Assembly: GCA_032161105.1 (NCBI GenBank)
Contig: JAVHTD010000002.1
Length of the DNA: 64,000 bases
Direction: 5' to 3' (one strand)
Origin: Candidatus Thermosaccharophagus tengchongensis
GTDB taxonomy: Bacteria; Armatimonadota; Fervidibacteria; Fervidibacterales; Thermosaccharophagaceae
Shown here piece by piece: positions 1 through 64,000 of this stretch. The number at the start of each line of letters is the position of its first letter. Within the stretch, counting starts at the first letter, position 1. Under the pieces are notes generated by a model. That model saw nothing but the letters and a program-made list of their open reading frames with translations. It was not told the DNA's origin and made no database searches. A program made the position numbers and the translations under genes.

Positions 1-2
1 AA

Positions 3-317
3 ATTAACGGCACAGATACAGGTAGCGTCTTCTTTGAGTATGGCGGGACGCCGCGAAAAATCTACGCTGCAGTCTCAACGATGGCAAACTTGCTTCCGCC
101 AGAGGCAAAATTTGAACGCGTTGAGAGCCTCGGGGACGGCGTTGTCGCTTACTGGTTCGGGAATGGGCAGAAGCGCATCGGCGTTGCGTGGGCTAAAGAT
201 GGTGGCACACATCGCATTGAATTACCGAGTAGATTTCGCGCTCTTGACATCATGGGCAACCAAATTGCTGGCGATAAGGTTGTGGTCAATTGGGTGCCGA
301 TTTATTTGGCACAATAG
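3..317 (+). CDS. Hypothetical protein, C-terminal part (5'-truncated by window edge)
   Basis: The frame of ORF 81..317 is open from position 3 (INGTDTGSVFFEYGGTPRKIYAAVSTMANLL...). The ending 'ALDIMGN...PIYL' resembles beta-sandwich tails of glycoside-hydrolase-like proteins. Confidence 0.6.
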   Translation: MNGTDTGSVFFEYGGTPRKIYAAVSTMANLLPPEAKFERVESLGDGVVAYWFGNGQKRIGVAWAKDGGTHRIELPSRFRALDIMGNQIAGDKVVVNWVPIYLAQ

Positions 318-432
318 GCGACAAAATTGGCAAAATCTAATTGTAGTGCTCAGAAATTGATGGGCTATTGTCTATCCCCGACTTAGCGCGCTTGCAATGC
401 TCACGGTGAAATTTTGTAAGGGGGTGAAGCCG

Positions 433-1542
433 ATGAGGCTTAATGTGGCAGTTGTTGGGCTCGGATTTGGGCAAGTATTTGCGAGGATTTTCAATGATCA
501 TCCCGAATGTGAACTTATCTGCGTTGCCGATTTGAACGAGGATATAGCCGTAAATGTAGCCCAAAAACTCGGCGTTAAAAGGGTGGCAAAGTCCTTGGAT
601 GAAGTTCTTACCATGAAGGATGTGGATGCAGTGGCAATATTCACGCATGCCCCAAGACATGCGGAACACTCAATTTCGGCGTTAAATGCTGGGAAACATG
701 TCCTTTGCGCAGTGCCAGCGGCGATAACAATTGATGAATGTGAGCAACTAATTGATACTGTCAAGAGAACTGGTCTCATTTATGCTAATGCCGAGACAAG
801 TTACTTTCGCCCAGAGACAGCACAGTGCAGGAAATGGTATAATGAGGGTAAATTTGGCAAAATCGTTTACATGGAAGCCGAGTATTTGCATGATTACGGA
901 CCAAAAGGCATCGGTGCATTGAGTCCAAAAGAATTTGCAGGGCATCATTGGAGGCATGGCTTTCCCCCATTCCTTTACATCACACATTCAACCGGATTTT
1001 TGCTCGGAATAACCGGGAAAAGGCTCATTGAGGTCACGGCATATCCGGTTGGGATACCGGGAGATGAAGTGTTTAGAAGTGACACATATTGGCAATGCCC
1101 GTTTGGAAATGCTGTGGCGCTTTTTAAAACAAGTGATGGAATCCCTGTCAGGATAATGGAGATGAGGCGTGTGGCATACAGTGTTGTTGAAAAGTTCTCA
1201 ATTTATGGGCAAAATATGAGTGTTGTATCGCCGAGGCATGAATATTGGGAGAAGAGCTATGTCATTTTTGAGCGAAAAGAGGATGGAACTGTTGGGGAAC
1301 CGACCCCGTTTTACCCAAATAGGCTATATGACCAGTTGCCGGATGAACTTGTCAAATACACATACGGCGGACATGGCGGCTCACACCCATACATTGTTGA
1401 GGATTTTGTTCGCTCAATTGTTGACGGAAGGAAACCGCAGGTTGATGTCTATAAGGCAGTGGCGTTTTGCGCTCCGGGAATAGTTGCCCATCAATCTTGT
1501 CTAAAAGAGGGAGAAAAACTGAAGATCCCGCAGTTTGATTGA
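433..1542 (+). CDS. Gfo/Idh/MocA family NAD(P)-dependent oxidoreductase
   Basis: N-terminal Rossmann VAVVGLGFG; 'HAEHSISALNAGKHVLC'; C-terminal GHGGSH. Start set at ATG 433 behind a GGGGTGA SD. Confidence 0.9.
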   Translation: MRLNVAVVGLGFGQVFARIFNDHPECELICVADLNEDIAVNVAQKLGVKRVAKSLDEVLTMKDVDAVAIFTHAPRHAEHSISALNAGKHVLCAVPAAITIDECEQLIDTVKRTGLIYANAETSYFRPETAQCRKWYNEGKFGKIVYMEAEYLHDYGPKGIGALSPKEFAGHHWRHGFPPFLYITHSTGFLLGITGKRLIEVTAYPVGIPGDEVFRSDTYWQCPFGNAVALFKTSDGIPVRIMEMRRVAYSVVEKFSIYGQNMSVVSPRHEYWEKSYVIFERKEDGTVGEPTPFYPNRLYDQLPDELVKYTYGGHGGSHPYIVEDFVRSIVDGRKPQVDVYKAVAFCAPGIVAHQSCLKEGEKLKIPQFD

Positions 1543-1560
1543 ACTTGCAATGCTTTTGAG

Positions 1561-1612
1561 TTGCATTTCATGAGGGCACTGAAGGTTGCGAGTATGGGCG
1601 TATGAAATGCAA
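1561..1612. repeat. Intergenic 11-bp perfect inverted repeat (30-nt loop)
   Basis: ttgcatttcat (1561-1571) and atgaaatgcaa (1602-1612). Confidence 0.5.
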
Positions 1613-1715
1613 TGAGGGGCAGATTTTGGCGGGGATGTTCATGTTGCTGATCCAGTTGCGATTACCATTCAAGTCACGGCATATGTAGGCAGGATTTAGT
1701 CACGAGGTGAGTGAG

Positions 1716-3140
1716 ATGCGCGTGTTTGGATTGGCGAATTTTCTCAATAAAAGTGAGGAGGATTCAATCCACCTGACGATGTTAAAGATACTTGACGAAG
1801 TTGGTGTAATTGTTGAGGATGATGAAATTATTGACAGACTTGGGGAATTTGGGGCAAGAGTTGACAGGAATTTGGGGAAAGTTTCATTCTACCCGCAATT
1901 CGTTGAACAGTTTATAGCCGAATCCGAAAAGTTTGACTGGAAATCAATCAGACCCGGAGTAAGCGGGCATGCTGGGGTTTATTTCGGCTATTATCTTGAC
2001 CCAGAAACTGACGATTTTAAGCCATGGACTGTGAGGGATTTGCTTCGTTACATGAAGGTTGCACACTACTTGCCAAATACTTCTGGCAGTATTTCTTATG
2101 CCTTCCCAATTGATGCCGTTCCGGATGAGGCACTCGTCCCGTTTTTTCACTACCTTTCGCTCAAATTTGTTGGGAGAAGTGCGGCATCGCTGAACAACAT
2201 TCGCTGGTGTCCGATTGTCCTCGAAATGTGTGGGGAGTTTTCTGGGGAAACTGGCGTGCCAATTGGGCAAGTTTTTTGCGGTCATGTTCACCTGATTTCG
2301 CCGCTCAAGTTCGGGCGTGAGGAGGCAAAAATTTTCAAATTTTTTGCAAAAATTGGCATAAGAGTTGGCGTTGGAAATATGAGCTCCGCAGGTGGAACAG
2401 CACCAGTGACGCTGGCAGGCGCGATCTCAATTCACCTTGCTCAAGCCATGTTCATTAATATCCTCAATCGTGCCTATTTTGGTGACAAAAAGCTTTACAT
2501 TGGCTGCTCAATTTCGCCGCTTGATATGAGCACAGGGATGTATCCTTACGGGAGACCGGAAAAGGAGATTTGCAATGTCATCACGGCTCAAATGGCAAGG
2601 AGATATGGGGCATATTATGGCGGTCATACTGGGCATTCTGATGCAAAAAGACCGAGCGTTGAGTCTGGCTTTCAGAAAGCCCTAAATTCCATCCCGACTT
2701 TGATGGTTTGTGGCAGGGCATCAATCAATTGCGGTTTACTCTCGGTTGATGAAGTTTTCTCACCAATCCAAATGGTGATTGATGACGAAATTGTGAGCGC
2801 CTTGAATCGCTTCATCAATGGGTTTGAAATTAACGAAGAAACTCTGGCATTTGATGCCATAAAGCGGGTTGGCGCAGGTGGATGTTTCATTGACGATGAG
2901 CACACTGCGCGCTTCCACAGGAGTGAAATATGGCAGCCGAGGATTTTCACGAGGGATATGCTCCGTCCTTGGCGAGAAAAAGGGGCAAAAATTGACATTG
3001 AAGTTGCGAAGGAGATATGGGGCGACATAATGCGCCGTGAGCCATTGCCGCCGCGGATATCGCAATCGCTTGAGAAAAAATTGCTCGAAATTGTGGAAAG
3101 GAGTGTTGGAGTTAAGATTAAGCCAGTTGAGCCAGTTTGA
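1716..3140 (+). CDS. Trimethylamine:corrinoid methyltransferase (MttB) superfamily protein, non-pyrrolysine type
   Basis: N-terminal 'IHLTMLKILDEVGV', 'ISPLKF', 'GGTAPVTLAG', 'SDAKRPSVESGFQKA', 'QMVIDDEI', 'GAGGCFIDDEHT'. No in-frame TAG. Confidence 0.85.
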   Translation: MRVFGLANFLNKSEEDSIHLTMLKILDEVGVIVEDDEIIDRLGEFGARVDRNLGKVSFYPQFVEQFIAESEKFDWKSIRPGVSGHAGVYFGYYLDPETDDFKPWTVRDLLRYMKVAHYLPNTSGSISYAFPIDAVPDEALVPFFHYLSLKFVGRSAASLNNIRWCPIVLEMCGEFSGETGVPIGQVFCGHVHLISPLKFGREEAKIFKFFAKIGIRVGVGNMSSAGGTAPVTLAGAISIHLAQAMFINILNRAYFGDKKLYIGCSISPLDMSTGMYPYGRPEKEICNVITAQMARRYGAYYGGHTGHSDAKRPSVESGFQKALNSIPTLMVCGRASINCGLLSVDEVFSPIQMVIDDEIVSALNRFINGFEINEETLAFDAIKRVGAGGCFIDDEHTARFHRSEIWQPRIFTRDMLRPWREKGAKIDIEVAKEIWGDIMRREPLPPRISQSLEKKLLEIVERSVGVKIKPVEPV

Positions 3141-3188
3141 CTGAGCGCTTCGCATTTTAGCTCGTTGGGACACCATTGAGCGTTACCA

Positions 3189-4451
3189 TCAGCTGTAATT
3201 TGATTGCCTTTCGTCCAAGCCATACAATCTCGCTGGATTCTCGTAGAACCACAATCTCACAAGCCACAGCGCTTCGTTTAAGTCCAATCTTCCGTCATCT
3301 ATCAGCTGAGCTAACGCGTGAGCAATGTTTTCGCGAGCCATGACGAGATGCCCCCAAACTTTTTCAAGCGCCGGTGCGCTATAATCGCCACCAAATGCGA
3401 TGATTTTGTTGACTGGAACGATGTCAATGTATTCTGGTAGCGAGGTGCGAACCATCATTGGCGAAACGATGTGAGACCAGCAAAGATTGAGGTAGACATT
3501 CGGGAAGTTTTTGCCGATGAAAGCAGCATCTCGAACCCAGGGCATCCCCATGTGGTAAAGGTCAAACTTGGTTTCTGGATGTCTTGAAAATTGTGGAATC
3601 ATCAATCTCGGGTCAAGTCGCCTGAAATCGCCCCAAACGCCGGAGTGAACAGCAATTACTAAGTCCAATTCAGCACACAACTTGAAAGTCTCCTCAGTCA
3701 AGAAAAGGTTCAAGTCGTTTCTATCCTCCTCCGATGCATTCCCGTTCATGATGGCTTTAAACGCCTCTTCCGCTCTTTGACGAGTCGGTGGCGGTTCCTT
3801 TCGTGGCAAGGCGCTCGTTTTAAGCCCGACGACTCGCTCGTTTTGCTTCCAAGTCTCAAGCCTTTGTTTCATCCATGCGAGATAGTCATCAAGTGTGTTG
3901 ATGGTCATGTTCAAACTTGCTCCGCGCCTCTCAACTTCTTCACGAGACCTCACAAGCGCGACAAAATCAAGGGGCAAAATTGGGATGAGGAATGGCTCGG
4001 TGTAGTCAGTGCGTCCTGCTTGGGTGAGCGCAAACTTGGCTTTGCACTTTTCAACCAAAATCTTGCGGTATATTCCCGGCTTGTTCACCTCAGCCATCTT
4101 CTCGGAAATCTCACGGTAGTTTTGGCGGTTGATTTCGCTGTAACCGTAAATGTCGCGCAAAGCTATGAAAACGGGACGAGCGTATGACCCAAAGCGAATG
4201 AAGGGCAGGAAGCGCTCAAGGATGTTAAAGCGCTCGTCAAGCGGGATTTCGGGATTGAGCATCCGTTCATACTCGGTTGATGTCATGCCCGCAGAGATGA
4301 GGTCGTTGCGTGTGTAATGCGAAAAGAGGAAGCAAACATCAACCTTCAGTTTCAACCGCTCGCTTTCTGGCGGCAAGTGTTCGTGTGCGTCTATGATCTC
4401 CAGTTCTTCCATCCGCTCCATCAGTTGCTCCACGAGTTTATGGTGCGCCAT
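3189..4451 (-). CDS. Amidohydrolase family protein (uronate-isomerase-like TIM barrel)
   Basis: Metal-binding 'IIDAHEHL', 'VHSG', 'DLYHMGMPW', 'FGGDY' and C-terminal 'ENPARLY'. Start at ATG 4451 behind GAGGTGA. Confidence 0.85.
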   Translation of the reverse strand: MAHHKLVEQLMERMEELEIIDAHEHLPPESERLKLKVDVCFLFSHYTRNDLISAGMTSTEYERMLNPEIPLDERFNILERFLPFIRFGSYARPVFIALRDIYGYSEINRQNYREISEKMAEVNKPGIYRKILVEKCKAKFALTQAGRTDYTEPFLIPILPLDFVALVRSREEVERRGASLNMTINTLDDYLAWMKQRLETWKQNERVVGLKTSALPRKEPPPTRQRAEEAFKAIMNGNASEEDRNDLNLFLTEETFKLCAELDLVIAVHSGVWGDFRRLDPRLMIPQFSRHPETKFDLYHMGMPWVRDAAFIGKNFPNVYLNLCWSHIVSPMMVRTSLPEYIDIVPVNKIIAFGGDYSAPALEKVWGHLVMARENIAHALAQLIDDGRLDLNEALWLVRLWFYENPARLYGLDERQSNYS

Positions 4452-4727
4452 CGTTATCACCTCGCAAAGAAGAATAAGGTAAGCCGCTTGGGAAACTCAT
4501 TGGCGATTGCGCCAACTAAGTAGTCCTGCATTACCGGCGAGTCGCTTAAAAGTTTACGCAAGTGGGGTGAGTTGTTAAATGCAAACGAATCGGTTGGCGG
4601 CGTTCTAACGACGCTGCGTTTTTCGCGCATAGTCATCAGGGTCGCACCAGCATTGTGCATCAAGTGCGTTATAAATTATGGTTTCGGTGCGAAGCAAATT
4701 TCCACTTGAGTGGTGAGGTGAATTGGC

Positions 4728-7442
4728 ATGAAGTTGCCGTGGTTGAAGTGGAGCGTGGCGTTGTCGTTGTTGTCTTTGACGATGGGCATGACTTTGCTCG
4801 GTCTGCGACAGTTAAGTTGCCAGGTGGCGAAACCGCAAAAGTTGGCAATCTCACAGCTCGTTTGGGTTTGGTGGGAGGCTGAAAAACCTGTTGCAACTAA
4901 CTTCCCACCGCCTGAGCGCAATCCGTTTGCTCCGCTAAATGAGCGTGAGGCTGCTGTCTTATCTGAGGGTCGTTGGATCGGCATTACGGGCAAATACACC
5001 CAAACGCCGTTTTTGGAATATGAGGTCACTGTCCCGCAGACTGATGAATATCACTTTTTCATCCGCAAATTCTGGAAGCACGGTCCATTCAGGTGGCGCT
5101 TTGATGACCAACCATGGCGGGAAATCCCATTTGAAGTTTCGCTGCTTGATAGAGAGGAGTTGCGCACATTTATTGAAGCCAATTGGATTTACGCAGGTCA
5201 AGTCCGCTTAACCGTTGGTAAGCACAATTTGCGCATTGAGCAGACCGCAAATGAGGGTGCAGCTTCCTATGATTGCTTTTTGCTCATCAACCGCCTGTGG
5301 ATTCCGAAGGGCAAAATCAAGCCGAACGAAAAAATGCAACTTGAGGTTGCAGGTTGGTTTGCCTTTGACCCCGACGCCGACAATTTTGAGTCATCGCCGA
5401 TTGATCTTCGCCCGCTTAACGAGAAGTTTGCTGGTGAGAAAGGATTCATCACTGTAAAGGGCGACCAATTCATTCATAGCAAGACAGGCGAGCCCGTTCG
5501 CTTCTGGGGTGTCAATGCTGGTCCTGACATCGTGCGTTTGCCAAAGCCATTCGTTGATTACCTTGCGCGCCACTTGGCAAAGCTTGGTGTGAATATCGTT
5601 CGTGTGCACGGAAGCGTTTGGCGCCGTGACAATATACGCAGTATTGACGCCGAATACCTTGACAAGTTGTTTTACTTCATTGCAGCGATGAAGCGAGAGG
5701 GCATTTATACGGGTCTTTCTGTTTACTTCCCGCTGTGGCTTCGTCTGTCGGAGCAGCGTGATGGCTTTTCCGGCTACAAAGACCAACACCCATTTGCACT
5801 GTTGTTTTTCAACCGCGAGTTTCAAGACATCTACAAAGGTTGGTGGCGATCGCTCTTAACAACTTCAAACCCATACACCGGTGTTCCATTGTGCCGTGAA
5901 CCCGCTGTAGCTTATGTTGAGCTCGTCAACGAAGACAGCTATCTATTTTGGACATTCAACTACGACAATGTGCCGGCACCGCAAATGGAGCAGCTTGAGC
6001 GCGAATTTGCCGAGTGGTTGGAACGAAAGTATGGTTCATTGGATGAGACGCTGAAGGCTTGGAAGGGACGCAAGCACAAACGCGATGACTTCTCCCAAAG
6101 GCGGGTTGGCTTTGTGCACCTTTGGGAAATCTTTAACCAGCGCGATAAGCGCTGCCAAGACACCGCTGAGTTTCTGGCAAAGCATCAGCGAGATTTCTTT
6201 GATGCGATGGTGAAGTTCATCAAGGGCGAACTCGGATACAAAGGTTTGGTTGTCTGTTCCAACTGGATCACAGCTGATGAGCGAACACTTGGACCGCTGG
6301 ATAAGTGGAGCAACTTAGTCGGTGACTTCATGGACAGGCATGGTTACTTTGGCGGACCGCATAAAGGCGAAAGGGCTGGATGGGCAATCAGTGTCGGTGA
6401 CCTTTACAGTGACCGAACTGCATTGACTTTACCGCAGCGGGAGAAATCCTTCTCATTGCCGGTCATGGACATTTGTTACAGCGGGAAGCCATCCATCATT
6501 AGCGAAGTCAACTGGACGCCGCCAAATCGTTTCCGAGCCGAGTTTCCCATTCTGTGCGCTTCATACGGTGCGCTTCAGGGCAGCGATGGCTTTTTCTTCT
6601 TCGCGCTCAGCGGACCATTCTGGCAACGGACATTGAGCAAGTTCGCCATACAAACTCCGACAGTGATGGGGCAGTTCCCAGCTTGCGCATTGATGTATCG
6701 CAAGGGCTTGCTCAAGACCGCTGATGCAGTGGTTAAGGTTGAGACGAGTTTGGCGGATTTGTTTGCCCTCAAAGGCGTGCCGGTGAGAGCCCCGATTAAT
6801 CTTGACGAGTTGCGCACAAAGGACATCCCGCCAGGTGGCAGGGTGAAAGTGGAGCAGCTTTCATCCATTGACCCGCTGGCATTCTTTGTCGGACGAATCA
6901 TGTTGAACATCAGCGAGCAAGGTGGCGCATCTGAAGTTGCTGATTTGTCACGCTTCATAGACCGTGACCGCCAAACTGTAACGAGCGCAACGGGAGAATT
7001 GGTTTGGGACTATGGGCGAGGCATATTGCTTTTGAGGGGTCAAATGGTGCAAGGCGCCGTTGGCTTCCTTAGCAGGCTTAACCGCATTGAGCTCCCAGAT
7101 GTCACCGCCAAACTTGATTGCGATTATGGAGCTATTCTCGTTGTGACGATGGATGACCATCCCATACGCACTTCCCGCAAGGTGTTGGTGCAAGTTGTGA
7201 CCGAAGAGCAGAACAACGGTTGGCAGACGGAACTACAGGGCGAGCTGTTCAGGATTGTCCAGTTGGGCGGAGCACCGCTGCTGGTGCGCCAATGCACTGG
7301 CGAGTTAGCGTTCAATCGTCCCGATGCTTCACGATGCCGAGTGACTGCATTGGATGCCAATGGCTACCCATTCAAAGTTTTCAGCAACGCTGCTCGCATC
7401 TCCATTCTCCCGGGAACGATTTACTACCTGATCACGCCTTAA
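4728..7442 (+). CDS. Secreted glycoside hydrolase, clan-A/GH5-like, with N-terminal CBM-like domain
   Basis: Signal peptide; 'VRFWGVN', 'GVNIVRVH', acid/base 'ELVNEDS', 'DRHGY', nucleophile-like 'IISEVN'. Confidence 0.7.
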   Translation: MKLPWLKWSVALSLLSLTMGMTLLGLRQLSCQVAKPQKLAISQLVWVWWEAEKPVATNFPPPERNPFAPLNEREAAVLSEGRWIGITGKYTQTPFLEYEVTVPQTDEYHFFIRKFWKHGPFRWRFDDQPWREIPFEVSLLDREELRTFIEANWIYAGQVRLTVGKHNLRIEQTANEGAASYDCFLLINRLWIPKGKIKPNEKMQLEVAGWFAFDPDADNFESSPIDLRPLNEKFAGEKGFITVKGDQFIHSKTGEPVRFWGVNAGPDIVRLPKPFVDYLARHLAKLGVNIVRVHGSVWRRDNIRSIDAEYLDKLFYFIAAMKREGIYTGLSVYFPLWLRLSEQRDGFSGYKDQHPFALLFFNREFQDIYKGWWRSLLTTSNPYTGVPLCREPAVAYVELVNEDSYLFWTFNYDNVPAPQMEQLEREFAEWLERKYGSLDETLKAWKGRKHKRDDFSQRRVGFVHLWEIFNQRDKRCQDTAEFLAKHQRDFFDAMVKFIKGELGYKGLVVCSNWITADERTLGPLDKWSNLVGDFMDRHGYFGGPHKGERAGWAISVGDLYSDRTALTLPQREKSFSLPVMDICYSGKPSIISEVNWTPPNRFRAEFPILCASYGALQGSDGFFFFALSGPFWQRTLSKFAIQTPTVMGQFPACALMYRKGLLKTADAVVKVETSLADLFALKGVPVRAPINLDELRTKDIPPGGRVKVEQLSSIDPLAFFVGRIMLNISEQGGASEVADLSRFIDRDRQTVTSATGELVWDYGRGILLLRGQMVQGAVGFLSRLNRIELPDVTAKLDCDYGAILVVTMDDHPIRTSRKVLVQVVTEEQNNGWQTELQGELFRIVQLGGAPLLVRQCTGELAFNRPDASRCRVTALDANGYPFKVFSNAARISILPGTIYYLITP

Positions 7443-7651
7443 GTGCCCACTCGGTTTCAAAGACGGGAACTTGAAATCTATGAGGGCGCAGAGTAAGCGC
7501 TGCTAAGATGCGAGCATGAAATGCCGCTTCAATGATGCCGTGCGGCTCATCGTGGCAGGGTCTGCGCGTTGAGTGGACGGATGTAAAGCCGTCGCGATTG
7601 ATGCGAATCACATTCATCGCGCTTTTGGCTAATGCTGTGGATGGTGCTGAT

Positions 7652-10600
7652 TTACCTCTTGCCCTTGAACTTGAGCGATGCAACCAGCGTTTGTTTGGCT
7701 TTCAATGTTGCTGGCTTATGCAGGGTTATAATGACATCGGTGCCGCGTTGATTGAATGAGGCATTGAGCTGTTTGCCGTCAACCTGTATTGAGATGTTGC
7801 TCACCACACTGTTTTCTGGGACGGCGAATTCTAACTCCCTCACATCCAAGATGCCCCGCTTGACTTCAATCTTGCAGGTTTGCGTTGCTGCAGTGCGCTT
7901 CTGCGAAAACACTCCCCAACCTTGAGCGGCTGTGAAAAATGAGACATGCTCATCTGGAGACCAGTTTGGCTTAAATCCGATTTTGCCCGACGGGAAGTCA
8001 AAGATGAACCCCTGGCATGCGATCAACATCCCCCAGATGCTCATTGCCCTCGCATAGAACCTGCCACATTCATCATCGCCGAATGGGTTGCCACTCGGTA
8101 TAGCCAAGTTCGGGCGAAGGCGCCCATCGTAACGCTCATAGACTGCACGCACAACCATCAGCCCCTCTTTGAGCATGCCCGCATAAACCATCGTTGCAGC
8201 AGCTGCGTATTCAAAGCCTGACATGACTTCATCAGCATACCTTGTATGTGGTGTCGGTCGCCCACCCATCACCCATGTTATCATTTGCATTCCTGCATCA
8301 TCGTCTTCGGCGAACTTCCTCGGGTGTTGGATGATCCCTCTGAAGTTGTCACGGAAATTGTAAAGCAGCAACGCTTGCAGAGCCTTCCTCACTCTATCCC
8401 TCGGATACACCCAACCTAAGTTGAGCAAGTGTGCCCACCACTGCCCGAGGACTTGGTCAATGTGACAGCCATTGCCGTAGTCTTCCTTCTGCGGTTGCTC
8501 CGGCAGTTGAATGTAGTGTTCGCCGTTCCATAGCTTTTCATTCTGGTTTTTTGCGCCGACTTCAAATATGCGCCTGTAGCGTGTTGCCGCATCCGCATCT
8601 CCAAGGAGCTTTGCCATATTCTCGCACGCCAAAAGCGCTGCAAGGTAAAGCGAGCCGAGCCATGAAGTTGTCCCAGTGACTTCGCCATCAAGCGTGTTAT
8701 GCTGCTCGCCTGAGAGCATGCCATCTTCGTTTCTGTCCCATTGCGAGATAACGAATTCCATGGCTCGCTTTATCTTTGCCCAATTAGCCTTCAGCCATTC
8801 ATCAGATGCGCTCATCAAGTGTTCGCGGTATGCCTCAAGTATCTCGCCAAGCTGCCCGTCACATGCAGTGCCATGCCTCGGTTGACGAAAAGGTATGCTC
8901 CCGTCATCCCGTTGAAAACCGAGCGCCTGTTCACGCATCCTTCTGGCTATGTCTGGGAAGAGGAAAGCATGAGCTTGCGCATAATGCCACACATGCGCGC
9001 AATTGCCAAAGCAACATCCACCGCCGGGATTGAACCCCTCCCATCCGCCAAAGTATCCATCCTTGCCCCAAAAGCAAGTCTTGCTGCGCAACACGCTCAC
9101 TTGAGAACTTAACCTGTCAATCAACCAGCGCGGCAGGTTTGATGAGTAAAGGGCATCGTGATAAAGCCTCGTCAAACTCGTTAGCTCGCTCAAGCGCCTT
9201 ATGACCTCATCTGAGACTTTAATGGCATCCTCCCACCAGTTCGCATACATGTTTCCTTTGCTCACCCAACCAGCTCGCTCATCGCCGTGAATCGCATTCG
9301 GGAAGTGCCATGCGATGATGAATGTGATCGTGCGTTCCTCTTTTGGCTTCAACTTTACCGAAGTGGATATTGCACCGTCCACTGTCTCACCCTTCTCAGT
9401 TGGACCTGCTTCCGCTGGACCTGCAAGCCTCCCATCGTCAAGAAAGTCATCGTGAAGTGCGTCTAAGCTCTCCCACGATGCCGTTGCGGTCGCGTCATCG
9501 GAGATGGCTATGAGAGCCATGTCTCCATATGTTGGCTCATCTTTGCTCAGAGTGCTCGTCATGTGAATGAGCGTTGCGCCATTGGAATGCACGACTCTGT
9601 TTTTGTTCCCACCGTAGCCCTCAAATGAACGCCCACTTATCTTGCCGATGCCGCCATAGCCGACAGCGTTCTGAAGTGATGCGAGCACGGAGACCTCAAC
9701 TGCCTCGTTGCTCGCGTTCACCATTGTGAAGTTGAAGATGGCGCACGGCATTGACGAATCTCTCGTCTCAAGCGGTATGAGCGGGTTGAATGCCTCCATT
9801 GTGACTTTGACGCCGATGTCGTCCTCAAACATCCACCATCCAAATGGATACTCGCCGCTGAACTTCACATCCCTCATGCCTCTAAACGGTCCGATGTCTC
9901 GTGTCTGCAGCGCCCTCACTTTTGGCTCACCATTGCGAGTCGCAACTCGTATGGCGAAGAATGAGTGCGGCAAGTTGGCATATGAGAAGTTGTTGAAGAT
10001 TTGCCATGCATACAATTCGCCATACCCGTTGATGTGGATGACGCCTGTTCCTATGCCGCCAACTGGAAAACTGATCCCTGTGAGGTTCTCACCGCTGTAG
10101 ATCCTCCGCTCACCTCGCTCGGTCAACTTCGCGTCGCTCAATCGCCTTTTTAGCATCTCCCTTTGCGACTCAATGAACCTCTTTCGCCGCTCATCAATCA
10201 ACCTCAAAAGCTCATTGCGCCTGTCATCAAAGCCGGCAGCCTTTATGTGTTCTGCGATTTCCCGCTCATTGAGCAAGGCGCCATATATTGCAACCTCATC
10301 AATGGCGCATGGGAATTGCTCATTGCCGTCAAGCTGTGATGCGCCAATTTGCAGCGGCAACCCATTCAATGCGACATTGAACGGTCCGCACTCCATTCCG
10401 CCATCAATGACATCGCATCGGACTCCGTTGACGAAAACGGCGAGGTAACGCCCGCTGCCGCAAATGGCGAGGTGATACCACCTTCCGATTTGGATTGGCT
10501 CGTGAAGCAATGCGCGTGCAAGTGAGCGTCCATTCCATATGCCAAGCATATTCATGCCCTGCATCAGGTGGACGGAAAAGCGCGTCTTTGGGGATGTGCT

Positions 10601-10996
10601 TCGCTTTGCAATGATGCATGGGTTGTAACCCTTTGGCATGGCTAAGACTTGAAGGAAGAGTTCAACGCTCACCTCAGCAACATCAATGTGTGGTGTCTCG
10701 CCGAATGTGACGAAGCCACCCTTGTCAAATGCGACAGCCATGCCGCCTATCGGACCCTCGGTGAAGCGAATCTCGCCCTTTGCAACCCCGTTGGCTTTTC
10801 CGAGAGCGTCTTCCAAGTTCCCCTCCATGCGCCAATATGAAAGCAGCTTATCGTGCGACATCACAAGCTGCGAATAAGCCTGTGCTCCACCCATAGGATG
10901 ACCCACCTCCGGTGCGCACATTAGTGAAATTGTCATCACGAGGGACGCAAACAGCCAATGATGAACGCAAAACTGCACCCGACGGTTTGCCGCCAT
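7652..10996 (-). CDS. GH116 family glycoside hydrolase with N-terminal LamG-like jelly-roll domain
   Basis: LamG-like 'YWRMEG...WYHLA...IDEVAIY'; GH116 'FPVGGIGTG', 'GWEG...GNCAHVWHY', 'HNTLD', 'DQVLGQWWA', 'YARAMSIW'. Start set at ATG 10996. Confidence 0.85.
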   Translation of the reverse strand: MAANRRVQFCVHHWLFASLVMTISLMCAPEVGHPMGGAQAYSQLVMSHDKLLSYWRMEGNLEDALGKANGVAKGEIRFTEGPIGGMAVAFDKGGFVTFGETPHIDVAEVSVELFLQVLAMPKGYNPCIIAKRSTSPKTRFSVHLMQGMNMLGIWNGRSLARALLHEPIQIGRWYHLAICGSGRYLAVFVNGVRCDVIDGGMECGPFNVALNGLPLQIGASQLDGNEQFPCAIDEVAIYGALLNEREIAEHIKAAGFDDRRNELLRLIDERRKRFIESQREMLKRRLSDAKLTERGERRIYSGENLTGISFPVGGIGTGVIHINGYGELYAWQIFNNFSYANLPHSFFAIRVATRNGEPKVRALQTRDIGPFRGMRDVKFSGEYPFGWWMFEDDIGVKVTMEAFNPLIPLETRDSSMPCAIFNFTMVNASNEAVEVSVLASLQNAVGYGGIGKISGRSFEGYGGNKNRVVHSNGATLIHMTSTLSKDEPTYGDMALIAISDDATATASWESLDALHDDFLDDGRLAGPAEAGPTEKGETVDGAISTSVKLKPKEERTITFIIAWHFPNAIHGDERAGWVSKGNMYANWWEDAIKVSDEVIRRLSELTSLTRLYHDALYSSNLPRWLIDRLSSQVSVLRSKTCFWGKDGYFGGWEGFNPGGGCCFGNCAHVWHYAQAHAFLFPDIARRMREQALGFQRDDGSIPFRQPRHGTACDGQLGEILEAYREHLMSASDEWLKANWAKIKRAMEFVISQWDRNEDGMLSGEQHNTLDGEVTGTTSWLGSLYLAALLACENMAKLLGDADAATRYRRIFEVGAKNQNEKLWNGEHYIQLPEQPQKEDYGNGCHIDQVLGQWWAHLLNLGWVYPRDRVRKALQALLLYNFRDNFRGIIQHPRKFAEDDDAGMQMITWVMGGRPTPHTRYADEVMSGFEYAAAATMVYAGMLKEGLMVVRAVYERYDGRLRPNLAIPSGNPFGDDECGRFYARAMSIWGMLIACQGFIFDFPSGKIGFKPNWSPDEHVSFFTAAQGWGVFSQKRTAATQTCKIEVKRGILDVRELEFAVPENSVVSNISIQVDGKQLNASFNQRGTDVIITLHKPATLKAKQTLVASLKFKGKR

Positions 10997-11115
10997 ATCC
11001 TTTCGCCTCGCTCGCCAAATTGATTGTTCACGAATGCCGTATCGCCGCAATCTGTATAGGCGCATGGAAGCACCAAAAATTTTGATGGGTTATCGTTCGC
11101 CCGCTCGCTTTCGTT

Positions 11116-12132
11116 TCACTCCGATGCTTTGCGCCAAAAGGCTTTGTAGCGCTCAATCAGTTCATTAAGCGATGGCATTCCGGAGCGTGCGCCCATGCGT
11201 TCAACACAAATTGAAGCGGCACATGTTGCCAACCGATGGCACACATCAAGCGGCATCTTGTTGAGCAAGCCCAGAAGGAAGCCAGCCGAAAATGCATCAC
11301 CAGCGCCGGTTGTATCCACTACGCTTGTCGGCAAAGCCCTTTCCCAAAGCAAGCCGTATCCGTCGGGCAAATCAAATTGCACCTTGTTTGTCGGCTCTAC
11401 ACCGAGTGATGAAACTGCATCCTTGCTGTAGCTAACCATGCTCCCCTCCTCACCCATGGTCACAGCCACGATTGCCACGCCAAATGAATGGAGTGTGCGT
11501 GCACCTTCAGCAGCATCGCTGCAACTGGTTAACTGCACAAGTTCATCCCGTGAAATGAAGGCTATGGTGGCTCTCTCAAAGAATTGGCGCAGCGAGTTGA
11601 TTCCAAGTGAGGCGTAAATTGCTCCGGGAGAGAAGCTCACCTTCACATGCCCCGGGAGACGCATCACCCATGAAAGTTGGGCGCGCATTGGCTCATCTCC
11701 AACGAGAGATGTGCAATGTGCCCATTCAATGCTCTCTGGCAGCTCGCTCGGAAAATCGCATCCCCTCAAAAGCTCATTTGCGCCGGCGAGCACATAAAGC
11801 GCACGCTTACCATGTTCATCAACGAAGCCGAGCACGCGTCCGGTCTGCGCGCCAGATTTAATCCTCACCCATTGAGCCATCACTCCAACCTCTTGGAAGG
11901 ATTGAAGCAGCAGCTTGCCATCCTCGTCGTCACCTATGCACCCGATGAAGACACATGGCACACCCCACTTTGCAAGCGCATAAGTTGTGTTGGCTGCAGA
12001 GCCACCCGCCTCACGATGAAACGAGAGGACTTTCGTCTCTCCATCGGTGAGGAGCTGTGGCACCTTGTGAAGGTAATCAACATTGAGTGCGCCACAGGCA
12101 ACCAACTTCGGTGAACCCGCAAGCAGCTTCAT
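11116..12132 (-). CDS. PfkB/ribokinase family carbohydrate or nucleoside kinase
   Basis: 'GALNVD', 'AGGSAANT', 'IGDDEDG', 'DTTGAGDAF'. Start uncertain (ATG 12132 or GTG 12153); the longer ORF call overlaps the upstream HAD gene. Confidence 0.9.
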   Translation of the reverse strand: MKLLAGSPKLVACGALNVDYLHKVPQLLTDGETKVLSFHREAGGSAANTTYALAKWGVPCVFIGCIGDDEDGKLLLQSFQEVGVMAQWVRIKSGAQTGRVLGFVDEHGKRALYVLAGANELLRGCDFPSELPESIEWAHCTSLVGDEPMRAQLSWVMRLPGHVKVSFSPGAIYASLGINSLRQFFERATIAFISRDELVQLTSCSDAAEGARTLHSFGVAIVAVTMGEEGSMVSYSKDAVSSLGVEPTNKVQFDLPDGYGLLWERALPTSVVDTTGAGDAFSAGFLLGLLNKMPLDVCHRLATCAASICVERMGARSGMPSLNELIERYKAFWRKASE

Positions 12133-12175
12133 TCTCCGCTCAAGCTCTGCCACCACATCAAATTCATCGGCACAC

Positions 12176-13177
12176 TCATCCGAGCTTTGCCGCACGCCCA
12201 CGAAGCATCCCCCTAAAGCGCTTGTGAATTGAGAGCACCTCATCCTCGTTTGTGCATTCAAGCAGCCAGTGATAGAATGGTCCATCTGGCGGGTTTGGTG
12301 CACTGTCAACGAACTCTTTGGCTGCATCCAAGCCGCCGCTTGAGAATGCATCAACGAGCGGTATGATTGAACGAAGGTCAGTTGATGCCACACCAACAGT
12401 GCCGTATGGGATGGCATACTGATTCCCGTTGAAGACTATCGCCAACCCACCTTCGTCCCTGACGGCGCGCAACATCTTGAAGTCGGTGATGCTATCGCCT
12501 ATTGCCACAACATCGCTCATTCCAATCCCATATCTCTCCATGAACATGCGCAACGCTTTGACCTTCCTCTCACCGCCCACAACTTCTATTGAGCTTAGCA
12601 GCTTTCCAGATGGGCGGCGCGGCAATTCGTGCCAGTAAAATTCGTCAAGCAAGCGTTTGAGCTGCTCATCATCCTCGCGCGGTATCTCAAGGATGCGTTT
12701 TTCGTATGAGAGCAGAACCTCAATGTCATCCGCAACGCTGACTTCACCTGCGATTCTCTCAAGCGGTGCCGGAGTGCATGCCACATCCTCATGTGGCACG
12801 CCAACCCTGTCGGCGATGCTGAGGGCATGTGGCGCATAGCTCGTTGAGATGATGACCACAGCATGCCCTTTCGCCTTCAACTCACTCACGCATTCGCGTG
12901 CGCCATCAACTATCTCGGCTCTGCTTGAAACTGCGGCTATGTCGCGCTCGGTAATACCGTGAGCGAGCAGGAAAGGCAGGATGAGCGAGAGCGTATCTCC
13001 CGGCTCATAGTTCTCCCGCCCCTCAAGCGCGAGCAAGTCATCGTATCGGCTTATTCGCTCAAACAGCTCATGTCCCCTCTCCATCAACCCCATAACCTCG
13101 TAGGCGTTGTCTTGAGTTGAGAGCGGACCTTCAAGGTCAAACGCAACAAGAAATCTCTTCCCAACACTCGCCATCAC
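12176..13177 (-). CDS. HAD-superfamily hydrolase (COG4030-like, archaeal-type)
   Basis: Motif I variant 'FDLEGP', motif II 'IISTSY', conserved K in 'GGERK', motif IV 'GDSITD', 'FNGNQYA'. Confidence 0.75.
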   Translation of the reverse strand: MMASVGKRFLVAFDLEGPLSTQDNAYEVMGLMERGHELFERISRYDDLLALEGRENYEPGDTLSLILPFLLAHGITERDIAAVSSRAEIVDGARECVSELKAKGHAVVIISTSYAPHALSIADRVGVPHEDVACTPAPLERIAGEVSVADDIEVLLSYEKRILEIPREDDEQLKRLLDEFYWHELPRRPSGKLLSSIEVVGGERKVKALRMFMERYGIGMSDVVAIGDSITDFKMLRAVRDEGGLAIVFNGNQYAIPYGTVGVASTDLRSIIPLVDAFSSGGLDAAKEFVDSAPNPPDGPFYHWLLECTNEDEVLSIHKRFRGMLRGRAAKLG

Positions 13178-13180
13178 AGC

Positions 13181-14038
13181 TCACCCCTTGAGCAGCTCAG
13201 CCACAACGGCATCAACTTGCTCGCTTAAGTCAAGCCCACCCTCACACCTCTCACCCATTGCGAATACATCGTGCCCACGAATTTCAATGACGCCATCGGC
13301 GAGCATCTTCAGCGTGAGCACAATCAACGGCATTTCGCGGGCAAGCTCGTGCCGCCTTATCTCAGCGAATAGTGGATACGATTCGCCGTATGCATTGCGC
13401 AGCTCCTCAAGGCTCATGCATCTCAATTCCTCCTCAAGCCTGTTCCACAAGTGAGTGAAGGGCTCAGTGCGCAATGAGAATTTGCAAAATGATACGGCAG
13501 GACCTTCATCAAGCTGTGGTGTGGCAATGTGAATTTGCGCTCCGGCAACATCGGCTCGCTCCGCTATGAGCTGCCAAATGACATCTTGCCATGCTCCCTT
13601 CGGACCACCAGGGATGGCTGGATGAAGATTGAGCATCGTGTGACGCTCGCACATCCAATCGCTGAGTATGAGCATGTATCCCGCAAGGAAGGACAGATTG
13701 ACCCCAAATGGCTTGATGAGTTCGTAAACTCGTTCGTCATACATTTGGCGCCACTTGCGCAACGCCGCTTCATCACCGGATAAACCGCGCTTTCGCAGCT
13801 CCGGTTCAAACTTCGCCGAAGAGAACACCAAAAGTGGCAAGCCCTCACTCCTCACAAGCTCCATGAACTTATCGGATTGCTCACTCTCTCCCGGCTCCCT
13901 GTTGCAGAAGACGAAAGCTATCTCCAAGTTGAGTTCCCCGGAGCGAATTGAGTTGAGAGCAGTCACGAGCAGTTCCCTCGCAGCTTCATCCCTTCCGGTT
14001 GAAAACCAACCGATGCGCAGCCCCCTATCAGCGCACAT
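13181..14038 (-). CDS. Formyltransferase family protein (divergent PurN-like)
   Basis: 'LAGYMLIL', 'NLHPA', 'LDEGP' match the GAR-transformylase catalytic N/H/D. The N-terminal loop is 'WFSTGRD' instead of the canonical SGxGSN. Confidence 0.8.
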   Translation of the reverse strand: MCADRGLRIGWFSTGRDEAARELLVTALNSIRSGELNLEIAFVFCNREPGESEQSDKFMELVRSEGLPLLVFSSAKFEPELRKRGLSGDEAALRKWRQMYDERVYELIKPFGVNLSFLAGYMLILSDWMCERHTMLNLHPAIPGGPKGAWQDVIWQLIAERADVAGAQIHIATPQLDEGPAVSFCKFSLRTEPFTHLWNRLEEELRCMSLEELRNAYGESYPLFAEIRRHELAREMPLIVLTLKMLADGVIEIRGHDVFAMGERCEGGLDLSEQVDAVVAELLKG

Positions 14039-14083
14039 TTGCCATCACCCCAAATGGCAATTTGGGAGGACTTGCAGCTTCAC

Positions 14084-15505
14084 TTACACTGTGGCGGATG
14101 CCTGCCGAGCTTCTTCAGCCAGTTGCTCCCTTAAGCCGGGTGGCTCGACTGGTAGCCTGATGTGGAATGTTGTCCCTTTGCCCTCTTCGCTCTCAACCGA
14201 GATCGTCCCACCGTGCGCATCAACAACATTTTTGACGATCCTCGTCCCCAAGCCCGTGCCACCCGGCTTTGTGCTAACAGCTCTATCCGTGAACAATCTC
14301 TCCTTGACCCATTGAGGCATCCCTCTCCCTGTATCGGCAACCTCAATTAGCATGTAGTTGCCATCCGGAAATGGTTCGTCTCCGCCGACGAATTTCATCC
14401 TCACTGTTACGCTACCGCCAGAGGGCGTTTCCGGGATGGCGTTATTGACCAAGTTGTAGATGGCGTTGTATAGCCGCTTGGGGTCAACCCATATTTTGGG
14501 CAGCGGCTCTTCAGCCTCAATTCGCAAATCAACACCTTGCTTATCAGCCACAGGACGAAGCGCTTTCAAAACCTTCTCTGCGACATCTCTGACATCGCTC
14601 AGCTCAAATCTCGGCTTTGAGATTATGCCCTTAACACAATCGGAGATTTCTCTCACTCGCTCTTGGATCGCAATTGAGCTATCAATCATCATGGCGATTC
14701 CCTCGTTGAAGAAGGAATGGAAGTCCTCAATGGCTGCGTCAATTCGCCGCCATAGCTCGCTTGGCTGAATATCTTCCCCCCTCAGTTTCTCAAGCTCGCT
14801 CAGAAAGTCATTGAACATGAGCTGCAGTGTCTCAGCGGTGGTCATGACGGGCGTGAGCATGTTTTTAATGTCGTGGCTTATGTCACCGAGCATCTTCGTT
14901 ATGATTGCGAGGCGCAACGCTTCATATAGCCTTGCATTCTCAATTGCGGTCGCAGCAAGCACAGCCATTATTTCCGTCACAGCCATATCCTGCTCGGTAA
15001 ACTCGCCATCCCTCTTGTTCAGTATTTGGATGACGCCGATTGGCTTCCCCTCAATTGAGGTGAGCGGGACGGTCATCATATTCACCGTAATGTAGCCGAT
15101 GCTTTCTCCGAGCTCCCTGAAGTGAGTTGGCTCTCTTTGGACATCTTGGCTGAGCTTTGAAATGCCGGTTTTGAAAACCTCACCAGCTATTCCCCTGTCT
15201 GCCGGCATGCGCATGCCGAGCAAAACATCAGCCTTCTCACCAATGACGCACCTGAAGACGAGTTCATCCCTCTCGGGATCGTGTAGCAGTATTGAGCCAG
15301 CGGATGCGTTAACAACATCAAGCGTTGTTTGAAGCGTCTCCATAAGCATCTTCTCCAAGTTGGTTTGCGTATGAAGCGCTTTCGTTATTCGGAAGACGGC
15401 TTCAAGTTCCATCGTGCGTTGCTGTAGCTCGCGCATCAAGCGCTCAACCGTCTCATCGCTGTGCTCATCATGCACATCTTTCACCTCCGACGCCGCAGGC
15501 GCCAT
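14084..15505 (-). CDS. Cytoplasmic GAF-domain sensor histidine kinase
   Basis: GAF 'GIAGEVF...VPL...IGVIQILNK...F'; H-box 'ISHDIKN'; N-box 'NLVNNA'; 'DTGRGM'; 'GTGLG'. No TM segment seen. Confidence 0.9.
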   Translation of the reverse strand: MAPAASEVKDVHDEHSDETVERLMRELQQRTMELEAVFRITKALHTQTNLEKMLMETLQTTLDVVNASAGSILLHDPERDELVFRCVIGEKADVLLGMRMPADRGIAGEVFKTGISKLSQDVQREPTHFRELGESIGYITVNMMTVPLTSIEGKPIGVIQILNKRDGEFTEQDMAVTEIMAVLAATAIENARLYEALRLAIITKMLGDISHDIKNMLTPVMTTAETLQLMFNDFLSELEKLRGEDIQPSELWRRIDAAIEDFHSFFNEGIAMMIDSSIAIQERVREISDCVKGIISKPRFELSDVRDVAEKVLKALRPVADKQGVDLRIEAEEPLPKIWVDPKRLYNAIYNLVNNAIPETPSGGSVTVRMKFVGGDEPFPDGNYMLIEVADTGRGMPQWVKERLFTDRAVSTKPGGTGLGTRIVKNVVDAHGGTISVESEEGKGTTFHIRLPVEPPGLREQLAEEARQASATV

Positions 15506-15559
15506 AGCTAAGGACGGTGTTTACATGCCATGTCTATTTTAGCCTTGCACGAGGGCGCG

Positions 15560-15589
15560 TTGACACGGTAGCATCGCAGCTGGTATAAT
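15560..15589 (+). promoter_or_regulatory. Consensus sigma70-type promoter of the pil operon
   Basis: TTGACA (15560-15565), 18-nt spacer ending TGG, TATAAT (15584-15589), 73 nt before the pilM ATG. Confidence 0.75.
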
Positions 15590-15662
15590 GATGGTGGTGT
15601 CACATTCTATGCTTCGTTTGGATGGCTTGATGAAAATCCATCGTTCAAGCGGTGATGAGAAA

Positions 15663-17576
15663 ATGCCGCGCAATGTGATGGGATTAAACATCGGCAGCCG
15701 ATTCATTAAGGCAGTTGAGCTGCGCAGCAAGCGTAGCGGGATTGAAGTTGGCGCTCTTGGCATAGTGCCAACCCCGGAAGCTGCCATAGCTGCAGGTGAG
15801 ATATTACAACCCGATGTAATCGTTGAGGCACTGAAAGAACTTATCAGGGAAGCCGGCATAAGGACAAAGGACACAGTCACAACGATAGCTGGGCAAGCAA
15901 GCGTTGTAGTGCGAGTGACCGAAGTCCCAAAGATGTCTCGCAAGGAGTTTGAGAGCACAATGGCTCTTGAGATTGAGAGGGAAGTCCCGTTTGACCCGAG
16001 TTCAATACGCAGGGATTACATAATGCTGCGCGATATGGACGAAGTTGAAGAGGGTGAAACAGTGCCTGTGTTATACGCTGCTGCAAGAAGCGATGTCGTA
16101 GATACATACATTGATGTGCTCCTCAAGGCTGGGTTAAACCCAATTGCGATTGATGTTGAGCCGCTTGCAGCTGTGAGAGCCTTGGTTGACCTGCCAAGGA
16201 GCATCCAAGGCGATAGTGAATTTGGTCCGAATGACTTGGTCGTCATCGTCAACATTGGTGCTGAGGGTTCAGATGTGGTCGTCGTTCACGGCGGCGTCAT
16301 CGCCTTCCCAAGGGTATTGCCGATGGGCAGTGATGAATTCACCTTAGCCATTTCGGATGCGCTCGCTTTGGACAGGACGGAAGCCGAAAGGGTCAAGCAG
16401 GAGATAGGCACTGCGTGGATTGAAGAGCTGATGGCTGAACCGGGTAGACGCCCACCGGCTGCAAGGGAAAGTGAAACAATGCCGGTGGATGAACTTGGCT
16501 TGACCGAATTGGACATGGGCAGCCTTGAACACATGACTGATGGTGGCACACCAGTGGATGACGCGGATGACGACGGAAGTGATGAAGAGGAGTTCACCTT
16601 GGATTTGGGGTCGGAAGAGGAAGGCGAGAGAAGGGGATCGCACGAGCTTGAGGGTGAGACCGAGCAAATCGGGTTTGGATTTGAACTTGAGGGGGAAACA
16701 CAACCTACGGCTCAAATGCCCAAAGAGAGCGCTCCAGTTGCTCGTGAGCAACCGGCAATGAGCGAGAGTGAAGAGCAATCGGCTAAGCCCTCAGAAGAAC
16801 AAGGCTCCGAATTGCAGCGGCTTGAATTGCCCGAACTTGACATCCTGCTCAGCAGCGATGTTGTGCAACCTGAAACGCACGAAGTTGAACTTGAGGAGGT
16901 TTCACTTGGTGGCGCAGAGGCTGCGGAAGCTGAGGAGACTACTTTGGTTGGCGGATTTGACTTGGACTTCGGTGAGGAAGTAACCGAGGGTTTGCAGGCT
17001 GAATTAATACCTGAAGGCGCGCCGACTGAGCCGACAGTAACAGCTCCATATGGGGTGACCAGCGAAGAACTTAAGCTTGAGACTGAGGTTGGTCCAACCG
17101 GGTTTGAACTTGAGACGGAAATCGGTCCAGCTAAACCGGCGGAGGGATTAGAGGAGAAAGCAGCAGAGGAATTGGAGCAACCACCTTCACAGCCGGTTGA
17201 ATCCATCATTTCAACCGGCATTGAGATGATTGAGGAAAGTGCGCCGGCGGTGACAGTAACTGCTCGGTATATCTTTGAGGCAATTGAGGGCAGGTTGCAC
17301 GACCTGGCTACTGAGATAGTTCGTTCCGTTGAATACTACACAGGCAGAGTGCCAAATGCCGAGGTCAAATTGGTTTACATAATTGGCGGTGGCGCGAGAT
17401 TGAAAGGGCTTGACAAGTTCTTAGAACATCAACTTGGTGTGCCTGTAAGAGTTGGCAATCCGTTTAGATATCTTGAGCTTGCCCCAGTCATCTCCCGCTA
17501 TGGGCAGGCATACATTGACGACATAGCGCCATACATGGTTGTTGCGCTCGGGGCTGCGCTAAGCGAGTTGCTTTGA
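15663..17576 (+). CDS. pilM: Type IV pilus assembly protein PilM with a very large acidic insertion
   Basis: Actin-like 'GLNIGSRFIKAVEL', 'IDVEPLAAVR', 'VNIGAEGS', 'EIVRSVEYY', 'GGGARLKGL', 'VALGAAL'. Start moved to ATG 15663 because the ORF-track start overlaps the -10 box. Confidence 0.9.
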   Translation: MPRNVMGLNIGSRFIKAVELRSKRSGIEVGALGIVPTPEAAIAAGEILQPDVIVEALKELIREAGIRTKDTVTTIAGQASVVVRVTEVPKMSRKEFESTMALEIEREVPFDPSSIRRDYIMLRDMDEVEEGETVPVLYAAARSDVVDTYIDVLLKAGLNPIAIDVEPLAAVRALVDLPRSIQGDSEFGPNDLVVIVNIGAEGSDVVVVHGGVIAFPRVLPMGSDEFTLAISDALALDRTEAERVKQEIGTAWIEELMAEPGRRPPAARESETMPVDELGLTELDMGSLEHMTDGGTPVDDADDDGSDEEEFTLDLGSEEEGERRGSHELEGETEQIGFGFELEGETQPTAQMPKESAPVAREQPAMSESEEQSAKPSEEQGSELQRLELPELDILLSSDVVQPETHEVELEEVSLGGAEAAEAEETTLVGGFDLDFGEEVTEGLQAELIPEGAPTEPTVTAPYGVTSEELKLETEVGPTGFELETEIGPAKPAEGLEEKAAEELEQPPSQPVESIISTGIEMIEESAPAVTVTARYIFEAIEGRLHDLATEIVRSVEYYTGRVPNAEVKLVYIIGGGARLKGLDKFLEHQLGVPVRVGNPFRYLELAPVISRYGQAYIDDIAPYMVVALGAALSELL

Positions 17577-17597
17577 AGATGATGAGGTGATTTGAAA

Positions 17598-18518
17598 ATG
17601 CCAAGACGCGCTCCAAGAGGTGGCACGCTCAAAATCAACCTGATGCCGTCGTGGGTCAAAAGGCGCGGTTGGACTAAGTGGGTAATACTGATCTCGGCGA
17701 TATTCATAGGCATTGAAGCTGTGGTCATCTTGAGGACTGATATGGCATGGTCAAGGCGCATAAGGGAGTTGGAGGAAGAGAAGACACGGCTTGAGCAAAA
17801 GAAGCAGGAAATCCAAAGCATACTTGACGAGGCTAACCGAATAAGGAATGGCGTCAAAGCGATTGATGACAGGCTAACTATGCTTGACGGTATTTTGAAA
17901 TCCGGGAGAATATGGGTTGAAGCCTGCCAGAAAATCGCCAAATGGATACCGACGGGTGTGCAGATAACAAGTTTGCAGTTTGCTGGCACTACAGTAACGA
18001 TGGAGGGCTTTGCGCGTGACAGAAAAACTTGGGATAGCTTTTGGAGGATATTTTCTCGGTCAGCGTTATTCAGCAGCGTCAACCTGATCAGGCTCAGGTT
18101 AACTGAACCATTTAACATCGTGCTCACATCTGGGGATCCGCAGCAAGGGACATTGCCGGGTATGGCTCCTCCGGGTGGCATGCCTCCGGGCGCGCCCGGT
18201 ATGGGTGGCATGCCTGGGATGATGCCAATGGAGGGACAGCCAACTCCATCATCTCCTTCCGGCGTCAGCCGGTGGGCGGATTACATGCCGTTAGGTGCAA
18301 TTGAGTTCGCCATACGGGCTACACTCGCTATACAAATTCAACTTCCATCAATCGCACCAGCAGCTGCACCACCTGGTCTTGCGCCACCTGGAGCTGCTGG
18401 TATGCCTCCGGGTGCACCGCCGGAAAGTGCGCCACCTGGAAGTGCTGGTATGCCTCCGGGTGCACCACCTGAAGGTGCGCCGCCGAGTCCACCTCAAAGT
18501 GGTCCATCGGGTGAGTGA
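17598..18518 (+). CDS. pilN: Type IV pilus assembly protein PilN with Pro/Gly/Met-rich regions
   Basis: PilM-binding 'INLMP', TM helix, coiled coil, 'IPTGVQITSL...VTMEGFA'; directly after pilM. Confidence 0.8.
   Translation: MPRRAPRGGTLKINLMPSWVKRRGWTKWVILISAIFIGIEAVVILRTDMAWSRRIRELEEEKTRLEQKKQEIQSILDEANRIRNGVKAIDDRLTMLDGILKSGRIWVEACQKIAKWIPTGVQITSLQFAGTTVTMEGFARDRKTWDSFWRIFSRSALFSSVNLIRLRLTEPFNIVLTSGDPQQGTLPGMAPPGGMPPGAPGMGGMPGMMPMEGQPTPSSPSGVSRWADYMPLGAIEFAIRATLAIQIQLPSIAPAAAPPGLAPPGAAGMPPGAPPESAPPGSAGMPPGAPPEGAPPSPPQSGPSGE
18381..18484 (+). repeat. 48-nt tandem duplication in the pilN tail
   Basis: gctggtatgcctccgggtgcacc at 18396 and 18444 (APPGAAGMPPGAPPES / APPGSAGMPPGAPPEG). Confidence 0.8.
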
Positions 18519-18530
18519 GGTGCAACGCTG

Positions 18531-19373
18531 ATGAAAGGTTTTAGTTGGGTGTATGCGAGCATCATCGGCGTGTTGCTTTTCCTAATCATAGCTGCGGTTG
18601 GATGGTGGCGTCTCAGCCCGAAGCAAAAAGAGATTGCCCAACTCAGTAAGACTGTTGAGCAGTTGCGGAGTGAGGCATCCGATGAGAAGTTGAAGCAGGC
18701 TGAACGCGAGCGAGAGGAAGCAAGGAAATTTGCGGCTGAGGCGAGAATCCGCTGGATGGCTTTGAAAAAGCGCTTTCATGTATTCTCCTTCATTGCCGAT
18801 GACCAATCGGAATTGTTTTGGAAATGGTTTAGGGAAGCAATCGTTGATTACGAGCCGCAAACGAGAATGTTTATAGCTCGGCTCGCAAGGGAATGTGGGG
18901 TCAGGTTGGTCAACTATAACTTGCCGACGCTCCAAGTTAGCTTGCAGCCACCACCGCCACCCCAAAATGGGTTTATGGCGCTTGGTCAGTTTGACATAAC
19001 TGTTGAAGGCGATTTTCCGAGCATACTCAAATTCATTGAGCGATTGCCAAGTGGACCTCGCCCGATGGTCGTCATGATGCCGAGGTTTGAGGGTGTCTCA
19101 CCACGCTTAACTGCAACTATACCTGTGTCGCTGCTCATGATTTGTGAGACCGAAGTTGAACGAGCAGCACTTGAAGGGCGTGCGCCACCACCAACTGCAC
19201 AGCCTGCACCGCAGCCGGCTACCCAACCTATGCCTGGACCACCAGGACCACCGACTTTAGGACCACCGGCTTCAGGACCACCGGGACCGCCAACTTCGGG
19301 ACCGCCGGCTTCAGGACCACCTGCTATGCATCCAAAGGGTCCTGCTCCCGGTGAGGAGGGTGAAGGCGAATGA
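18531..19373 (+). CDS. pilO: Type IV pilus assembly protein PilO-like
   Basis: N-terminal TM helix, coiled coil, 'ITVEGDFPSILKFIERL...PR'; third gene of the operon; Pro-rich tail. Confidence 0.7.
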   Translation: MKGFSWVYASIIGVLLFLIIAAVGWWRLSPKQKEIAQLSKTVEQLRSEASDEKLKQAEREREEARKFAAEARIRWMALKKRFHVFSFIADDQSELFWKWFREAIVDYEPQTRMFIARLARECGVRLVNYNLPTLQVSLQPPPPPQNGFMALGQFDITVEGDFPSILKFIERLPSGPRPMVVMMPRFEGVSPRLTATIPVSLLMICETEVERAALEGRAPPPTAQPAPQPATQPMPGPPGPPTLGPPASGPPGPPTSGPPASGPPAMHPKGPAPGEEGEGE

Positions 19374-19512
19374 ATTAATCACTTTGATAGCGATGGTGCG
19401 CTGTTGCTGAGGATTTTAAAGGCGCATCAAGTGGCTAAAGAGGAGGTAGCAATGAATTTGCGCAACAGGCATAATGAAGGCTGGAGCATTTACAATGGGG
19501 GTGAACAACCTA

Positions 19513-20730
19513 ATGGATGAGAAACAAAAAAAGCTGCTCATCATTTGGGCGGGGGTATTACTTCCGTTGCTCATAGTCGCTATCGTTTCAGCTATCCTCC
19601 TCAGTAAGCCAAAGGGTTTTGGTGAAGGTCCATCACCATCGGGTCCTTCAGAGATGAGCGAAGAGAGCAGCAAAGCGCCATCGGAGGGGGCTACACATGT
19701 TTCATCGCCCAGTCCACCGTCATCAATGATGCCCAGCAGTCAGCCACCGCCAGAACCATCACCACCAGGTGGTCAACCACCGCAAGGTGTATCAGCACCC
19801 CCCGGCGGTATGATGCCTATGGGAGGAGCAGGAACTGCTCCTCAACCACAGGCAGCTCAAGCTGCACCCGGTGAAAAGTTGCAAGAGCCCGGTTATGAGA
19901 GCAGTGCCGATCCGTTCGCTCCCATCTATCAGCCCAGAAAGGAAACCCCTGAGCGCCCAAGATATGCTATGGTCCTTCAGCCAGCGTCCCCACCGGAGGA
20001 GAAGGCGCTAAAGAGAATTCAATGGGATACTGCGGGGCTACCGTTGCTCAATGTGGATGTTACTCCAACTGGTCCTGAGTATTGGACTGCTGAAGGTAGG
20101 AGGAATTTGCGCGGTAAGCGACCAGAGAAAGAAGAGCGTGCTCACGAGCCTTTGGAAGCGCCATATCGCATGGCGGGTGTTCTCATTGATAGCAGTCGTG
20201 TGCATGCAATACTTGAAGCCAATGAGCGTGATCACGGTGTTGTGCGTGCTGGTGATAGTTTACCGTTGAGCGTATTGCCTGCACCCGGGATTGAAAGGAG
20301 CGAAGTGCGTGTGGTGCGCATTGAGCGTGACCGGATGCTGGTTGAAGATGTGGATGGGCAATTGAAGTATGTTAGAATGCGCCCAGCCGGCGCAAGACCA
20401 ACAACTGGGGCTCCGGGCATGCCCGGTGCAATTGGTGCGCCTGGTGGTGAGATGCCACAACCATGGATGCAACCCGGTGGGATGCCGCAACCATGGATGC
20501 AACCCGGTGGAATGCCACAACCGTGGATGCCGCCCGGTGGGATGCCACAACCTGAAGCAGGTTGGATGCCTCCTGGTGGTCCACCAATGCAGCCATGGAT
20601 GCAACCCGGCGGACAACCGTGGATGCAACCGGGTCCACAACAACCCACAACTCCGGGTGTTCGTCCGGGTCAACCTGGTGGCAGGCGACCTTTCATAAGG
20701 AGACCACAGCAACCACGACCAGAGGAATGA
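19513..20730 (+). CDS. Membrane-anchored Pro-rich pilus-associated protein (PilP/PilW position)
   Basis: N-terminal TM, 'ADPFAP', beta-domain 'RMAGVL...AILE...VVRAGD...VVRIERD' typical of PilP/GspC HR folds; lies between pilO and the secretin. Start could also be 19474. Confidence 0.6.
   Translation: MDEKQKKLLIIWAGVLLPLLIVAIVSAILLSKPKGFGEGPSPSGPSEMSEESSKAPSEGATHVSSPSPPSSMMPSSQPPPEPSPPGGQPPQGVSAPPGGMMPMGGAGTAPQPQAAQAAPGEKLQEPGYESSADPFAPIYQPRKETPERPRYAMVLQPASPPEEKALKRIQWDTAGLPLLNVDVTPTGPEYWTAEGRRNLRGKRPEKEERAHEPLEAPYRMAGVLIDSSRVHAILEANERDHGVVRAGDSLPLSVLPAPGIERSEVRVVRIERDRMLVEDVDGQLKYVRMRPAGARPTTGAPGMPGAIGAPGGEMPQPWMQPGGMPQPWMQPGGMPQPWMPPGGMPQPEAGWMPPGGPPMQPWMQPGGQPWMQPGPQQPTTPGVRPGQPGGRRPFIRRPQQPRPEE
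20452..20633 (+). repeat. 30-nt tandem repeat encoding (MPQPWMQPGG)n
   Basis: Units at 20452, 20482, 20512 and partial 20542, with degenerate QPWMQPG copies to about 20633. Confidence 0.85.
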
Positions 20731-20759
20731 TGAATGATGTTAAAGCTGCAGTTGCTGGG

Positions 20760-20789
20760 TTGACATGCAGGTGGGCTGAATGGAACAAT
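20760..20789 (+). promoter_or_regulatory. Possible internal promoter ahead of the secretin genes
   Basis: TTGACA, 18-nt spacer ending TGG, AACAAT; same spacing as the pilM promoter. Confidence 0.3.
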
Positions 20790-20868
20790 TTAAGTGTGAG
20801 AGCATCTAATGATATGGATGCCGTTAAGGCAAAGGATGCAGCCGCACGAAATTTGGAGGTGAAGAAGC

Positions 20869-21867
20869 ATGGAGCGTATCAAGGTGCTCTGTGTAGCAAT
20901 AAGCGCGATCCTTGTGCTCGGAGTGTGGTCACTCGCGCATGCTCAGATCAAAGGTCTGGATGAGCCAATTGGGGAGGCATTTGATTTGCAAGATGCAACG
21001 GTGCAGGACGCCATTGATGCCCTGTTTAAGGACACCGGTGTCAACTACATGATTGACCCACGAGTGCAAGGTCTTGTGACGCTTAAGGTTAAGGGATTGC
21101 CTCGGAAGCGAGTTCTTGACTTAATTTGCGACCGCGTTGGTGCTGAATGGTTTGTGGAAAATGATGTGGTGCGAATTCGCCCGAAGCAGCAACCTCTACC
21201 TCAACCACAACAGCCACAGTTTGGTCCTGCTCCCTTCGGACCTGCACAGGGGCAACCCCCTGTAGGAGGTCCGTTCCCACCGGGTGCTGAGGCTCCAGTT
21301 CAACCTGGGCAACAGATGATGGCTCAAATGCCGGTGATGGAAGGGGCAGCAGTTGGAAGGCGCGCTGCTCCAGCAGTTGGCGGAATTGCAACTGCTGAGG
21401 AAGCTGAGCCGCAGGAATACATCTGGGCACGCATACCGTTGCGCTTCACTGATGCAATAATGGTTGCACAAATGCTTGGCGGTCAGGTGATAACGCCAAC
21501 TGGTGGCACACTCGGTGGCGGGCAGCAGGGTGGATTTGGTGGAGGTTTTGGTGGACTTGGTGGTTGGGGAGGCGGACTTGGCGGACTCGGTGGGCTTGGT
21601 GGGTTTGGTGGCTGGGGAGGCGGACTTGGTGGTTGGGGAGGTTTTGGTGGACTTGGTGGTTGGGGAGGTTTTGGCGGACTCGGTGGTTTTGGTGGACTTG
21701 GTGGGTTTGGTGGTTGGGGAGGCGGACTTGGTGGTTGGGGAGGTTTTGGTGGACTCGGTGGTTGGGGAGGTTTTGGTGGACTCGGTGGTTGGGGAGGTTT
21801 TGGCGGACTCGGTGGCTGGGGAGGCGGCTGGAGAGGCGGTTGGGGAGGCAGAGGTTGGAGGAGATAG
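20869..21867 (+). CDS. Secreted secretin-N-domain protein without a barrel, with a Gly/Trp-rich tail
   Basis: Signal peptide; STN/N0-like 'FDLQDATVQDAIDALF...YMIDPRVQGLVTL'; N-domain start 'IPLRFTDAIMVAQMLGG'; about 115-aa (GGx)n tail. Confidence 0.7.
   Translation: MERIKVLCVAISAILVLGVWSLAHAQIKGLDEPIGEAFDLQDATVQDAIDALFKDTGVNYMIDPRVQGLVTLKVKGLPRKRVLDLICDRVGAEWFVENDVVRIRPKQQPLPQPQQPQFGPAPFGPAQGQPPVGGPFPPGAEAPVQPGQQMMAQMPVMEGAAVGRRAAPAVGGIATAEEAEPQEYIWARIPLRFTDAIMVAQMLGGQVITPTGGTLGGGQQGGFGGGFGGLGGWGGGLGGLGGLGGFGGWGGGLGGWGGFGGLGGWGGFGGLGGFGGLGGFGGWGGGLGGWGGFGGLGGWGGFGGLGGWGGFGGLGGWGGGWRGGWGGRGWRR
21503..21860 (+). repeat. G-rich low-complexity array encoding (GGF/GGL/GGW)n
   Basis: 9-nt units with 27-nt periodicity (ggaggttttggtggactcggtggttgg-like). 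Confidence 0.9.
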
Positions 21868-22010
21868 GTCACGCTTCCTTAACCGTAAAGGACGAGATAG
21901 ATGGAAGTTGCAACGACATTAGTGGTATACATAGTTGCTTTAGTGATCGGCGATTTAATTGCTGTGGCGGTGGGCATTGTTTCGCCCGCAGATATGGGGA
22001 GGTGAGGTAA

Positions 22011-23765
22011 GTGTGTAGAAGCCGATGGTTGCCGTTGCTGCTGTTTTTATTCTATGGCTTGATGAGCGGCATTATGGTCAAAGGGGCAAATGAAGGTGAG
22101 GGTGAGCCAGTCATACTGCAACTTGAGCTTGAAGATGCAACTGTAGCGGATGCATGTCAGATGGTCTTCCAACAAACCGAGGCGCAATACTATATCACTT
22201 TGGAAGCCCGCAACAGGCGTGTTGGGAGATTGTCCATACGCAATATGCGCCTGAGCGAGGTGTTGGACTACATCGTTAAACCGACTGGCTTATACTGGTG
22301 GCGCGACAAAAGCGGTGTTTTCATTATCTCTGACAAGCCGCCAGCTGAAGAGCCGCTTCAAAAGCCGCAAGTTGGCAAACCCGAAAAGCCACAGGAACCA
22401 GAAGTTGTTGAAGAGCCGATTAAGCCGTCGCATGTTGCACCGCCGGTTGTTGAGCAAGAGAGTGAACCGCCAGTTCTTCCAAGACTTGTTACAAGTGAGG
22501 AGTTAAAGGAACGCATACAGCAAGAACAGCCCCGCGTTACATTCGGCGTTATAAGGCTCAAGTTCTTGGATGCACTTCATGTTGCGCAAATGCTCGGGGC
22601 ACGCGTATCGGTCCTTTCACCAATGGCTTCAATTCAACAAGCTTTGGGCAATCCGATGGGAATGACATTGCCATATCCTCCGGCACCGATGTTGCAAATG
22701 CTTGATCGGATGGGAGTGACAAATGCTCTTGGTCTGCAAAGACAGGTTCCAAACCAAGTTGGCACTTATGGCTTCATCCCCACTTATGGCGTGTATGAAG
22801 GCAATCTAACTCGCGGCGAATTTTTGCAGGCGGTGCCGGGTGCCCCACCAGGTGCACCTGGTGCGGTTCCGGGTGCACCGGCTCCGGGTGCGGGTGTGTT
22901 CCAAATTCCGGGCATTCAACAGATCCTCGTCGTCAGCACTGTTAATGCGCTTATCGTTTATGGCACTCCGGAGGCAATTGAGCAACTTCGCCAGCTCATT
23001 GATTTGATTGACATCCCCCCAGACCAGATTGAAATTGAATCGCAATTTGTCGCTCTCCAGAGGAACGCACAACAGGCACTCGGAATTAACTGGGCAGTTG
23101 GTGGTGACGATGTTGTTGTTGCCACTTCTGGCATGCCCGGCGGAACGCAGTTCACTATCGGATTTGTGCGCGGCAACTTGAGGGCGACGCTCGGCGTGTT
23201 GCTGAGCCGCGGCGAGGGTAAGGTCTTAAGGGCACCACGCGTCGTCACAACCAACAATCAACCTGCGTCGATCATGTTCTCAACAATTCAACCCGTCTTC
23301 ATGGACATGCTTCAAGTTGACCAATTTGGAAACCCGATAAGGATAACTCTCCCTGTTCCAATGCAAATACCAGTTGGCTTTATCGTGCTCCCGAGGGTCA
23401 ACGCAGATATGAGCGTCACAATCTTCATCACGCCAATGATTGCGGAGATAACGGGTTATGTTACTAACCCAATTGGTGGCTCCGTTCCAATATTTACGAC
23501 TGCATCAACGACAGCCTATTTAACGGTGCGTGATGGCGAAAGCTTCGCCATCGGCGGGTTAACTCGCGGCAGCTCAAGCACAGCTATAACAGAAGTGCCA
23601 TTGCTGGCTCGCCTGCCGATCATTGGCGAGGTTTTCAAGGGCAAGCAAAAGCAGCGTTCCGAAGAGGACATGATCATCTTCGTCACACCGCATGTGATCA
23701 GGCTGTGGCCTGAGTATTCTGAGGAGGCTCTCGGTCTTCGCATAAGGGGTGCTCCGGGCGGATAG
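22011..23765 (+). CDS. pilQ: Secretin (PilQ/GspD family)
   Basis: Signal peptide, STN, 'NALIVYGTPEAIEQLRQLIDLIDIPPDQIEIESQFV', 'LRAPRVVTTNNQPA', 'VRDGESFAIGGL', 'VPLLARLPIIGEVF', 'IIFVTPHVI'. It ends a pilMNO operon followed by aroC. Confidence 0.85.
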   Translation: MCRSRWLPLLLFLFYGLMSGIMVKGANEGEGEPVILQLELEDATVADACQMVFQQTEAQYYITLEARNRRVGRLSIRNMRLSEVLDYIVKPTGLYWWRDKSGVFIISDKPPAEEPLQKPQVGKPEKPQEPEVVEEPIKPSHVAPPVVEQESEPPVLPRLVTSEELKERIQQEQPRVTFGVIRLKFLDALHVAQMLGARVSVLSPMASIQQALGNPMGMTLPYPPAPMLQMLDRMGVTNALGLQRQVPNQVGTYGFIPTYGVYEGNLTRGEFLQAVPGAPPGAPGAVPGAPAPGAGVFQIPGIQQILVVSTVNALIVYGTPEAIEQLRQLIDLIDIPPDQIEIESQFVALQRNAQQALGINWAVGGDDVVVATSGMPGGTQFTIGFVRGNLRATLGVLLSRGEGKVLRAPRVVTTNNQPASIMFSTIQPVFMDMLQVDQFGNPIRITLPVPMQIPVGFIVLPRVNADMSVTIFITPMIAEITGYVTNPIGGSVPIFTTASTTAYLTVRDGESFAIGGLTRGSSSTAITEVPLLARLPIIGEVFKGKQKQRSEEDMIIFVTPHVIRLWPEYSEEALGLRIRGAPGG

Positions 23766-23918
23766 CAGAGCTCACCCATCGGCAGTGTGGTGACTTTACC
23801 CTCGCACTTTTGCTCTCACGGGATTAACCTCATTTCGCCCCATTGCGCTGCCCTCGCGTTACACTCCAAATACAGCGATTGCTACCTCATCAGAACTGCC
23901 ATAAGAGAGTGTTGAAAA

Positions 23919-25139
23919 ATGCTTGTGCGCTTTCGTTTCTTTACAGCGGGTGAGTCGCACGGTCAATGCCTCTTAGCCATCGTTGATGGTGTGCCATCTG
24001 GGCTTGAGCTCTCAGCCAAATACATCAACGACGAACTTCGCCGACGCCAAGTCGGCTATGGACGCAGTGAGCGGATGAGGATTGAATGCGATGAAGTTGA
24101 GCTGCTTTCCGGCGTCCGGCATGGAAGGACGATTGGTGGTCCGATAGCGATGCGCATAGTCAATCGCGATTACGAGAATTGGAAGCTTGCAATGCAGCCG
24201 GAGGCATTAAATGGGCAGTTCAGCGACGATGAATTGAGGCGCTTCTTTGTGCCTCGTCCGGGACACGCTGACTTTGCTGGCGCAATCAAATATGCTCACC
24301 TTGATGATTTGCGAAATGTGCTTGAGCGAGCCAGCGCGAGGGAAACTGCAGCTCGCGTTGCCGTTGGAGCTGTGGCAAAGAGACTGTGTGAGGAAATTGG
24401 GATAACCATATTCAGCCATGTGGTTGCCATAGGTCCGATAAGTGTGAATGCGCATGAGCGAATGCCGATTGAGATGGTGAGAGAGCTTGCCGAAAAATCC
24501 GAACTGCGTTGTGCCGACGCAGACGCAGAGGCTAAGATGAAAGCGGTCATTGACGAGGCTGCCGAGCGTGGAGATAGCGTTGGCGGCATCTTTGAAGTCA
24601 TAGCCTGTGGCGTTCCAATTGGTTTGGGTAGCTATTCTCAATGGGACAGAAGGCTTGATGCAAGGCTTGCATGCGCCGTGATGAGCATTCAGGGCATTAA
24701 GGGAGTTGAGATTGGGCTCGGTTTCAACTCGGCAAAGCGGTTTGGGTCTGAGGTGCACGATGAGTTTCTTGAGCCGCAAGTTGATGTTGAAGGTTCCATT
24801 GTTTTCATTCGCCGGACAAACAATGCGGGTGGAATTGAGGGCGGCGTCAGCAATGGCATGCCGATACTTGTGCGTGCAGCAATGAAGCCGATTGCGACTT
24901 TGAAGAAGCCGCTGCGGTCAATTGACCTGAGAACGCTCAAGCCGGCACAAAGCCATTTTGAGCGTGCAGATGTATGCGCCGTTCCAGCAGCTGCAGTTGT
25001 AGGTGAAGCCATGGTGGCGATAGTGCTCGTTGATGCTGTGCTTGAGAAGTTCGGTGGAGATAGCGTTGACGAGCTCAAGCGCAATGTCAAAGCTTATAAT
25101 GAGTGGTTACAAGGTGAGCTTCGCGGGCGGCTTCAATAA
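23919..25139 (+). CDS. aroC: Chorismate synthase
   Basis: 'TAGESHG', 'PRPGHAD', 'ERASARETA', 'NNAGGIEGG', 'MKPIATL'. Confidence 0.97.
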   Translation: MLVRFRFFTAGESHGQCLLAIVDGVPSGLELSAKYINDELRRRQVGYGRSERMRIECDEVELLSGVRHGRTIGGPIAMRIVNRDYENWKLAMQPEALNGQFSDDELRRFFVPRPGHADFAGAIKYAHLDDLRNVLERASARETAARVAVGAVAKRLCEEIGITIFSHVVAIGPISVNAHERMPIEMVRELAEKSELRCADADAEAKMKAVIDEAAERGDSVGGIFEVIACGVPIGLGSYSQWDRRLDARLACAVMSIQGIKGVEIGLGFNSAKRFGSEVHDEFLEPQVDVEGSIVFIRRTNNAGGIEGGVSNGMPILVRAAMKPIATLKKPLRSIDLRTLKPAQSHFERADVCAVPAAAVVGEAMVAIVLVDAVLEKFGGDSVDELKRNVKAYNEWLQGELRGRLQ

Positions 25140-25182
25140 GCACGACTAATTTTCAGCATGTGAGCGCGTGGAGGTGAGGTGA

Positions 25183-28100
25183 ATGAGGCGCATCAGGGGG
25201 AGGCATCTCATAGCTATTTGGGTTGCATTCGTTTTTTGTGCGGCGCTTTGCCATAGGGTTATAGCGGCACAACTGCCAAAGACGGTTTTCTCGCTGCCGA
25301 TCGCAGGCACAACTTCGGTTTGGGAGGCTGAGCACGCCATCAAAGTTGGCTCGGCGGATTGGGAGGTGCGTAAGGAGGCAAGGGCAAGCGGTGGAGCTTA
25401 TGTGAAGGCTGTCAATGCTGGGAGAAATGTCATGCTTGAGTTCCCGGTGAGCGTCCCAAACGAGTCAACCATCATGGTCTATCCACTCTGGTGGAAACAT
25501 AGCGAGCAGATGCCCGCAAGGCGCTTCCCATACCCGATTGAGCGGAAGAGCGGTCCGGATGTGATAGTGGAGCTTGGGAGGAACTTGGCGCTGTTTACAG
25601 CGCCCATAAGCGGGCGTGTGGGCATCTTTGACATCGCTGCAAGGCGACCGATAGGGGCGATTGACATCGGTGGGTATCTAAGCGACATTGCAGTTGATAC
25701 GCAGCGGGGCAAGTTCTATGTCGCCGATGCGGTTGGGAGCCGCATTGTTATTGGGAGCACACGCAGCCTCAGCATTATCGGTGAGATTAAAGTTCCGCAA
25801 GTGCCTTGGTCGCTGTCGTCCTCGGATGGCATGCTGTATTGCGCTTCAAGGGATGGAATGAGCATCACCGCAATTGATGCAGCGACTGATAAAGTTGTGG
25901 CAGAGGCGAAGCTCGACTGGATGCCAATAGGCGTGAGTGCTGCGGGGAAGGAAGTGTTGGTTTGGTTTAAATCGGCCATGGTGGACTTGGCGAGCATGAG
26001 GCTCGTTGAGCCATGGCGAGAGCTTGATTTGCTGAGGAGGCATGAATCCATTGAAGTTGGCAGACCGGGCACAGTTGGCGCAAGGCGTTATTCGGGGTTG
26101 CAAGACGCCATTGTCATTGAAGCGTGGACTGAAAAGGGATATGAGCAGAGAAAGGTGGATGTAAAGCAAGTCACCGGTGAGAAGAGCATCTTTGAGGATG
26201 TGAAGCCGCCGCTGTTCAAAAGCGCTGGTCCGGATGCTATGTGCCTCATCGGTAGCAGGTTGTTTTTCACATCGCCGATAACCGGCAAGGTTGGCGTTGT
26301 GGATGTCGTGAAGGGGACATTAGAGGGAGCCGTTGATGTTGGGGGCTATATATCCGACATAGTTGCCGATGCGCCGCGAAATAGGGTTCTCGTTGCTGAT
26401 GCAACGAACAACCGAGTTGTGGTAATTGATGCGAAGGATTTGAAGGTGACCGGATCTGTGAAAGTGGATGAGCTGCCAGTTATGCTTGAGGCGTTCATAC
26501 CGCCGGGTTTCCTCAGAGGTGCTCCATCATTGCTGTTCGTAGCATGCTGGCGTGGAAGGACGGTTATGGCATTTGACCTTTCGTCACTCAACCTGCAATC
26601 CGCGATCAAACTGTCATTTGAACCGTATCACTTGATGGTGTTTAATCCGCCCAGTCCGGATTGGTGGCCGCTGATACCGATTGACAGGTTGTCATTCACT
26701 GCGCTTAGAGCGGGCTTGTTCATCACGCCGGCACCAATCGGGCTGAGCCGTGATGAACTGAAGCACACACGCATCATTGTCCCACCGCCACAATATAGAC
26801 GAAGGGTCAGCATCACTCGTGAGGTAGTAAAGGGCGTTGAGCAAGTCATCTCCGTTGAAAACAACCACACAGTGCGAATTGCGTTGAGAGATGCACAGCG
26901 CGGTTACCTTACCAGTGAGTGGGTTGATGTTAGCGATATCACTGACCATCAACTCCTGCCAAGCGATGCCCCTTTGACACAGCTTGACAAGCCGGGCACG
27001 ATAACGATTGCGCTTGATGACGGACCTGAATTTCACTGGCGGAGGGAGATATGGCAAACACCAACACAGGGCATATTCCTCGTGAATGAGACGGACGAGT
27101 TCTGGGCATGGAATGCGCCCAAGTTTAGGCTCACCCCGGGAAGGCATGTTATTAGGGTGAGGGCATACAGCAAGTATGCGCAGCTTGACGCTTTGCGCGT
27201 CAGGAAAACCCTTCATGGCATGGTTCGCATGGAAATTTACGGCTACCGTGAAACGCCGATGGAGCAACGCCGTTATCAATCCGTCTTCTATGCTGATGAG
27301 CCAGTCGAACTGCGAATTGAATTGAGCAACTTGCTCAGGAGGACACAAAAGCTCAACCTCGGCTTCACCATATCCGATTACATGGGCAAGGAAGTGGTGA
27401 GCGGTAGACGGATAGTGGAGCTTGAACCGTATGAAAAGCGTGTTGAGGTGATACAACCAAGGCTTGACGGGACTGGCATCTTTTCGTTATATGTGCGCTT
27501 GAGTTCGTTTGACGGCGACATGTCTGAGACGCATTACTTTATGCGCCTGCCACAGCTCACACGCCCAAGGATGCTCTTGAGAAGGGAGCACATTCCTGAT
27601 GTTGAGAAGCGCATGCAAGGTTATGCCAGATTGTTTGAGCGCTACTTCCAATGGCTTCGCAGGCAGTGCGATAGGGAAGGCTTCCTCCCAGCTGGAATAA
27701 CGAAAGCGACATTCGGACCAAAGCTCCCAGAGGCGCAGCAGAAGCTGTCAGAGAAGGGCACTTGGAGAAGGTATGAACTTGGCTGGCGCATGGCTATAAC
27801 TGGCTTTGCAAGCCTCTTTGCGAGGGAGCCATCACTGCGTCAGTTTTTCATGGAGCGCGTTTTGGAATTGCTCAAGGATGGGCGAGCCGACCCTTATTGC
27901 ACATTTCACCATCATGGTCCGTTCTTCCCGGGTGCAGTGGCTATCTTATTTGACTTTGCGGCAGCTTCCCTCGGCGATGTGCCTGAGGTGCAGCGCCTGC
28001 GCGATTTCTTCCGAGGCTACATCGGCAACATGGATGTTTTCCCTTGGACGCTCGCTGCCCTTGATGAGCCACTCTCAGTCAGAGATAGAGCCATCCTTTG

Positions 28101-29787
28101 GCACATCATGAGTTGGCTTGTGAATGTGGAGAGATACTTCGCAGTTCACGCAGGAAGGCGCGGCGGAACAAGATGGCTTAACCCGCGCACCGGCTGCCAT
28201 TGCCCATATGCTGGATATGCCTATCCGTTCTTGTATTTGCGCAACTTCCTTGATGAGCCGCAATTCCACGACCGATTGATCATCGGCGGCTTCATCACAT
28301 ACTGCGAGCTAATTCATCCAAGGCGAGATAACCGCAGGATGCTCGGTCCAATTAATCCGCTCGGTGAGCCAATACGCTGGATAGACAATGCTATCTCAAA
28401 GCATCCAATTGGGCAGCACAAGTATGATTGGAGCAAGCTGATTGAAAGGCTCATGGCTGAAGATGCCACCGATGAAGAAATTGACAAGTTGCTCTTCTTC
28501 GCCGAGGAAGCCGCAAGCATCCGTCCGATGGCTTTCGTTGTGCCACTCGGTTTGGCACTTGGCTGGTATGATCCTAAAGCCCCGTCAGTTAAGTTTGATG
28601 AGCTGCCGCCGACTGTTCTCTTTGATGGTGAGGGTGAAGTTGTCATGCGCTCGGATTGGTCTGATGAACTCACGGAGATTTGGTTTGCCTGTGGCGTCCG
28701 TGACCATGTATATCGCCATCAGCCAACGCATCTTCAGATTGCCAAGGCGGGAGAGTTCCTGCTCGGAACACTCTCAAGTTACGGTGATGATGGCAATCCA
28801 AACCCGGGCAAGTCGTGGGGCAATGTCGTCGTTATAGAGCCATCGGATTGGCTTGAGCGTTGGGGGAACAACCTCTCGCATCCGCGTGCCGAGGAGCTGC
28901 CCGTTATCATGCGCTTCTCCGATTCCACATTCCGATACATAGCAAGGGATAGGCTTACAGTGGGATATGCACCAGCGGAGGGTGGTTACGGTGGTGGGCT
29001 TGACTTCCATGGTCACACCGAGTCTGTCTTCCTGCGCGAAGGCGAATTGATCGCATACGAAACGCACCCGGAATTTGACTATGTCTGTGGCGACGCAACC
29101 AATTCGTGGTTGCCGAGTCAGGCTGAAGGAGTTTACCGTCAGGTTGTTTTCATCCGACCGAATGCAGTCGTCGTTTATGACCGTGTCATTCTCGGTGATG
29201 AAGCTGAGAGGGCATTTTGGGTAGCCGCGCTTGGTGAGCAGGTTGAGCTTCGTGATGGTGGCTTTAAAGTGAAAAGCGGGAAGGCTGCCATGAATGGGTA
29301 TGTGCTCATGCCGGCTAAATCGCAGATGCAGCTTTACGACCTGTCACAGCCCAATAAATACACCACTCCGCCACCGTTCACAATCAACTGGCGGTTGCAT
29401 GACAAAGTTACAGCTCACCACAAGGTGCTTGAGATACATCCATTGGAGAGGGGGAAGGTGGTTGAGTTTGCTGTCATCATGAGCGTGGGTGTCGGCGAGG
29501 CTGAGGAGCTCTCCCCAAAGCTCAGCTTGACGCCCGAGACATGCACCATTGAATTCGCCTGCGGTGGAAATGGATACAAGGTTACATTTGCGAGGGAAGG
29601 CAACCCATCTGGCGAGTTGGTAATCAGCAACGGAAAGCGCTCCGTCAAATACAAGCTTGCGCAGTCCGTTGAAGACAGCTACCGCCATTGGAGTTCTGAC
29701 CCGAGGTTCAAAATGTGGATGACCGACAAGCGGTTTGAATTCATCATACCGGAGAGCGATAGAAGGGCGTTCGGTAAAGCGAAATGA
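25183..29787 (+). CDS. Large secreted multidomain protein: duplicated YVTN-type beta-propeller segments plus a C-terminal heparinase II/III-like region
   Basis: Signal peptide; two copies of 'GPD...FTxPIxGxVG..D.......A.D.GGY.SDI..D....VADA'; C-terminal 'VVMRSDW', 'DYVCGDATNSW', 'RQVVFIRP...VVYDRV'. Confidence 0.6.
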   Translation: MRRIRGRHLIAIWVAFVFCAALCHRVIAAQLPKTVFSLPIAGTTSVWEAEHAIKVGSADWEVRKEARASGGAYVKAVNAGRNVMLEFPVSVPNESTIMVYPLWWKHSEQMPARRFPYPIERKSGPDVIVELGRNLALFTAPISGRVGIFDIAARRPIGAIDIGGYLSDIAVDTQRGKFYVADAVGSRIVIGSTRSLSIIGEIKVPQVPWSLSSSDGMLYCASRDGMSITAIDAATDKVVAEAKLDWMPIGVSAAGKEVLVWFKSAMVDLASMRLVEPWRELDLLRRHESIEVGRPGTVGARRYSGLQDAIVIEAWTEKGYEQRKVDVKQVTGEKSIFEDVKPPLFKSAGPDAMCLIGSRLFFTSPITGKVGVVDVVKGTLEGAVDVGGYISDIVADAPRNRVLVADATNNRVVVIDAKDLKVTGSVKVDELPVMLEAFIPPGFLRGAPSLLFVACWRGRTVMAFDLSSLNLQSAIKLSFEPYHLMVFNPPSPDWWPLIPIDRLSFTALRAGLFITPAPIGLSRDELKHTRIIVPPPQYRRRVSITREVVKGVEQVISVENNHTVRIALRDAQRGYLTSEWVDVSDITDHQLLPSDAPLTQLDKPGTITIALDDGPEFHWRREIWQTPTQGIFLVNETDEFWAWNAPKFRLTPGRHVIRVRAYSKYAQLDALRVRKTLHGMVRMEIYGYRETPMEQRRYQSVFYADEPVELRIELSNLLRRTQKLNLGFTISDYMGKEVVSGRRIVELEPYEKRVEVIQPRLDGTGIFSLYVRLSSFDGDMSETHYFMRLPQLTRPRMLLRREHIPDVEKRMQGYARLFERYFQWLRRQCDREGFLPAGITKATFGPKLPEAQQKLSEKGTWRRYELGWRMAITGFASLFAREPSLRQFFMERVLELLKDGRADPYCTFHHHGPFFPGAVAILFDFAAASLGDVPEVQRLRDFFRGYIGNMDVFPWTLAALDEPLSVRDRAILWHIMSWLVNVERYFAVHAGRRGGTRWLNPRTGCHCPYAGYAYPFLYLRNFLDEPQFHDRLIIGGFITYCELIHPRRDNRRMLGPINPLGEPIRWIDNAISKHPIGQHKYDWSKLIERLMAEDATDEEIDKLLFFAEEAASIRPMAFVVPLGLALGWYDPKAPSVKFDELPPTVLFDGEGEVVMRSDWSDELTEIWFACGVRDHVYRHQPTHLQIAKAGEFLLGTLSSYGDDGNPNPGKSWGNVVVIEPSDWLERWGNNLSHPRAEELPVIMRFSDSTFRYIARDRLTVGYAPAEGGYGGGLDFHGHTESVFLREGELIAYETHPEFDYVCGDATNSWLPSQAEGVYRQVVFIRPNAVVVYDRVILGDEAERAFWVAALGEQVELRDGGFKVKSGKAAMNGYVLMPAKSQMQLYDLSQPNKYTTPPPFTINWRLHDKVTAHHKVLEIHPLERGKVVEFAVIMSVGVGEAEELSPKLSLTPETCTIEFACGGNGYKVTFAREGNPSGELVISNGKRSVKYKLAQSVEDSYRHWSSDPRFKMWMTDKRFEFIIPESDRRAFGKAK

Positions 29788-29814
29788 AACTGTGGTTGAG
29801 GGGCAGTTGGGCAA

Positions 29815-31395
29815 ATGGAGCTTGATAAGGGTAAGCTCATCCGATATGTTGAGAGGAGCAACGAGCGGTTTTATTTCCACTATGGCGAGGGTTTCCTGTG
29901 GGAGAAATTGCCGGTCGGAACGAGGGTGATTTACCCTCCGCCAACGCTTCCGCCGATTGATAACCCGAGGCAAGCAATTGAGCACGCTATTGAACACCCA
30001 TACGGGTGTGAGCCGCTTTCGGCTTTGCTCAAGCGCGGGATGAAAGTCACAATCGCTTTTGATGACATCTCGCTATCGCTCCCTCCGATGCAACGCCCCG
30101 ATGTCAGGCAGCTCGTGCTTGAAGTCGTGCTTGGTAAGCTCGCAGAAAAGGGCATTGACGACATTCACATCATTGGCGCTATCGGGCTGCACAGGAGAAT
30201 GACGCCATCGGAGATAAGGCATATCGTTGGCGAGAGGGTGTTTAAGGCTTTCTATCCGGAGCGCCTTTACAATCACGATGCCGAGGACAGGGATAACATT
30301 GCTAATCTCGGCAAGACCGAAGCCGGCGAGGATGTTGAGGTCAACAGGAGAGCCGTTGAATGCGACTTGCTCATTTATGTCAACCTCAACTTGACGCCTA
30401 TGGACGGCGGGCACAAAAGCATAGCCACTGGACTGAGCACATATTGGAGCATAAGGCACCATCACAACCCGAAGGTGCTGCTAAAGACATCGCTCATGGA
30501 TGTGCGCCAATCGGAAATGCATCGCTCAATTGAGCGCATAGACAGGGTCATACATGAGCATGTGCGCGTCTTCCACATTGAGACGACAATCAACAATGCA
30601 ACATTCCCATGGTATCTGCTTTACCTGCAAAAGGGAGAGCATGAGCACGCCCTCATTGACAGGCTCAACTTTCACATCAGCCGAGGGGCGCTCATGTTGA
30701 TGCCTGTAGGTTGGCGGCGTGTCATATTCCATGCGACTCGTGCGCCATACAGGATGACGAGTGTTCAAGCCGGTGATGTTGAGGAGGCGCACAAGGAAAC
30801 GCTCAAACACTTATACGAGCAGCAGGTGGTGCCAGTTGAAGGGCAATGCGACATCTTGGTTGCGGGCATGCCATACCTTGGACCATACAATGTCAACTCC
30901 ATCCTCAACCCCATACTCGTCAACGCTCTCGGACCGGGCTACATTTTTCACCTGTTCATCAACAAGCCATTGGTTCGTGAGGGTGGCGTGCTCATCTTCA
31001 CCTATCCTTTGCACGAGGATTTCCATCCGATCCATCAAGTGCCTCACAGGGATTTCTACGAGCTCGTTTTAAAGCGCACACGCAACATTGACGAAATAGC
31101 TGCGTATGAGGAGGAGTTTGCCACCAACCCGAGGTATGTTGAGCTGTATCGCCATTCATACTCGTTTCACGGTGCGCACGCGCTATTTGACTGGTATTGG
31201 GGCTATAGGGCACAGCGCTATTTGAGCAAGATAATCGTTGTCAAGCCGAAGGTGAAGCGTGTCGCCGAAGTCCTCGGTTACGAAGCTGCTGGCAGCCTTG
31301 AGGAGGCAATTGAGATGGCGAAAGAGGCAGTCGGCTATAACCCGAGCATAACTTACTTCCACATGCCCCCCATATTCATCTGCGAGGTGAAATGA
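29815..31395 (+). CDS. Lactate-racemase (LarA/DUF2088) domain protein
   Basis: 'VTIAFDDIS', 'AIGLHRRMT', 'NHDAED', 'GGHKS'. Confidence 0.8.
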   Translation: MELDKGKLIRYVERSNERFYFHYGEGFLWEKLPVGTRVIYPPPTLPPIDNPRQAIEHAIEHPYGCEPLSALLKRGMKVTIAFDDISLSLPPMQRPDVRQLVLEVVLGKLAEKGIDDIHIIGAIGLHRRMTPSEIRHIVGERVFKAFYPERLYNHDAEDRDNIANLGKTEAGEDVEVNRRAVECDLLIYVNLNLTPMDGGHKSIATGLSTYWSIRHHHNPKVLLKTSLMDVRQSEMHRSIERIDRVIHEHVRVFHIETTINNATFPWYLLYLQKGEHEHALIDRLNFHISRGALMLMPVGWRRVIFHATRAPYRMTSVQAGDVEEAHKETLKHLYEQQVVPVEGQCDILVAGMPYLGPYNVNSILNPILVNALGPGYIFHLFINKPLVREGGVLIFTYPLHEDFHPIHQVPHRDFYELVLKRTRNIDEIAAYEEEFATNPRYVELYRHSYSFHGAHALFDWYWGYRAQRYLSKIIVVKPKVKRVAEVLGYEAAGSLEEAIEMAKEAVGYNPSITYFHMPPIFICEVK

Positions 31396-31396
31396 G

Positions 31397-32275
31397 TTGC
31401 TGCGCCCGGATGTTGCGATAATCGCCAACCCAATCGCAGGGCGCGGCAAGGCAAAGCGGCTCGCAGACCAATTGGCGAGTGAGCTTTCGCTGCTTGGCAT
31501 ACGCTCACAATTGCACTGGACGGTTGAGCGCGGTCATGCGGAAGTTTTGGCGAGGGGTGAGGTGAAGAAGGGGATAGGTTGCATAGCCGTTTGCGGCGGC
31601 GATGGCACAGTTAATGAAGTGGTTAATGCGCTCGCATGGAGTGATGTCCCGTTAGCTATCCTTCCGGGGGGAAGATGTAACGACCTTGCGAAGGCGTTGC
31701 GTATCCCATGCTCAGCCAAATACATAGCCAATTCAATAGCGAGGATGAAAACCATGCGAATTGACCTTGGCGAAATTGGCGGAAGGGCTTTCGCAACTGT
31801 GGCGACGCTCGGATTTGATGCCGAAGTCTCACGCATCGTATCCGAGGGTGAAATGCGAGTTCACGGGATGCCGGCGTATGTGCTTGCAGCGCTCCGTCTG
31901 CTTGCGACTTATAACTTCCCGCAAGTTCGCATTGAAGCCGACTTTGGAGAATTCAATGGCAGGATACTCCTTGCAGCCACCGCAAACACACCTGCTTATG
32001 GCGGCGGGATGGTAATAGCACCGCAGGCTAATGTGATGGATGGGTTGCTTCACATGTGCCTGATAAGGGCGGCTCCAAAGGTGACGATACTGATTTTATT
32101 CCCGGCCGTGTTTTTTGGCTGGCACAGATTTCACAGCGCAGTCTCAAGCCATACTGTTACCAATGTTAAAGTCAGCTCACCACAGCAGCTTTGGCTATAT
32201 GCAGACGGTGAGAAGATGCGCCCGACGCCGACAACCATTAGCGTCATGTCTAAAGCGCTTTGCGTCGTCGTTTAA
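31397..32275 (+). CDS. Diacylglycerol/lipid kinase family protein (YegS/BmrU-like)
   Basis: 'IIANPIAG', 'CGGDGTVNEV', 'LPGGRCNDLA', 'GFDA', 'YGGGM', 'ADGE'. Confidence 0.92.
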   Translation: MLRPDVAIIANPIAGRGKAKRLADQLASELSLLGIRSQLHWTVERGHAEVLARGEVKKGIGCIAVCGGDGTVNEVVNALAWSDVPLAILPGGRCNDLAKALRIPCSAKYIANSIARMKTMRIDLGEIGGRAFATVATLGFDAEVSRIVSEGEMRVHGMPAYVLAALRLLATYNFPQVRIEADFGEFNGRILLAATANTPAYGGGMVIAPQANVMDGLLHMCLIRAAPKVTILILFPAVFFGWHRFHSAVSSHTVTNVKVSSPQQLWLYADGEKMRPTPTTISVMSKALCVVV

Positions 32276-32360
32276 GCTGCTCTGGCTGTGCATCTGATCA
32301 TTGGCGTGTCACAATTGCTGCAAAACTGCATCTCGCTCGGAAGGTGTGGGGGTGATTGAG

Positions 32361-34211
32361 ATGCACATGTGGCTTTCGCTGCTGTGTCTCTCTATGGCAT
32401 TCCATGCGGAGATAAACATACCGTCACCGGATGAATGGACAGCACTTGTGAAGAGAGCTCACCCGCGCCTTCTCGTCACCGCAGATGGCTTTGATGGATT
32501 GCGCAGGCTTATAGGGGCAAATCCGACGGCAGCTAAGTTCTACAGCTCAATCAAGCAGCAGGCTGAACGAATCCTGAACGAAACGCCATCTCGCTACGAG
32601 ATACCGGATGGCTTAAGGTTGCTTGGCGTGAGCAGGCGCGTGCTCAATCGGATTTATGTGCTCTCATTTGTGTATCACATTGACGGCGATAAAAGATGCA
32701 TTGAGCGGGCTTGGCGCGAAATTGAGGCAGCTGCTAACTTCCCCGACTGGAACCCGCGTCACTTCCTTGACACCGCGGAAATGACACATGCGTTTGCCAT
32801 TGCTTATGATTGGCTCTATGACCAGTGGAACGATGCCCAACGGCGAGTCATAGTTGACGCCATAGTTTCAAAGGGTCTTGAGCGAGCGTTGGAGGTTTAC
32901 CGCAGCCGTGGTTGGTGGTCAAGGGCAAGGCACAATTGGAATCAAGTTTGCAATGGCGGCATCGGAATGGGTGCGCTTGCCATCTTTGAAGAGCATCCGA
33001 AGCTGTGCGGGGAGATATTAACCAACGCTCTTAACTCATTGCTTTTGCCGATGGGTGAATTTGCTCCCGATGGAGCGTGGGCGGAAGGTCCCGGGTATTG
33101 GAACTACGCCACTTCCTACAATTGCGTGCTCCTTGCAGCGCTTGAAACTGCGGTCGGAACAGACTTAGGTCTGGCGAAGATGGAGGGCTTCTCCGAGACG
33201 GGTTTGTTCCCGATCTACATCACCGGTCCGCTCGGTAGAACTTTTAACTTTGCCGACGGCGGTGATGGGACTCTCCGCGCACCGCACATGTTTTGGCTTG
33301 CTCGGAAATTTAATCGCCCAGTCTATGCCTGGTATGCGAGGTCTACTGCTGCACCGCATCCGCTCGACATAATCTGGTTTGATGAGCGCGGCAATGACCC
33401 GGAAGCTGAGGGTTTACCGCTTGATAAGCACTTCCGAAAAGTTGAGGTTGTGACGATGCGCACCGCATGGAATGATAGGGAAGCCACATTCGTCGCTTTT
33501 AAAGCCGGTGACAACAGAGCCAACCACAGCAATCTGGACATAGGCACATTCGTCATTGACGCGCTCGGTTATAGGTGGGCGCTTGACCTCGGTGCCGATA
33601 ATTACAACTTGCCCGGCTACTTCGGCGCGCTTCGTTGGTCGTATTACCGCATGCGCGCTGAGGGACATAACACCATCGTGATAAACCCATCAAAGGAGCC
33701 GGACCAAGACCCAAGAGCGTTTGCTAAGGTGATTCGCTTTTCATCTCGCAAGGACTTTGCATTTGCTGTTGCCGACTTAACTCCGGCTTATTCGGCTCAT
33801 GCAGCCAGCGTCCTGCGGGGCGTCATGTTGATGCGTGGCGCAAATGGCGATGCCATCCTCATCCAAGATGAGATTGAGCTGAAACAGCCGGGGGAGGTAT
33901 ATTGGTTCATGCATACGCCGGCTCAAGTGCAAGTTGATGGAGCTACGGCAATATTGCATCAAGGCGATGCAAGGCTTTGGTGCCGCATAATCTCGCCAAG
34001 CAATGCCCAATTCACAGTCATGGATGCAAAGCCGCTTCCGTCATCGCCAGACCCGAAGGGACAAAACCCAAACGCCGGTGTGCGCAAGCTCGCCATACAC
34101 TTCAGTGGCGTTAAGGAGCTGCGCTGCTGTGTCATTCTCATCCCGTTGCCCAAGTCGCATGAGCCGCCAAAGGAGCTGCCGCAAGTTAAAGCATTGAGTG
34201 AATGGCAGTGA
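32361..34211 (+). CDS. Heparinase II/III family polysaccharide-lyase-like protein
   Basis: Signal peptide; 'HPRL', 'HFLDTAEM', 'NWNQVCNG', 'EGPGYWNY', 'FNFAD', 'HSNLDIGTF', 'GHNT'. Confidence 0.8.
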   Translation: MHMWLSLLCLSMAFHAEINIPSPDEWTALVKRAHPRLLVTADGFDGLRRLIGANPTAAKFYSSIKQQAERILNETPSRYEIPDGLRLLGVSRRVLNRIYVLSFVYHIDGDKRCIERAWREIEAAANFPDWNPRHFLDTAEMTHAFAIAYDWLYDQWNDAQRRVIVDAIVSKGLERALEVYRSRGWWSRARHNWNQVCNGGIGMGALAIFEEHPKLCGEILTNALNSLLLPMGEFAPDGAWAEGPGYWNYATSYNCVLLAALETAVGTDLGLAKMEGFSETGLFPIYITGPLGRTFNFADGGDGTLRAPHMFWLARKFNRPVYAWYARSTAAPHPLDIIWFDERGNDPEAEGLPLDKHFRKVEVVTMRTAWNDREATFVAFKAGDNRANHSNLDIGTFVIDALGYRWALDLGADNYNLPGYFGALRWSYYRMRAEGHNTIVINPSKEPDQDPRAFAKVIRFSSRKDFAFAVADLTPAYSAHAASVLRGVMLMRGANGDAILIQDEIELKQPGEVYWFMHTPAQVQVDGATAILHQGDARLWCRIISPSNAQFTVMDAKPLPSSPDPKGQNPNAGVRKLAIHFSGVKELRCCVILIPLPKSHEPPKELPQVKALSEWQ

Positions 34212-34271
34212 AGGAGAGAGGATCAGCGGCTCCATATGACTTCCGCAAATGGATGAGGATGAGCATTCAAT

Positions 34272-34961
34272 TCATCGCTGCAGCATCTCTGCAGCTGCGC
34301 GTGCATTCCTGATAAACTGCTCCATGAGTGCGGCATCCTTCACACCCTTACAGCGCTCAACGCCGCTTGAAACATCAACTCCCCAAGGGCGAACAAATTT
34401 TATGGCATCCCCGACATTGCTTGGGTTTAGTCCGCCAGCAAGCATTGTTCGCCCATCAAGGTTCTCGTTGATGAACTTGGCATACTCCCAATGTGAAAGC
34501 GTTCCAGTCCCCCCGGGGATGCCCTTCGCCGGCGATGCATCAAGCAGGATTACATCGCTTCCGGCTTTGACATACTGCTCAGCTAATTTGAGCAACTCCT
34601 TTGCGGATGTTGGCTCAAAGCGCTCTTCAGCGCTTGGCAGCTTTATCGCCTTCCAAACACCGCAATCAATGGCGCCCTTCAGTCGGCTAACGGTTTCCAG
34701 CGGTTCCTCACCGTGAAGTTGCAGGGCTGCCGGCTTAACCTCATCTGCCACTTTGAGCAATTTCTCAAACTGCATGTTGACCGTCACCGCAATCACAGGC
34801 AATGGCGAAATGCATGACAGCTCTGCAGCGCGCGATAAGCTTTGCGAGCGAATGGCTCCGGGAACTTCCACAACTATGCCTATGTAATCCGCACCGCAGG
34901 ATGCAGCCGTTGTTATGTCGGCGGCGCTTGTCATGCCGCAGATTTTGACGACGATGCTCAT
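34272..34961 (-). CDS. trpF: Phosphoribosylanthranilate isomerase
   Basis: 'VKICG', 'QLHGEE', 'LLDA', 'GGTG', 'LAGGL', 'DVSSGVE'. Start at ATG 34961 behind GAGGTGG. Confidence 0.92.
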   Translation of the reverse strand: MSIVVKICGMTSAADITTAASCGADYIGIVVEVPGAIRSQSLSRAAELSCISPLPVIAVTVNMQFEKLLKVADEVKPAALQLHGEEPLETVSRLKGAIDCGVWKAIKLPSAEERFEPTSAKELLKLAEQYVKAGSDVILLDASPAKGIPGGTGTLSHWEYAKFINENLDGRTMLAGGLNPSNVGDAIKFVRPWGVDVSSGVERCKGVKDAALMEQFIRNARAAAEMLQR

Positions 34962-35031
34962 TGCGCACTCCACCTCGTTTTGAGCCTTTAGAGCAAAGTT
35001 CGTCCGTTGGGGAATGGGTCTTCGTCGGACT

Positions 35032-36249
35032 TTACCGTGGTGGCGTGACAAGGATGCTCATCGCAGCACCGCTCTTATCAACCGAGTTGATTAGCACAGG
35101 TTTATCGCCATCCCATGCCATCGGCTTTTCCGTGATTAGCCATATGTTTGCGCAAGGCGTTGTTGTGAAGAGAGTTGGCGGTATACTGCGGTATGCGAAT
35201 GACGCGATGGCAACACAAATGCTTAAAGCGCTCCCAGCACCAACAGTTTCTCCAAATGCGGCTTTCGGACTGCTCACCGGGATTGCGTTGCCAAAGAGGC
35301 ATTCCACTGCTACGGCTTCAGCATCATCAATTCTTTTTGAACCATTCGCCGATGCACATATCCAGCCAACTTGACTCGGCTCAACTCCGGCTGACTGCAA
35401 TGCCCCCTTCATGCTCCTCAGGATGGCATCGGAGATTGAGCTTTCGCTGTCAGCATCTAATGCCTGTGCGGCACCAATGCCACCTATGCAACCGAGCACA
35501 TTCGCACAGCGCTGCTTTGCTGCATCCTCATCTTCAAGCAAGAGCATGCAGGCACCTTCACCCATCACCCAGCCATTGCGTGAGGCGTCAAACGGTCGCA
35601 TTATCTCTTCTCCGCCATCATTCGGCGAGAGTTCGCCAGCCAAATAGTTAGCCATGAACTGAAGCGCAGAGAATGCCTCGGAGCCTCCGGCGAGTATTCT
35701 CCTTGCAAGTGAGCGCTTTATCGCCATTGTCCCGTTGGCTATCGCCTGCGCACCGGACAACATTCCGGCGCTGCAGCAGGAGTGATAGCCTTTGAGATTG
35801 AATTCAATTGCTGCGAGGCTTATCGGCGTGTTCATGTATGCGTGTGTGAACATGATTGAGCTTGCGCCCCTGAAGCCGCGCTTGAGTATGCGCTCCCAGA
35901 AGATGAGCATGCTATCCTCACATCCGTATGCGGTGCCGTGGCATATACCAAAGCTCGGCGCATCGTCCTCGGTCACTTCAATGCCCCCGTCCTTGAGCGC
36001 GAGCCAGCATGCAGCAATTGTCAGCGCCGAGCATCTGTCAAGGTATGCCTTTTTTGTGGGTAGCAACTCATCAAGCGGCTTCTTTATCAGGTAGGCGGTG
36101 CGGCTGCGCAGCGCTGTTAGCTCAAGCCCTTGAACGCTTTGGAGTTGGTCTGCACCGCATTTGCACGAGAAGAGGTTGCGAGCAAACTCATCCAGCTGTG
36201 TCCCTATGGATGTGATAATTCCCACGCCAGTTATCGCCACCCTACCCAT
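35032..36249 (-). CDS. Catalytically inactive beta-ketoacyl synthase homologue (chain-length-factor-like)
   Basis: KS fold motifs 'VAITGVG', 'RPFD...GEGA'. The catalytic C/H/H positions read SAGMLSG, CASANGS and GETVGA. Confidence 0.8.
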   Translation of the reverse strand: MGRVAITGVGIITSIGTQLDEFARNLFSCKCGADQLQSVQGLELTALRSRTAYLIKKPLDELLPTKKAYLDRCSALTIAACWLALKDGGIEVTEDDAPSFGICHGTAYGCEDSMLIFWERILKRGFRGASSIMFTHAYMNTPISLAAIEFNLKGYHSCCSAGMLSGAQAIANGTMAIKRSLARRILAGGSEAFSALQFMANYLAGELSPNDGGEEIMRPFDASRNGWVMGEGACMLLLEDEDAAKQRCANVLGCIGGIGAAQALDADSESSISDAILRSMKGALQSAGVEPSQVGWICASANGSKRIDDAEAVAVECLFGNAIPVSSPKAAFGETVGAGSALSICVAIASFAYRSIPPTLFTTTPCANIWLITEKPMAWDGDKPVLINSVDKSGAAMSILVTPPR

Positions 36250-36266
36250 ATCCTCAGTTCACTCCC

Positions 36267-37478
36267 TCAATGTCCATTGTATCGTCTGAGCACGACGGCG
36301 CTGTTGTTGCCACCAATCCCAGCCGATATTGAGATGGCGATGTTGACCTTATGCTCCCTTGCCACATTTGGGACATAGTCAAGATCACATTCCGGGTCTG
36401 GCTCCTCATAATTCAGCGTTGGCGGAACAACGCCTTCATTGATCGCTTTTATCGTCGCGATGGCTTCAACGCTCCCTGCAGCAGCCATGACATGTCCAAC
36501 TGCCGCCTTGATTGAGCTGACAGGGATCTCGTAAGCCCTCCTTTTAAGCACGGCTTTTATTGCGTGCGTCTCTTCGGGGTCATGGGGCTGCGTCCCGGTG
36601 CCATGTGCGTTGATGTAGTCAATCTGCTCCGGGGACACATTGCTATCCTCAAGCGCTTGCTTAAGGACTCGTATCATTCCCTCACCCTCTTTGCTTGGGG
36701 CTGTCAAGTGATAGGCATTGCTGTTCAGCGCATATCCCATCACTTCGGCATAGATGTGCGCTCGTCTTTCCTTTGCGTGCTCTTCAGCTTCAATGACAAG
36801 CGCTCCGGAGCCCTCACCGAATATTGTCCCGCTGCGCCGCCTGTCAAATGGGCGTATCAACTCTGGCGTTATTGTTCCGAGTATGCTTAAGCCGCCGAGC
36901 GCAAACCGAGAGAGCATGTCGTGACCTTCGGCGATGACTATATCCGCCATGCCGAGCTTTATCATGTCCATCGCAACTCCTATTGCGCTCGTTCCAGATG
37001 AGCATGAGTTTGACAGCGTCATCATCGGTCCGAGGAAACCAAACTTTGAAGCCACATAGCGCGCTGCGAAGTCAAAGGCGAATTGCTCAAACTGATTTGC
37101 ATTGACCTGTTGACCCAAAAGCCATCCCGATGCGAACTCTTCCCATCTCCCAGCACCACCGAAGTTGGTTGAAAAGACAAGCCCGACCTTCATTCGCTCA
37201 TCATCGCTCAGCTCAAGCAGCCCCGCATCATTTGCAGCCTCAAGGCATGCGAGATACGCAAACAAAGTTGCCTCATCAATGTCCTCGTCGGGAAGAGGCG
37301 CATTGGAAAGCACTTCCTCTTTCACCTCGCCAGCATTCTCATTCCTGAGCCCTGTCGGATCAAACCGAGTTATCCTTGAGATGCCGCTTCTACCCTCAAT
37401 CAAGCCCCTCCACAGCGATTCAACTCCATAGCCGAGACAAGTTATTGCGCCCATCCCAGTCACAACGACCCTTCTCAT
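36267..37478 (-). CDS. Beta-ketoacyl-ACP synthase, FabF-like (active KS)
   Basis: 'RRVVVTGMG'; intact triad 'SNSCSSG', 'NAHGTGT', 'GHVMAAAG'; 'GIGGNN'. Confidence 0.9.
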   Translation of the reverse strand: MRRVVVTGMGAITCLGYGVESLWRGLIEGRSGISRITRFDPTGLRNENAGEVKEEVLSNAPLPDEDIDEATLFAYLACLEAANDAGLLELSDDERMKVGLVFSTNFGGAGRWEEFASGWLLGQQVNANQFEQFAFDFAARYVASKFGFLGPMMTLSNSCSSGTSAIGVAMDMIKLGMADIVIAEGHDMLSRFALGGLSILGTITPELIRPFDRRRSGTIFGEGSGALVIEAEEHAKERRAHIYAEVMGYALNSNAYHLTAPSKEGEGMIRVLKQALEDSNVSPEQIDYINAHGTGTQPHDPEETHAIKAVLKRRAYEIPVSSIKAAVGHVMAAAGSVEAIATIKAINEGVVPPTLNYEEPDPECDLDYVPNVAREHKVNIAISISAGIGGNNSAVVLRRYNGH

Positions 37479-37623
37479 CTTCAGTTCACCTCATTTGCGG
37501 CTTGTTCCATCAATGTGACATGCGGGTGGCTAACCATGTTGCGCTGTTCACCCTCGGGCATTCATGGGAGCGCTGTTGGGCAAATTAAGCGGGATTGATT
37601 GGCGCCTCAAGTGAAGCAAGTCA

Positions 37624-39741
37624 TCACTTCTGTTTGAACTTCAATGGGCGCCCTTCAACATCGGTTATGCGAAGTGTGGCACACCAACCGCCACCGAAGT
37701 TGATCACCTTAAGGAGCACCGTGTTAATTCCGGGTCTAAGGTGCACCTTGACGACATCTTGGTCAACTGCTGGCGAGCGAGGTTGTGGGTAGCGGTGGAT
37801 GAGCTTTCCATTGAGCCAGCACTTTATGCTATCATCGCTGCCGAACTTGAACAGGGCATCGCACTCACTCTCAACCTCAATCTCGGCATACATGTATGCA
37901 GTCACATTTTGGTTTGGCTTTAGCAACGCCCCGAGGTCAACAAAGCCATCTATGTCATTTGTGCGGTGCCTCTCCCATTTGAGTTCAATGCCATCCACCT
38001 TGACCGTTGCACCCAAGTTGACCTCCTTCTCCGGCGAAAAAACGGCGTCAATATCCGTCCCCTCAAACGGACCTATAATCCACCACGATGTGATGAAGCC
38101 CCTCATTGACGCCAAGTCAAGTTCCGGACGAAGCTTCCTCAATGTTGCAACGACATTGTTAGCTATATCTCTCGGCAGGCTCATCTGGGACAACTTGAGG
38201 AGCATCTGCTCAGCTCTTTCCTTCTGACCCGCCTCTGCAAGTTTGACTGCTATGAGGGCATACGAACGCATTGCATCAACTCCAACGGATGCATCCGTGA
38301 GCAATCCCTCAACCAGCTTAATCGCTTCCTCACTTGTGAGCGCAGCGACTCCCGCAAGTGCTTCACGCACAAGCTCAGCTGTGCGTGCCATTTTCAGCGC
38401 CGCCACAAACATCTTAACGGCGCCAGTTGAATCGCCCTCGTTAACCCTCCTTCGGGCGAGCTCAAGATATGCCTTGAGCGCTATTTCGTGGATCTCATCA
38501 ATCTCGGAAGATGCTGCATTAAGTAGTGTCCCCTCAAGTGCCCTATCTTCAAGCCTTCCAAGGGCATGCAATGCAGCCACTTTTACGGCGTCGCTCTTAT
38601 CGGTTGAGGCTGCTTTGAGTGCATCCATTGCCACCTTATCCTTTCGCGCACCCATGATAAGCACAAGCAATGCCCGCTGCTTTTCGTCGGCTTTCACCAT
38701 CAGCTTTGAAAGCACCCTGCTAACATCCTCACCCTTCATGTTGCTCAAGCAGTTCATTGCCGTCGTGCGGACATGCGCATCTGGATCGCTAAGGCACATT
38801 ACGAGTGGCTCAATAGCGCTCATATCTGCGATTGGGACAATGTGTGTGAGCAATGCCCGTCTGCCCCGCGAATCGCTGACAAGCTTTAGCGCCTCGCAGT
38901 ATGCCTTAACGGCATCACCTTTCCGCCCGCTGAGCATCAGGCGTTCGCTCATCATGAGCAAGCCAGAGAGGGCGCTCCTCCTGACGCGTGCATTTCCATC
39001 CTTTAATCCGTTGAGGAGCAAATCAAGAGCCGCTATTTCGCCGAGCTTGCCGAGTGCTTCAAATGCGGCGCTGCGCACATTCTCATCCGCGCTTTTCGCT
39101 TCACCCATCAGCAACTTGAGCGCTTTCAAATCGCCCCTTTCGCCAAGGGCGTTGATTATGCCGACACGCAGATCGCCCTTCGCCTTCGGGAGCCATTCTC
39201 GCAATGCCTTTAAAGCTGCTTCTGAGGGGTTAGCCTGAAGTGCTTGTCTTGCGCTCTCGGCGAGTTCCTCATCAGCAAGTTGTGCTGATAAGCTCTCGAC
39301 GGCTTCCTCACCGCCAATTATTTGCAGTTGCTCAATGAGGAAGCGCTTTGCCCAATTTGGCAGATCCGTCTTGAGCAATTCGCACAGCGTCATGCTGAGT
39401 TCCTTGCGCTCCTTCACCCTGTCCTTTGCCGCAAACGCCATTGAAAGCCTGTGTATAGCTAACCTGATGCTGCCGTCCTTTCCCTCACCGAGCTGCGGCA
39501 TTAAGCGCACAAGCTGCCTTACGCCATCCATGCCGAGCTTCTGGACTCTCTCAATCGCTTGCTTGCTCAAATTGATATCCTCAGAGACGATGTCCTTGAG
39601 TATGCTCGCTAACGGCTCCTCTAAAACTCCGCCAGCTTCTGTCTCTCCTGCAGCACATGGCATTGCTGGCAGGATTAAAAGCACACATGATATCGTCACC
39701 GTCACCACTGTGATGCTGAGCATCAAGCGCATCACACTCAC
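37624..39741 (-). CDS. Secreted HEAT-repeat protein with C-terminal PA14-like/jelly-roll domain
   Basis: Signal peptide; repeated 'VRxAAxxALGxLG'; tail 'WWIIGPF...GSDDSIKCWLNG...LLKV'. Confidence 0.75.
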   Translation of the reverse strand: MSVMRLMLSITVVTVTISCVLLILPAMPCAAGETEAGGVLEEPLASILKDIVSEDINLSKQAIERVQKLGMDGVRQLVRLMPQLGEGKDGSIRLAIHRLSMAFAAKDRVKERKELSMTLCELLKTDLPNWAKRFLIEQLQIIGGEEAVESLSAQLADEELAESARQALQANPSEAALKALREWLPKAKGDLRVGIINALGERGDLKALKLLMGEAKSADENVRSAAFEALGKLGEIAALDLLLNGLKDGNARVRRSALSGLLMMSERLMLSGRKGDAVKAYCEALKLVSDSRGRRALLTHIVPIADMSAIEPLVMCLSDPDAHVRTTAMNCLSNMKGEDVSRVLSKLMVKADEKQRALLVLIMGARKDKVAMDALKAASTDKSDAVKVAALHALGRLEDRALEGTLLNAASSEIDEIHEIALKAYLELARRRVNEGDSTGAVKMFVAALKMARTAELVREALAGVAALTSEEAIKLVEGLLTDASVGVDAMRSYALIAVKLAEAGQKERAEQMLLKLSQMSLPRDIANNVVATLRKLRPELDLASMRGFITSWWIIGPFEGTDIDAVFSPEKEVNLGATVKVDGIELKWERHRTNDIDGFVDLGALLKPNQNVTAYMYAEIEVESECDALFKFGSDDSIKCWLNGKLIHRYPQPRSPAVDQDVVKVHLRPGINTVLLKVINFGGGWCATLRITDVEGRPLKFKQK

Positions 39742-39773
39742 CCCACTCGGTCAAGTTGAAGTTAGCAGGTTCA

Positions 39774-41072
39774 TCACAGGTGCCATGGTGCTCGGTATGG
39801 TATGTTCACGAACCTATTCGCTTCCTCATCACCGACGAACTGCTCCTTAACCGGATCCCAAATTACCTTTCGCCCAAGCCTAATTGAGATGTTGCCTATG
39901 TGCATTATCGTGGAGACGCGGTGTGACACCTCCGCATTTCCACCGGGCTGCTTCCTCGTTTTGAGCGCTGTCTCAAAGTCAATCAGCGGCTCAGGGTCTG
40001 GGTAACTCTCAAGCTGTTTGAGCAGGTCTGGTGGGTCGGTGCGCCCATCGTTTAACACTTTCCCCTTCGGTCCCTCAATCCAGGGAACATCTGGTGGGTC
40101 TGGCTCACCCCACTCGCCGCTGACGCAGCGTATTATCGTTCCATCACCAAACTTGTAAGTGATCTTGCCCCACAACCTGACTGCGTCTGGGTGTGCTGGC
40201 TCTGCCTCAGCCTCAACTTCAATTGGACCGGGACAGTTCTCATCAAAGCCGAGCATGTAGATTATCGGGTCAAAGTAATGTGCGCCCATGTCGGTGAAGC
40301 CACCGCCGTCGTAATCCCAATAGCCGCGGAAGCTCCCATGGCAGCGATGTGGATGATACGGCTTATATGGTGCCGGGCCAAGCCACATGTTCCAATCAAG
40401 GTTCGGTGGGACTGGCTGTGGTTCAAGATCAATGCGCCCGCTCCACATCTTCACCTTCCAGTTATACTTGTGGTGGTTCATCGTGATGATAAGCGGCTTT
40501 CCGAGGAGATTGCTCGCTATAAGCTTTCGCCACACCCTTGCACCATACCTTCCAAATGTGCCGATGTGAAAGATGACGCCGTGGCGCTTAACAGTGTCAG
40601 CCACAACTCGCCCCTCATAAATGAACCTCGTCATCGGCTTCTCGCAGTAGATGTCCTTTCCAGCCTGTGCCGCATGGATGCATTGAAGCGCATGCCAATG
40701 CGGCGGTGTTGCGATGTAGACGACATCAACATCATCCCTGTCCAATATGTAACGGTAGTCCGTATAGCCGTCGCATTTTGTTCCCGCTTCCTCTGCGATC
40801 TTGAGTGCCCTTGTGAGATGATTTTTGTCCACATCGCAGACTGCAGCCACCCTCACATCCTTTCGGCTCAGCAAGTTGCGCAGGTGACCAGTCCCCATTC
40901 CACCAACGCCTATGACTGCCCGCACGCTCATATCACTTGGGGCTACATTGCCCGTGCGCCTACCGAGGACTTGAGCTGGCACTATTGTCGGTATGGCAAA
41001 TGATGCTGCAGCACCAAAAACGGTATTAATGAACTGGCGCCGAGAAAGCCTTGATGCGCTCTCACCGTGCAT
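39774..41072 (-). CDS. Tat-exported Gfo/Idh/MocA oxidoreductase
   Basis: Twin-arginine 'LSRRQFI', 'IGVGGMG', 'ATPPHWH', 'YCEKPM', 'WLGPAP', 'DMGAHYFD'. Confidence 0.88.
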   Translation of the reverse strand: MHGESASRLSRRQFINTVFGAAASFAIPTIVPAQVLGRRTGNVAPSDMSVRAVIGVGGMGTGHLRNLLSRKDVRVAAVCDVDKNHLTRALKIAEEAGTKCDGYTDYRYILDRDDVDVVYIATPPHWHALQCIHAAQAGKDIYCEKPMTRFIYEGRVVADTVKRHGVIFHIGTFGRYGARVWRKLIASNLLGKPLIITMNHHKYNWKVKMWSGRIDLEPQPVPPNLDWNMWLGPAPYKPYHPHRCHGSFRGYWDYDGGGFTDMGAHYFDPIIYMLGFDENCPGPIEVEAEAEPAHPDAVRLWGKITYKFGDGTIIRCVSGEWGEPDPPDVPWIEGPKGKVLNDGRTDPPDLLKQLESYPDPEPLIDFETALKTRKQPGGNAEVSHRVSTIMHIGNISIRLGRKVIWDPVKEQFVGDEEANRFVNIPYRAPWHL

Positions 41073-41182
41073 TTTCATCACCACCTGAATGGCATGCGTT
41101 GCCTCCCCGTCGTTTGAAATTTTATGGGTGGCAGCGTAATGGCGCAAGGCTTCGCATTTAGATTTGCTCTCTCAATTCGCAC

Positions 41183-42070
41183 CTATCGCCGTATAGTTGC
41201 GGCTTGTTTGAGCAGCGGAAAGCCCAGCTCTTCGCGCTGCTTTATGTAGGCATTGCAGCAAGCCCTCGCAAGGCGTCTCACCCTTGCGATGTATCTCGTT
41301 CTCTCAACGACGCTGAGGACACCCCTTGCATCAAGCAGGTTGAACACATGTGAGCATTTGAGGCAGTATTCAAAAGCCGGTTGAACGAGCCCATGCTCAA
41401 TGATGCGCTCGCTCTCGTGCTCAAACATGTCAAACAGCTTGAAGAGCATTTCGGTGTCAGCCAGCTCAAAGTTGTATTTTGAGCCCTCAACTTCAAATCG
41501 GCGGTGCAACTCCCCATATGTGATGCCGTTTGCCCACTCCAAATCAAAGACGCTGTCAACGCCTTGAAGATACATCGCTATGCGCTCAGGTCCATAGGTT
41601 ATCTCAACGGTGATTGGGTTGAGCTCAATCCCGCCCATCTGTTGGAAGTAGGTGAATTGCGTTATCTCCATGCCATCAAGCCACACTTCCCAACCTATTC
41701 CGGCGGCGCCGAGCGTTGGCGATTCCCAATCATCTTCAACGAAGCGGATGTCATGTTCCTTTGGGTCAATGCCGAGGTATTGCAAGCTGCTCAGATAAAT
41801 GTCTTGGATGTTGTCAGGGGATGGCTTCATGACGACTTGGAATTGATAGTAATGCTGCAACCTATTCGGATTTTCACCGTAGCGTCCATCAGTTGGACGC
41901 CTTGATGGTTGAACATATGCGGCATTCCACGGCTCAGGACCAAGGCAGCGCAACGCAGTTGCAGGATGCATCGTTCCAGCGCCGACTTCCATATCAAACG
42001 GCTGAAGTATGAGGCAACCTTGGTCAGCCCAAAACCGTTGCAACGCCATGAGCAGTTCTTGGAATGTCAC
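41183..42070 (-). CDS. glyQ: Glycine--tRNA ligase alpha subunit
   Basis: 'EVGAGT', '[26 protein letters not shown]', '[12 protein letters not shown]', '[13 protein letters not shown]'. Confidence 0.98.
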
Positions 42071-42486
42071 CGTGCTTCACCTCGCTTTGGAAGCTACAGG
42101 CGTCAGTGTTGAAGAAGCCCTCCAATCGTTCGCGATGCAGCGGTTGCTCCCCCGTTTGCATGGTTTTGAAGTGGCACTCAGCCAAACAACATTATACACA
42201 GGATCACACACTGCGCACACCGCTTTTCGGCACGGCTTAGCTGCCCGATTGAAGATGGCGGCAATGGGCAAAGCACCGCTGCAATGCATCTCGGGAGTCT
42301 GCCACGCAGTCGCGCTTCCTCAGCGCTCGCGGTAGACCGTAACCCCGTCCGCAAAGCGCGCTATGGTGAAATGGAGCGGCGTGATGGCGTGCAATCGCCC
42401 GACATGTATATTTCATCGGCAACGATGTTTAAGCCGTGTTTGTCTAAGCTAACGGACAGCAGGTTTGTTAGGGGAAGGTTTCGTGT

Positions 42487-45400
42487 GTGAGTGCCGCATG
42501 TGAGGATGCTAACGAGGGAGGTGTATCAAGTGTGTGTCAAACCTTCGTTTATAACCCGCTTTGGCGCAAGGTGCGTTTGGCATCCTCACAAAGCGCCCAT
42601 ATGCGCAATGTTCCGAGGAAGAGCCTTCCGCTTTGTGTAGCGGCGCTTGCGTTGATGATGGGCATATCAACTGCTCAGAAGTATACCCTCACCGGGATTG
42701 AATGCGAGCCCGAGTATACGCTCACTTGCACAGTCAAATCAAATGTGGGTTGGGATGCGAAGGCGCAGTTTTACCTCGCTTTCAACTACATTGACGAAAA
42801 GCATTTTTATTACCTCAAACTGAGCCGGCATCCGCAGTCAAAGATGCTGTCCGCGGAGATCTTTAAGGTGAGTCCTGACGGCGAGAGGAAGATCGGCATA
42901 ACTGTCGTTGCATATCGTCCAACAGATCCTCAGGTCAAGCTTGTGCTAAAGCGTCGTCAAATGCGCATCGTCGTCATCTGCAACAATGTGATAGTGGCGA
43001 GGGCTTCAGATGAAGAATACACTTCGGGGCAAATCGGCATCGCGTTTCTCCCCGATGGTGCTTTTCAAGTTAGCGAGTTGCGCATGCAACCTGTTGAAGA
43101 CATCTACTACGGTGATGACTTCACGAGGGCAACTCAGGAGGCTGGCAGTTTTGAATTTGTTGGCGGTGAGTGGAAATTGACCGGCTTGGGGGATCCAACT
43201 GGCAACCCGGATTACAAGGCAAATGCATTTGCGCTGAAGGGCGGTTCAGGCGAGGCTGCCTTCGCAGCCTTCGGATATTGGTTTTGGGATAATTACCTGG
43301 CGAAGGTTTCCGTCAAGCCAGTTCGCGCAAACGCCGTCGGGATATGCGCCTTCTATCAAGACGAGCGAAACTACATCCTGCTGCGCTGGACGAACATACT
43401 ATCAGCCGATGGCGGAAGATGTGAACTTGTTGAGGTTGTTGATGGCAGGGCAAAGGTGCTCGCGTCAACCCCCGCTAACCTCAATAACCCGATTGGGTTC
43501 GTTGAAGGGAGATGGTATTCTTTGAGCCTTTGCGCCACAGACGATTTTCTCATCGGCTCAATAGATGATGTCCCCGTAGTCACCGCTCGCTCAATAAGCT
43601 TTGGGCAGGGCAAAGTCGCACTTTATGTTGATGGGTGCAAGGAAGCCTACTTTGATGACATAGAGGTGAGCACATGGAGGCACTTCCATGATGACTTCAT
43701 CAGCCGTTCTCTCTCGGATTGGAAAGTTTGGGACGGCATGTGGATGATCAAAGGTGGCGTTGTGAATGGGCAAGGTAAGGTGGCATACTTAGCCACGGGC
43801 ACGAGGGGTTGGTTCAACTATGAAGCATCGGCTTCTGTGGCATGGATTAATGGGGCAGTCGGTATAGCCTTCCTCTGCCAAGACAAAAATAGGCATTACC
43901 TTATGCGGTGCCTCCCGAGAGGCGATGAAGCCATCGTGACGCTGTCGCTCGTTGAGAATGGCAACTTGCGTGTGCTTTCAACCGGGAGGGCTAAACCGTG
44001 GGATGGAAACAAATGGCACATGCTTAAAGTGGTCGCCAAGGATTACGGTGTGCTGGAGGCATTCGTTGATGGACACATTGTTACGCGGGCGTTTGATGTG
44101 TCTATCAGGAGCGGCGGCATCGCTCTGTATTGCGAGGGCAGCGCAAACTTCGGTGATGTGTGGGTGTATTTCCTTGAGCCAAGATACAAGGAGCCGCCAG
44201 TTGCAAGACAGTTCATCAAAGAGGAATACATGCTCTCATGGGCTACAAGCAGGGGCATGTGGAGTGTCAGTCAAAGCGACGGTTGGTTCACATACTGGTG
44301 CAATGGACGGTTCTATGGTGATGGCAAAAAGTTTGGCGAGACCGAAATTGAGTTTGACTGGCTGCGAGCCTTGCAATATTGCAGGGAGCTTGAGTTCTCA
44401 TTTGGGGCAAGCGGGAGGGAATTTAACAGCGGCGCACGATTGAAGATTTCACAGCTTGACCATCCACTGCAGATTCGCTTCGTCATACAGCGCGGCGATA
44501 ATGTGCTTTCCCAAAGTGATTGGAAGGGCAGTCGTGATCATAAGGGGAGTTTGCTCGTGCGCTTAATAGCTTCTTCAGGATACATTGTCGTATTGGTGGA
44601 AGGCGAGCCCGTCATTCACGCCTTATTTGATGATTGGCTTTCTGGCAACGAACTCGCTATAAGGGTTAGCGGACGCCCGATTGACATCACGCTGTTTAAG
44701 TTGCGCCCGTCAAATTTGATTGACACAACCTTCTGGCGTGCCCCGGTTGAATTTTATCCGGTGCGAGGGACTTGGGATATTGTCCCGCGATGGCCGTGTG
44801 AAGTTGATTGGTCTTGGTTTGGTGGGCTTGAGGATAGGGTGCCGGTTGTGTGGACGAAGCTCAGGTTTATCGGTGACTTGGTGATAGAGTTCTATGGGAA
44901 CATCGGAATGGACTTGCCAAAGGAACCGGGATACAGCCGTCCAAGCGACATCAACATCTCGTTTTGTGGTGACGGGATTAACTTAAACAGCGGCTACTCT
45001 TTCATCTACTCAGGTTGGGATAATTCCCGCAGCGCGCTGCTCAAGGGTGACAGAGCGCTCTCTGAGAGCACACAACACCATTTTCTCTTCCCGCACAACC
45101 ACAACTTCTCGTTCCATCAGCGTTGGTTTTACATCCGCATTGAGAAGGTGGGCACGCAGATAAGATGCTATGTCAATTCGCCCGAGACGAAGAGCGAAGA
45201 GCTCGTCTGTCATGTCACCGATAACAATGTGCTTCCTGGTGGGCATATCGCTCTTTGGAGCTATCACAACATACTTCTCGTTGCTCGCCTGCGAATTTGG
45301 TATGAGCAATGCAAGCCATCCCTTGATTACATCGGTCTTTTGAAGCCATTGGCGGTGGCGCGGAGGCAAAAGCAGGAACTCGCTCAGGTCGCATCGCAAG

Positions 45401-45936
45401 ATCCGAACAACGACTTTGAAGCCGGACTAAAGGGTTGGACACCATTGCGGGATAGTAACGAGGTGATACTTGAGCGCGATGCTACTACGAAAGCTGGCGG
45501 GAAGTATAGCTTGAGGATAACGAATGCCATAAACGGTGGTCACTTTGGTGTGAGAGCCTTTCACGGGCAGTTGGACTTGAAGTCGCGACCGATGTTGAGC
45601 TTCGCATACCGCATACCACAAGGCGTGAAAGTCAACCTATACTTCAGGCGCGGCGATGTGTGGTATGCGCTGATACTGACGGGTGATGATGTGCTCCCAA
45701 TGGACTTGAGGATGAAGATACTCGGCAGGATTGCAGATGCGCAAGCCGACAACAGTTGGCGCTGGGTTAAGTTCAACCTGCTTGAGGCTTTCAGGAGAAT
45801 TGAGCCGAATTTGCCCAACTACATCGTTGAGGAAATAGTCATTGGCGAACTTAATGACCCGCCATACCTGCAAGCTGGCTTTGGGGGTAACAAAGCTGGC
45901 GCCTGTTATTACATTGACGAGTTCATCATTCGGTGA
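42487..45936 (+). CDS. Large secreted protein with several ConA/LamG (DUF1080-like) beta-sandwich domains
   Basis: Hydrophobic signal near 'LCVAALALMMGISTA'; repeated 'DDF...W...G.W', 'WY/WH.L', 'G.IAL', 'FDDIEV'. Exact start uncertain (42487, 42532 or 42601). Confidence 0.55.
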   Translation: MSAACEDANEGGVSSVCQTFVYNPLWRKVRLASSQSAHMRNVPRKSLPLCVAALALMMGISTAQKYTLTGIECEPEYTLTCTVKSNVGWDAKAQFYLAFNYIDEKHFYYLKLSRHPQSKMLSAEIFKVSPDGERKIGITVVAYRPTDPQVKLVLKRRQMRIVVICNNVIVARASDEEYTSGQIGIAFLPDGAFQVSELRMQPVEDIYYGDDFTRATQEAGSFEFVGGEWKLTGLGDPTGNPDYKANAFALKGGSGEAAFAAFGYWFWDNYLAKVSVKPVRANAVGICAFYQDERNYILLRWTNILSADGGRCELVEVVDGRAKVLASTPANLNNPIGFVEGRWYSLSLCATDDFLIGSIDDVPVVTARSISFGQGKVALYVDGCKEAYFDDIEVSTWRHFHDDFISRSLSDWKVWDGMWMIKGGVVNGQGKVAYLATGTRGWFNYEASASVAWINGAVGIAFLCQDKNRHYLMRCLPRGDEAIVTLSLVENGNLRVLSTGRAKPWDGNKWHMLKVVAKDYGVLEAFVDGHIVTRAFDVSIRSGGIALYCEGSANFGDVWVYFLEPRYKEPPVARQFIKEEYMLSWATSRGMWSVSQSDGWFTYWCNGRFYGDGKKFGETEIEFDWLRALQYCRELEFSFGASGREFNSGARLKISQLDHPLQIRFVIQRGDNVLSQSDWKGSRDHKGSLLVRLIASSGYIVVLVEGEPVIHALFDDWLSGNELAIRVSGRPIDITLFKLRPSNLIDTTFWRAPVEFYPVRGTWDIVPRWPCEVDWSWFGGLEDRVPVVWTKLRFIGDLVIEFYGNIGMDLPKEPGYSRPSDINISFCGDGINLNSGYSFIYSGWDNSRSALLKGDRALSESTQHHFLFPHNHNFSFHQRWFYIRIEKVGTQIRCYVNSPETKSEELVCHVTDNNVLPGGHIALWSYHNILLVARLRIWYEQCKPSLDYIGLLKPLAVARRQKQELAQVASQDPNNDFEAGLKGWTPLRDSNEVILERDATTKAGGKYSLRITNAINGGHFGVRAFHGQLDLKSRPMLSFAYRIPQGVKVNLYFRRGDVWYALILTGDDVLPMDLRMKILGRIADAQADNSWRWVKFNLLEAFRRIEPNLPNYIVEEIVIGELNDPPYLQAGFGGNKAGACYYIDEFIIR

Positions 45937-45980
45937 CGCTTGTTTCAAAAGCAAGTTTGCACGATATGGATGGCGCGCTT

Positions 45981-45995
45981 CGTGATATAATCACG
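45981..45995 (+). promoter_or_regulatory. Extended -10 promoter of fba inside a palindrome
   Basis: TGaTATAAT (45983-45991) lies within CGTGAT-ata-ATCACG. Confidence 0.5.
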
Positions 45996-46043
45996 CGCGG
46001 TGATGTGGGGCGTAAAATTCCGCCACAAAGGAGGTAGTGAGAA

Positions 46044-47228
46044 ATGCATAAGTTGCACGATGGCGGTATACCGCCTGTGAATGAGCTTTCATTTGAGACC
46101 AATCCGTATCTCAAGCGCATCAAGGATACCCATTTGCTCAACCTCCGCCCGATACTTGAAGTTGCTGACAAGCACGAGTTCGGCGTGCTCGCTGCAAACT
46201 GTCTTCGCCCGGAGATAACGAGGGGTGTGCTGAGGGCAGCATTTGATTTGAACTCGCCAGTTATCATCCAAGTGGCGGAGTCGCAAGTCTCATACGCTCT
46301 TGATGGATGGTTCTCCGGGAGCAAGTTTGATCGGCTAAATGCGTTTGCGGAATTTGTCGCAAAGGAAGTTGAGAGATTGTGGGACGAGAAGGGCTATCTC
46401 ATTCCGATTGCGCTTCACCTTGATCACCTCCAGAATGATGATGAGCTTGCATTTGATGCATTGCGTGCTGGCTTCACATCAGTTGAGCTTGACTTCTCAA
46501 AGTATCCCCCCGATGTTGATAGGGAGCATGGTGTTGAGATGAACATTGAGCGCTGCTCAAAGATCATCCCGGAGTTGCACAAGCATGGTGTCACAGTTGA
46601 GGTTGAGGAGGGCGAGATTGGTGAAGCTGCAGTTAGGGCTGCACAAAGTGAAGAGGAGATCTTGAAGGAGTTCACCAAGCCGGAGCACGCAGTAAGGTTG
46701 ATTGAAGGCACGAATGGCGATGCTATAGCTATCTTTGTTGGAAGCGCTCATGGTTGGTATCTTCGCCGCCCAATCATAGGTTATAGGAGGATGCGGGAAA
46801 TTGACATTGCCATTAGGGAGAGGGGCTTCTTTGCGCCAATCGTCCTTCACGGAGGCACTGGCTTAAGCTATGATGCCGTGCACAAGGCTATAGGTGCTGG
46901 TGCTCGCAAGTTCAATTATGCCACAGCGCTTGCTGATATCTTCCTGCGGACAATTGAGAAAGACCCATCCGGAAAGGGCGCAGAGATCGTCCAAAAGATG
47001 GCTGAGACTGAGAAGCAGGAGTCCGAGGCAAAGGGCAGGAAGCCGCGCGGCGCAAGGTATGTGATAGGAAAGTTTGCCGAGGAGATCAACAAGCTCTCTC
47101 ATTCAGTTCTGCAGGCTGCCGAAGATGCCGTCTATGAGCATGTCCGTGATATGATCACAAATGCATACGGCAGCAAGGATAAGGCGCCGCTTTATGGGAG
47201 CAACTTTGGAAGGTGTCCGCTTGAGTAG
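46044..47228 (+). CDS. fba: Class II fructose-bisphosphate (or related) aldolase
   Basis: 'SPVIIQ', 'LHLDH', 'VEVEEGEIG', 'GSAHG', 'VLHGGTG'; AAGGAGG SD. Confidence 0.85.
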   Translation: MHKLHDGGIPPVNELSFETNPYLKRIKDTHLLNLRPILEVADKHEFGVLAANCLRPEITRGVLRAAFDLNSPVIIQVAESQVSYALDGWFSGSKFDRLNAFAEFVAKEVERLWDEKGYLIPIALHLDHLQNDDELAFDALRAGFTSVELDFSKYPPDVDREHGVEMNIERCSKIIPELHKHGVTVEVEEGEIGEAAVRAAQSEEEILKEFTKPEHAVRLIEGTNGDAIAIFVGSAHGWYLRRPIIGYRRMREIDIAIRERGFFAPIVLHGGTGLSYDAVHKAIGAGARKFNYATALADIFLRTIEKDPSGKGAEIVQKMAETEKQESEAKGRKPRGARYVIGKFAEEINKLSHSVLQAAEDAVYEHVRDMITNAYGSKDKAPLYGSNFGRCPLE

Positions 47229-47266
47229 CATTCACAGGCATGCCCAAATGCTAATCTGTAGATGGA

Positions 47267-47297
47267 CGGGCGGCTCATAAGCCGCCCGATGTTTTTT
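47267..47297 (+). terminator. Rho-independent terminator after fba
   Basis: cgggcggct-cata-agccgcccg stem followed by atgtttttt. Confidence 0.75.
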
Positions 47298-47480
47298 GAT
47301 AGATGCGGTGTTGTGATAAAAGCGATGGTGCGCCATCTGATATGATGAGGTAGTGGTGGAAAGCCCTGCGATACTGACGCCGCTTAAACAGGTTGTATGG
47401 ATGGGTTAAGAGGGCGTGTTACAGCGTATGGGTGAAAAGTTGACGAAGGAATCTTGGTGGCTATGGTGGGGGTGGGTGGC

Positions 47481-50400
47481 ATGCTCTCATGGTGCATGAT
47501 ATTCCTCGCTGCGCTTCCACACGAAGTTCTTGAGAGCGCGCGATTGAAGGTCACCGTTGAAACAAGCGGTGTGTTCTCCGTTCTTGATAAGCGTGCGGGA
47601 ATCACTTGGCAGAGCGCACAGCACATCGCACCATTTCAAAAGGTGCAAATGCTTCCCAGAGATAAGCTTGTCCTCCATACTGATGCGCGCCAGAGAGATG
47701 GTAAGACCTTCCCTGTGCAAGTTGCAATGTGGCTTGAGGACGATGAGTTGGTAGTTGAGGTCAGCACTGATAGCTACGAACGGAAGGTTGGGCTGTTTAC
47801 AGCACTGCCTCCATTGTTGCCGTTGAACACTGACTGCGAGTTGCTTTTGCCTTTGTATGGAAACGGCATTGCTGCGTCGGTCGTGGGGAAGGAGTTTCGC
47901 GGTTGGAACTTTACCACCTTTGGTTCGTTGGACATGCCTTGGGTCGGCATCAGCAATGGCAAGGTGGGCTATCTGCTGCTGTGGGATGGGAGAAGCGCTG
48001 ACGATGGCAGTTGCATCATTGAGGCAGTGAAAACTGTGCAGGGTGAATTGCTCACGCCATCTGCCTACCACAACCCAACAATGCAAACTTTTGGATACCC
48101 TCGCCGCATCCGATATATCTTCGTTGCCGAGGGTGGTTATGTTGCCCTGTGCAAGCGCTACCGAGAGTATGCAAAGCGCAACGGGCTTTTGGTTACGCTC
48201 ATTGAAAAAGCAAAGCGCAAACCCGCCGTCAAGTTGCTCGCTGGCGCTCCCGATGTCTGGGGTGGTAATCCACAATTCGCACGAGAAGCTAAAGCCGCTG
48301 GCATTGACAGGTTGCTTATCAACGGAGTTTGGGCAGCACAGGAGATGGAAACCATTAAAGCGATGGGTTACTTAAACAGCCGATACGACAACTACGAAGA
48401 CCTTTACACTTGTTGCCCCAACCACAGTCAGCCATACAACATTGGCACGATTGAAGATTGCGTCTTGCGAGCCGATGGCAACCGTCAAGTTGGTTGGGTT
48501 ACATGGGACAAAAAGCACACCGCGCACAAGCGCTGTTCGCTTTTGCAACTTGATGTCGCACGAAAATACATCACCGAGCAACTCAAGCGCCATCCGCACA
48601 ACGCTTGGTTTCTGGATGTTACGACGGCAACTTGGCTAATTGAGTGCTACGATCAAAAGCACTCGCACGATAGGACGCAAGACAAGGAAGCGAAGCGCAA
48701 GCTGGCAAAGTTTGTCGGCGAAGAACTCGGTTTGGTGCTCGGTGGCGAGCACGGTCGTTGGTGGGGAGTTGACATTTACGATTACTGGGAAGGCATGATG
48801 AGCATCAACCCGTTTTTCACTTGGCCTGCAGGGCACTTGCGTCCGCCAGAGAAGCGTGAGGAAATTGGAGAACGCTACCTTGAATGGGGTTTGGGACATA
48901 GGCGGAGATTGCCGCTTTGGGAACTCGTCTTCCACGACTGCGTCGTCAGTTACTGGTATTGGGGAGATAGCACCGATTTCCTTTACCGAGTTGCACCTGA
49001 ACTCAGCGACAAGAAAGACGCCTTCAACATCCTTTACGGAACACCGCCGATGTTTTGGGTCAACAGGCTGGGCTTCACTTGGAGCGACCCAGAAATGCGC
49101 AAGCGGCTGCTCCAGAGTTACCGCATCGTCTGCAAACTTCACGAGCAAATCGCCTTTGATGAGATGCTCTCACATGAATGGCTTACGCCAGACCGAGATG
49201 TTCAACGGACCGTGTTTGGACGCTCTGGTTCAAAGGCGGGCACAACTGAAGTGATTGTCAACTTTGGAGAGAGACCGTTCACTCTTGTCCGAAAAGGTTC
49301 AGCGGGAGCCTCACCCTCCAAAGAACAAAAATTCGTTTTGCCGCAGTTCGGCTTTTACGCTCACGGACCGAACATTTTACAGTATCGTGCACTCGTTGAT
49401 GATAGAACTGTTACTTTTATCCGCACACCCGATTACGCCTTTTGCGATGCAAACGGCAAAACCTACGATTTCGGTTTGTGTGCAACGGACGGGCAAGTAA
49501 CGCTCAGGCTTGATGGCAAAGAGCAAATTCGCGTCATTGTTGAGGCGGGTGTGACGGAGATCATTTTGCGACCGAGACAGTTTGCAGAGGGGTTTGATCT
49601 CGCAACGGCGAAACTGATGGAATTGGACGAGCAGGGTAACCCAAGAGCGGTAGGACAGTTTTCTCGTGTTGGCGATGCTCTTCGCTTTGGCGTTCCGAAG
49701 GAAGGCGCGATTTACGGGATTGTTTGGGGCTCAAAAGCAAAGCAGCCAAACTTTACGGTTGGTAGTGTCAACTTATCGCCGAAGCAAATCAAACAGGGAC
49801 AGCAAGTTAAAGTCAGCGTCCAAGTGATCAACAATGGCGGTGCTGATGGTAGGGTGAGGGCTTCGCTTTACCTTGACAAAGTCTCGTCCGATTGTTTGCT
49901 CGGTTCGCAAACGGTCAGCATCAAAGCGGATGGGCGGCAAACAGCTTCTTTCACAATTATGACGGATGCAATTGACGGTGAACACCTGCTCATCGTTCAA
50001 CTTGAATCAGTGCAACCAAAAGTTGAGCTGATTGCTACTGATAACATCGCTCAAGTGCCTTTCGCTGTCCAACCCGATTACGCTCTTTGGCAGTTCAGCG
50101 CCGATATAACTGTCAACGCTGGCGGGATAAGGCGGTTGGACGAGCCTGTGTCGTTGGAAGTTGACTTGAGCAAGTTGGGAGCGATGCCGAGAAGCGCTGT
50201 CGCGGACATTGATAGCGTCCGAGTTGTGGAAATTGTGGATGGGAAACTGACAAAGGCTGTGCCAACGCATTTTGAGCCAAGTGAGCAAAACGCTCAACGA
50301 GGGACTTTGGTTTTCCTGCTAACGGGAGAAACGCCCCCAAACGCTGCCCGTCAGTTCCGAGTTTTCTGGAGTGCTGAAAAGCCCAAGCATCGGCACTTCC

Positions 50401-51101
50401 CGATGTGCTCATTGCTTCATTGGGACGATGAGACGAAAACGGTCACAACACCATTTTACCGACTCCGCTTCGGTGATGACGGCATGGTTCGTGAGTGGGT
50501 GAGTTTGATGCCCAATGCGCCAAAGCAAAGTTTCATCCGCAGCATTGGCGTCTCGTCAGCGCAGACGGGCTGGGTTGACGAAATCGGTGAAGTTGAAGCG
50601 ATAGAGTGTTTGAGCGTAAACCCAGTTTGCGTTGTCGTTAAAGTTGTCAAGCGGTTGAAGGGCGATTTTCGCGTTGTTCGCGCCTTCACCTTCTACCCGC
50701 GCCATTTCATCGTTGAGATTGAATCGGACAAACGAGGCATTAGCGAATACAGCCGAGCCTACTACTTGCTGCCGTGCAAGTTTGAAGACGACAAAGGCAA
50801 CAAAGCAATTGTGGATGGAAAGGGCGAGGGCGAAGATGTGATCGGCAGGAACCCGCAGCCCAAATGGTATGCCGTTTACTCGGACACATGGGCTCATTCG
50901 TGCATTGCGCTTTCGCCGTTCGACAACTTGACATATTGGGATGTTGAGGGCGCTCGTGGTGGAATTGCGTTTAACACCTCGCGGGTGAAAGATATACGCC
51001 TCGCTTATGTCCTCCATGAGGGTCAAAAAGATGCTTCGTTTGCCTTGTGGGATTACGAGCGCTTAACGAAGCCAGCAAGAATTGCCGTTATTTCAAGGTG
51101 A
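47481..51101 (+). CDS. Secreted GH101/GH129-like glycoside hydrolase with CARDB-type and C-terminal beta-domains
   Basis: 'LDMPWVG', 'GGYVALCKRYR', 'WFLDVTTA...ECYD..H', 'GGEHG', 'PLWELVFHD'; CARDB-like 'VINNGG...E....DN'. Confidence 0.6.
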   Translation: MLSWCMIFLAALPHEVLESARLKVTVETSGVFSVLDKRAGITWQSAQHIAPFQKVQMLPRDKLVLHTDARQRDGKTFPVQVAMWLEDDELVVEVSTDSYERKVGLFTALPPLLPLNTDCELLLPLYGNGIAASVVGKEFRGWNFTTFGSLDMPWVGISNGKVGYLLLWDGRSADDGSCIIEAVKTVQGELLTPSAYHNPTMQTFGYPRRIRYIFVAEGGYVALCKRYREYAKRNGLLVTLIEKAKRKPAVKLLAGAPDVWGGNPQFAREAKAAGIDRLLINGVWAAQEMETIKAMGYLNSRYDNYEDLYTCCPNHSQPYNIGTIEDCVLRADGNRQVGWVTWDKKHTAHKRCSLLQLDVARKYITEQLKRHPHNAWFLDVTTATWLIECYDQKHSHDRTQDKEAKRKLAKFVGEELGLVLGGEHGRWWGVDIYDYWEGMMSINPFFTWPAGHLRPPEKREEIGERYLEWGLGHRRRLPLWELVFHDCVVSYWYWGDSTDFLYRVAPELSDKKDAFNILYGTPPMFWVNRLGFTWSDPEMRKRLLQSYRIVCKLHEQIAFDEMLSHEWLTPDRDVQRTVFGRSGSKAGTTEVIVNFGERPFTLVRKGSAGASPSKEQKFVLPQFGFYAHGPNILQYRALVDDRTVTFIRTPDYAFCDANGKTYDFGLCATDGQVTLRLDGKEQIRVIVEAGVTEIILRPRQFAEGFDLATAKLMELDEQGNPRAVGQFSRVGDALRFGVPKEGAIYGIVWGSKAKQPNFTVGSVNLSPKQIKQGQQVKVSVQVINNGGADGRVRASLYLDKVSSDCLLGSQTVSIKADGRQTASFTIMTDAIDGEHLLIVQLESVQPKVELIATDNIAQVPFAVQPDYALWQFSADITVNAGGIRRLDEPVSLEVDLSKLGAMPRSAVADIDSVRVVEIVDGKLTKAVPTHFEPSEQNAQRGTLVFLLTGETPPNAARQFRVFWSAEKPKHRHFPMCSLLHWDDETKTVTTPFYRLRFGDDGMVREWVSLMPNAPKQSFIRSIGVSSAQTGWVDEIGEVEAIECLSVNPVCVVVKVVKRLKGDFRVVRAFTFYPRHFIVEIESDKRGISEYSRAYYLLPCKFEDDKGNKAIVDGKGEGEDVIGRNPQPKWYAVYSDTWAHSCIALSPFDNLTYWDVEGARGGIAFNTSRVKDIRLAYVLHEGQKDASFALWDYERLTKPARIAVISR
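49296..49319 (+). repeat. REP-like element arm sitting in-frame inside the GH gene
   Basis: ggttcagcgggagcctcaccctcc, translated as GSAGASPS. It matches a REP-type motif I recall from Planctomycetota-like genomes (not verified). Confidence 0.45.
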
Positions 51102-51289
51102 GGAAGGCGCCCGTTGTTAACTGTTGGTGACGAAAGATGAATTTGAGCGCATTGGGTGGGCGCATAATATGCGCCATCCGCATGCTGCCTTGGGAGCAGC
51201 ATATGGCATTCGTGTTGTTGATGTGGGCTCATCCAATGCGAGTGAGGTATTCGCCTGCGAATTGCAAGCTTCGGACTCAGGGCTTGTAG

Positions 51290-51937
51290 CTATGGGTTGA
51301 ATCGGTAGGTGCCGCTTTGTAGTAGTTCTCTTCGCAGTGGCTTTACATGCCCATCACAGAATGCAAAGTTGGAAAGCTCAAGGTGGCGTGTCTCGGCGAT
51401 ATTGCCCGTCGGATGAAAGTGCGCGTCATCAGTGCTCCCTATTGAGCATTGTTCCTCAACAAGCAGGATGACATTTGCTGGCTCCTCAATGTAACTTACC
51501 TGTAAGCCCCTGTGAAAGCGGTTTCCACCAATTGGATCGCTTGTTAGCGCGCCATTGATTGCGTAGCTACAGCCATGCCTACATCTGTCCGATGGGCATA
51601 TGAAGATCTGCTCGTTCTTCACATAGGGATAGATGCTCCCCTTTTGCGGTTCAAAGTTATTCGGGAAGCATTGGTTAAATTTGTTGTAGAACATCCAACC
51701 ACCATACTGTCCCTCGCCAGCTACATTGTCCCAAAAGTTGGGCAGAAAACCATCGTTGTCCTCAACATACGCCATTATGCCGAGGGCAATCTGCTTCATA
51801 TTTGATACGCATGCAGCTTGACGCCCCTTTTCTCTCGCCCTTGAGAAGACGGGAAGTAGTATTGCTGCGAGGATGGCGATGATCGTGATGACGACCAACA
51901 ACTCAATCAAGGTAAATGCAGTCTCACTTCGTCTCAT
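51290..51937 (-). CDS. Prepilin-type N-terminal cleavage/methylation, DUF1559-like protein with H-X9-DG motif
   Basis: '[25 protein letters not shown]', 'CVSNMKQI', 'FICPSD', '[15 protein letters not shown]'. Confidence 0.9.
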
Positions 51938-52128
51938 CTAAAATCACCTCCATCATTTGGACGCATCATGTTCGGTTTCGTTGCAGCACCAGTTGTGTTA
52001 TACCACGAATGTGTGACGGACATAGGGGTCGGAAGTTGCGTATGGACACGCTTGCAATTTCTATCCGAGCGAGTGAAAAATTATAGATGAGACAAGTTAA
52101 GGTGAGAAAGGTTTGTTGAGTGAGGGTG

Positions 52129-52416
52129 ATGGAAGTGACTTTCATCAAGCGGCGCAAGGGTCAAACGCAACTTACATATTCCCTCGTCCTTGTGCTCGTC
52201 GCTATTGCCGCTATCATCGCTGTGATGCTTTGCGGGAGGGTGGTGCAAGGATTGCTGTCAGACATTCACTCAAAGTTCAGTTCTATTTTTCCCGGTGCGC
52301 CTACAACAGTTGAAGAGGAAGGCAAATCGTCAGAGGAGCCCGATGTGCCTCCGAAGCTCCCGCGAAAGCCTCTCCAAAAGCCGCCCGGAAAACCCCCAGT
52401 GAAGCCAAAGGAGTGA
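52129..52416 (+). CDS. Flp-type (type IVb) pilin-like protein with Pro/Lys-rich tail
   Basis: Short basic leader, 'KGQTQLTYSLVLVLVAIAAIIAV..CG', then EEE/PPK-rich tail. Confidence 0.6.
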   Translation: MEVTFIKRRKGQTQLTYSLVLVLVAIAAIIAVMLCGRVVQGLLSDIHSKFSSIFPGAPTTVEEEGKSSEEPDVPPKLPRKPLQKPPGKPPVKPKE

Positions 52417-52702
52417 GCTCATCTTAATGGATGGCAGACTCAACCCAGCATGCGAGGTTGATAAAGTTGTTGCCCTCTCCATGTAGCTTTCGTGAGTTGT
52501 GAAGAGCTAATCCACTTTAGAATCATGTGGCATCATGATTAGCCAACAGCGATTGCGTTTTGAGATTTAACCTCTGTAAGCAGACAGCGCTGTGAGGCTT
52601 TAGTCTGGGGTGTCATCAAACGGGCGGTATTGATGGCACGCCAAATTTTGAGGATGAGATGATGAACTGCTCATCGGCAAAATTGCGATGGGGGTGAGGT
52701 AA

Positions 52703-53644
52703 ATGGAGGTCATTGCCATTGGTGAATTGCTTGCTGAGATAATGCGTCCCAAAGTTGACATGCCGCTTTACCAACCATGTGAGTTCATCGGACCCTTCCC
52801 GAGTGGTGCTCCGGCGATATTCGCTGACCAAGTTGCGCGTTTGGGGCATAGCGCTGCAATCATTGGTGCTGTCGGCAACGACGATTTCGGTAAGTGCATA
52901 CTTGAGCGGCTGAGCAGTGATGGGGTCAGCACGAAACATGTGAAGGTTGTTGATGAGCTCGCAACTGGTGTGGCATTTGTTGCATACTTTGGCGACGGCA
53001 GCAGGAAGTTCATTTTCCACTTCGGCAACAGCGCTGCAGGTTGCTTGCCTGATTCAAGTGAAGTTGACCTCAGCGGGACTGAGTTTGTCCACATATGCGG
53101 ATGCACGCTGAGTGCCGGTGGTAGAATGCAACAGGAGTGCTACAACCTTGTTGAGAGGGCAAGTAGCGCCGGGGTGAAAATTTCATTTGACCCAAACTTG
53201 CGCCCGGAACTGCTCTCCGATGTGAACACGGTTAGGCGAATTTGCGAGCCAGTGCTGCGCACGGCATATGTTGTCTCCACCGGACGCCATGAAGCACTTG
53301 CAATAACCGGTGCAGATGATGAGGATGAAGCGTGCAGGAGTTTACTCAACATGGGAATTGAAGTTGTCGCCGTAAAGCTCGGTGAGCGGGGCTGCCGGAT
53401 ATACTCTCACAGTGATGTCGTTGAGGCACTGCCGTTCAAGGTTGATGCAGTTGACCCGACTGGCGCTGGTGATTGTTTTGATGCGGCTGTAGTCGTCGGA
53501 TTGATTGAGGGTATGCCGCTTGAGGATATAGCTCGCTTCGCCAATGCGTGCGGCGCACTGGCGACAACGCGCCTTGGTCCGATGGAAGGGGCATTTTGGC
53601 GTAAGGATGTTGAACGGTTTATGCGTGAAGGGACACTTGAATAA
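52703..53644 (+). CDS. PfkB family sugar kinase
   Basis: 'IGELL', 'SGAPAIFA', 'VGNDDFG', 'FDPNLR', 'DPTGAGDCF'. Confidence 0.92.
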   Translation: MEVIAIGELLAEIMRPKVDMPLYQPCEFIGPFPSGAPAIFADQVARLGHSAAIIGAVGNDDFGKCILERLSSDGVSTKHVKVVDELATGVAFVAYFGDGSRKFIFHFGNSAAGCLPDSSEVDLSGTEFVHICGCTLSAGGRMQQECYNLVERASSAGVKISFDPNLRPELLSDVNTVRRICEPVLRTAYVVSTGRHEALAITGADDEDEACRSLLNMGIEVVAVKLGERGCRIYSHSDVVEALPFKVDAVDPTGAGDCFDAAVVVGLIEGMPLEDIARFANACGALATTRLGPMEGAFWRKDVERFMREGTLE

Positions 53645-53664
53645 AACACGGGGTGATCTTTGTC

Positions 53665-54840
53665 GTGCTTGACTTTGCGCAACTCAGGCGGCAGATGAGC
53701 GAAATGGCTTTAGAGCAAGCTGCGCGCCGCGAGGACATTGCTGCAAGGTCGAAGAAGGCATCCTCAGTGCTAAAGCAGTGGGCTGTGTCTTGGGAGGAGG
53801 TGTTGAGGAAGGTTGAGGCGAGCAGGACATCGTGGCTGCTTGCAAGACCGGTGAATGTGCTTGATTTTAAAATGCATGTGGACGAACCCAAGCGCCCGCT
53901 CACTGTCTTAGCAAGCGATGGCTCTCAAATTTTTCCGGACAAGCATGAAGTGGCATTATGCTACCTGATCAACATTGGCTTGGTGGCGCTTCACTATGGC
54001 GTTGGCGAACCGCCAATGATGCGGTGCTACCCGCTGCTCTACTACCGCGAGGAAGATCTCTATGAGCGTTGGGGCGGGAGGAAAGTTCTGGTCAACCATG
54101 ACATAGCTTCAGCGAAGCGTCAGCTCCTTGAGATTGAAACGCTCGCCGACACTGCTTGTTCGCTCGGAGGGAAGCAAGATAAGGTGGCTTTAGTTGATGG
54201 CTCACTCATACTTTGGCGGTTGGAGGGGATGCCGGGTGACTTCGCTGACGGAGTCCTCAAAAGGTTTTTAGCTGCACTTGATAGGTTCAGGGAAGAGGGC
54301 ATCCCGATTGCTGGCTACATTAGCTCTCCGAGGTCAACGGATGTGGTGAACACACTTAAGGTGTGCATCTGCCCTTATGCGCAAGCCGATTGCGATAAAT
54401 GCGAGTATAGGTGTGGAGATGAAATTCCGCCATGTTCATGCATTGATGGTGTAACCGATGCGCTGGTGTTCAGGCATCTCCTTTCAAAGGGTGAGCACAC
54501 TCAGCCATTTTGTAGCTCGTCCAAGATACTTGAGCGTTACGGTGAGCACGCTGTCAGATTTGTTTACCTCAATGTTGGGTATGAGGTTGCGAGGGTTGAG
54601 GTTCCGTGCTGGATTGCAAGCGATGATGCATTGCTAAGGCTTGTCTTGGCGACGGTTTTTGAGCAAGCGCAAAAGGGCAACGGCTATCCGGTTGTGCTTT
54701 CCGAAGCGCATGAGCGTGCCGTCATTCGCAGCAATGAGCGTGAGTTCTTCTTCAGGATGCTTGAGGAGACATTCGTTCGGCACAACATTAGGGTGGGCAT
54801 GTCACTCAAGATGCTCGCAAAGCGTGCGCCGGGCATTTGA
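53665..54840 (+). CDS. nurA: NurA-family DNA double-strand-break repair nuclease (bacterial type, Cys-rich insert)
   Basis: 'ASDGSQI', 'LVDGSLI', 'ARVEVP', 'GYPVVLSEAHERAVI'; insert 'CICP...DCDKC...C...PCSC'. Confidence 0.85.
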   Translation: MLDFAQLRRQMSEMALEQAARREDIAARSKKASSVLKQWAVSWEEVLRKVEASRTSWLLARPVNVLDFKMHVDEPKRPLTVLASDGSQIFPDKHEVALCYLINIGLVALHYGVGEPPMMRCYPLLYYREEDLYERWGGRKVLVNHDIASAKRQLLEIETLADTACSLGGKQDKVALVDGSLILWRLEGMPGDFADGVLKRFLAALDRFREEGIPIAGYISSPRSTDVVNTLKVCICPYAQADCDKCEYRCGDEIPPCSCIDGVTDALVFRHLLSKGEHTQPFCSSSKILERYGEHAVRFVYLNVGYEVARVEVPCWIASDDALLRLVLATVFEQAQKGNGYPVVLSEAHERAVIRSNEREFFFRMLEETFVRHNIRVGMSLKMLAKRAPGI

Positions 54841-54870
54841 GCGGCGTCATTTACACGGGGGCGCTCAAGT

Positions 54871-57405
54871 GTGATGGATGGGTTAAGAGAAAGGGCAATT
54901 TCAATTGGGGGTGATGAACTGCGGAGCATCATTTATCGTCTCATCCTGCCAAAGGTGCAAAAGGCGGGCAGGTATATCGGCGGCGAGGTTAATTGCGTTG
55001 TCAAATGTGGCAATCCGATTTTGCGCATTGCAATCGCCTTCCCAGACCTTTACGAAGTTGGGATGTCAAGCACTGGCATGGGCATCATTTACCACACATT
55101 GAATGAACTTGGTGGAGTGCAGGCGGAAAGGGTCTTTTCACCTTGGGTTGATATGGAGGCATTGCTTCGTTCATACAACCTCCCGTTGTATGGCTTAGAG
55201 ACATTTACGCCGCTCAAGCAATTTGATGCCATTGGTTTTTCACTGGCGTATGAGTTGCACGGGACAAACATCCTCCAGATGCTTGACCTCTCTGGGATTC
55301 CGCTGCTTTCTCGCGAGCGCGGTGATGATGACCCATTGGTAATTGCTGGTGGATGCGTTGTTGTCAATCCCGAACCATTCGCCGAGTTCGTTGATGCCTT
55401 TTGCATCGGTGATGGCGAGGAGCTCGCAGCCGAGCTTGCTGAGGGGCTTATCCGAACGAAAGGCTTGCCGAGGATGAAGCGGCTTGAAAGGCTTGCATGC
55501 ATTGAGGGCGTGTATGTGCCGATGCTGCACGAGGTTGAGGAGACCGAAAGCGGCATGCTGGTAGTCAAAGGTGCTGGCAGGGAGGTGCGAATCAAGAGGC
55601 GCGTTGTTTGCGATCTGGACAGCGCGCCATTCCCGACAAAGCCGGTTGTGCCGTGGATTGAGACAGTGCATGATCGCGCAAACATTGAGGTGTTCAGGGG
55701 ATGCACGAGGGGATGCAGGTTTTGCCAAGCCGGAATGGTGACGAGACCGGTGAGGGAAAGGAGTGTTGACAAGCTTGTTGAGCAAGCGAATGCGGTGGCG
55801 GTGAACACGGGTTATGATGAAATCGGCTTGCTATCGCTTAACACATACGACTACAGCCACCTGAATGAGCTTGTGAGCGAGCTGCTGATGGGTGAGGTGC
55901 GCCTTTTCCTTTCAATGCCGTCGTCACGCATGGACTCATTCAACATTTCAATTGCGAGACTCGTGCACGAGGTCAGGAAGGGCGGACTTACATTTGCCCC
56001 AGAAGCCGGCAGCGAGCGCCTGAGGCGCGTAATCAACAAGCCAATAAGCGATGGCGAAATCTTTGAGCTGCTTAAGCAGGTCTATTCCAGCGGTTGGGAT
56101 TTGGTGAAGCTCTATTTCATGGTTGGGTTGCCGACGGAAACGGATGAGGATGTGAATGCGATCGCTGAAATGTGCAATGACATTGCGAGGATGGCGCGCT
56201 CGGTGAACAGGCGTGCGAAGTTGCATGTCTCTGTTTCCATCTTTGTTCCAAAGCCGCATACGCCGTTTCAATGGGAGAGGCAAATTGGGCTTGACGAGAG
56301 TCTGCGAAAGAGAAGCCTTTTGCTCAAGCGCATCAGAGAACGCAACTTGAGCCTGAAGATGCATGACTATCGCATGAGCTTCCTTGAGGGCGTCTTCAGC
56401 CGCGGCGATAGGCGTCTTTGCTCGGTCCTGCTTGAAGCATACTTGCGCGGGTGCAGGTTTGATGGATGGACAGAGCACCTCAACTGGGATGGGTGGATGC
56501 GCTCATTTGAAGCTGCTGGTGTTGACCCACACCGTTACCTGCGCGAGCGTTCCTTCAATGAGCCCCTGCCGTGGGAGCACATTGAGACACATTTGAACAA
56601 GCATTTCCTTTTGGAGGAGCGCCAGAGGGCGCTCAAAGGTGAAGTGACTGCAGATTGCAGGATTGGTGGGTGCAACAAGTGTGGTGTTAATACGATTGTG
56701 CCATATGCATGTGCTAAGTCAACCCAAATTTATGCGAGTGCGCCGCAGCGTGATGTGGCACACAAATTTAAGTCAGCCGTTGAGGCTGTTAGGACGCGCA
56801 AGGCGATTGAGCCAGTTCAGCGCATACGGTTGCGATGGACGAAGCTCGGTAAGCTGCGCTTCCTGTCGCATATTGAGATGGTAAGAGCGCTCTGCAGGGG
56901 CATACAGCGTGCTGGGATAAAGGTGTCATACTCTCGCGGCTTTAATCCCAAGCCGAGGTTCTCCTTTGGGTTTGCCTTGCAGGTCGGAATTGAGAGTGAG
57001 GCTGAATATGCGGATGTCTGGCTTGATGAATGGGTCTCGCCACACGAGTTTATGCGATTGTGCAATGAGCATCTTCCAGATGGGTGTAGCGTGCTTGAAG
57101 CTATAACTGTGCCTCTGAATGCCCCGCCGTTTGCACCATTCATTGCCGTATCGGTTTATGAAGCATTTGAGCCATCCGCTTTTGACTGCGCCACCTCGCG
57201 CCTCCCATGCTGTGCTCCCATCTTGCGCTTTGAACTCCCAGAGGGACAGCACGATCGCGTTCGCCCGCTTGATTACCTCAAAGCCGCACTCAAGCTCACC
57301 GATGAGGAGGCGCTCCAAATCAGGATAATCAAGCGAGCCACACTTTGCAGGGTTAATAACATGCTCCTATCGCCGATGGCTCTCCTCAAGTCAGTTAATC
57401 ATTAG
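54871..57405 (+). CDS. TIGR03960-type radical SAM protein fused to a TIGR03936/DUF2344-like C-terminal domain
   Basis: 'RYIGGE', 'FPDLYEVGMS', CxxxCxxC 'GCTRGCRFC', 'APEAGSERLR..INK', 'FVPKPHTPFQW'; tail 'RFLSH...YSRGFNPKPRFSF..AL.VG..S..EY'. Confidence 0.9.
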   Translation: MMDGLRERAISIGGDELRSIIYRLILPKVQKAGRYIGGEVNCVVKCGNPILRIAIAFPDLYEVGMSSTGMGIIYHTLNELGGVQAERVFSPWVDMEALLRSYNLPLYGLETFTPLKQFDAIGFSLAYELHGTNILQMLDLSGIPLLSRERGDDDPLVIAGGCVVVNPEPFAEFVDAFCIGDGEELAAELAEGLIRTKGLPRMKRLERLACIEGVYVPMLHEVEETESGMLVVKGAGREVRIKRRVVCDLDSAPFPTKPVVPWIETVHDRANIEVFRGCTRGCRFCQAGMVTRPVRERSVDKLVEQANAVAVNTGYDEIGLLSLNTYDYSHLNELVSELLMGEVRLFLSMPSSRMDSFNISIARLVHEVRKGGLTFAPEAGSERLRRVINKPISDGEIFELLKQVYSSGWDLVKLYFMVGLPTETDEDVNAIAEMCNDIARMARSVNRRAKLHVSVSIFVPKPHTPFQWERQIGLDESLRKRSLLLKRIRERNLSLKMHDYRMSFLEGVFSRGDRRLCSVLLEAYLRGCRFDGWTEHLNWDGWMRSFEAAGVDPHRYLRERSFNEPLPWEHIETHLNKHFLLEERQRALKGEVTADCRIGGCNKCGVNTIVPYACAKSTQIYASAPQRDVAHKFKSAVEAVRTRKAIEPVQRIRLRWTKLGKLRFLSHIEMVRALCRGIQRAGIKVSYSRGFNPKPRFSFGFALQVGIESEAEYADVWLDEWVSPHEFMRLCNEHLPDGCSVLEAITVPLNAPPFAPFIAVSVYEAFEPSAFDCATSRLPCCAPILRFELPEGQHDRVRPLDYLKAALKLTDEEALQIRIIKRATLCRVNNMLLSPMALLKSVNH

Positions 57406-57444
57406 ACTTATTGTGCCATATCTTTTTGCTCTGACGCTGCTACC
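57406..57444 (+). repeat. Left terminal inverted repeat
   Basis: acttattgtgccatatctttttgctctgacgctgctacc; its reverse complement matches 61244-61282 at 35/39 positions. Confidence 0.9.
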
Positions 57445-59911
57445 GTGAAGATAAGCGCACTACATAATACTTTGACTTTAGGTCAGGTGGCAAATCCCGT
57501 TCCTTGCTTAGTAACATAATCTGCATTCCATGTTCAGTCGCAAGCCATTGGCAAACTTGTATCATACCACGCACTCGTTCCCTATCAAGGTTGGCGAATG
57601 GCTCATCCAGCAGGATGAACGGTTTTCCGCTCGTCAAGCGCTTTGCCAGCGCAATTCGTGCCGCAAAGTAAAGTGGGTCACGCACACCAGGATTCATCTC
57701 GTGCTCCTCAAGGACATCCCCTTTCTCTGGATGCACCAAGCTGAAGCATTGCTTTTCTGGAATGTAACGCACTTCGCTGTATCTGCCACCAGTGATTTGC
57801 TTAAGCAGTTCGCCCATCTCTTTGGTTAATTCATCTGCCAATTCCTTGAAAAGCTGCTCTCGCACTTTTGGCAGCAGTTCCTCTAAGGCTCGCAGGACTT
57901 TTTCCCTGTGCTCCAAAGCTGCCTTTCTTGCCCTCAATTCCTCCACTATTTCCTCTTCGGCGCTAACCTGCTCAGCAGTCGGCAACCTCACCAACTCGCC
58001 CTCCAAACGCGCTACCTCTTTGCTTACCTTGCTGATTTCTTCCCGTAACTCCTTGCACTTCCTTTCACGCTGTTGCAACTCCCGTTTCAGTTTTTCCTCC
58101 GACAATTCAGCTAACTCCTCATGCTGCTGCTTCAGCTTTTCCACCTCGCGTTGCAAGGTTTGAACCTCCCGCCGAGCTTCGCTCAGCTTTTCCTCAAGTT
58201 CGTTCAAATTTGACGCATCCTGCCCCTTCAAGATAGCGTTAAATTCACCTTGCTTTTCACTCAATTCCTGCAATAGCTTATCGCGATTTTGGCGCTTTTT
58301 CTCCAGTTCCTGCTCCCGTCGCACTAACCCTTTGCGATCGGTAGCGTATTCTCGCATCCCTTCTAATTCTTTTTCCAATTCCTTCGCCCGCTCATCCAAC
58401 TTTTCCCACTCCGCTCTTAGGGACGCTTCGTCTCGTCCTGCCAGAATTGCCTTCTGCTCTCTCTCCAATTTATCTCGCTCATCCCACAGCTCTTCCAGTT
58501 GCTCCAATTTCAGCTCTAATGAACTCTCGTCATCTGCGTCATACTGCTGCATTAAAGCGTTTAACTCACAACAGATGTTATCCATTTGCTCCTGTGCGCG
58601 GTCCTGTATGCTCGCGTTCAAGGTAACCCAATTGCCAATTTGCAAGACCAAGTGCTGCCTCGCTCTATCCTGGTAGCTACCTCCAGCCTGAATCGGCGCT
58701 TCAACTGTTGGCTCACCGTCGCGTTCCACCCGCAAGACGACATCTTGCTGCGCTTGTATTTGAAATGCCAAAGCTCGTTCCTCTTGAGACTCCTCAAGAG
58801 TTTTTCTGCGTTCCAATAGGCGCTCAAGCTTCTTTCTGGCTTGACGCACTTGCTGCAGTGTAGTGTCCCTGAGCTGCTCCTTCAATTCGCCAAGTTTTTC
58901 TCTCACCTCGTTCAATTGCTCTATGCGTTTGCCGAGCTCATCTCTTTCTCTCTTCACTCGTTCCAGCTCCTCAGCCTTCTCCACATATTGTCGCCGCTGT
59001 TCTACTTCGTTCTCAAGTTGCCTCACCTCTCGGTCAGCATGCTTAAGTTCGGGCTTAAGCGCTTTTATCTCATCATCCAGTTGACGAGCCCTATCAATCG
59101 CCCTTTTTATTCCCAGCTCATCCTTCTCCGCCTCACTCAGCATATGCATAGCTTCAATTAGCGGACGCAATGTCTCCAGCCTCTGTTCAGCCTCCTTAAG
59201 CCCCCTTTGCATTTCATCCATTTTCACCCTCAGCTCTGCCAATTTTTCCTCCTTCCCTTCGCGCTCGGCAATCTGCGCCTTTAGCTCCTTAAGCGTTTTT
59301 TCCTGTTCCTCCAATTCCCTTTCCACTTGTGCTATTTCCCCCGTTGGTCTTCCATGCACTTCACGGCGCATTCTGCGCCGCTCTTCGGTCACCTGATTTT
59401 GCAGTCGGTCCAATGGAATTCCTGCCCCAAACACACCCTCTAAAGCAGCAGACAATCCTTCCACTTCAAGGCGCCCCAACTCCTCCTGCTTCACGCAAAT
59501 GGTTGCCAATGCTTCATGCTTTGTGCTCAAACCCAATGCCTCTTCAATCTTCTGCTGCACCCTTTGATGCCCCCGTAGCCTTTCCTTGCCCGTGTCCAAC
59601 TCAACGCGACCTTCCTCAAAGTCCTTGCGCAGTCGCCATGTTTCTCCATTCACCTCAAGCTCCATTTCAATGGTGAAGTATTCGCTGGCATCCCACGACC
59701 GCTCCCGCAAGATTGCCTGAGCCGTTGTTCTCGCCTGCTCAAATAGTCCAATCAATATCGCCAACGCAATCGTGCTCTTACCCACATCGTTGTCGCCACA
59801 GATGATGTTAAGTCCATCTTTAAGCACAAGCCCTTTGTCGCCAAATCGCTCCAACACTCTGTTGCGGAAGTTCACCGCCTTGATTCTTTTAATCGCTACC
59901 CTGCTCGCCAT
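57440..59911 (-). CDS. Rad50/SbcC-like (YhaN-type) SMC-family coiled-coil ATPase
   Basis: Walker A 'GDNDVGKST', Q-loop 'VKQEE', long coiled coil, Walker B/D-loop 'ILLDEPFANLD'. Overlaps the upstream nuclease gene. Confidence 0.88.
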   Translation of the reverse strand: MASRVAIKRIKAVNFRNRVLERFGDKGLVLKDGLNIICGDNDVGKSTIALAILIGLFEQARTTAQAILRERSWDASEYFTIEMELEVNGETWRLRKDFEEGRVELDTGKERLRGHQRVQQKIEEALGLSTKHEALATICVKQEELGRLEVEGLSAALEGVFGAGIPLDRLQNQVTEERRRMRREVHGRPTGEIAQVERELEEQEKTLKELKAQIAEREGKEEKLAELRVKMDEMQRGLKEAEQRLETLRPLIEAMHMLSEAEKDELGIKRAIDRARQLDDEIKALKPELKHADREVRQLENEVEQRRQYVEKAEELERVKRERDELGKRIEQLNEVREKLGELKEQLRDTTLQQVRQARKKLERLLERRKTLEESQEERALAFQIQAQQDVVLRVERDGEPTVEAPIQAGGSYQDRARQHLVLQIGNWVTLNASIQDRAQEQMDNICCELNALMQQYDADDESSLELKLEQLEELWDERDKLEREQKAILAGRDEASLRAEWEKLDERAKELEKELEGMREYATDRKGLVRREQELEKKRQNRDKLLQELSEKQGEFNAILKGQDASNLNELEEKLSEARREVQTLQREVEKLKQQHEELAELSEEKLKRELQQRERKCKELREEISKVSKEVARLEGELVRLPTAEQVSAEEEIVEELRARKAALEHREKVLRALEELLPKVREQLFKELADELTKEMGELLKQITGGRYSEVRYIPEKQCFSLVHPEKGDVLEEHEMNPGVRDPLYFAARIALAKRLTSGKPFILLDEPFANLDRERVRGMIQVCQWLATEHGMQIMLLSKERDLPPDLKSKYYVVRLSSR

Positions 59912-61058
59912 CTCCCTCACCCCCTATGGCTTGCAAGCGATTCAACCCATCTATTGCGGCTTCAAGCCAAACGCGCTTTTCATCCTCACTGGAAGCAGCG
60001 TCATAGCGCTCCTTTGCCATGCGCACTAATTGACCCGCAAAGGTGCTTGCAGGATAACGACGCAGAAGCCTTCTCCAATCCATGTGTTGCAGCGCTTGTC
60101 GGTCATCCAATTCAACCCAAAAGAATGCCTGTGCCAACTCACCCCCTTCGCTGCACCATTCATGAACTTCCCGTAGTTGCTCTGGTTGGAAAATCCCACT
60201 TAACTGGACAGTGAGCAGTTTATGCTCCGCATCTGGAAAGCGTTTGATGATGGCGCTCGCCCCGCGACCAATATCCTTTTCCGTCATAGACCATACAACC
60301 TCTTCATAGGCACCGATTTCTTTGGGCGTCACCTTAACTTGTTTGCCATCCCATTCCACCAATGCCACTTTACCTTTGCCGTCGGGTGGAGCAAAGGACA
60401 GATATTCCAGCGCACCTGGATAGACTGCTACTTTGCCATCAACTCGTTGCGTCAACCATTTGTGCCAATGCCCTAATGCGAGGTAGTGGAATGGGCTGCG
60501 AGCGATTTCGTCTCGCTCAATTGGAAAGTCAGGTTCGCTCACTCCACCAAAGCGCAGTGACCCATGCAGCAATGCCACGAGAAAATCCCCCTGAGGAATT
60601 TGAAGCTGCTCCATCACTTGACGCAGCGGATGATCTATACCGTCTTTATCTGGGCATGCCCATCCAGCGACTACCAAAGTGCCGCGCTTTACTTTCCAAG
60701 GCACAACATCCGTTTCAACAAACACAACTGCATTGGATGGCACACGGTTGCTTTGAAGCAACCGTTCCCAAAGTGACCCTTTGCCTGAATGGTCATGATT
60801 GCCAGGGCAGATGAACACTGGTGTTGGCTTTAACGCTTCAAGCATGCGCATCACATGACGGATAGTATCAGCACTTATTATAGGCGCATCAAACAGGTCG
60901 CCGCTGATCAACACGGCGTCAACATCCTCATTTTGTGCCAAGTCCATCGCCCGCTTAAGCGCCTCTAATACAGCTTCTCGCAATTGCCTACCTCGCTCCG
61001 TGCCCAATTTTCTGAATGACGCTCCCACATGCACATCCGCTAAATGCAATAACTTCAT
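59889..61058 (-). CDS. Mre11/SbcD-like (YhaO-type) metallophosphoesterase nuclease
   Basis: All five motifs are present: 'LADVHVG', 'SGDLFD', 'PGNHD', 'LLHG', 'ALGHWH'. Confidence 0.92.
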   Translation of the reverse strand: MKLLHLADVHVGASFRKLGTERGRQLREAVLEALKRAMDLAQNEDVDAVLISGDLFDAPIISADTIRHVMRMLEALKPTPVFICPGNHDHSGKGSLWERLLQSNRVPSNAVVFVETDVVPWKVKRGTLVVAGWACPDKDGIDHPLRQVMEQLQIPQGDFLVALLHGSLRFGGVSEPDFPIERDEIARSPFHYLALGHWHKWLTQRVDGKVAVYPGALEYLSFAPPDGKGKVALVEWDGKQVKVTPKEIGAYEEVVWSMTEKDIGRGASAIIKRFPDAEHKLLTVQLSGIFQPEQLREVHEWCSEGGELAQAFFWVELDDRQALQHMDWRRLLRRYPASTFAGQLVRMAKERYDAASSEDEKRVWLEAAIDGLNRLQAIGGEGDGEQGSD

Positions 61059-61229
61059 TTGCCTCTCCTCCCCCTTGACAACCTTTCCCTTTCAAAATCG
61101 GGGCGGGCTTTTTTGAGAACGCTCATGAGTTCCTCAAGGGCTTTTAGAGAAAGCCCAGCAAAGCCACGAAAGATAGTGGGAGATTTTTGCTCTTTTCAGG
61201 TTCAATATGGTCACTTTCGCCCCTTGCAT
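61055..61229 (-). pseudogene. Probable frameshifted N-terminal remnant of an IS5-family transposase
   Basis: MQGAKVTILNLK (from 61229), then a +1 frame KEQKSPTIFRGFAGLSLKALEELMSVLKKARPDFERERLSRGRRGK*. It begins just inside the right IR. Confidence 0.45.
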
Positions 61230-61243
61230 GGTCGGGTTATAAT

Positions 61244-61282
61244 GGTAGCAATGTCAGGGCAAAAAGATATGGCGCAATAAGT
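61244..61282 (-). repeat. Right terminal inverted repeat
   Basis: ggtagcaatgtcagggcaaaaagatatggcgcaataagt. Confidence 0.9.
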
Positions 61283-61305
61283 TTATTCGCAGGGGCACTG
61301 AGCTT

Positions 61306-62499
61306 TCATTCCTCATCACTGGATTGCCTTCGTGGTGAGCGCAAGAATGTGGGCGTGTCTATATCCTCCATCCCCTCCTCCAGCTCTTTGAGCAGCTCGT
61401 CAACTCTGCGCCTTGCCCCAACCCGCTCCACACTCGCAGGTGGAGCTGTCCCGCCAGTTAGCACTTGCTCTTGCCTTCCCTCGCGGGCAACTTTCTGTTG
61501 GCTGCGTTGCCTTTCCAATTGTTCCCTACTTTCCATCTCTGTGCCTGCCCCAAACCCGGTGGCTATAAGCGTTAGGCGCACCTCATCCATAATTTGCTCA
61601 TCCAATGCTATGCCTATGCGCATGTCTAACCCTTCGGTGCCACACGCATCCTTGATGATCCTCATCACCTCATGCAGTTCCGGCGGCGAAAAATCCGCTG
61701 GTGCAATTATATTCATCAGCCCTCTCGTTGCGCCCTCAACTGAATGCTCAAGCAGCGGGTTTGAGATGGCATTTCTTGCAGCCTCAATATGCCGTTCGTC
61801 GCCTTTCCCAATGCCTATCCCGATCAATGCCACGCCCGCGTTCGTGAGGACACTCCTCACATCGGCAAAGTCAATGTTTATGTAGCCCGGAATCGTGATG
61901 AGGTCACTTATGCCCTGCACAGCTTGTCTTAGGACATCATCAACCATTGCAAATGCATCCTTGAGAGTCATGCGCTTGTCAGAGAGCTCCCATATCCTGT
62001 CATTTGGTATGGTGATGATGGCATCCACAACCTGCCTCAATTGTTTTATGCCCTCGTCAGCTATCCGTGCTTTCCCTATTCCCTCTTCGGCAAACGGCTT
62101 TGTCACCACAGCGACGGTGAGCGCTCCAAGTTCACGAGCCACCTGTGCCACTATGGGGGACGCTCCTGTTCCTGTGCCGCCGCCCATTCCAGCTGCGATG
62201 AAGACCATGTCCGGGCGTTCAAGCGCCTCGACTATCGCATCTCTATCTTGTTCAGCTGCTTGTCTGCCGATCTCCGGGTTGCCACCAGTCCCAAGCCCAC
62301 CTGTTAGGCGTTGACCAATCTGGACTCTGTTTTCGGTGAGCGATTTAGCTAAGTCCTGAACATCGGTGTTGATCACGATGAAGTCGACTCCCTTTAATCC
62401 CCACTCAATCATGTGATTGATGGCATTACCACCACCGCCTCCCACGCCGACCACTTTGATAATCGCGCCCTGCTTTGAGGCATTCATCATCCTCTCCAT
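61306..62499 (-). CDS. ftsZ: Cell division protein FtsZ
   Basis: 'IKVVGVGGGGGNA', tubulin signature 'GMGGGTGTG', 'INIDFADV', C-terminal 'DIDTPTFLR'. Start set at ATG 62499. Confidence 0.98.
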   Translation of the reverse strand: MERMMNASKQGAIIKVVGVGGGGGNAINHMIEWGLKGVDFIVINTDVQDLAKSLTENRVQIGQRLTGGLGTGGNPEIGRQAAEQDRDAIVEALERPDMVFIAAGMGGGTGTGASPIVAQVARELGALTVAVVTKPFAEEGIGKARIADEGIKQLRQVVDAIITIPNDRIWELSDKRMTLKDAFAMVDDVLRQAVQGISDLITIPGYINIDFADVRSVLTNAGVALIGIGIGKGDERHIEAARNAISNPLLEHSVEGATRGLMNIIAPADFSPPELHEVMRIIKDACGTEGLDMRIGIALDEQIMDEVRLTLIATGFGAGTEMESREQLERQRSQQKVAREGRQEQVLTGGTAPPASVERVGARRRVDELLKELEEGMEDIDTPTFLRSPRRQSSDEE

Positions 62500-62675
62500 C
62501 TTCTCGCCCCCTTTGGCATCCTCAATGCCATTTGGCAGTATCACAATACACCCTTTCGCATATCTGTGGCGCGTCATACGGTGATTGCAACGCTCTCACC
62601 TTCAGCGGTTTACTACCATTATGCATCATGGCGAAGCATCATGTCAACCATGCAATTTGACGATAGCAACAGGTA

Positions 62676-63845
62676 TCACTTGCGCCTCATGCGGCTCAAC
62701 TGCTCACTTGCGAATCTTCTCGCCCATGCATCCACTTCAAGCAGTTCATCTAACGATGGATTTGAAATAGCATCATGTGCCTGCATGACGCTCTCAATAA
62801 GGCGCGGTATGTCCATGAACCCAATCTCGTCCCTCAGGAATGCATTCACTGCAACTTCATCAGCAGCGCTCATGACCGCAGGCATAGTTCCACCGATAGA
62901 TGCAGCCTCACGCGCCAACCTGAGGCATGGGAAGCGCACGACATCAGGCTGCTCAAATGTCAGAGAGCCTATTGAAAGCAAATCGCATCCTGAGACTGGA
63001 GATGGAAGCCTGTGGGGATATAGCAGTGCATACTGTATCGGTAGGCGCATATCCGGCAGGCTCAATTGCGCCTTTATTGACCCGTCAACGAATTCAACCA
63101 TTGAGTGGATGATGCTCTGCGGGTGAATTAGAACCTCAATTTTTTCCGGCGGTGTGTCAAACAGCCACATTGCCTCAATTATCTCCAAACCTTTATTCAT
63201 GAGCGTTGCCGAGTCAATCGTGACTTTGGGACCCATCTTCCATGTTGGATGTGAGAGTGCCTCGGAGGGCGTCACCAGCTCAAGTTCGCTCAATGTCTTA
63301 CTCCTGAATGGACCACCTGAGGCTGTGAGTATTATCCGCTTTATACCCTCCCTTTGCTCGCCAAGGAGGCACTGGAAGATGGCACTATGTTCGCTATCAA
63401 CCGGTATGAGCTGCCCATCACTTTTGCGCCACACATCAATGACTATACTCCCACCAGCAACGAGTGCCTCTTTGTTTGCGAGCGCCAGTCGCTTACCTGC
63501 CTCAAGCGCTTTTATCGTCGGGACAAGCCCTATGCTGCCGCTGACGGCATTCAGCACGATGTCAACCTCGTGAAGCGTTGCAAGTTCAATCAGTCCATCC
63601 ATACCGACATGAACCTTCACATCCTCGCGCTGGAGCAAACTTTCAAGCCGCTTTGCAGCTTCGGCTTCATACACGCAGATGTGCTTTGCACCGCACCCCT
63701 CCCACTGCTCAATCAATGCCTCAACATTTGAGTAAGCAGCGAGCGCATAGATTTCAAGCTCGTCACTGTGCATGCGAGCTATCTCAATCGCCTGCCTCCC
63801 TATTGAGCCGGTTGAGCCAAGTATAGCAATCCTTGCCCTCCCCAT
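62676..63845 (-). CDS. dxr: 1-deoxy-D-xylulose-5-phosphate reductoisomerase
   Basis: 'LGSTGSIG', 'LANKE', 'PVDSEHSA', 'HPTWKMGPKVTIDSATLMNKGLE', 'HPQSIIHS'. Confidence 0.98.
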   Translation of the reverse strand: MGRARIAILGSTGSIGRQAIEIARMHSDELEIYALAAYSNVEALIEQWEGCGAKHICVYEAEAAKRLESLLQREDVKVHVGMDGLIELATLHEVDIVLNAVSGSIGLVPTIKALEAGKRLALANKEALVAGGSIVIDVWRKSDGQLIPVDSEHSAIFQCLLGEQREGIKRIILTASGGPFRSKTLSELELVTPSEALSHPTWKMGPKVTIDSATLMNKGLEIIEAMWLFDTPPEKIEVLIHPQSIIHSMVEFVDGSIKAQLSLPDMRLPIQYALLYPHRLPSPVSGCDLLSIGSLTFEQPDVVRFPCLRLAREAASIGGTMPAVMSAADEVAVNAFLRDEIGFMDIPRLIESVMQAHDAISNPSLDELLEVDAWARRFASEQLSRMRRK

Positions 63846-63858
63846 CTGGATTGCTCAC

Positions 63859-63999
63859 CTACCTGAGCCATCGCAGGAAGGCATTTGCAATGATATGCGG
63901 AGCTTGCTCAACTCCTACAAGAGCCACATTGACAACGATGTGATATAACGAGGCGTCGTTCCAATCAACGCCGTAGAACTGGCGCAAGTAAAGTGAGCG
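63859..63999 (-). CDS. Cytidylate-kinase-like family protein, C-terminal fragment (runs off the window)
   Basis: Manual translation RSLYLRQFYGVDWNDASLYHIVVNVALVGVEQAPHIIANAFLRWLR*; 'Y...FY..DW.D...YH..iN' is typical of this family. Confidence 0.6.
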   Translation of the reverse strand, partial: RSLYLRQFYGVDWNDASLYHIVVNVALVGVEQAPHIIANAFLRWLR

Positions 64000-64000
64000 T

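Follow-up and report, generated by a model that had tools for sequence, protein, structure and literature searches.

The window, a 64,000-nt stretch of the Candidatus Thermosaccharophagus tengchongensis genome, carries an Mre11/Rad50-type cassette as a 3.9-kb insertion (57403–61285) between two insertion-sequence (IS)-type inverted repeats (Table 1). The arms enclose nothing but two overlapping genes, for an Mre11/SbcD-like nuclease and a Rad50/SbcC-like ATPase, and a transposase remnant of 42 codons, an inventory first given in a sequence-only reading of this DNA and matched by our ORF and domain scans. A repeat search reports the arms as 42-nt inverted repeats, 88% complementary and spaced 3799 nt apart, which differ from one another at 5/42 positions; their inner 39-nt core (57406–57444 and 61244–61282) has 4 mismatches and TA outside both copies, reproducing what had been read by inspection. 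The search counts this TA as part of the arms because the dinucleotide is palindromic, and the flanking TA may simply be part of the repeat. Within the window, only the two arms match a 27-nt end pattern at ≤3 mismatches, none of 100 dinucleotide-preserving shuffles yields any match, and the arm-to-arm match in a whole-genome search has E = 8e-9.

The inner edge of the left arm abuts the ATPase gene and provides its stop codon (TAG, 57440–57442), which, as noticed earlier, places that stop within the repeat. On the right side, IS-derived sequence comprising the 5′ leader and the transposase N-terminus reaches inward to ~61064 (~225 nt), and the frame of the transposase remnant closes at a TGA overlapping with the start codon (ATG) of the nuclease gene. 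Pfam assigns no transposase domain to the ORFs scanned inside the element. The element is AT-richer than its flanks, as had been claimed (GC 0.502, against 0.530 and 0.524 for the flanks and 0.523 for the genome), but the difference is weak: 9.4% of 2595 same-size genome windows have GC as low or lower, and we discarded low GC, at the 9.4th percentile, as a sign of foreign origin. An Rfam scan of 56800–62000 (E ≤ 1) gave no match at the arms; it returned one sub-threshold L31-leader match within the cargo.

Table 1. Features of the cassette and its flanks, in window coordinates
Feature	Coordinates	Strand	Remarks
Radical-SAM gene, left flank	54871–57405	+	Radical_SAM_N2, Radical_SAM and DUF2344 domains
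TA, left outer edge	57403–57404		Either a candidate target duplication of 2 bp or the last dinucleotide of the repeat
Left arm	57403–57444	+	IRL (left-end) type; its 42 nt are all the IS sequence left on that side
Rad50/SbcC/SbcE-like ABC ATPase gene	57440–59920	−	AAA_23 and AAA_15 domains
Mre11/SbcD-like metallophosphoesterase nuclease gene	59889–61058	−	Metallophos domain; 389 aa
Ribosome-binding stretch	61059–61072	−	Purine-rich; upstream of the nuclease ATG
Transposase remnant	61064–61189	−	Codons 12–53 of the 313-aa IS transposase; 64% identical
Right arm	61244–61285	−	IRL type
TA, right outer edge	61284–61285		Read from the sequence
ftsZ, right flank	61306–62577	−	Lies directly upstream of the cargo, on its strand

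The insertion site is empty in congeners

In 3/3 same-genus genomes (G001, G002 and G003), the spacer from the radical-SAM gene to ftsZ is 30–40 nt long, with no other gene in it, and the whole segment 57403–61285 is therefore an insertion, which sustains the earlier view of a transposase-less insertion with IS-type inverted repeats. The three genomes are just 70–77% identical at the locus, and their spacers have diverged too far to give a base-exact junction or proof of a TA duplication. In these relatives the ATPase was found in 0/3 and the nuclease in 0/3, and the nuclease was also found in 0/10 sampled sister-family genomes. Reconstructed without the element, the spacer is ~40 nt, against 30–40 nt in the congeners, and the inserted DNA begins and ends where the outer IRLs do; taken together, these indicate that nothing was added but IS ends and cargo. 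The present stop codon of the radical-SAM gene (TAG, 57403–57405) combines the flanking TA with the opening base of the left arm.

No contig of the 4 sequencing runs joins the radical-SAM gene straight to ftsZ, and thus no near-identical empty allele was seen there. The sole joint listed, from 61285 to 61384 in run X15, has a side of 21 nt and is too short to trust. The unit bounded by inverted repeats occurs only at this site, in metagenome contigs L095 and L096 and in runs X2 (both borders) and X15 (left border), with no second insertion site among these contigs, all of which reach its borders.

Both arms are left ends of an IS5-like element

An intact parent IS of 1.08 kb is present in another Armatimonadota genome (G038, contig L045, 309–1388). 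It encodes a 313-aa, IS5-like HTH_Tnp_4 plus DDE_Tnp_4 transposase, with Pfam scores all above the cut-offs (DDE_Tnp_4, 95.8 bits; HTH_Tnp_4, 45.5; DDE_Tnp_1, 40.3) and a score of 85 bits against the NCBIfam IS5_4 model (NF033581), whose cut-off is 140. The ends of this IS begin 5′-AACTT, and TA stands on both sides of the intact copy. The left arm agrees with the left end (IRL) at 35/43 positions in the G038 copy and 34/43 in a copy from G006, but with the right end (IRR) at only 21/44 and 22/43, respectively. Both window arms match IRL and not IRR, the two agreeing with the intact G038 IRL at 35/43 and 34/43 positions; the structure is therefore IRL–cargo–IRL, not one IS with a replaced interior. 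As judged from the sequence, this arrangement resembles a decayed composite transposon or a mobile insertion cassette. The sequence-only reading is supported in deriving the ends from an IS5-like element, given a TA-flanked IS5-like parent in G038, but the cassette looks like a relic of two inverted copies and not a simple derivative of one IS. The derived letters CCATATCTTTTTGC are common to both window arms and occur in none of the other end copies compared.

The end sequence recurs at ≤3 mismatches in 8/41 genomes, including this one. Elsewhere in this genome, copies lie in C39 (twice), C31 and C6, and a weak one in C7. G006 has 23 copies, every one in a different flank. TA directly precedes AACTT in 18/24 distinct IRL contexts and stands on both sides of all 3 family copies that have both ends. 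When an IRR-type right end was sought inward of each IRL, real ones were found only in L045, L071 and L048, and no IRL–IRL pair was found at the relatives' loci examined; many IRL matches in the genomes searched fall at contig ends. The IRL pair in C39 was ruled out as a second cargo element, as the 10.5 kb inside is syntenic in 3/3 congeners. Because this pair brackets core DNA, IRL pairs can arise without moving their content. An intact DDE_Tnp_4 transposase in G007 (C36) has other ends and was set aside as belonging to a different IS.

In the present assembly (G000), which is 97% complete in 44 contigs and may lack unassembled IS copies, a PF13359 (DDE_Tnp_4) profile search gave 0 matches, and tblastn with the intact transposase found only deletion derivatives (C31, C6 and C2). 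Mobilization in trans is therefore without a partner there. An autonomous partner had been proposed for such movement; none is found in this assembly, and the unit was seen at one site only.

The cargo is a divergent Mre11/Rad50-like pair

The predicted structure of the nuclease (pLDDT 92.4) combines an Mre11 nuclease domain with a capping domain: in Foldseek every top match listed is Mre11 or SbcD, with E down to 2e-17 and, among the matches listed, target TM-scores up to 0.75. The phosphoesterase residues D8, H10, D54, H88 (in GNHD), H165 and H199 are all present; in an alignment of 61 sequences, D8, D54, H88, H165 and H199 are invariant and H10 is found in at least 90%. A PDB sequence search matches Pyrococcus furiosus Mre11 (E 5e-16). 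Scores against curated families are lower than their cut-offs, at 64.2 for the SbcD model TIGR00619 (cut-off 77.65) and ≤65 for the Mre11 equivalogs (cut-offs 500–600), and the nuclease reaches 23 bits at most in PADLOC.

The ATPase is 826 aa long when counted from a GTG start (relatives begin at the ATG at 59911) and has Walker A (GDNDVGKST) and Walker B (ILLDEP) motifs. The corresponding PDB search matches P. furiosus Rad50 (E 3e-10), with the N- and C-terminal halves aligning to the head. Heptad-rich sequence and SMC/JetC-type matches suggest intervening coiled coils, whose stretches are parted by a non-heptad segment at roughly residues 395–445. No CxxC zinc hook occurs in the 826 aa, and the one Cys pair in the central region, ‘CC’, is not conserved, as the 89% relative P0005 has ‘CY’ there. 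The protein scores 65.7 against the curated Rad50 model, for which the cut-off is 1000. Pfam AAA_27, the YhaN-type domain, gives no match at E ≤ 0.01, though the distant homologues P0006–P0010 bear PF13514. Its best PADLOC matches, LmuB (67.3 bits) and AriA (55.2 bits), are of a generic ABC-head/coiled-coil kind.

Domain content, PDB sequence matches and the nuclease model all uphold the earlier assignment of an Mre11-Rad50-like cargo, although both proteins fall below every curated NCBIfam cut-off for Rad50, SbcC, Mre11 and SbcD. A canonical sbcD (163.9 bits, above the cut-off) and sbcC are encoded at C14 of the same genome. By its sequence, then, the cargo is an accessory pair of the Mre11-Rad50/SbcCD/SbcEF kind, and homology predicts that the two proteins assemble into an ATP-driven complex for binding and cutting DNA ends or hairpins. 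The two genes overlap and form one operon. A sigma-70 scan of 57300–61400 found 3 promoter-like sites against 2.4 expected, none of them upstream of the nuclease gene, and a terminator scan between ftsZ and the cargo found no terminator-like site. Transcripts reading on from ftsZ, or from the IS leader, may cover the cargo.

The same pair occurs elsewhere in another context

A second lineage has the same gene pair at 93% nucleotide identity in a different context. In the X16 and X17 contigs, the shared DNA has exact limits, the ribosome-binding stretch (61072) on one side and the stop codon (57440) on the other, and the end of similarity at the ribosome-binding stretch marks the boundary of the cargo. 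An odd N-terminus in P0012 had suggested that the transposase stub is also kept in this lineage, a reading that was dropped, as the X16 and X17 contigs stop matching at 61072. The IS ends described here are absent at both immediate borders of the second-lineage pair, and the cargo therefore does not depend on them. In that lineage the pair adjoins a gene for a 1211-aa helicase with REase_MTES_1575 and DEAD domains, which matches the PADLOC models DpdF (269.7 bits) and PsyrT (217.7 bits). For the cargo pair itself, PADLOC offers no two-gene system model that fits, which leaves the proposal of a mobile defence module without a match in that search.

More broadly, 10 records in a phage collection have weak matches to the nuclease, all unannotated, and 131 records in a plasmid collection match, all at <60% identity. 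For example, Vitreoscilla plasmid pVF1 also has such a nuclease gene followed by an ATPase gene, the two being annotated as ‘DNA repair exonuclease’ and ‘AAA family ATPase’, and a Vescimonas plasmid has the nuclease gene without an adjoining ATPase gene.

Discussion

Our results make it likely that 57403–61285 is an old insertion of an IS-bounded cassette in the short spacer where the radical-SAM and ftsZ genes converge, in form a mobile insertion cassette or a decayed composite transposon, probably immobile now and carrying an accessory Mre11-Rad50-type cargo. A history involving two IS copies would be the most economical. First, two inverted copies would have flanked the two-gene cassette. 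Second, a transposase would have used the two outer IRLs to move the unit into a TA. Finally, deletions at short microhomologies could have taken away nearly all of the IS sequence, so that the left side keeps 42 nt and the right side ~225 nt, 42 transposase codons among them. The element is probably no longer mobile, a fossil, because the assembly holds no transposase catalytic domain, the arms differ at 5/42 positions and the first base of the IS terminus is changed in the left arm.

The same layout could have arisen with no en-bloc transposition, if the cassette recombined into a resident IS or IS pair at this spacer, or if two ISs inserted separately around DNA that had come in some other way, with deletions later trimming all of it back to today's borders. 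The junctions between cargo and IS lie at short similarities, AAGG(G)AGG at ~61072 and GTAG at ~57442 (identified by eye), as is typical of illegitimate recombination, and the IRL pair that brackets core DNA in C39 offers a precedent. However, the inserted DNA ends where the outer IRLs end, the ~40-nt spacer fits the 30–40 nt of the congeners, and the derived letters common to both arms point to one source, all of which makes this route a rather unlikely one.

It is also improbable that the locus is a still-active non-autonomous transposon, in which an IS5-like transposase acting in trans would spread a defence or break-repair module from genome to genome. Such an element would account for IS-type, TA-flanked ends, for the empty site in congeners, for an accessory pair of patchy distribution (ATPase in 0/3 same-genus genomes; nuclease in 0/3 same-genus and 0/10 sister-family genomes) and for a DpdF/PsyrT-like helicase beside the second-lineage pair. 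Moreover, its transposase may be missing from the assembly only, since multi-copy IS interiors often go unassembled and many IRL matches lie at contig ends. Nevertheless, the 97%-complete assembly gave no DDE_Tnp_4 match and the IS copies found in it are all deletion derivatives, the arms have diverged at 5/42 positions, one of them the terminal IS base on the left, and every contig that reaches the borders of the unit places it at the same site. Nor does the cargo resemble a catalogued defence module, as no PADLOC two-gene system fits, the ATPase is of a generic LmuB/AriA type (67 and 55 bits) and the nuclease scores ≤23 bits. A reading of the repeats as a palindrome due to chance, or as a regulatory motif of the promoter/operator type, was suggested by an inner part that looks sigma-70-like reading outward in three copies (for example, TTGACA-17-CATAAT in C6, by eye). 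We abandoned it once the intact IS was found and now hold it to be exceedingly improbable, given that 0/100 shuffles match, the motif ends an IS with an intact transposase and recurs in many different flanks, and Rfam is blank at the arms.

Returning to the old, IS-bounded cassette, a more speculative reading, to which we give little weight, is that the 3.63-kb unit at 57440–61072 forms an accessory module complete in itself, passes from one hot-spring Armatimonadota lineage to another, was brought here by IS5-like ends as the first IS5-type mobile insertion cassette with Mre11-Rad50-type cargo, and acts against phage or plasmid DNA ends or hairpins rather than in housekeeping repair. Our literature search found no account of an IS-bounded Mre11/Rad50-type cargo, which is weak evidence of absence. 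Cargo-bearing cassettes bounded by inverted repeats and without a transposase are already described (PMC3913671). The locus appears to belong to this known class, as an old cassette that has probably lost its mobility and is unusual in its cargo.

There are several implications. First, the element documents, together with the empty site and the parent IS, the probable capture and delivery by an IS of an entire gene pair for DNA-end processing in an uncultivated thermophile lineage. Second, it shows the decay of such a cassette into a fixed chromosomal island. Third, its cargo is a divergent, hook-less Mre11/Rad50-like pair on top of canonical SbcCD, and in a second lineage this pair sits beside a defence-type helicase-nuclease. 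If the pair restricts foreign DNA, it adds a thermostable Mre11-type nuclease partner to the defence systems built on SMC/ABC ATPases; if it does not, the locus is a commonplace IS relic whose passenger happens to be unusual.

Comparison with known systems

Mobile insertion cassettes are a described class in which cargo lies between IS-type inverted repeats with no transposase gene and a flanking target duplication; according to PMC3913671, MIC231 of Bacillus cereus is moved in trans by the IS231A transposase, and the qnrD ‘mic’ of Proteeae is another example. The window element is alike in having cargo between IS-type inverted repeats and no transposase gene inside. It differs in having the left IS end at both borders and a remaining transposase stub, in a parent IS of the IS5-like HTH_Tnp_4/DDE_Tnp_4 type with no partner transposase found in the genome, and in a cargo of two DNA-end-processing genes in place of a resistance or peptidase gene. 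Composite transposons of the Tn5/Tn10 type consist of two inverted copies of one IS, with identical outer ends, and the cargo between them. The window element likewise has the same outer ends of two inverted copies around its cargo, but it is without nearly all of both IS copies (42 nt and ~225 nt are left) and encodes no transposase.

The cargo has parallels with SbcE/SbcF (YhaN/YhaO) of Bacillus subtilis, a second SbcCD-like pair beside sbcCD, in which, as PMC2811018 describes it, the SMC-like ATPase gene directly follows the nuclease gene and encodes a protein with a distinct central domain and no CxxC hook. The window pair is similarly extra to sbcDC, with its nuclease gene directly upstream and no CxxC in the ATPase. 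On the other hand, the window ATPase lacks an AAA_27 match (E ≤ 0.01), though its distant homologues have PF13514, and the host is no Gram-positive bacterium but belongs to a hot-spring Armatimonadota lineage. With Mre11-Rad50/SbcCD, the cargo shares a nuclease of modelled Mre11 fold with intact phosphoesterase residues and an ATPase head nearest to P. furiosus Rad50; by contrast, the ATPase has no Zn-hook CxxC, scores lie far below the curated cut-offs and the canonical sbcDC genes are elsewhere in the genome. Finally, Lamassu LmuB and PARIS AriA are the best PADLOC matches of the ATPase, and the pair is accessory and resides on a mobile-element relic, but the locus has no LmuA or AriB-type partner, and the ATPase is instead coupled to an Mre11-like nuclease.

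An insertion between the radical-SAM gene and ftsZ

In all three same-genus genomes (congeners), the radical-SAM gene and ftsZ are convergent, with gene ends 30–40 nt apart, and neither the repeat nor the cargo of our element lies between them. With 57405–61285 cut out of the window, the spacer between the two genes would be ~40 nt, matching the congener size. These empty sites, found by the comparison with related genomes that the sequence-only reading had suggested, show at the level of sequence that the segment was inserted into the spacer. As the congeners are only 70–77% identical at the locus, they do not place the junction to the exact base. Insertion created a new radical-SAM stop codon, TAG at 57403–57405, from TA and the first base of the arm. 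Without the insertion, the radical-SAM frame would be about five codons longer and end at TGA.

The element is bounded by inverted-repeat arms, and several features first read from the sequence alone held up: a 39-nt core recounted at four mismatches, TA at each outer edge and, from the ORF and arm coordinates, the ATPase stop codon within the left arm. A 27-nt end pattern (≤3 mismatches) matched only two places in the 64-kb window, the two arms, and none of 100 shuffled windows; across the whole genome, the arm-to-arm match has E = 8e-9. The AT-richness also noted in that reading is real, with a GC content of 0.502 versus 0.523 for the genome, but not significant, as the element falls at the 9.4th percentile among 2595 same-size windows.

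Features of the element and of the loci compared with it (window coordinates unless a contig is named)
Feature	Position	Strand	Size or identity	Remarks
Inverted-repeat arms	57403–57444 and 61244–61285		42 nt, 88% complementary	3799 nt between; repeat search
ATPase ORF	57440–59920	-	826 aa	AAA_23/AAA_15 and weak SbcC_Walker_B; Rad50/SbcC-like
Nuclease ORF	59889–61058	-	389 aa	Metallophos domain; overlaps ATPase ORF
Transposase stub	61189–61064	-	64% identity (tblastn)	codons 12–53 of IS transposase
Intact IS of G038	L045 309–1388		~1080 bp	arm motif is its left end
C39 inverted repeat (L030)	219–373 and 11499–11653		155 nt, 98.7% identical	IS left end and at least 80 nt outside
Second-lineage cassette	L097 833–4468	-		convergent with 1211-aa helicase gene lying downstream

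Two left ends of an IS5-like parent

A profile made from the arms found more copies in the same genome on contigs C39 (two, inverted), C31, C6 and, weakly, C7. A 24-nt end pattern (≤3 mismatches) occurs in eight of 41 genomes, ours counted in: in none of the three congeners, in six of 20 sister-family genomes (G006 alone has 23 copies) and, outside the genus and sister family, in one more distant Armatimonadota genome, G038. The 313-aa transposase ORF of the intact G038 insertion sequence (IS) matches DDE_Tnp_4 (95.8 bits), HTH_Tnp_4 (45.5) and DDE_Tnp_1 (40.3), and scores 85 bits against the NCBIfam IS5-family model NF033581, under its cut-off of 140. Terminal AACTT is preceded by TA in 18 of 24 distinct flanks, and all three copies that retain both termini, of 1080, ~780 and ~600 bp, have TA on either side. 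The DDE_Tnp_4 transposase and TA flanks support an IS5-like parent with a TA target, as the proposal of IS5-family-type ends anticipated, with the proviso that TA, being palindromic, may just as well be the repeat's own final two bases.

Within an intact IS copy, the left end (IRL) resembles the right end (IRR) over only about 13–20 nt. The left arm agrees with IRL at 35/43 (G038) and 34/43 (G006) positions, versus 21/44 and 22/43 for IRR, and the right arm likewise prefers IRL. Judged by these alignments, both arms are left ends; they also have in common the letters CCATATCTTTTTGC, absent from the other IS-end copies listed. From the right arm, IS sequence runs inward via the 5′ leader into the transposase stub, whose reading frame closes at a TGA overlapping the nuclease ATG; on the left side, just 42 nt of the IS are left. 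The element is not an IS with its interior swapped: the order IRL, transposase stub, nuclease, ATPase, IRL is therefore that expected of a remnant of two inverted IS copies around cargo.

Another IRL–IRL pair, on C39, encloses about 10.5 kb carrying an acyltransferase, TolC/HlyD/AcrB-type efflux genes and a P-II-like gene. All three congeners have this block in synteny, so DNA that was already in place can come to lie between inverted IRLs; the C39 structure may be an IS-mediated inversion or inverted duplication. For this reason, the case for insertion beside ftsZ rests on the empty sites and not on the repeat by itself. The outside 68 nt of the C39 repeat recur at C5:102494–102561 (84% identical).

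Probable loss of mobility

Mobilisation in trans, as the sequence-only reading had it, found no autonomous partner in the assembly. PF13359 (DDE_Tnp_4) had no match in its 44 contigs (97% complete), and tblastn with the intact transposase returned only deleted copies on C31 and, more so, C6, plus the window stub; these searches show that the assembly holds no transposase. The C31 copy (L032, about 1467–2169) is internally deleted and keeps transposase residues 1–122 and 250–309, with stops; that on C6 (L031, 1–345) keeps residues 252–312 alone, adjoining the left end. C6:1–261 and C31:1467–1727 are 98.9% identical.

Two metagenome contigs are collinear with 52443–61025 at 99% identity, and 13 of the 23 public runs listed contain at least half of the sampled words; all are hot-spring metagenomes, one of them perhaps the source. 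Contigs of run X2 span the whole element, and those of X15 the left junction. All four sources place the element at one site, so it is stable there. Among the four runs examined (X2, X15, X16, X17), no contig links both flanks without the element, and the metagenome contigs and runs examined gave no second site. X2, from another hot-spring population, has one extra base at 61188 and eight extra nt at 61233 compared with the window; because these eight restore the usual spacing of other IRL copies, it is the window that has lost a few bases from the IS-derived part of the element. With its ends drifted apart, the element is most likely a fossil.

An additional Mre11/Rad50-type pair

The description of the cargo as overlapping Mre11/SbcD-like and Rad50/SbcC-like genes is borne out by domain and P. 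furiosus matches. By sequence, the closest solved structures to the nuclease are P. furiosus Mre11 (E 5e-16), and its AlphaFold model (pLDDT 92.4), with only Mre11/SbcD structures among the top matches listed, shows a predicted Mre11 fold. The phosphoesterase residues are intact: in a 61-sequence alignment D8, D54, H88, H165 and H199 never vary, and at least 90% of the sequences share H10. Both halves of the ATPase head match P. furiosus Rad50 (E 3e-10); the CxxC hook is absent, and a central Cys pair is not conserved. Around residues 800–810, the usual H-loop region, BLASTP aligns LLSKERD with LLFSCHPE of a Vitreoscilla plasmid homologue. From this one pairwise alignment, the canonical H-loop histidine may be missing. 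The plasmid has the same nuclease-then-ATPase order, annotated 'DNA repair exonuclease' and 'AAA family ATPase'.

Both proteins score far under the cut-offs of curated Rad50, SbcC, Mre11 and SbcD models. The nuclease family counts 7699 cluster representatives at E ≤ 0.001, 2062 at ≤1e-10 and 17 at ≤1e-30. Within the phylum, relatives are at most 35% identical and occur (E ≤ 1e-12) in 41 of 151 genomes, ours counted in, with none in the three same-genus or ten sister-family genomes. For the ATPase, nine of 8000 candidates scored reach E ≤ 1e-5, three of them at least 89% identical; the 89%-identical one comes from a Candidatus Fervidibacteria bacterium. P0012, a 249-aa nuclease relative (84% identical), has 22 unrelated-looking first residues where motif I (DVH) is expected, as a 1-nt frameshift at the His10 codon or an error in sequencing could produce. 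The cargo pair is an extra one, because contig C14 carries a canonical sbcD (163.9 bits, above cut-off) followed by sbcC.

The pair in a second lineage

The pair recurs at about 93% nucleotide identity to the window on metagenome contig L097 and on contigs of runs X16 and X17. At the stop-codon end the shared DNA stops exactly at 57440/57473, and at the other end at 61072, 14 nt ahead of the nuclease ATG; past these limits the second lineage continues with unrelated sequence on both sides. By eye, each of the window's IS/cargo junctions falls on a short similarity, AAGG(G)AGG near 61072 and GTAG near 57442, which suggests trimming by illegitimate recombination. The 1211-aa neighbour in L097 has REase_MTES_1575 (DUF559-like) and DEAD/Helicase_C domains and PADLOC scores of 269.7 bits (DpdF model) and 217.7 bits (PsyrT); the 5 kb of L097 with this protein are absent from our genome and its congeners. 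A 160-aa coiled-coil ORF comes after the helicase gene, and a 68%-identical copy lies in another genome (G008:C14).

Proposed history, function and relation to known systems

We propose that transposase worked on the outermost IRL of each of two inverted IS copies, setting the whole unit at TA, and that later deletions took out the IS interiors. The nuclease and ATPase would form an ATP-driven complex cutting DNA ends or hairpins. Since the cargo is co-oriented with ftsZ and directly downstream of it, and a sequence scan found neither a terminator-like site between them nor a sigma-70-like site for the cargo, expression is probably by read-through from ftsZ or the IS leader. The pair may serve repair, as SbcEF does, or restrict foreign DNA. 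Patchy distribution, carriage on an IS relic and the defence-type neighbour in the second lineage point towards accessory use or defence, whereas the 'repair' annotation of distant homologues and the lack of a known-system match argue against it: in the PADLOC check that had been suggested, the pair fitted no known defence system, with generic likeness to LmuB (67 bits) and AriA (55 bits).

The closest described analogue of the cargo is SbcE/SbcF (YhaN/YhaO) of Bacillus subtilis, described (PMC2811018) as another SbcCD-like pair in addition to the first; its nuclease gene lies upstream, it lacks CxxC and has a distinct central domain, and it takes part in double-strand-break repair and competence. 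A literature search, in part shallow, found no report of IS-bounded Mre11/Rad50-type cargo. In form, the element belongs to a known class, that of mobile insertion cassettes or decayed composite transposons (PMC3913671); what is new is that its parent is IS5-like and from Armatimonadota, that two IRLs and a transposase stub make up its frame, and that its cargo is of Mre11/Rad50 type.
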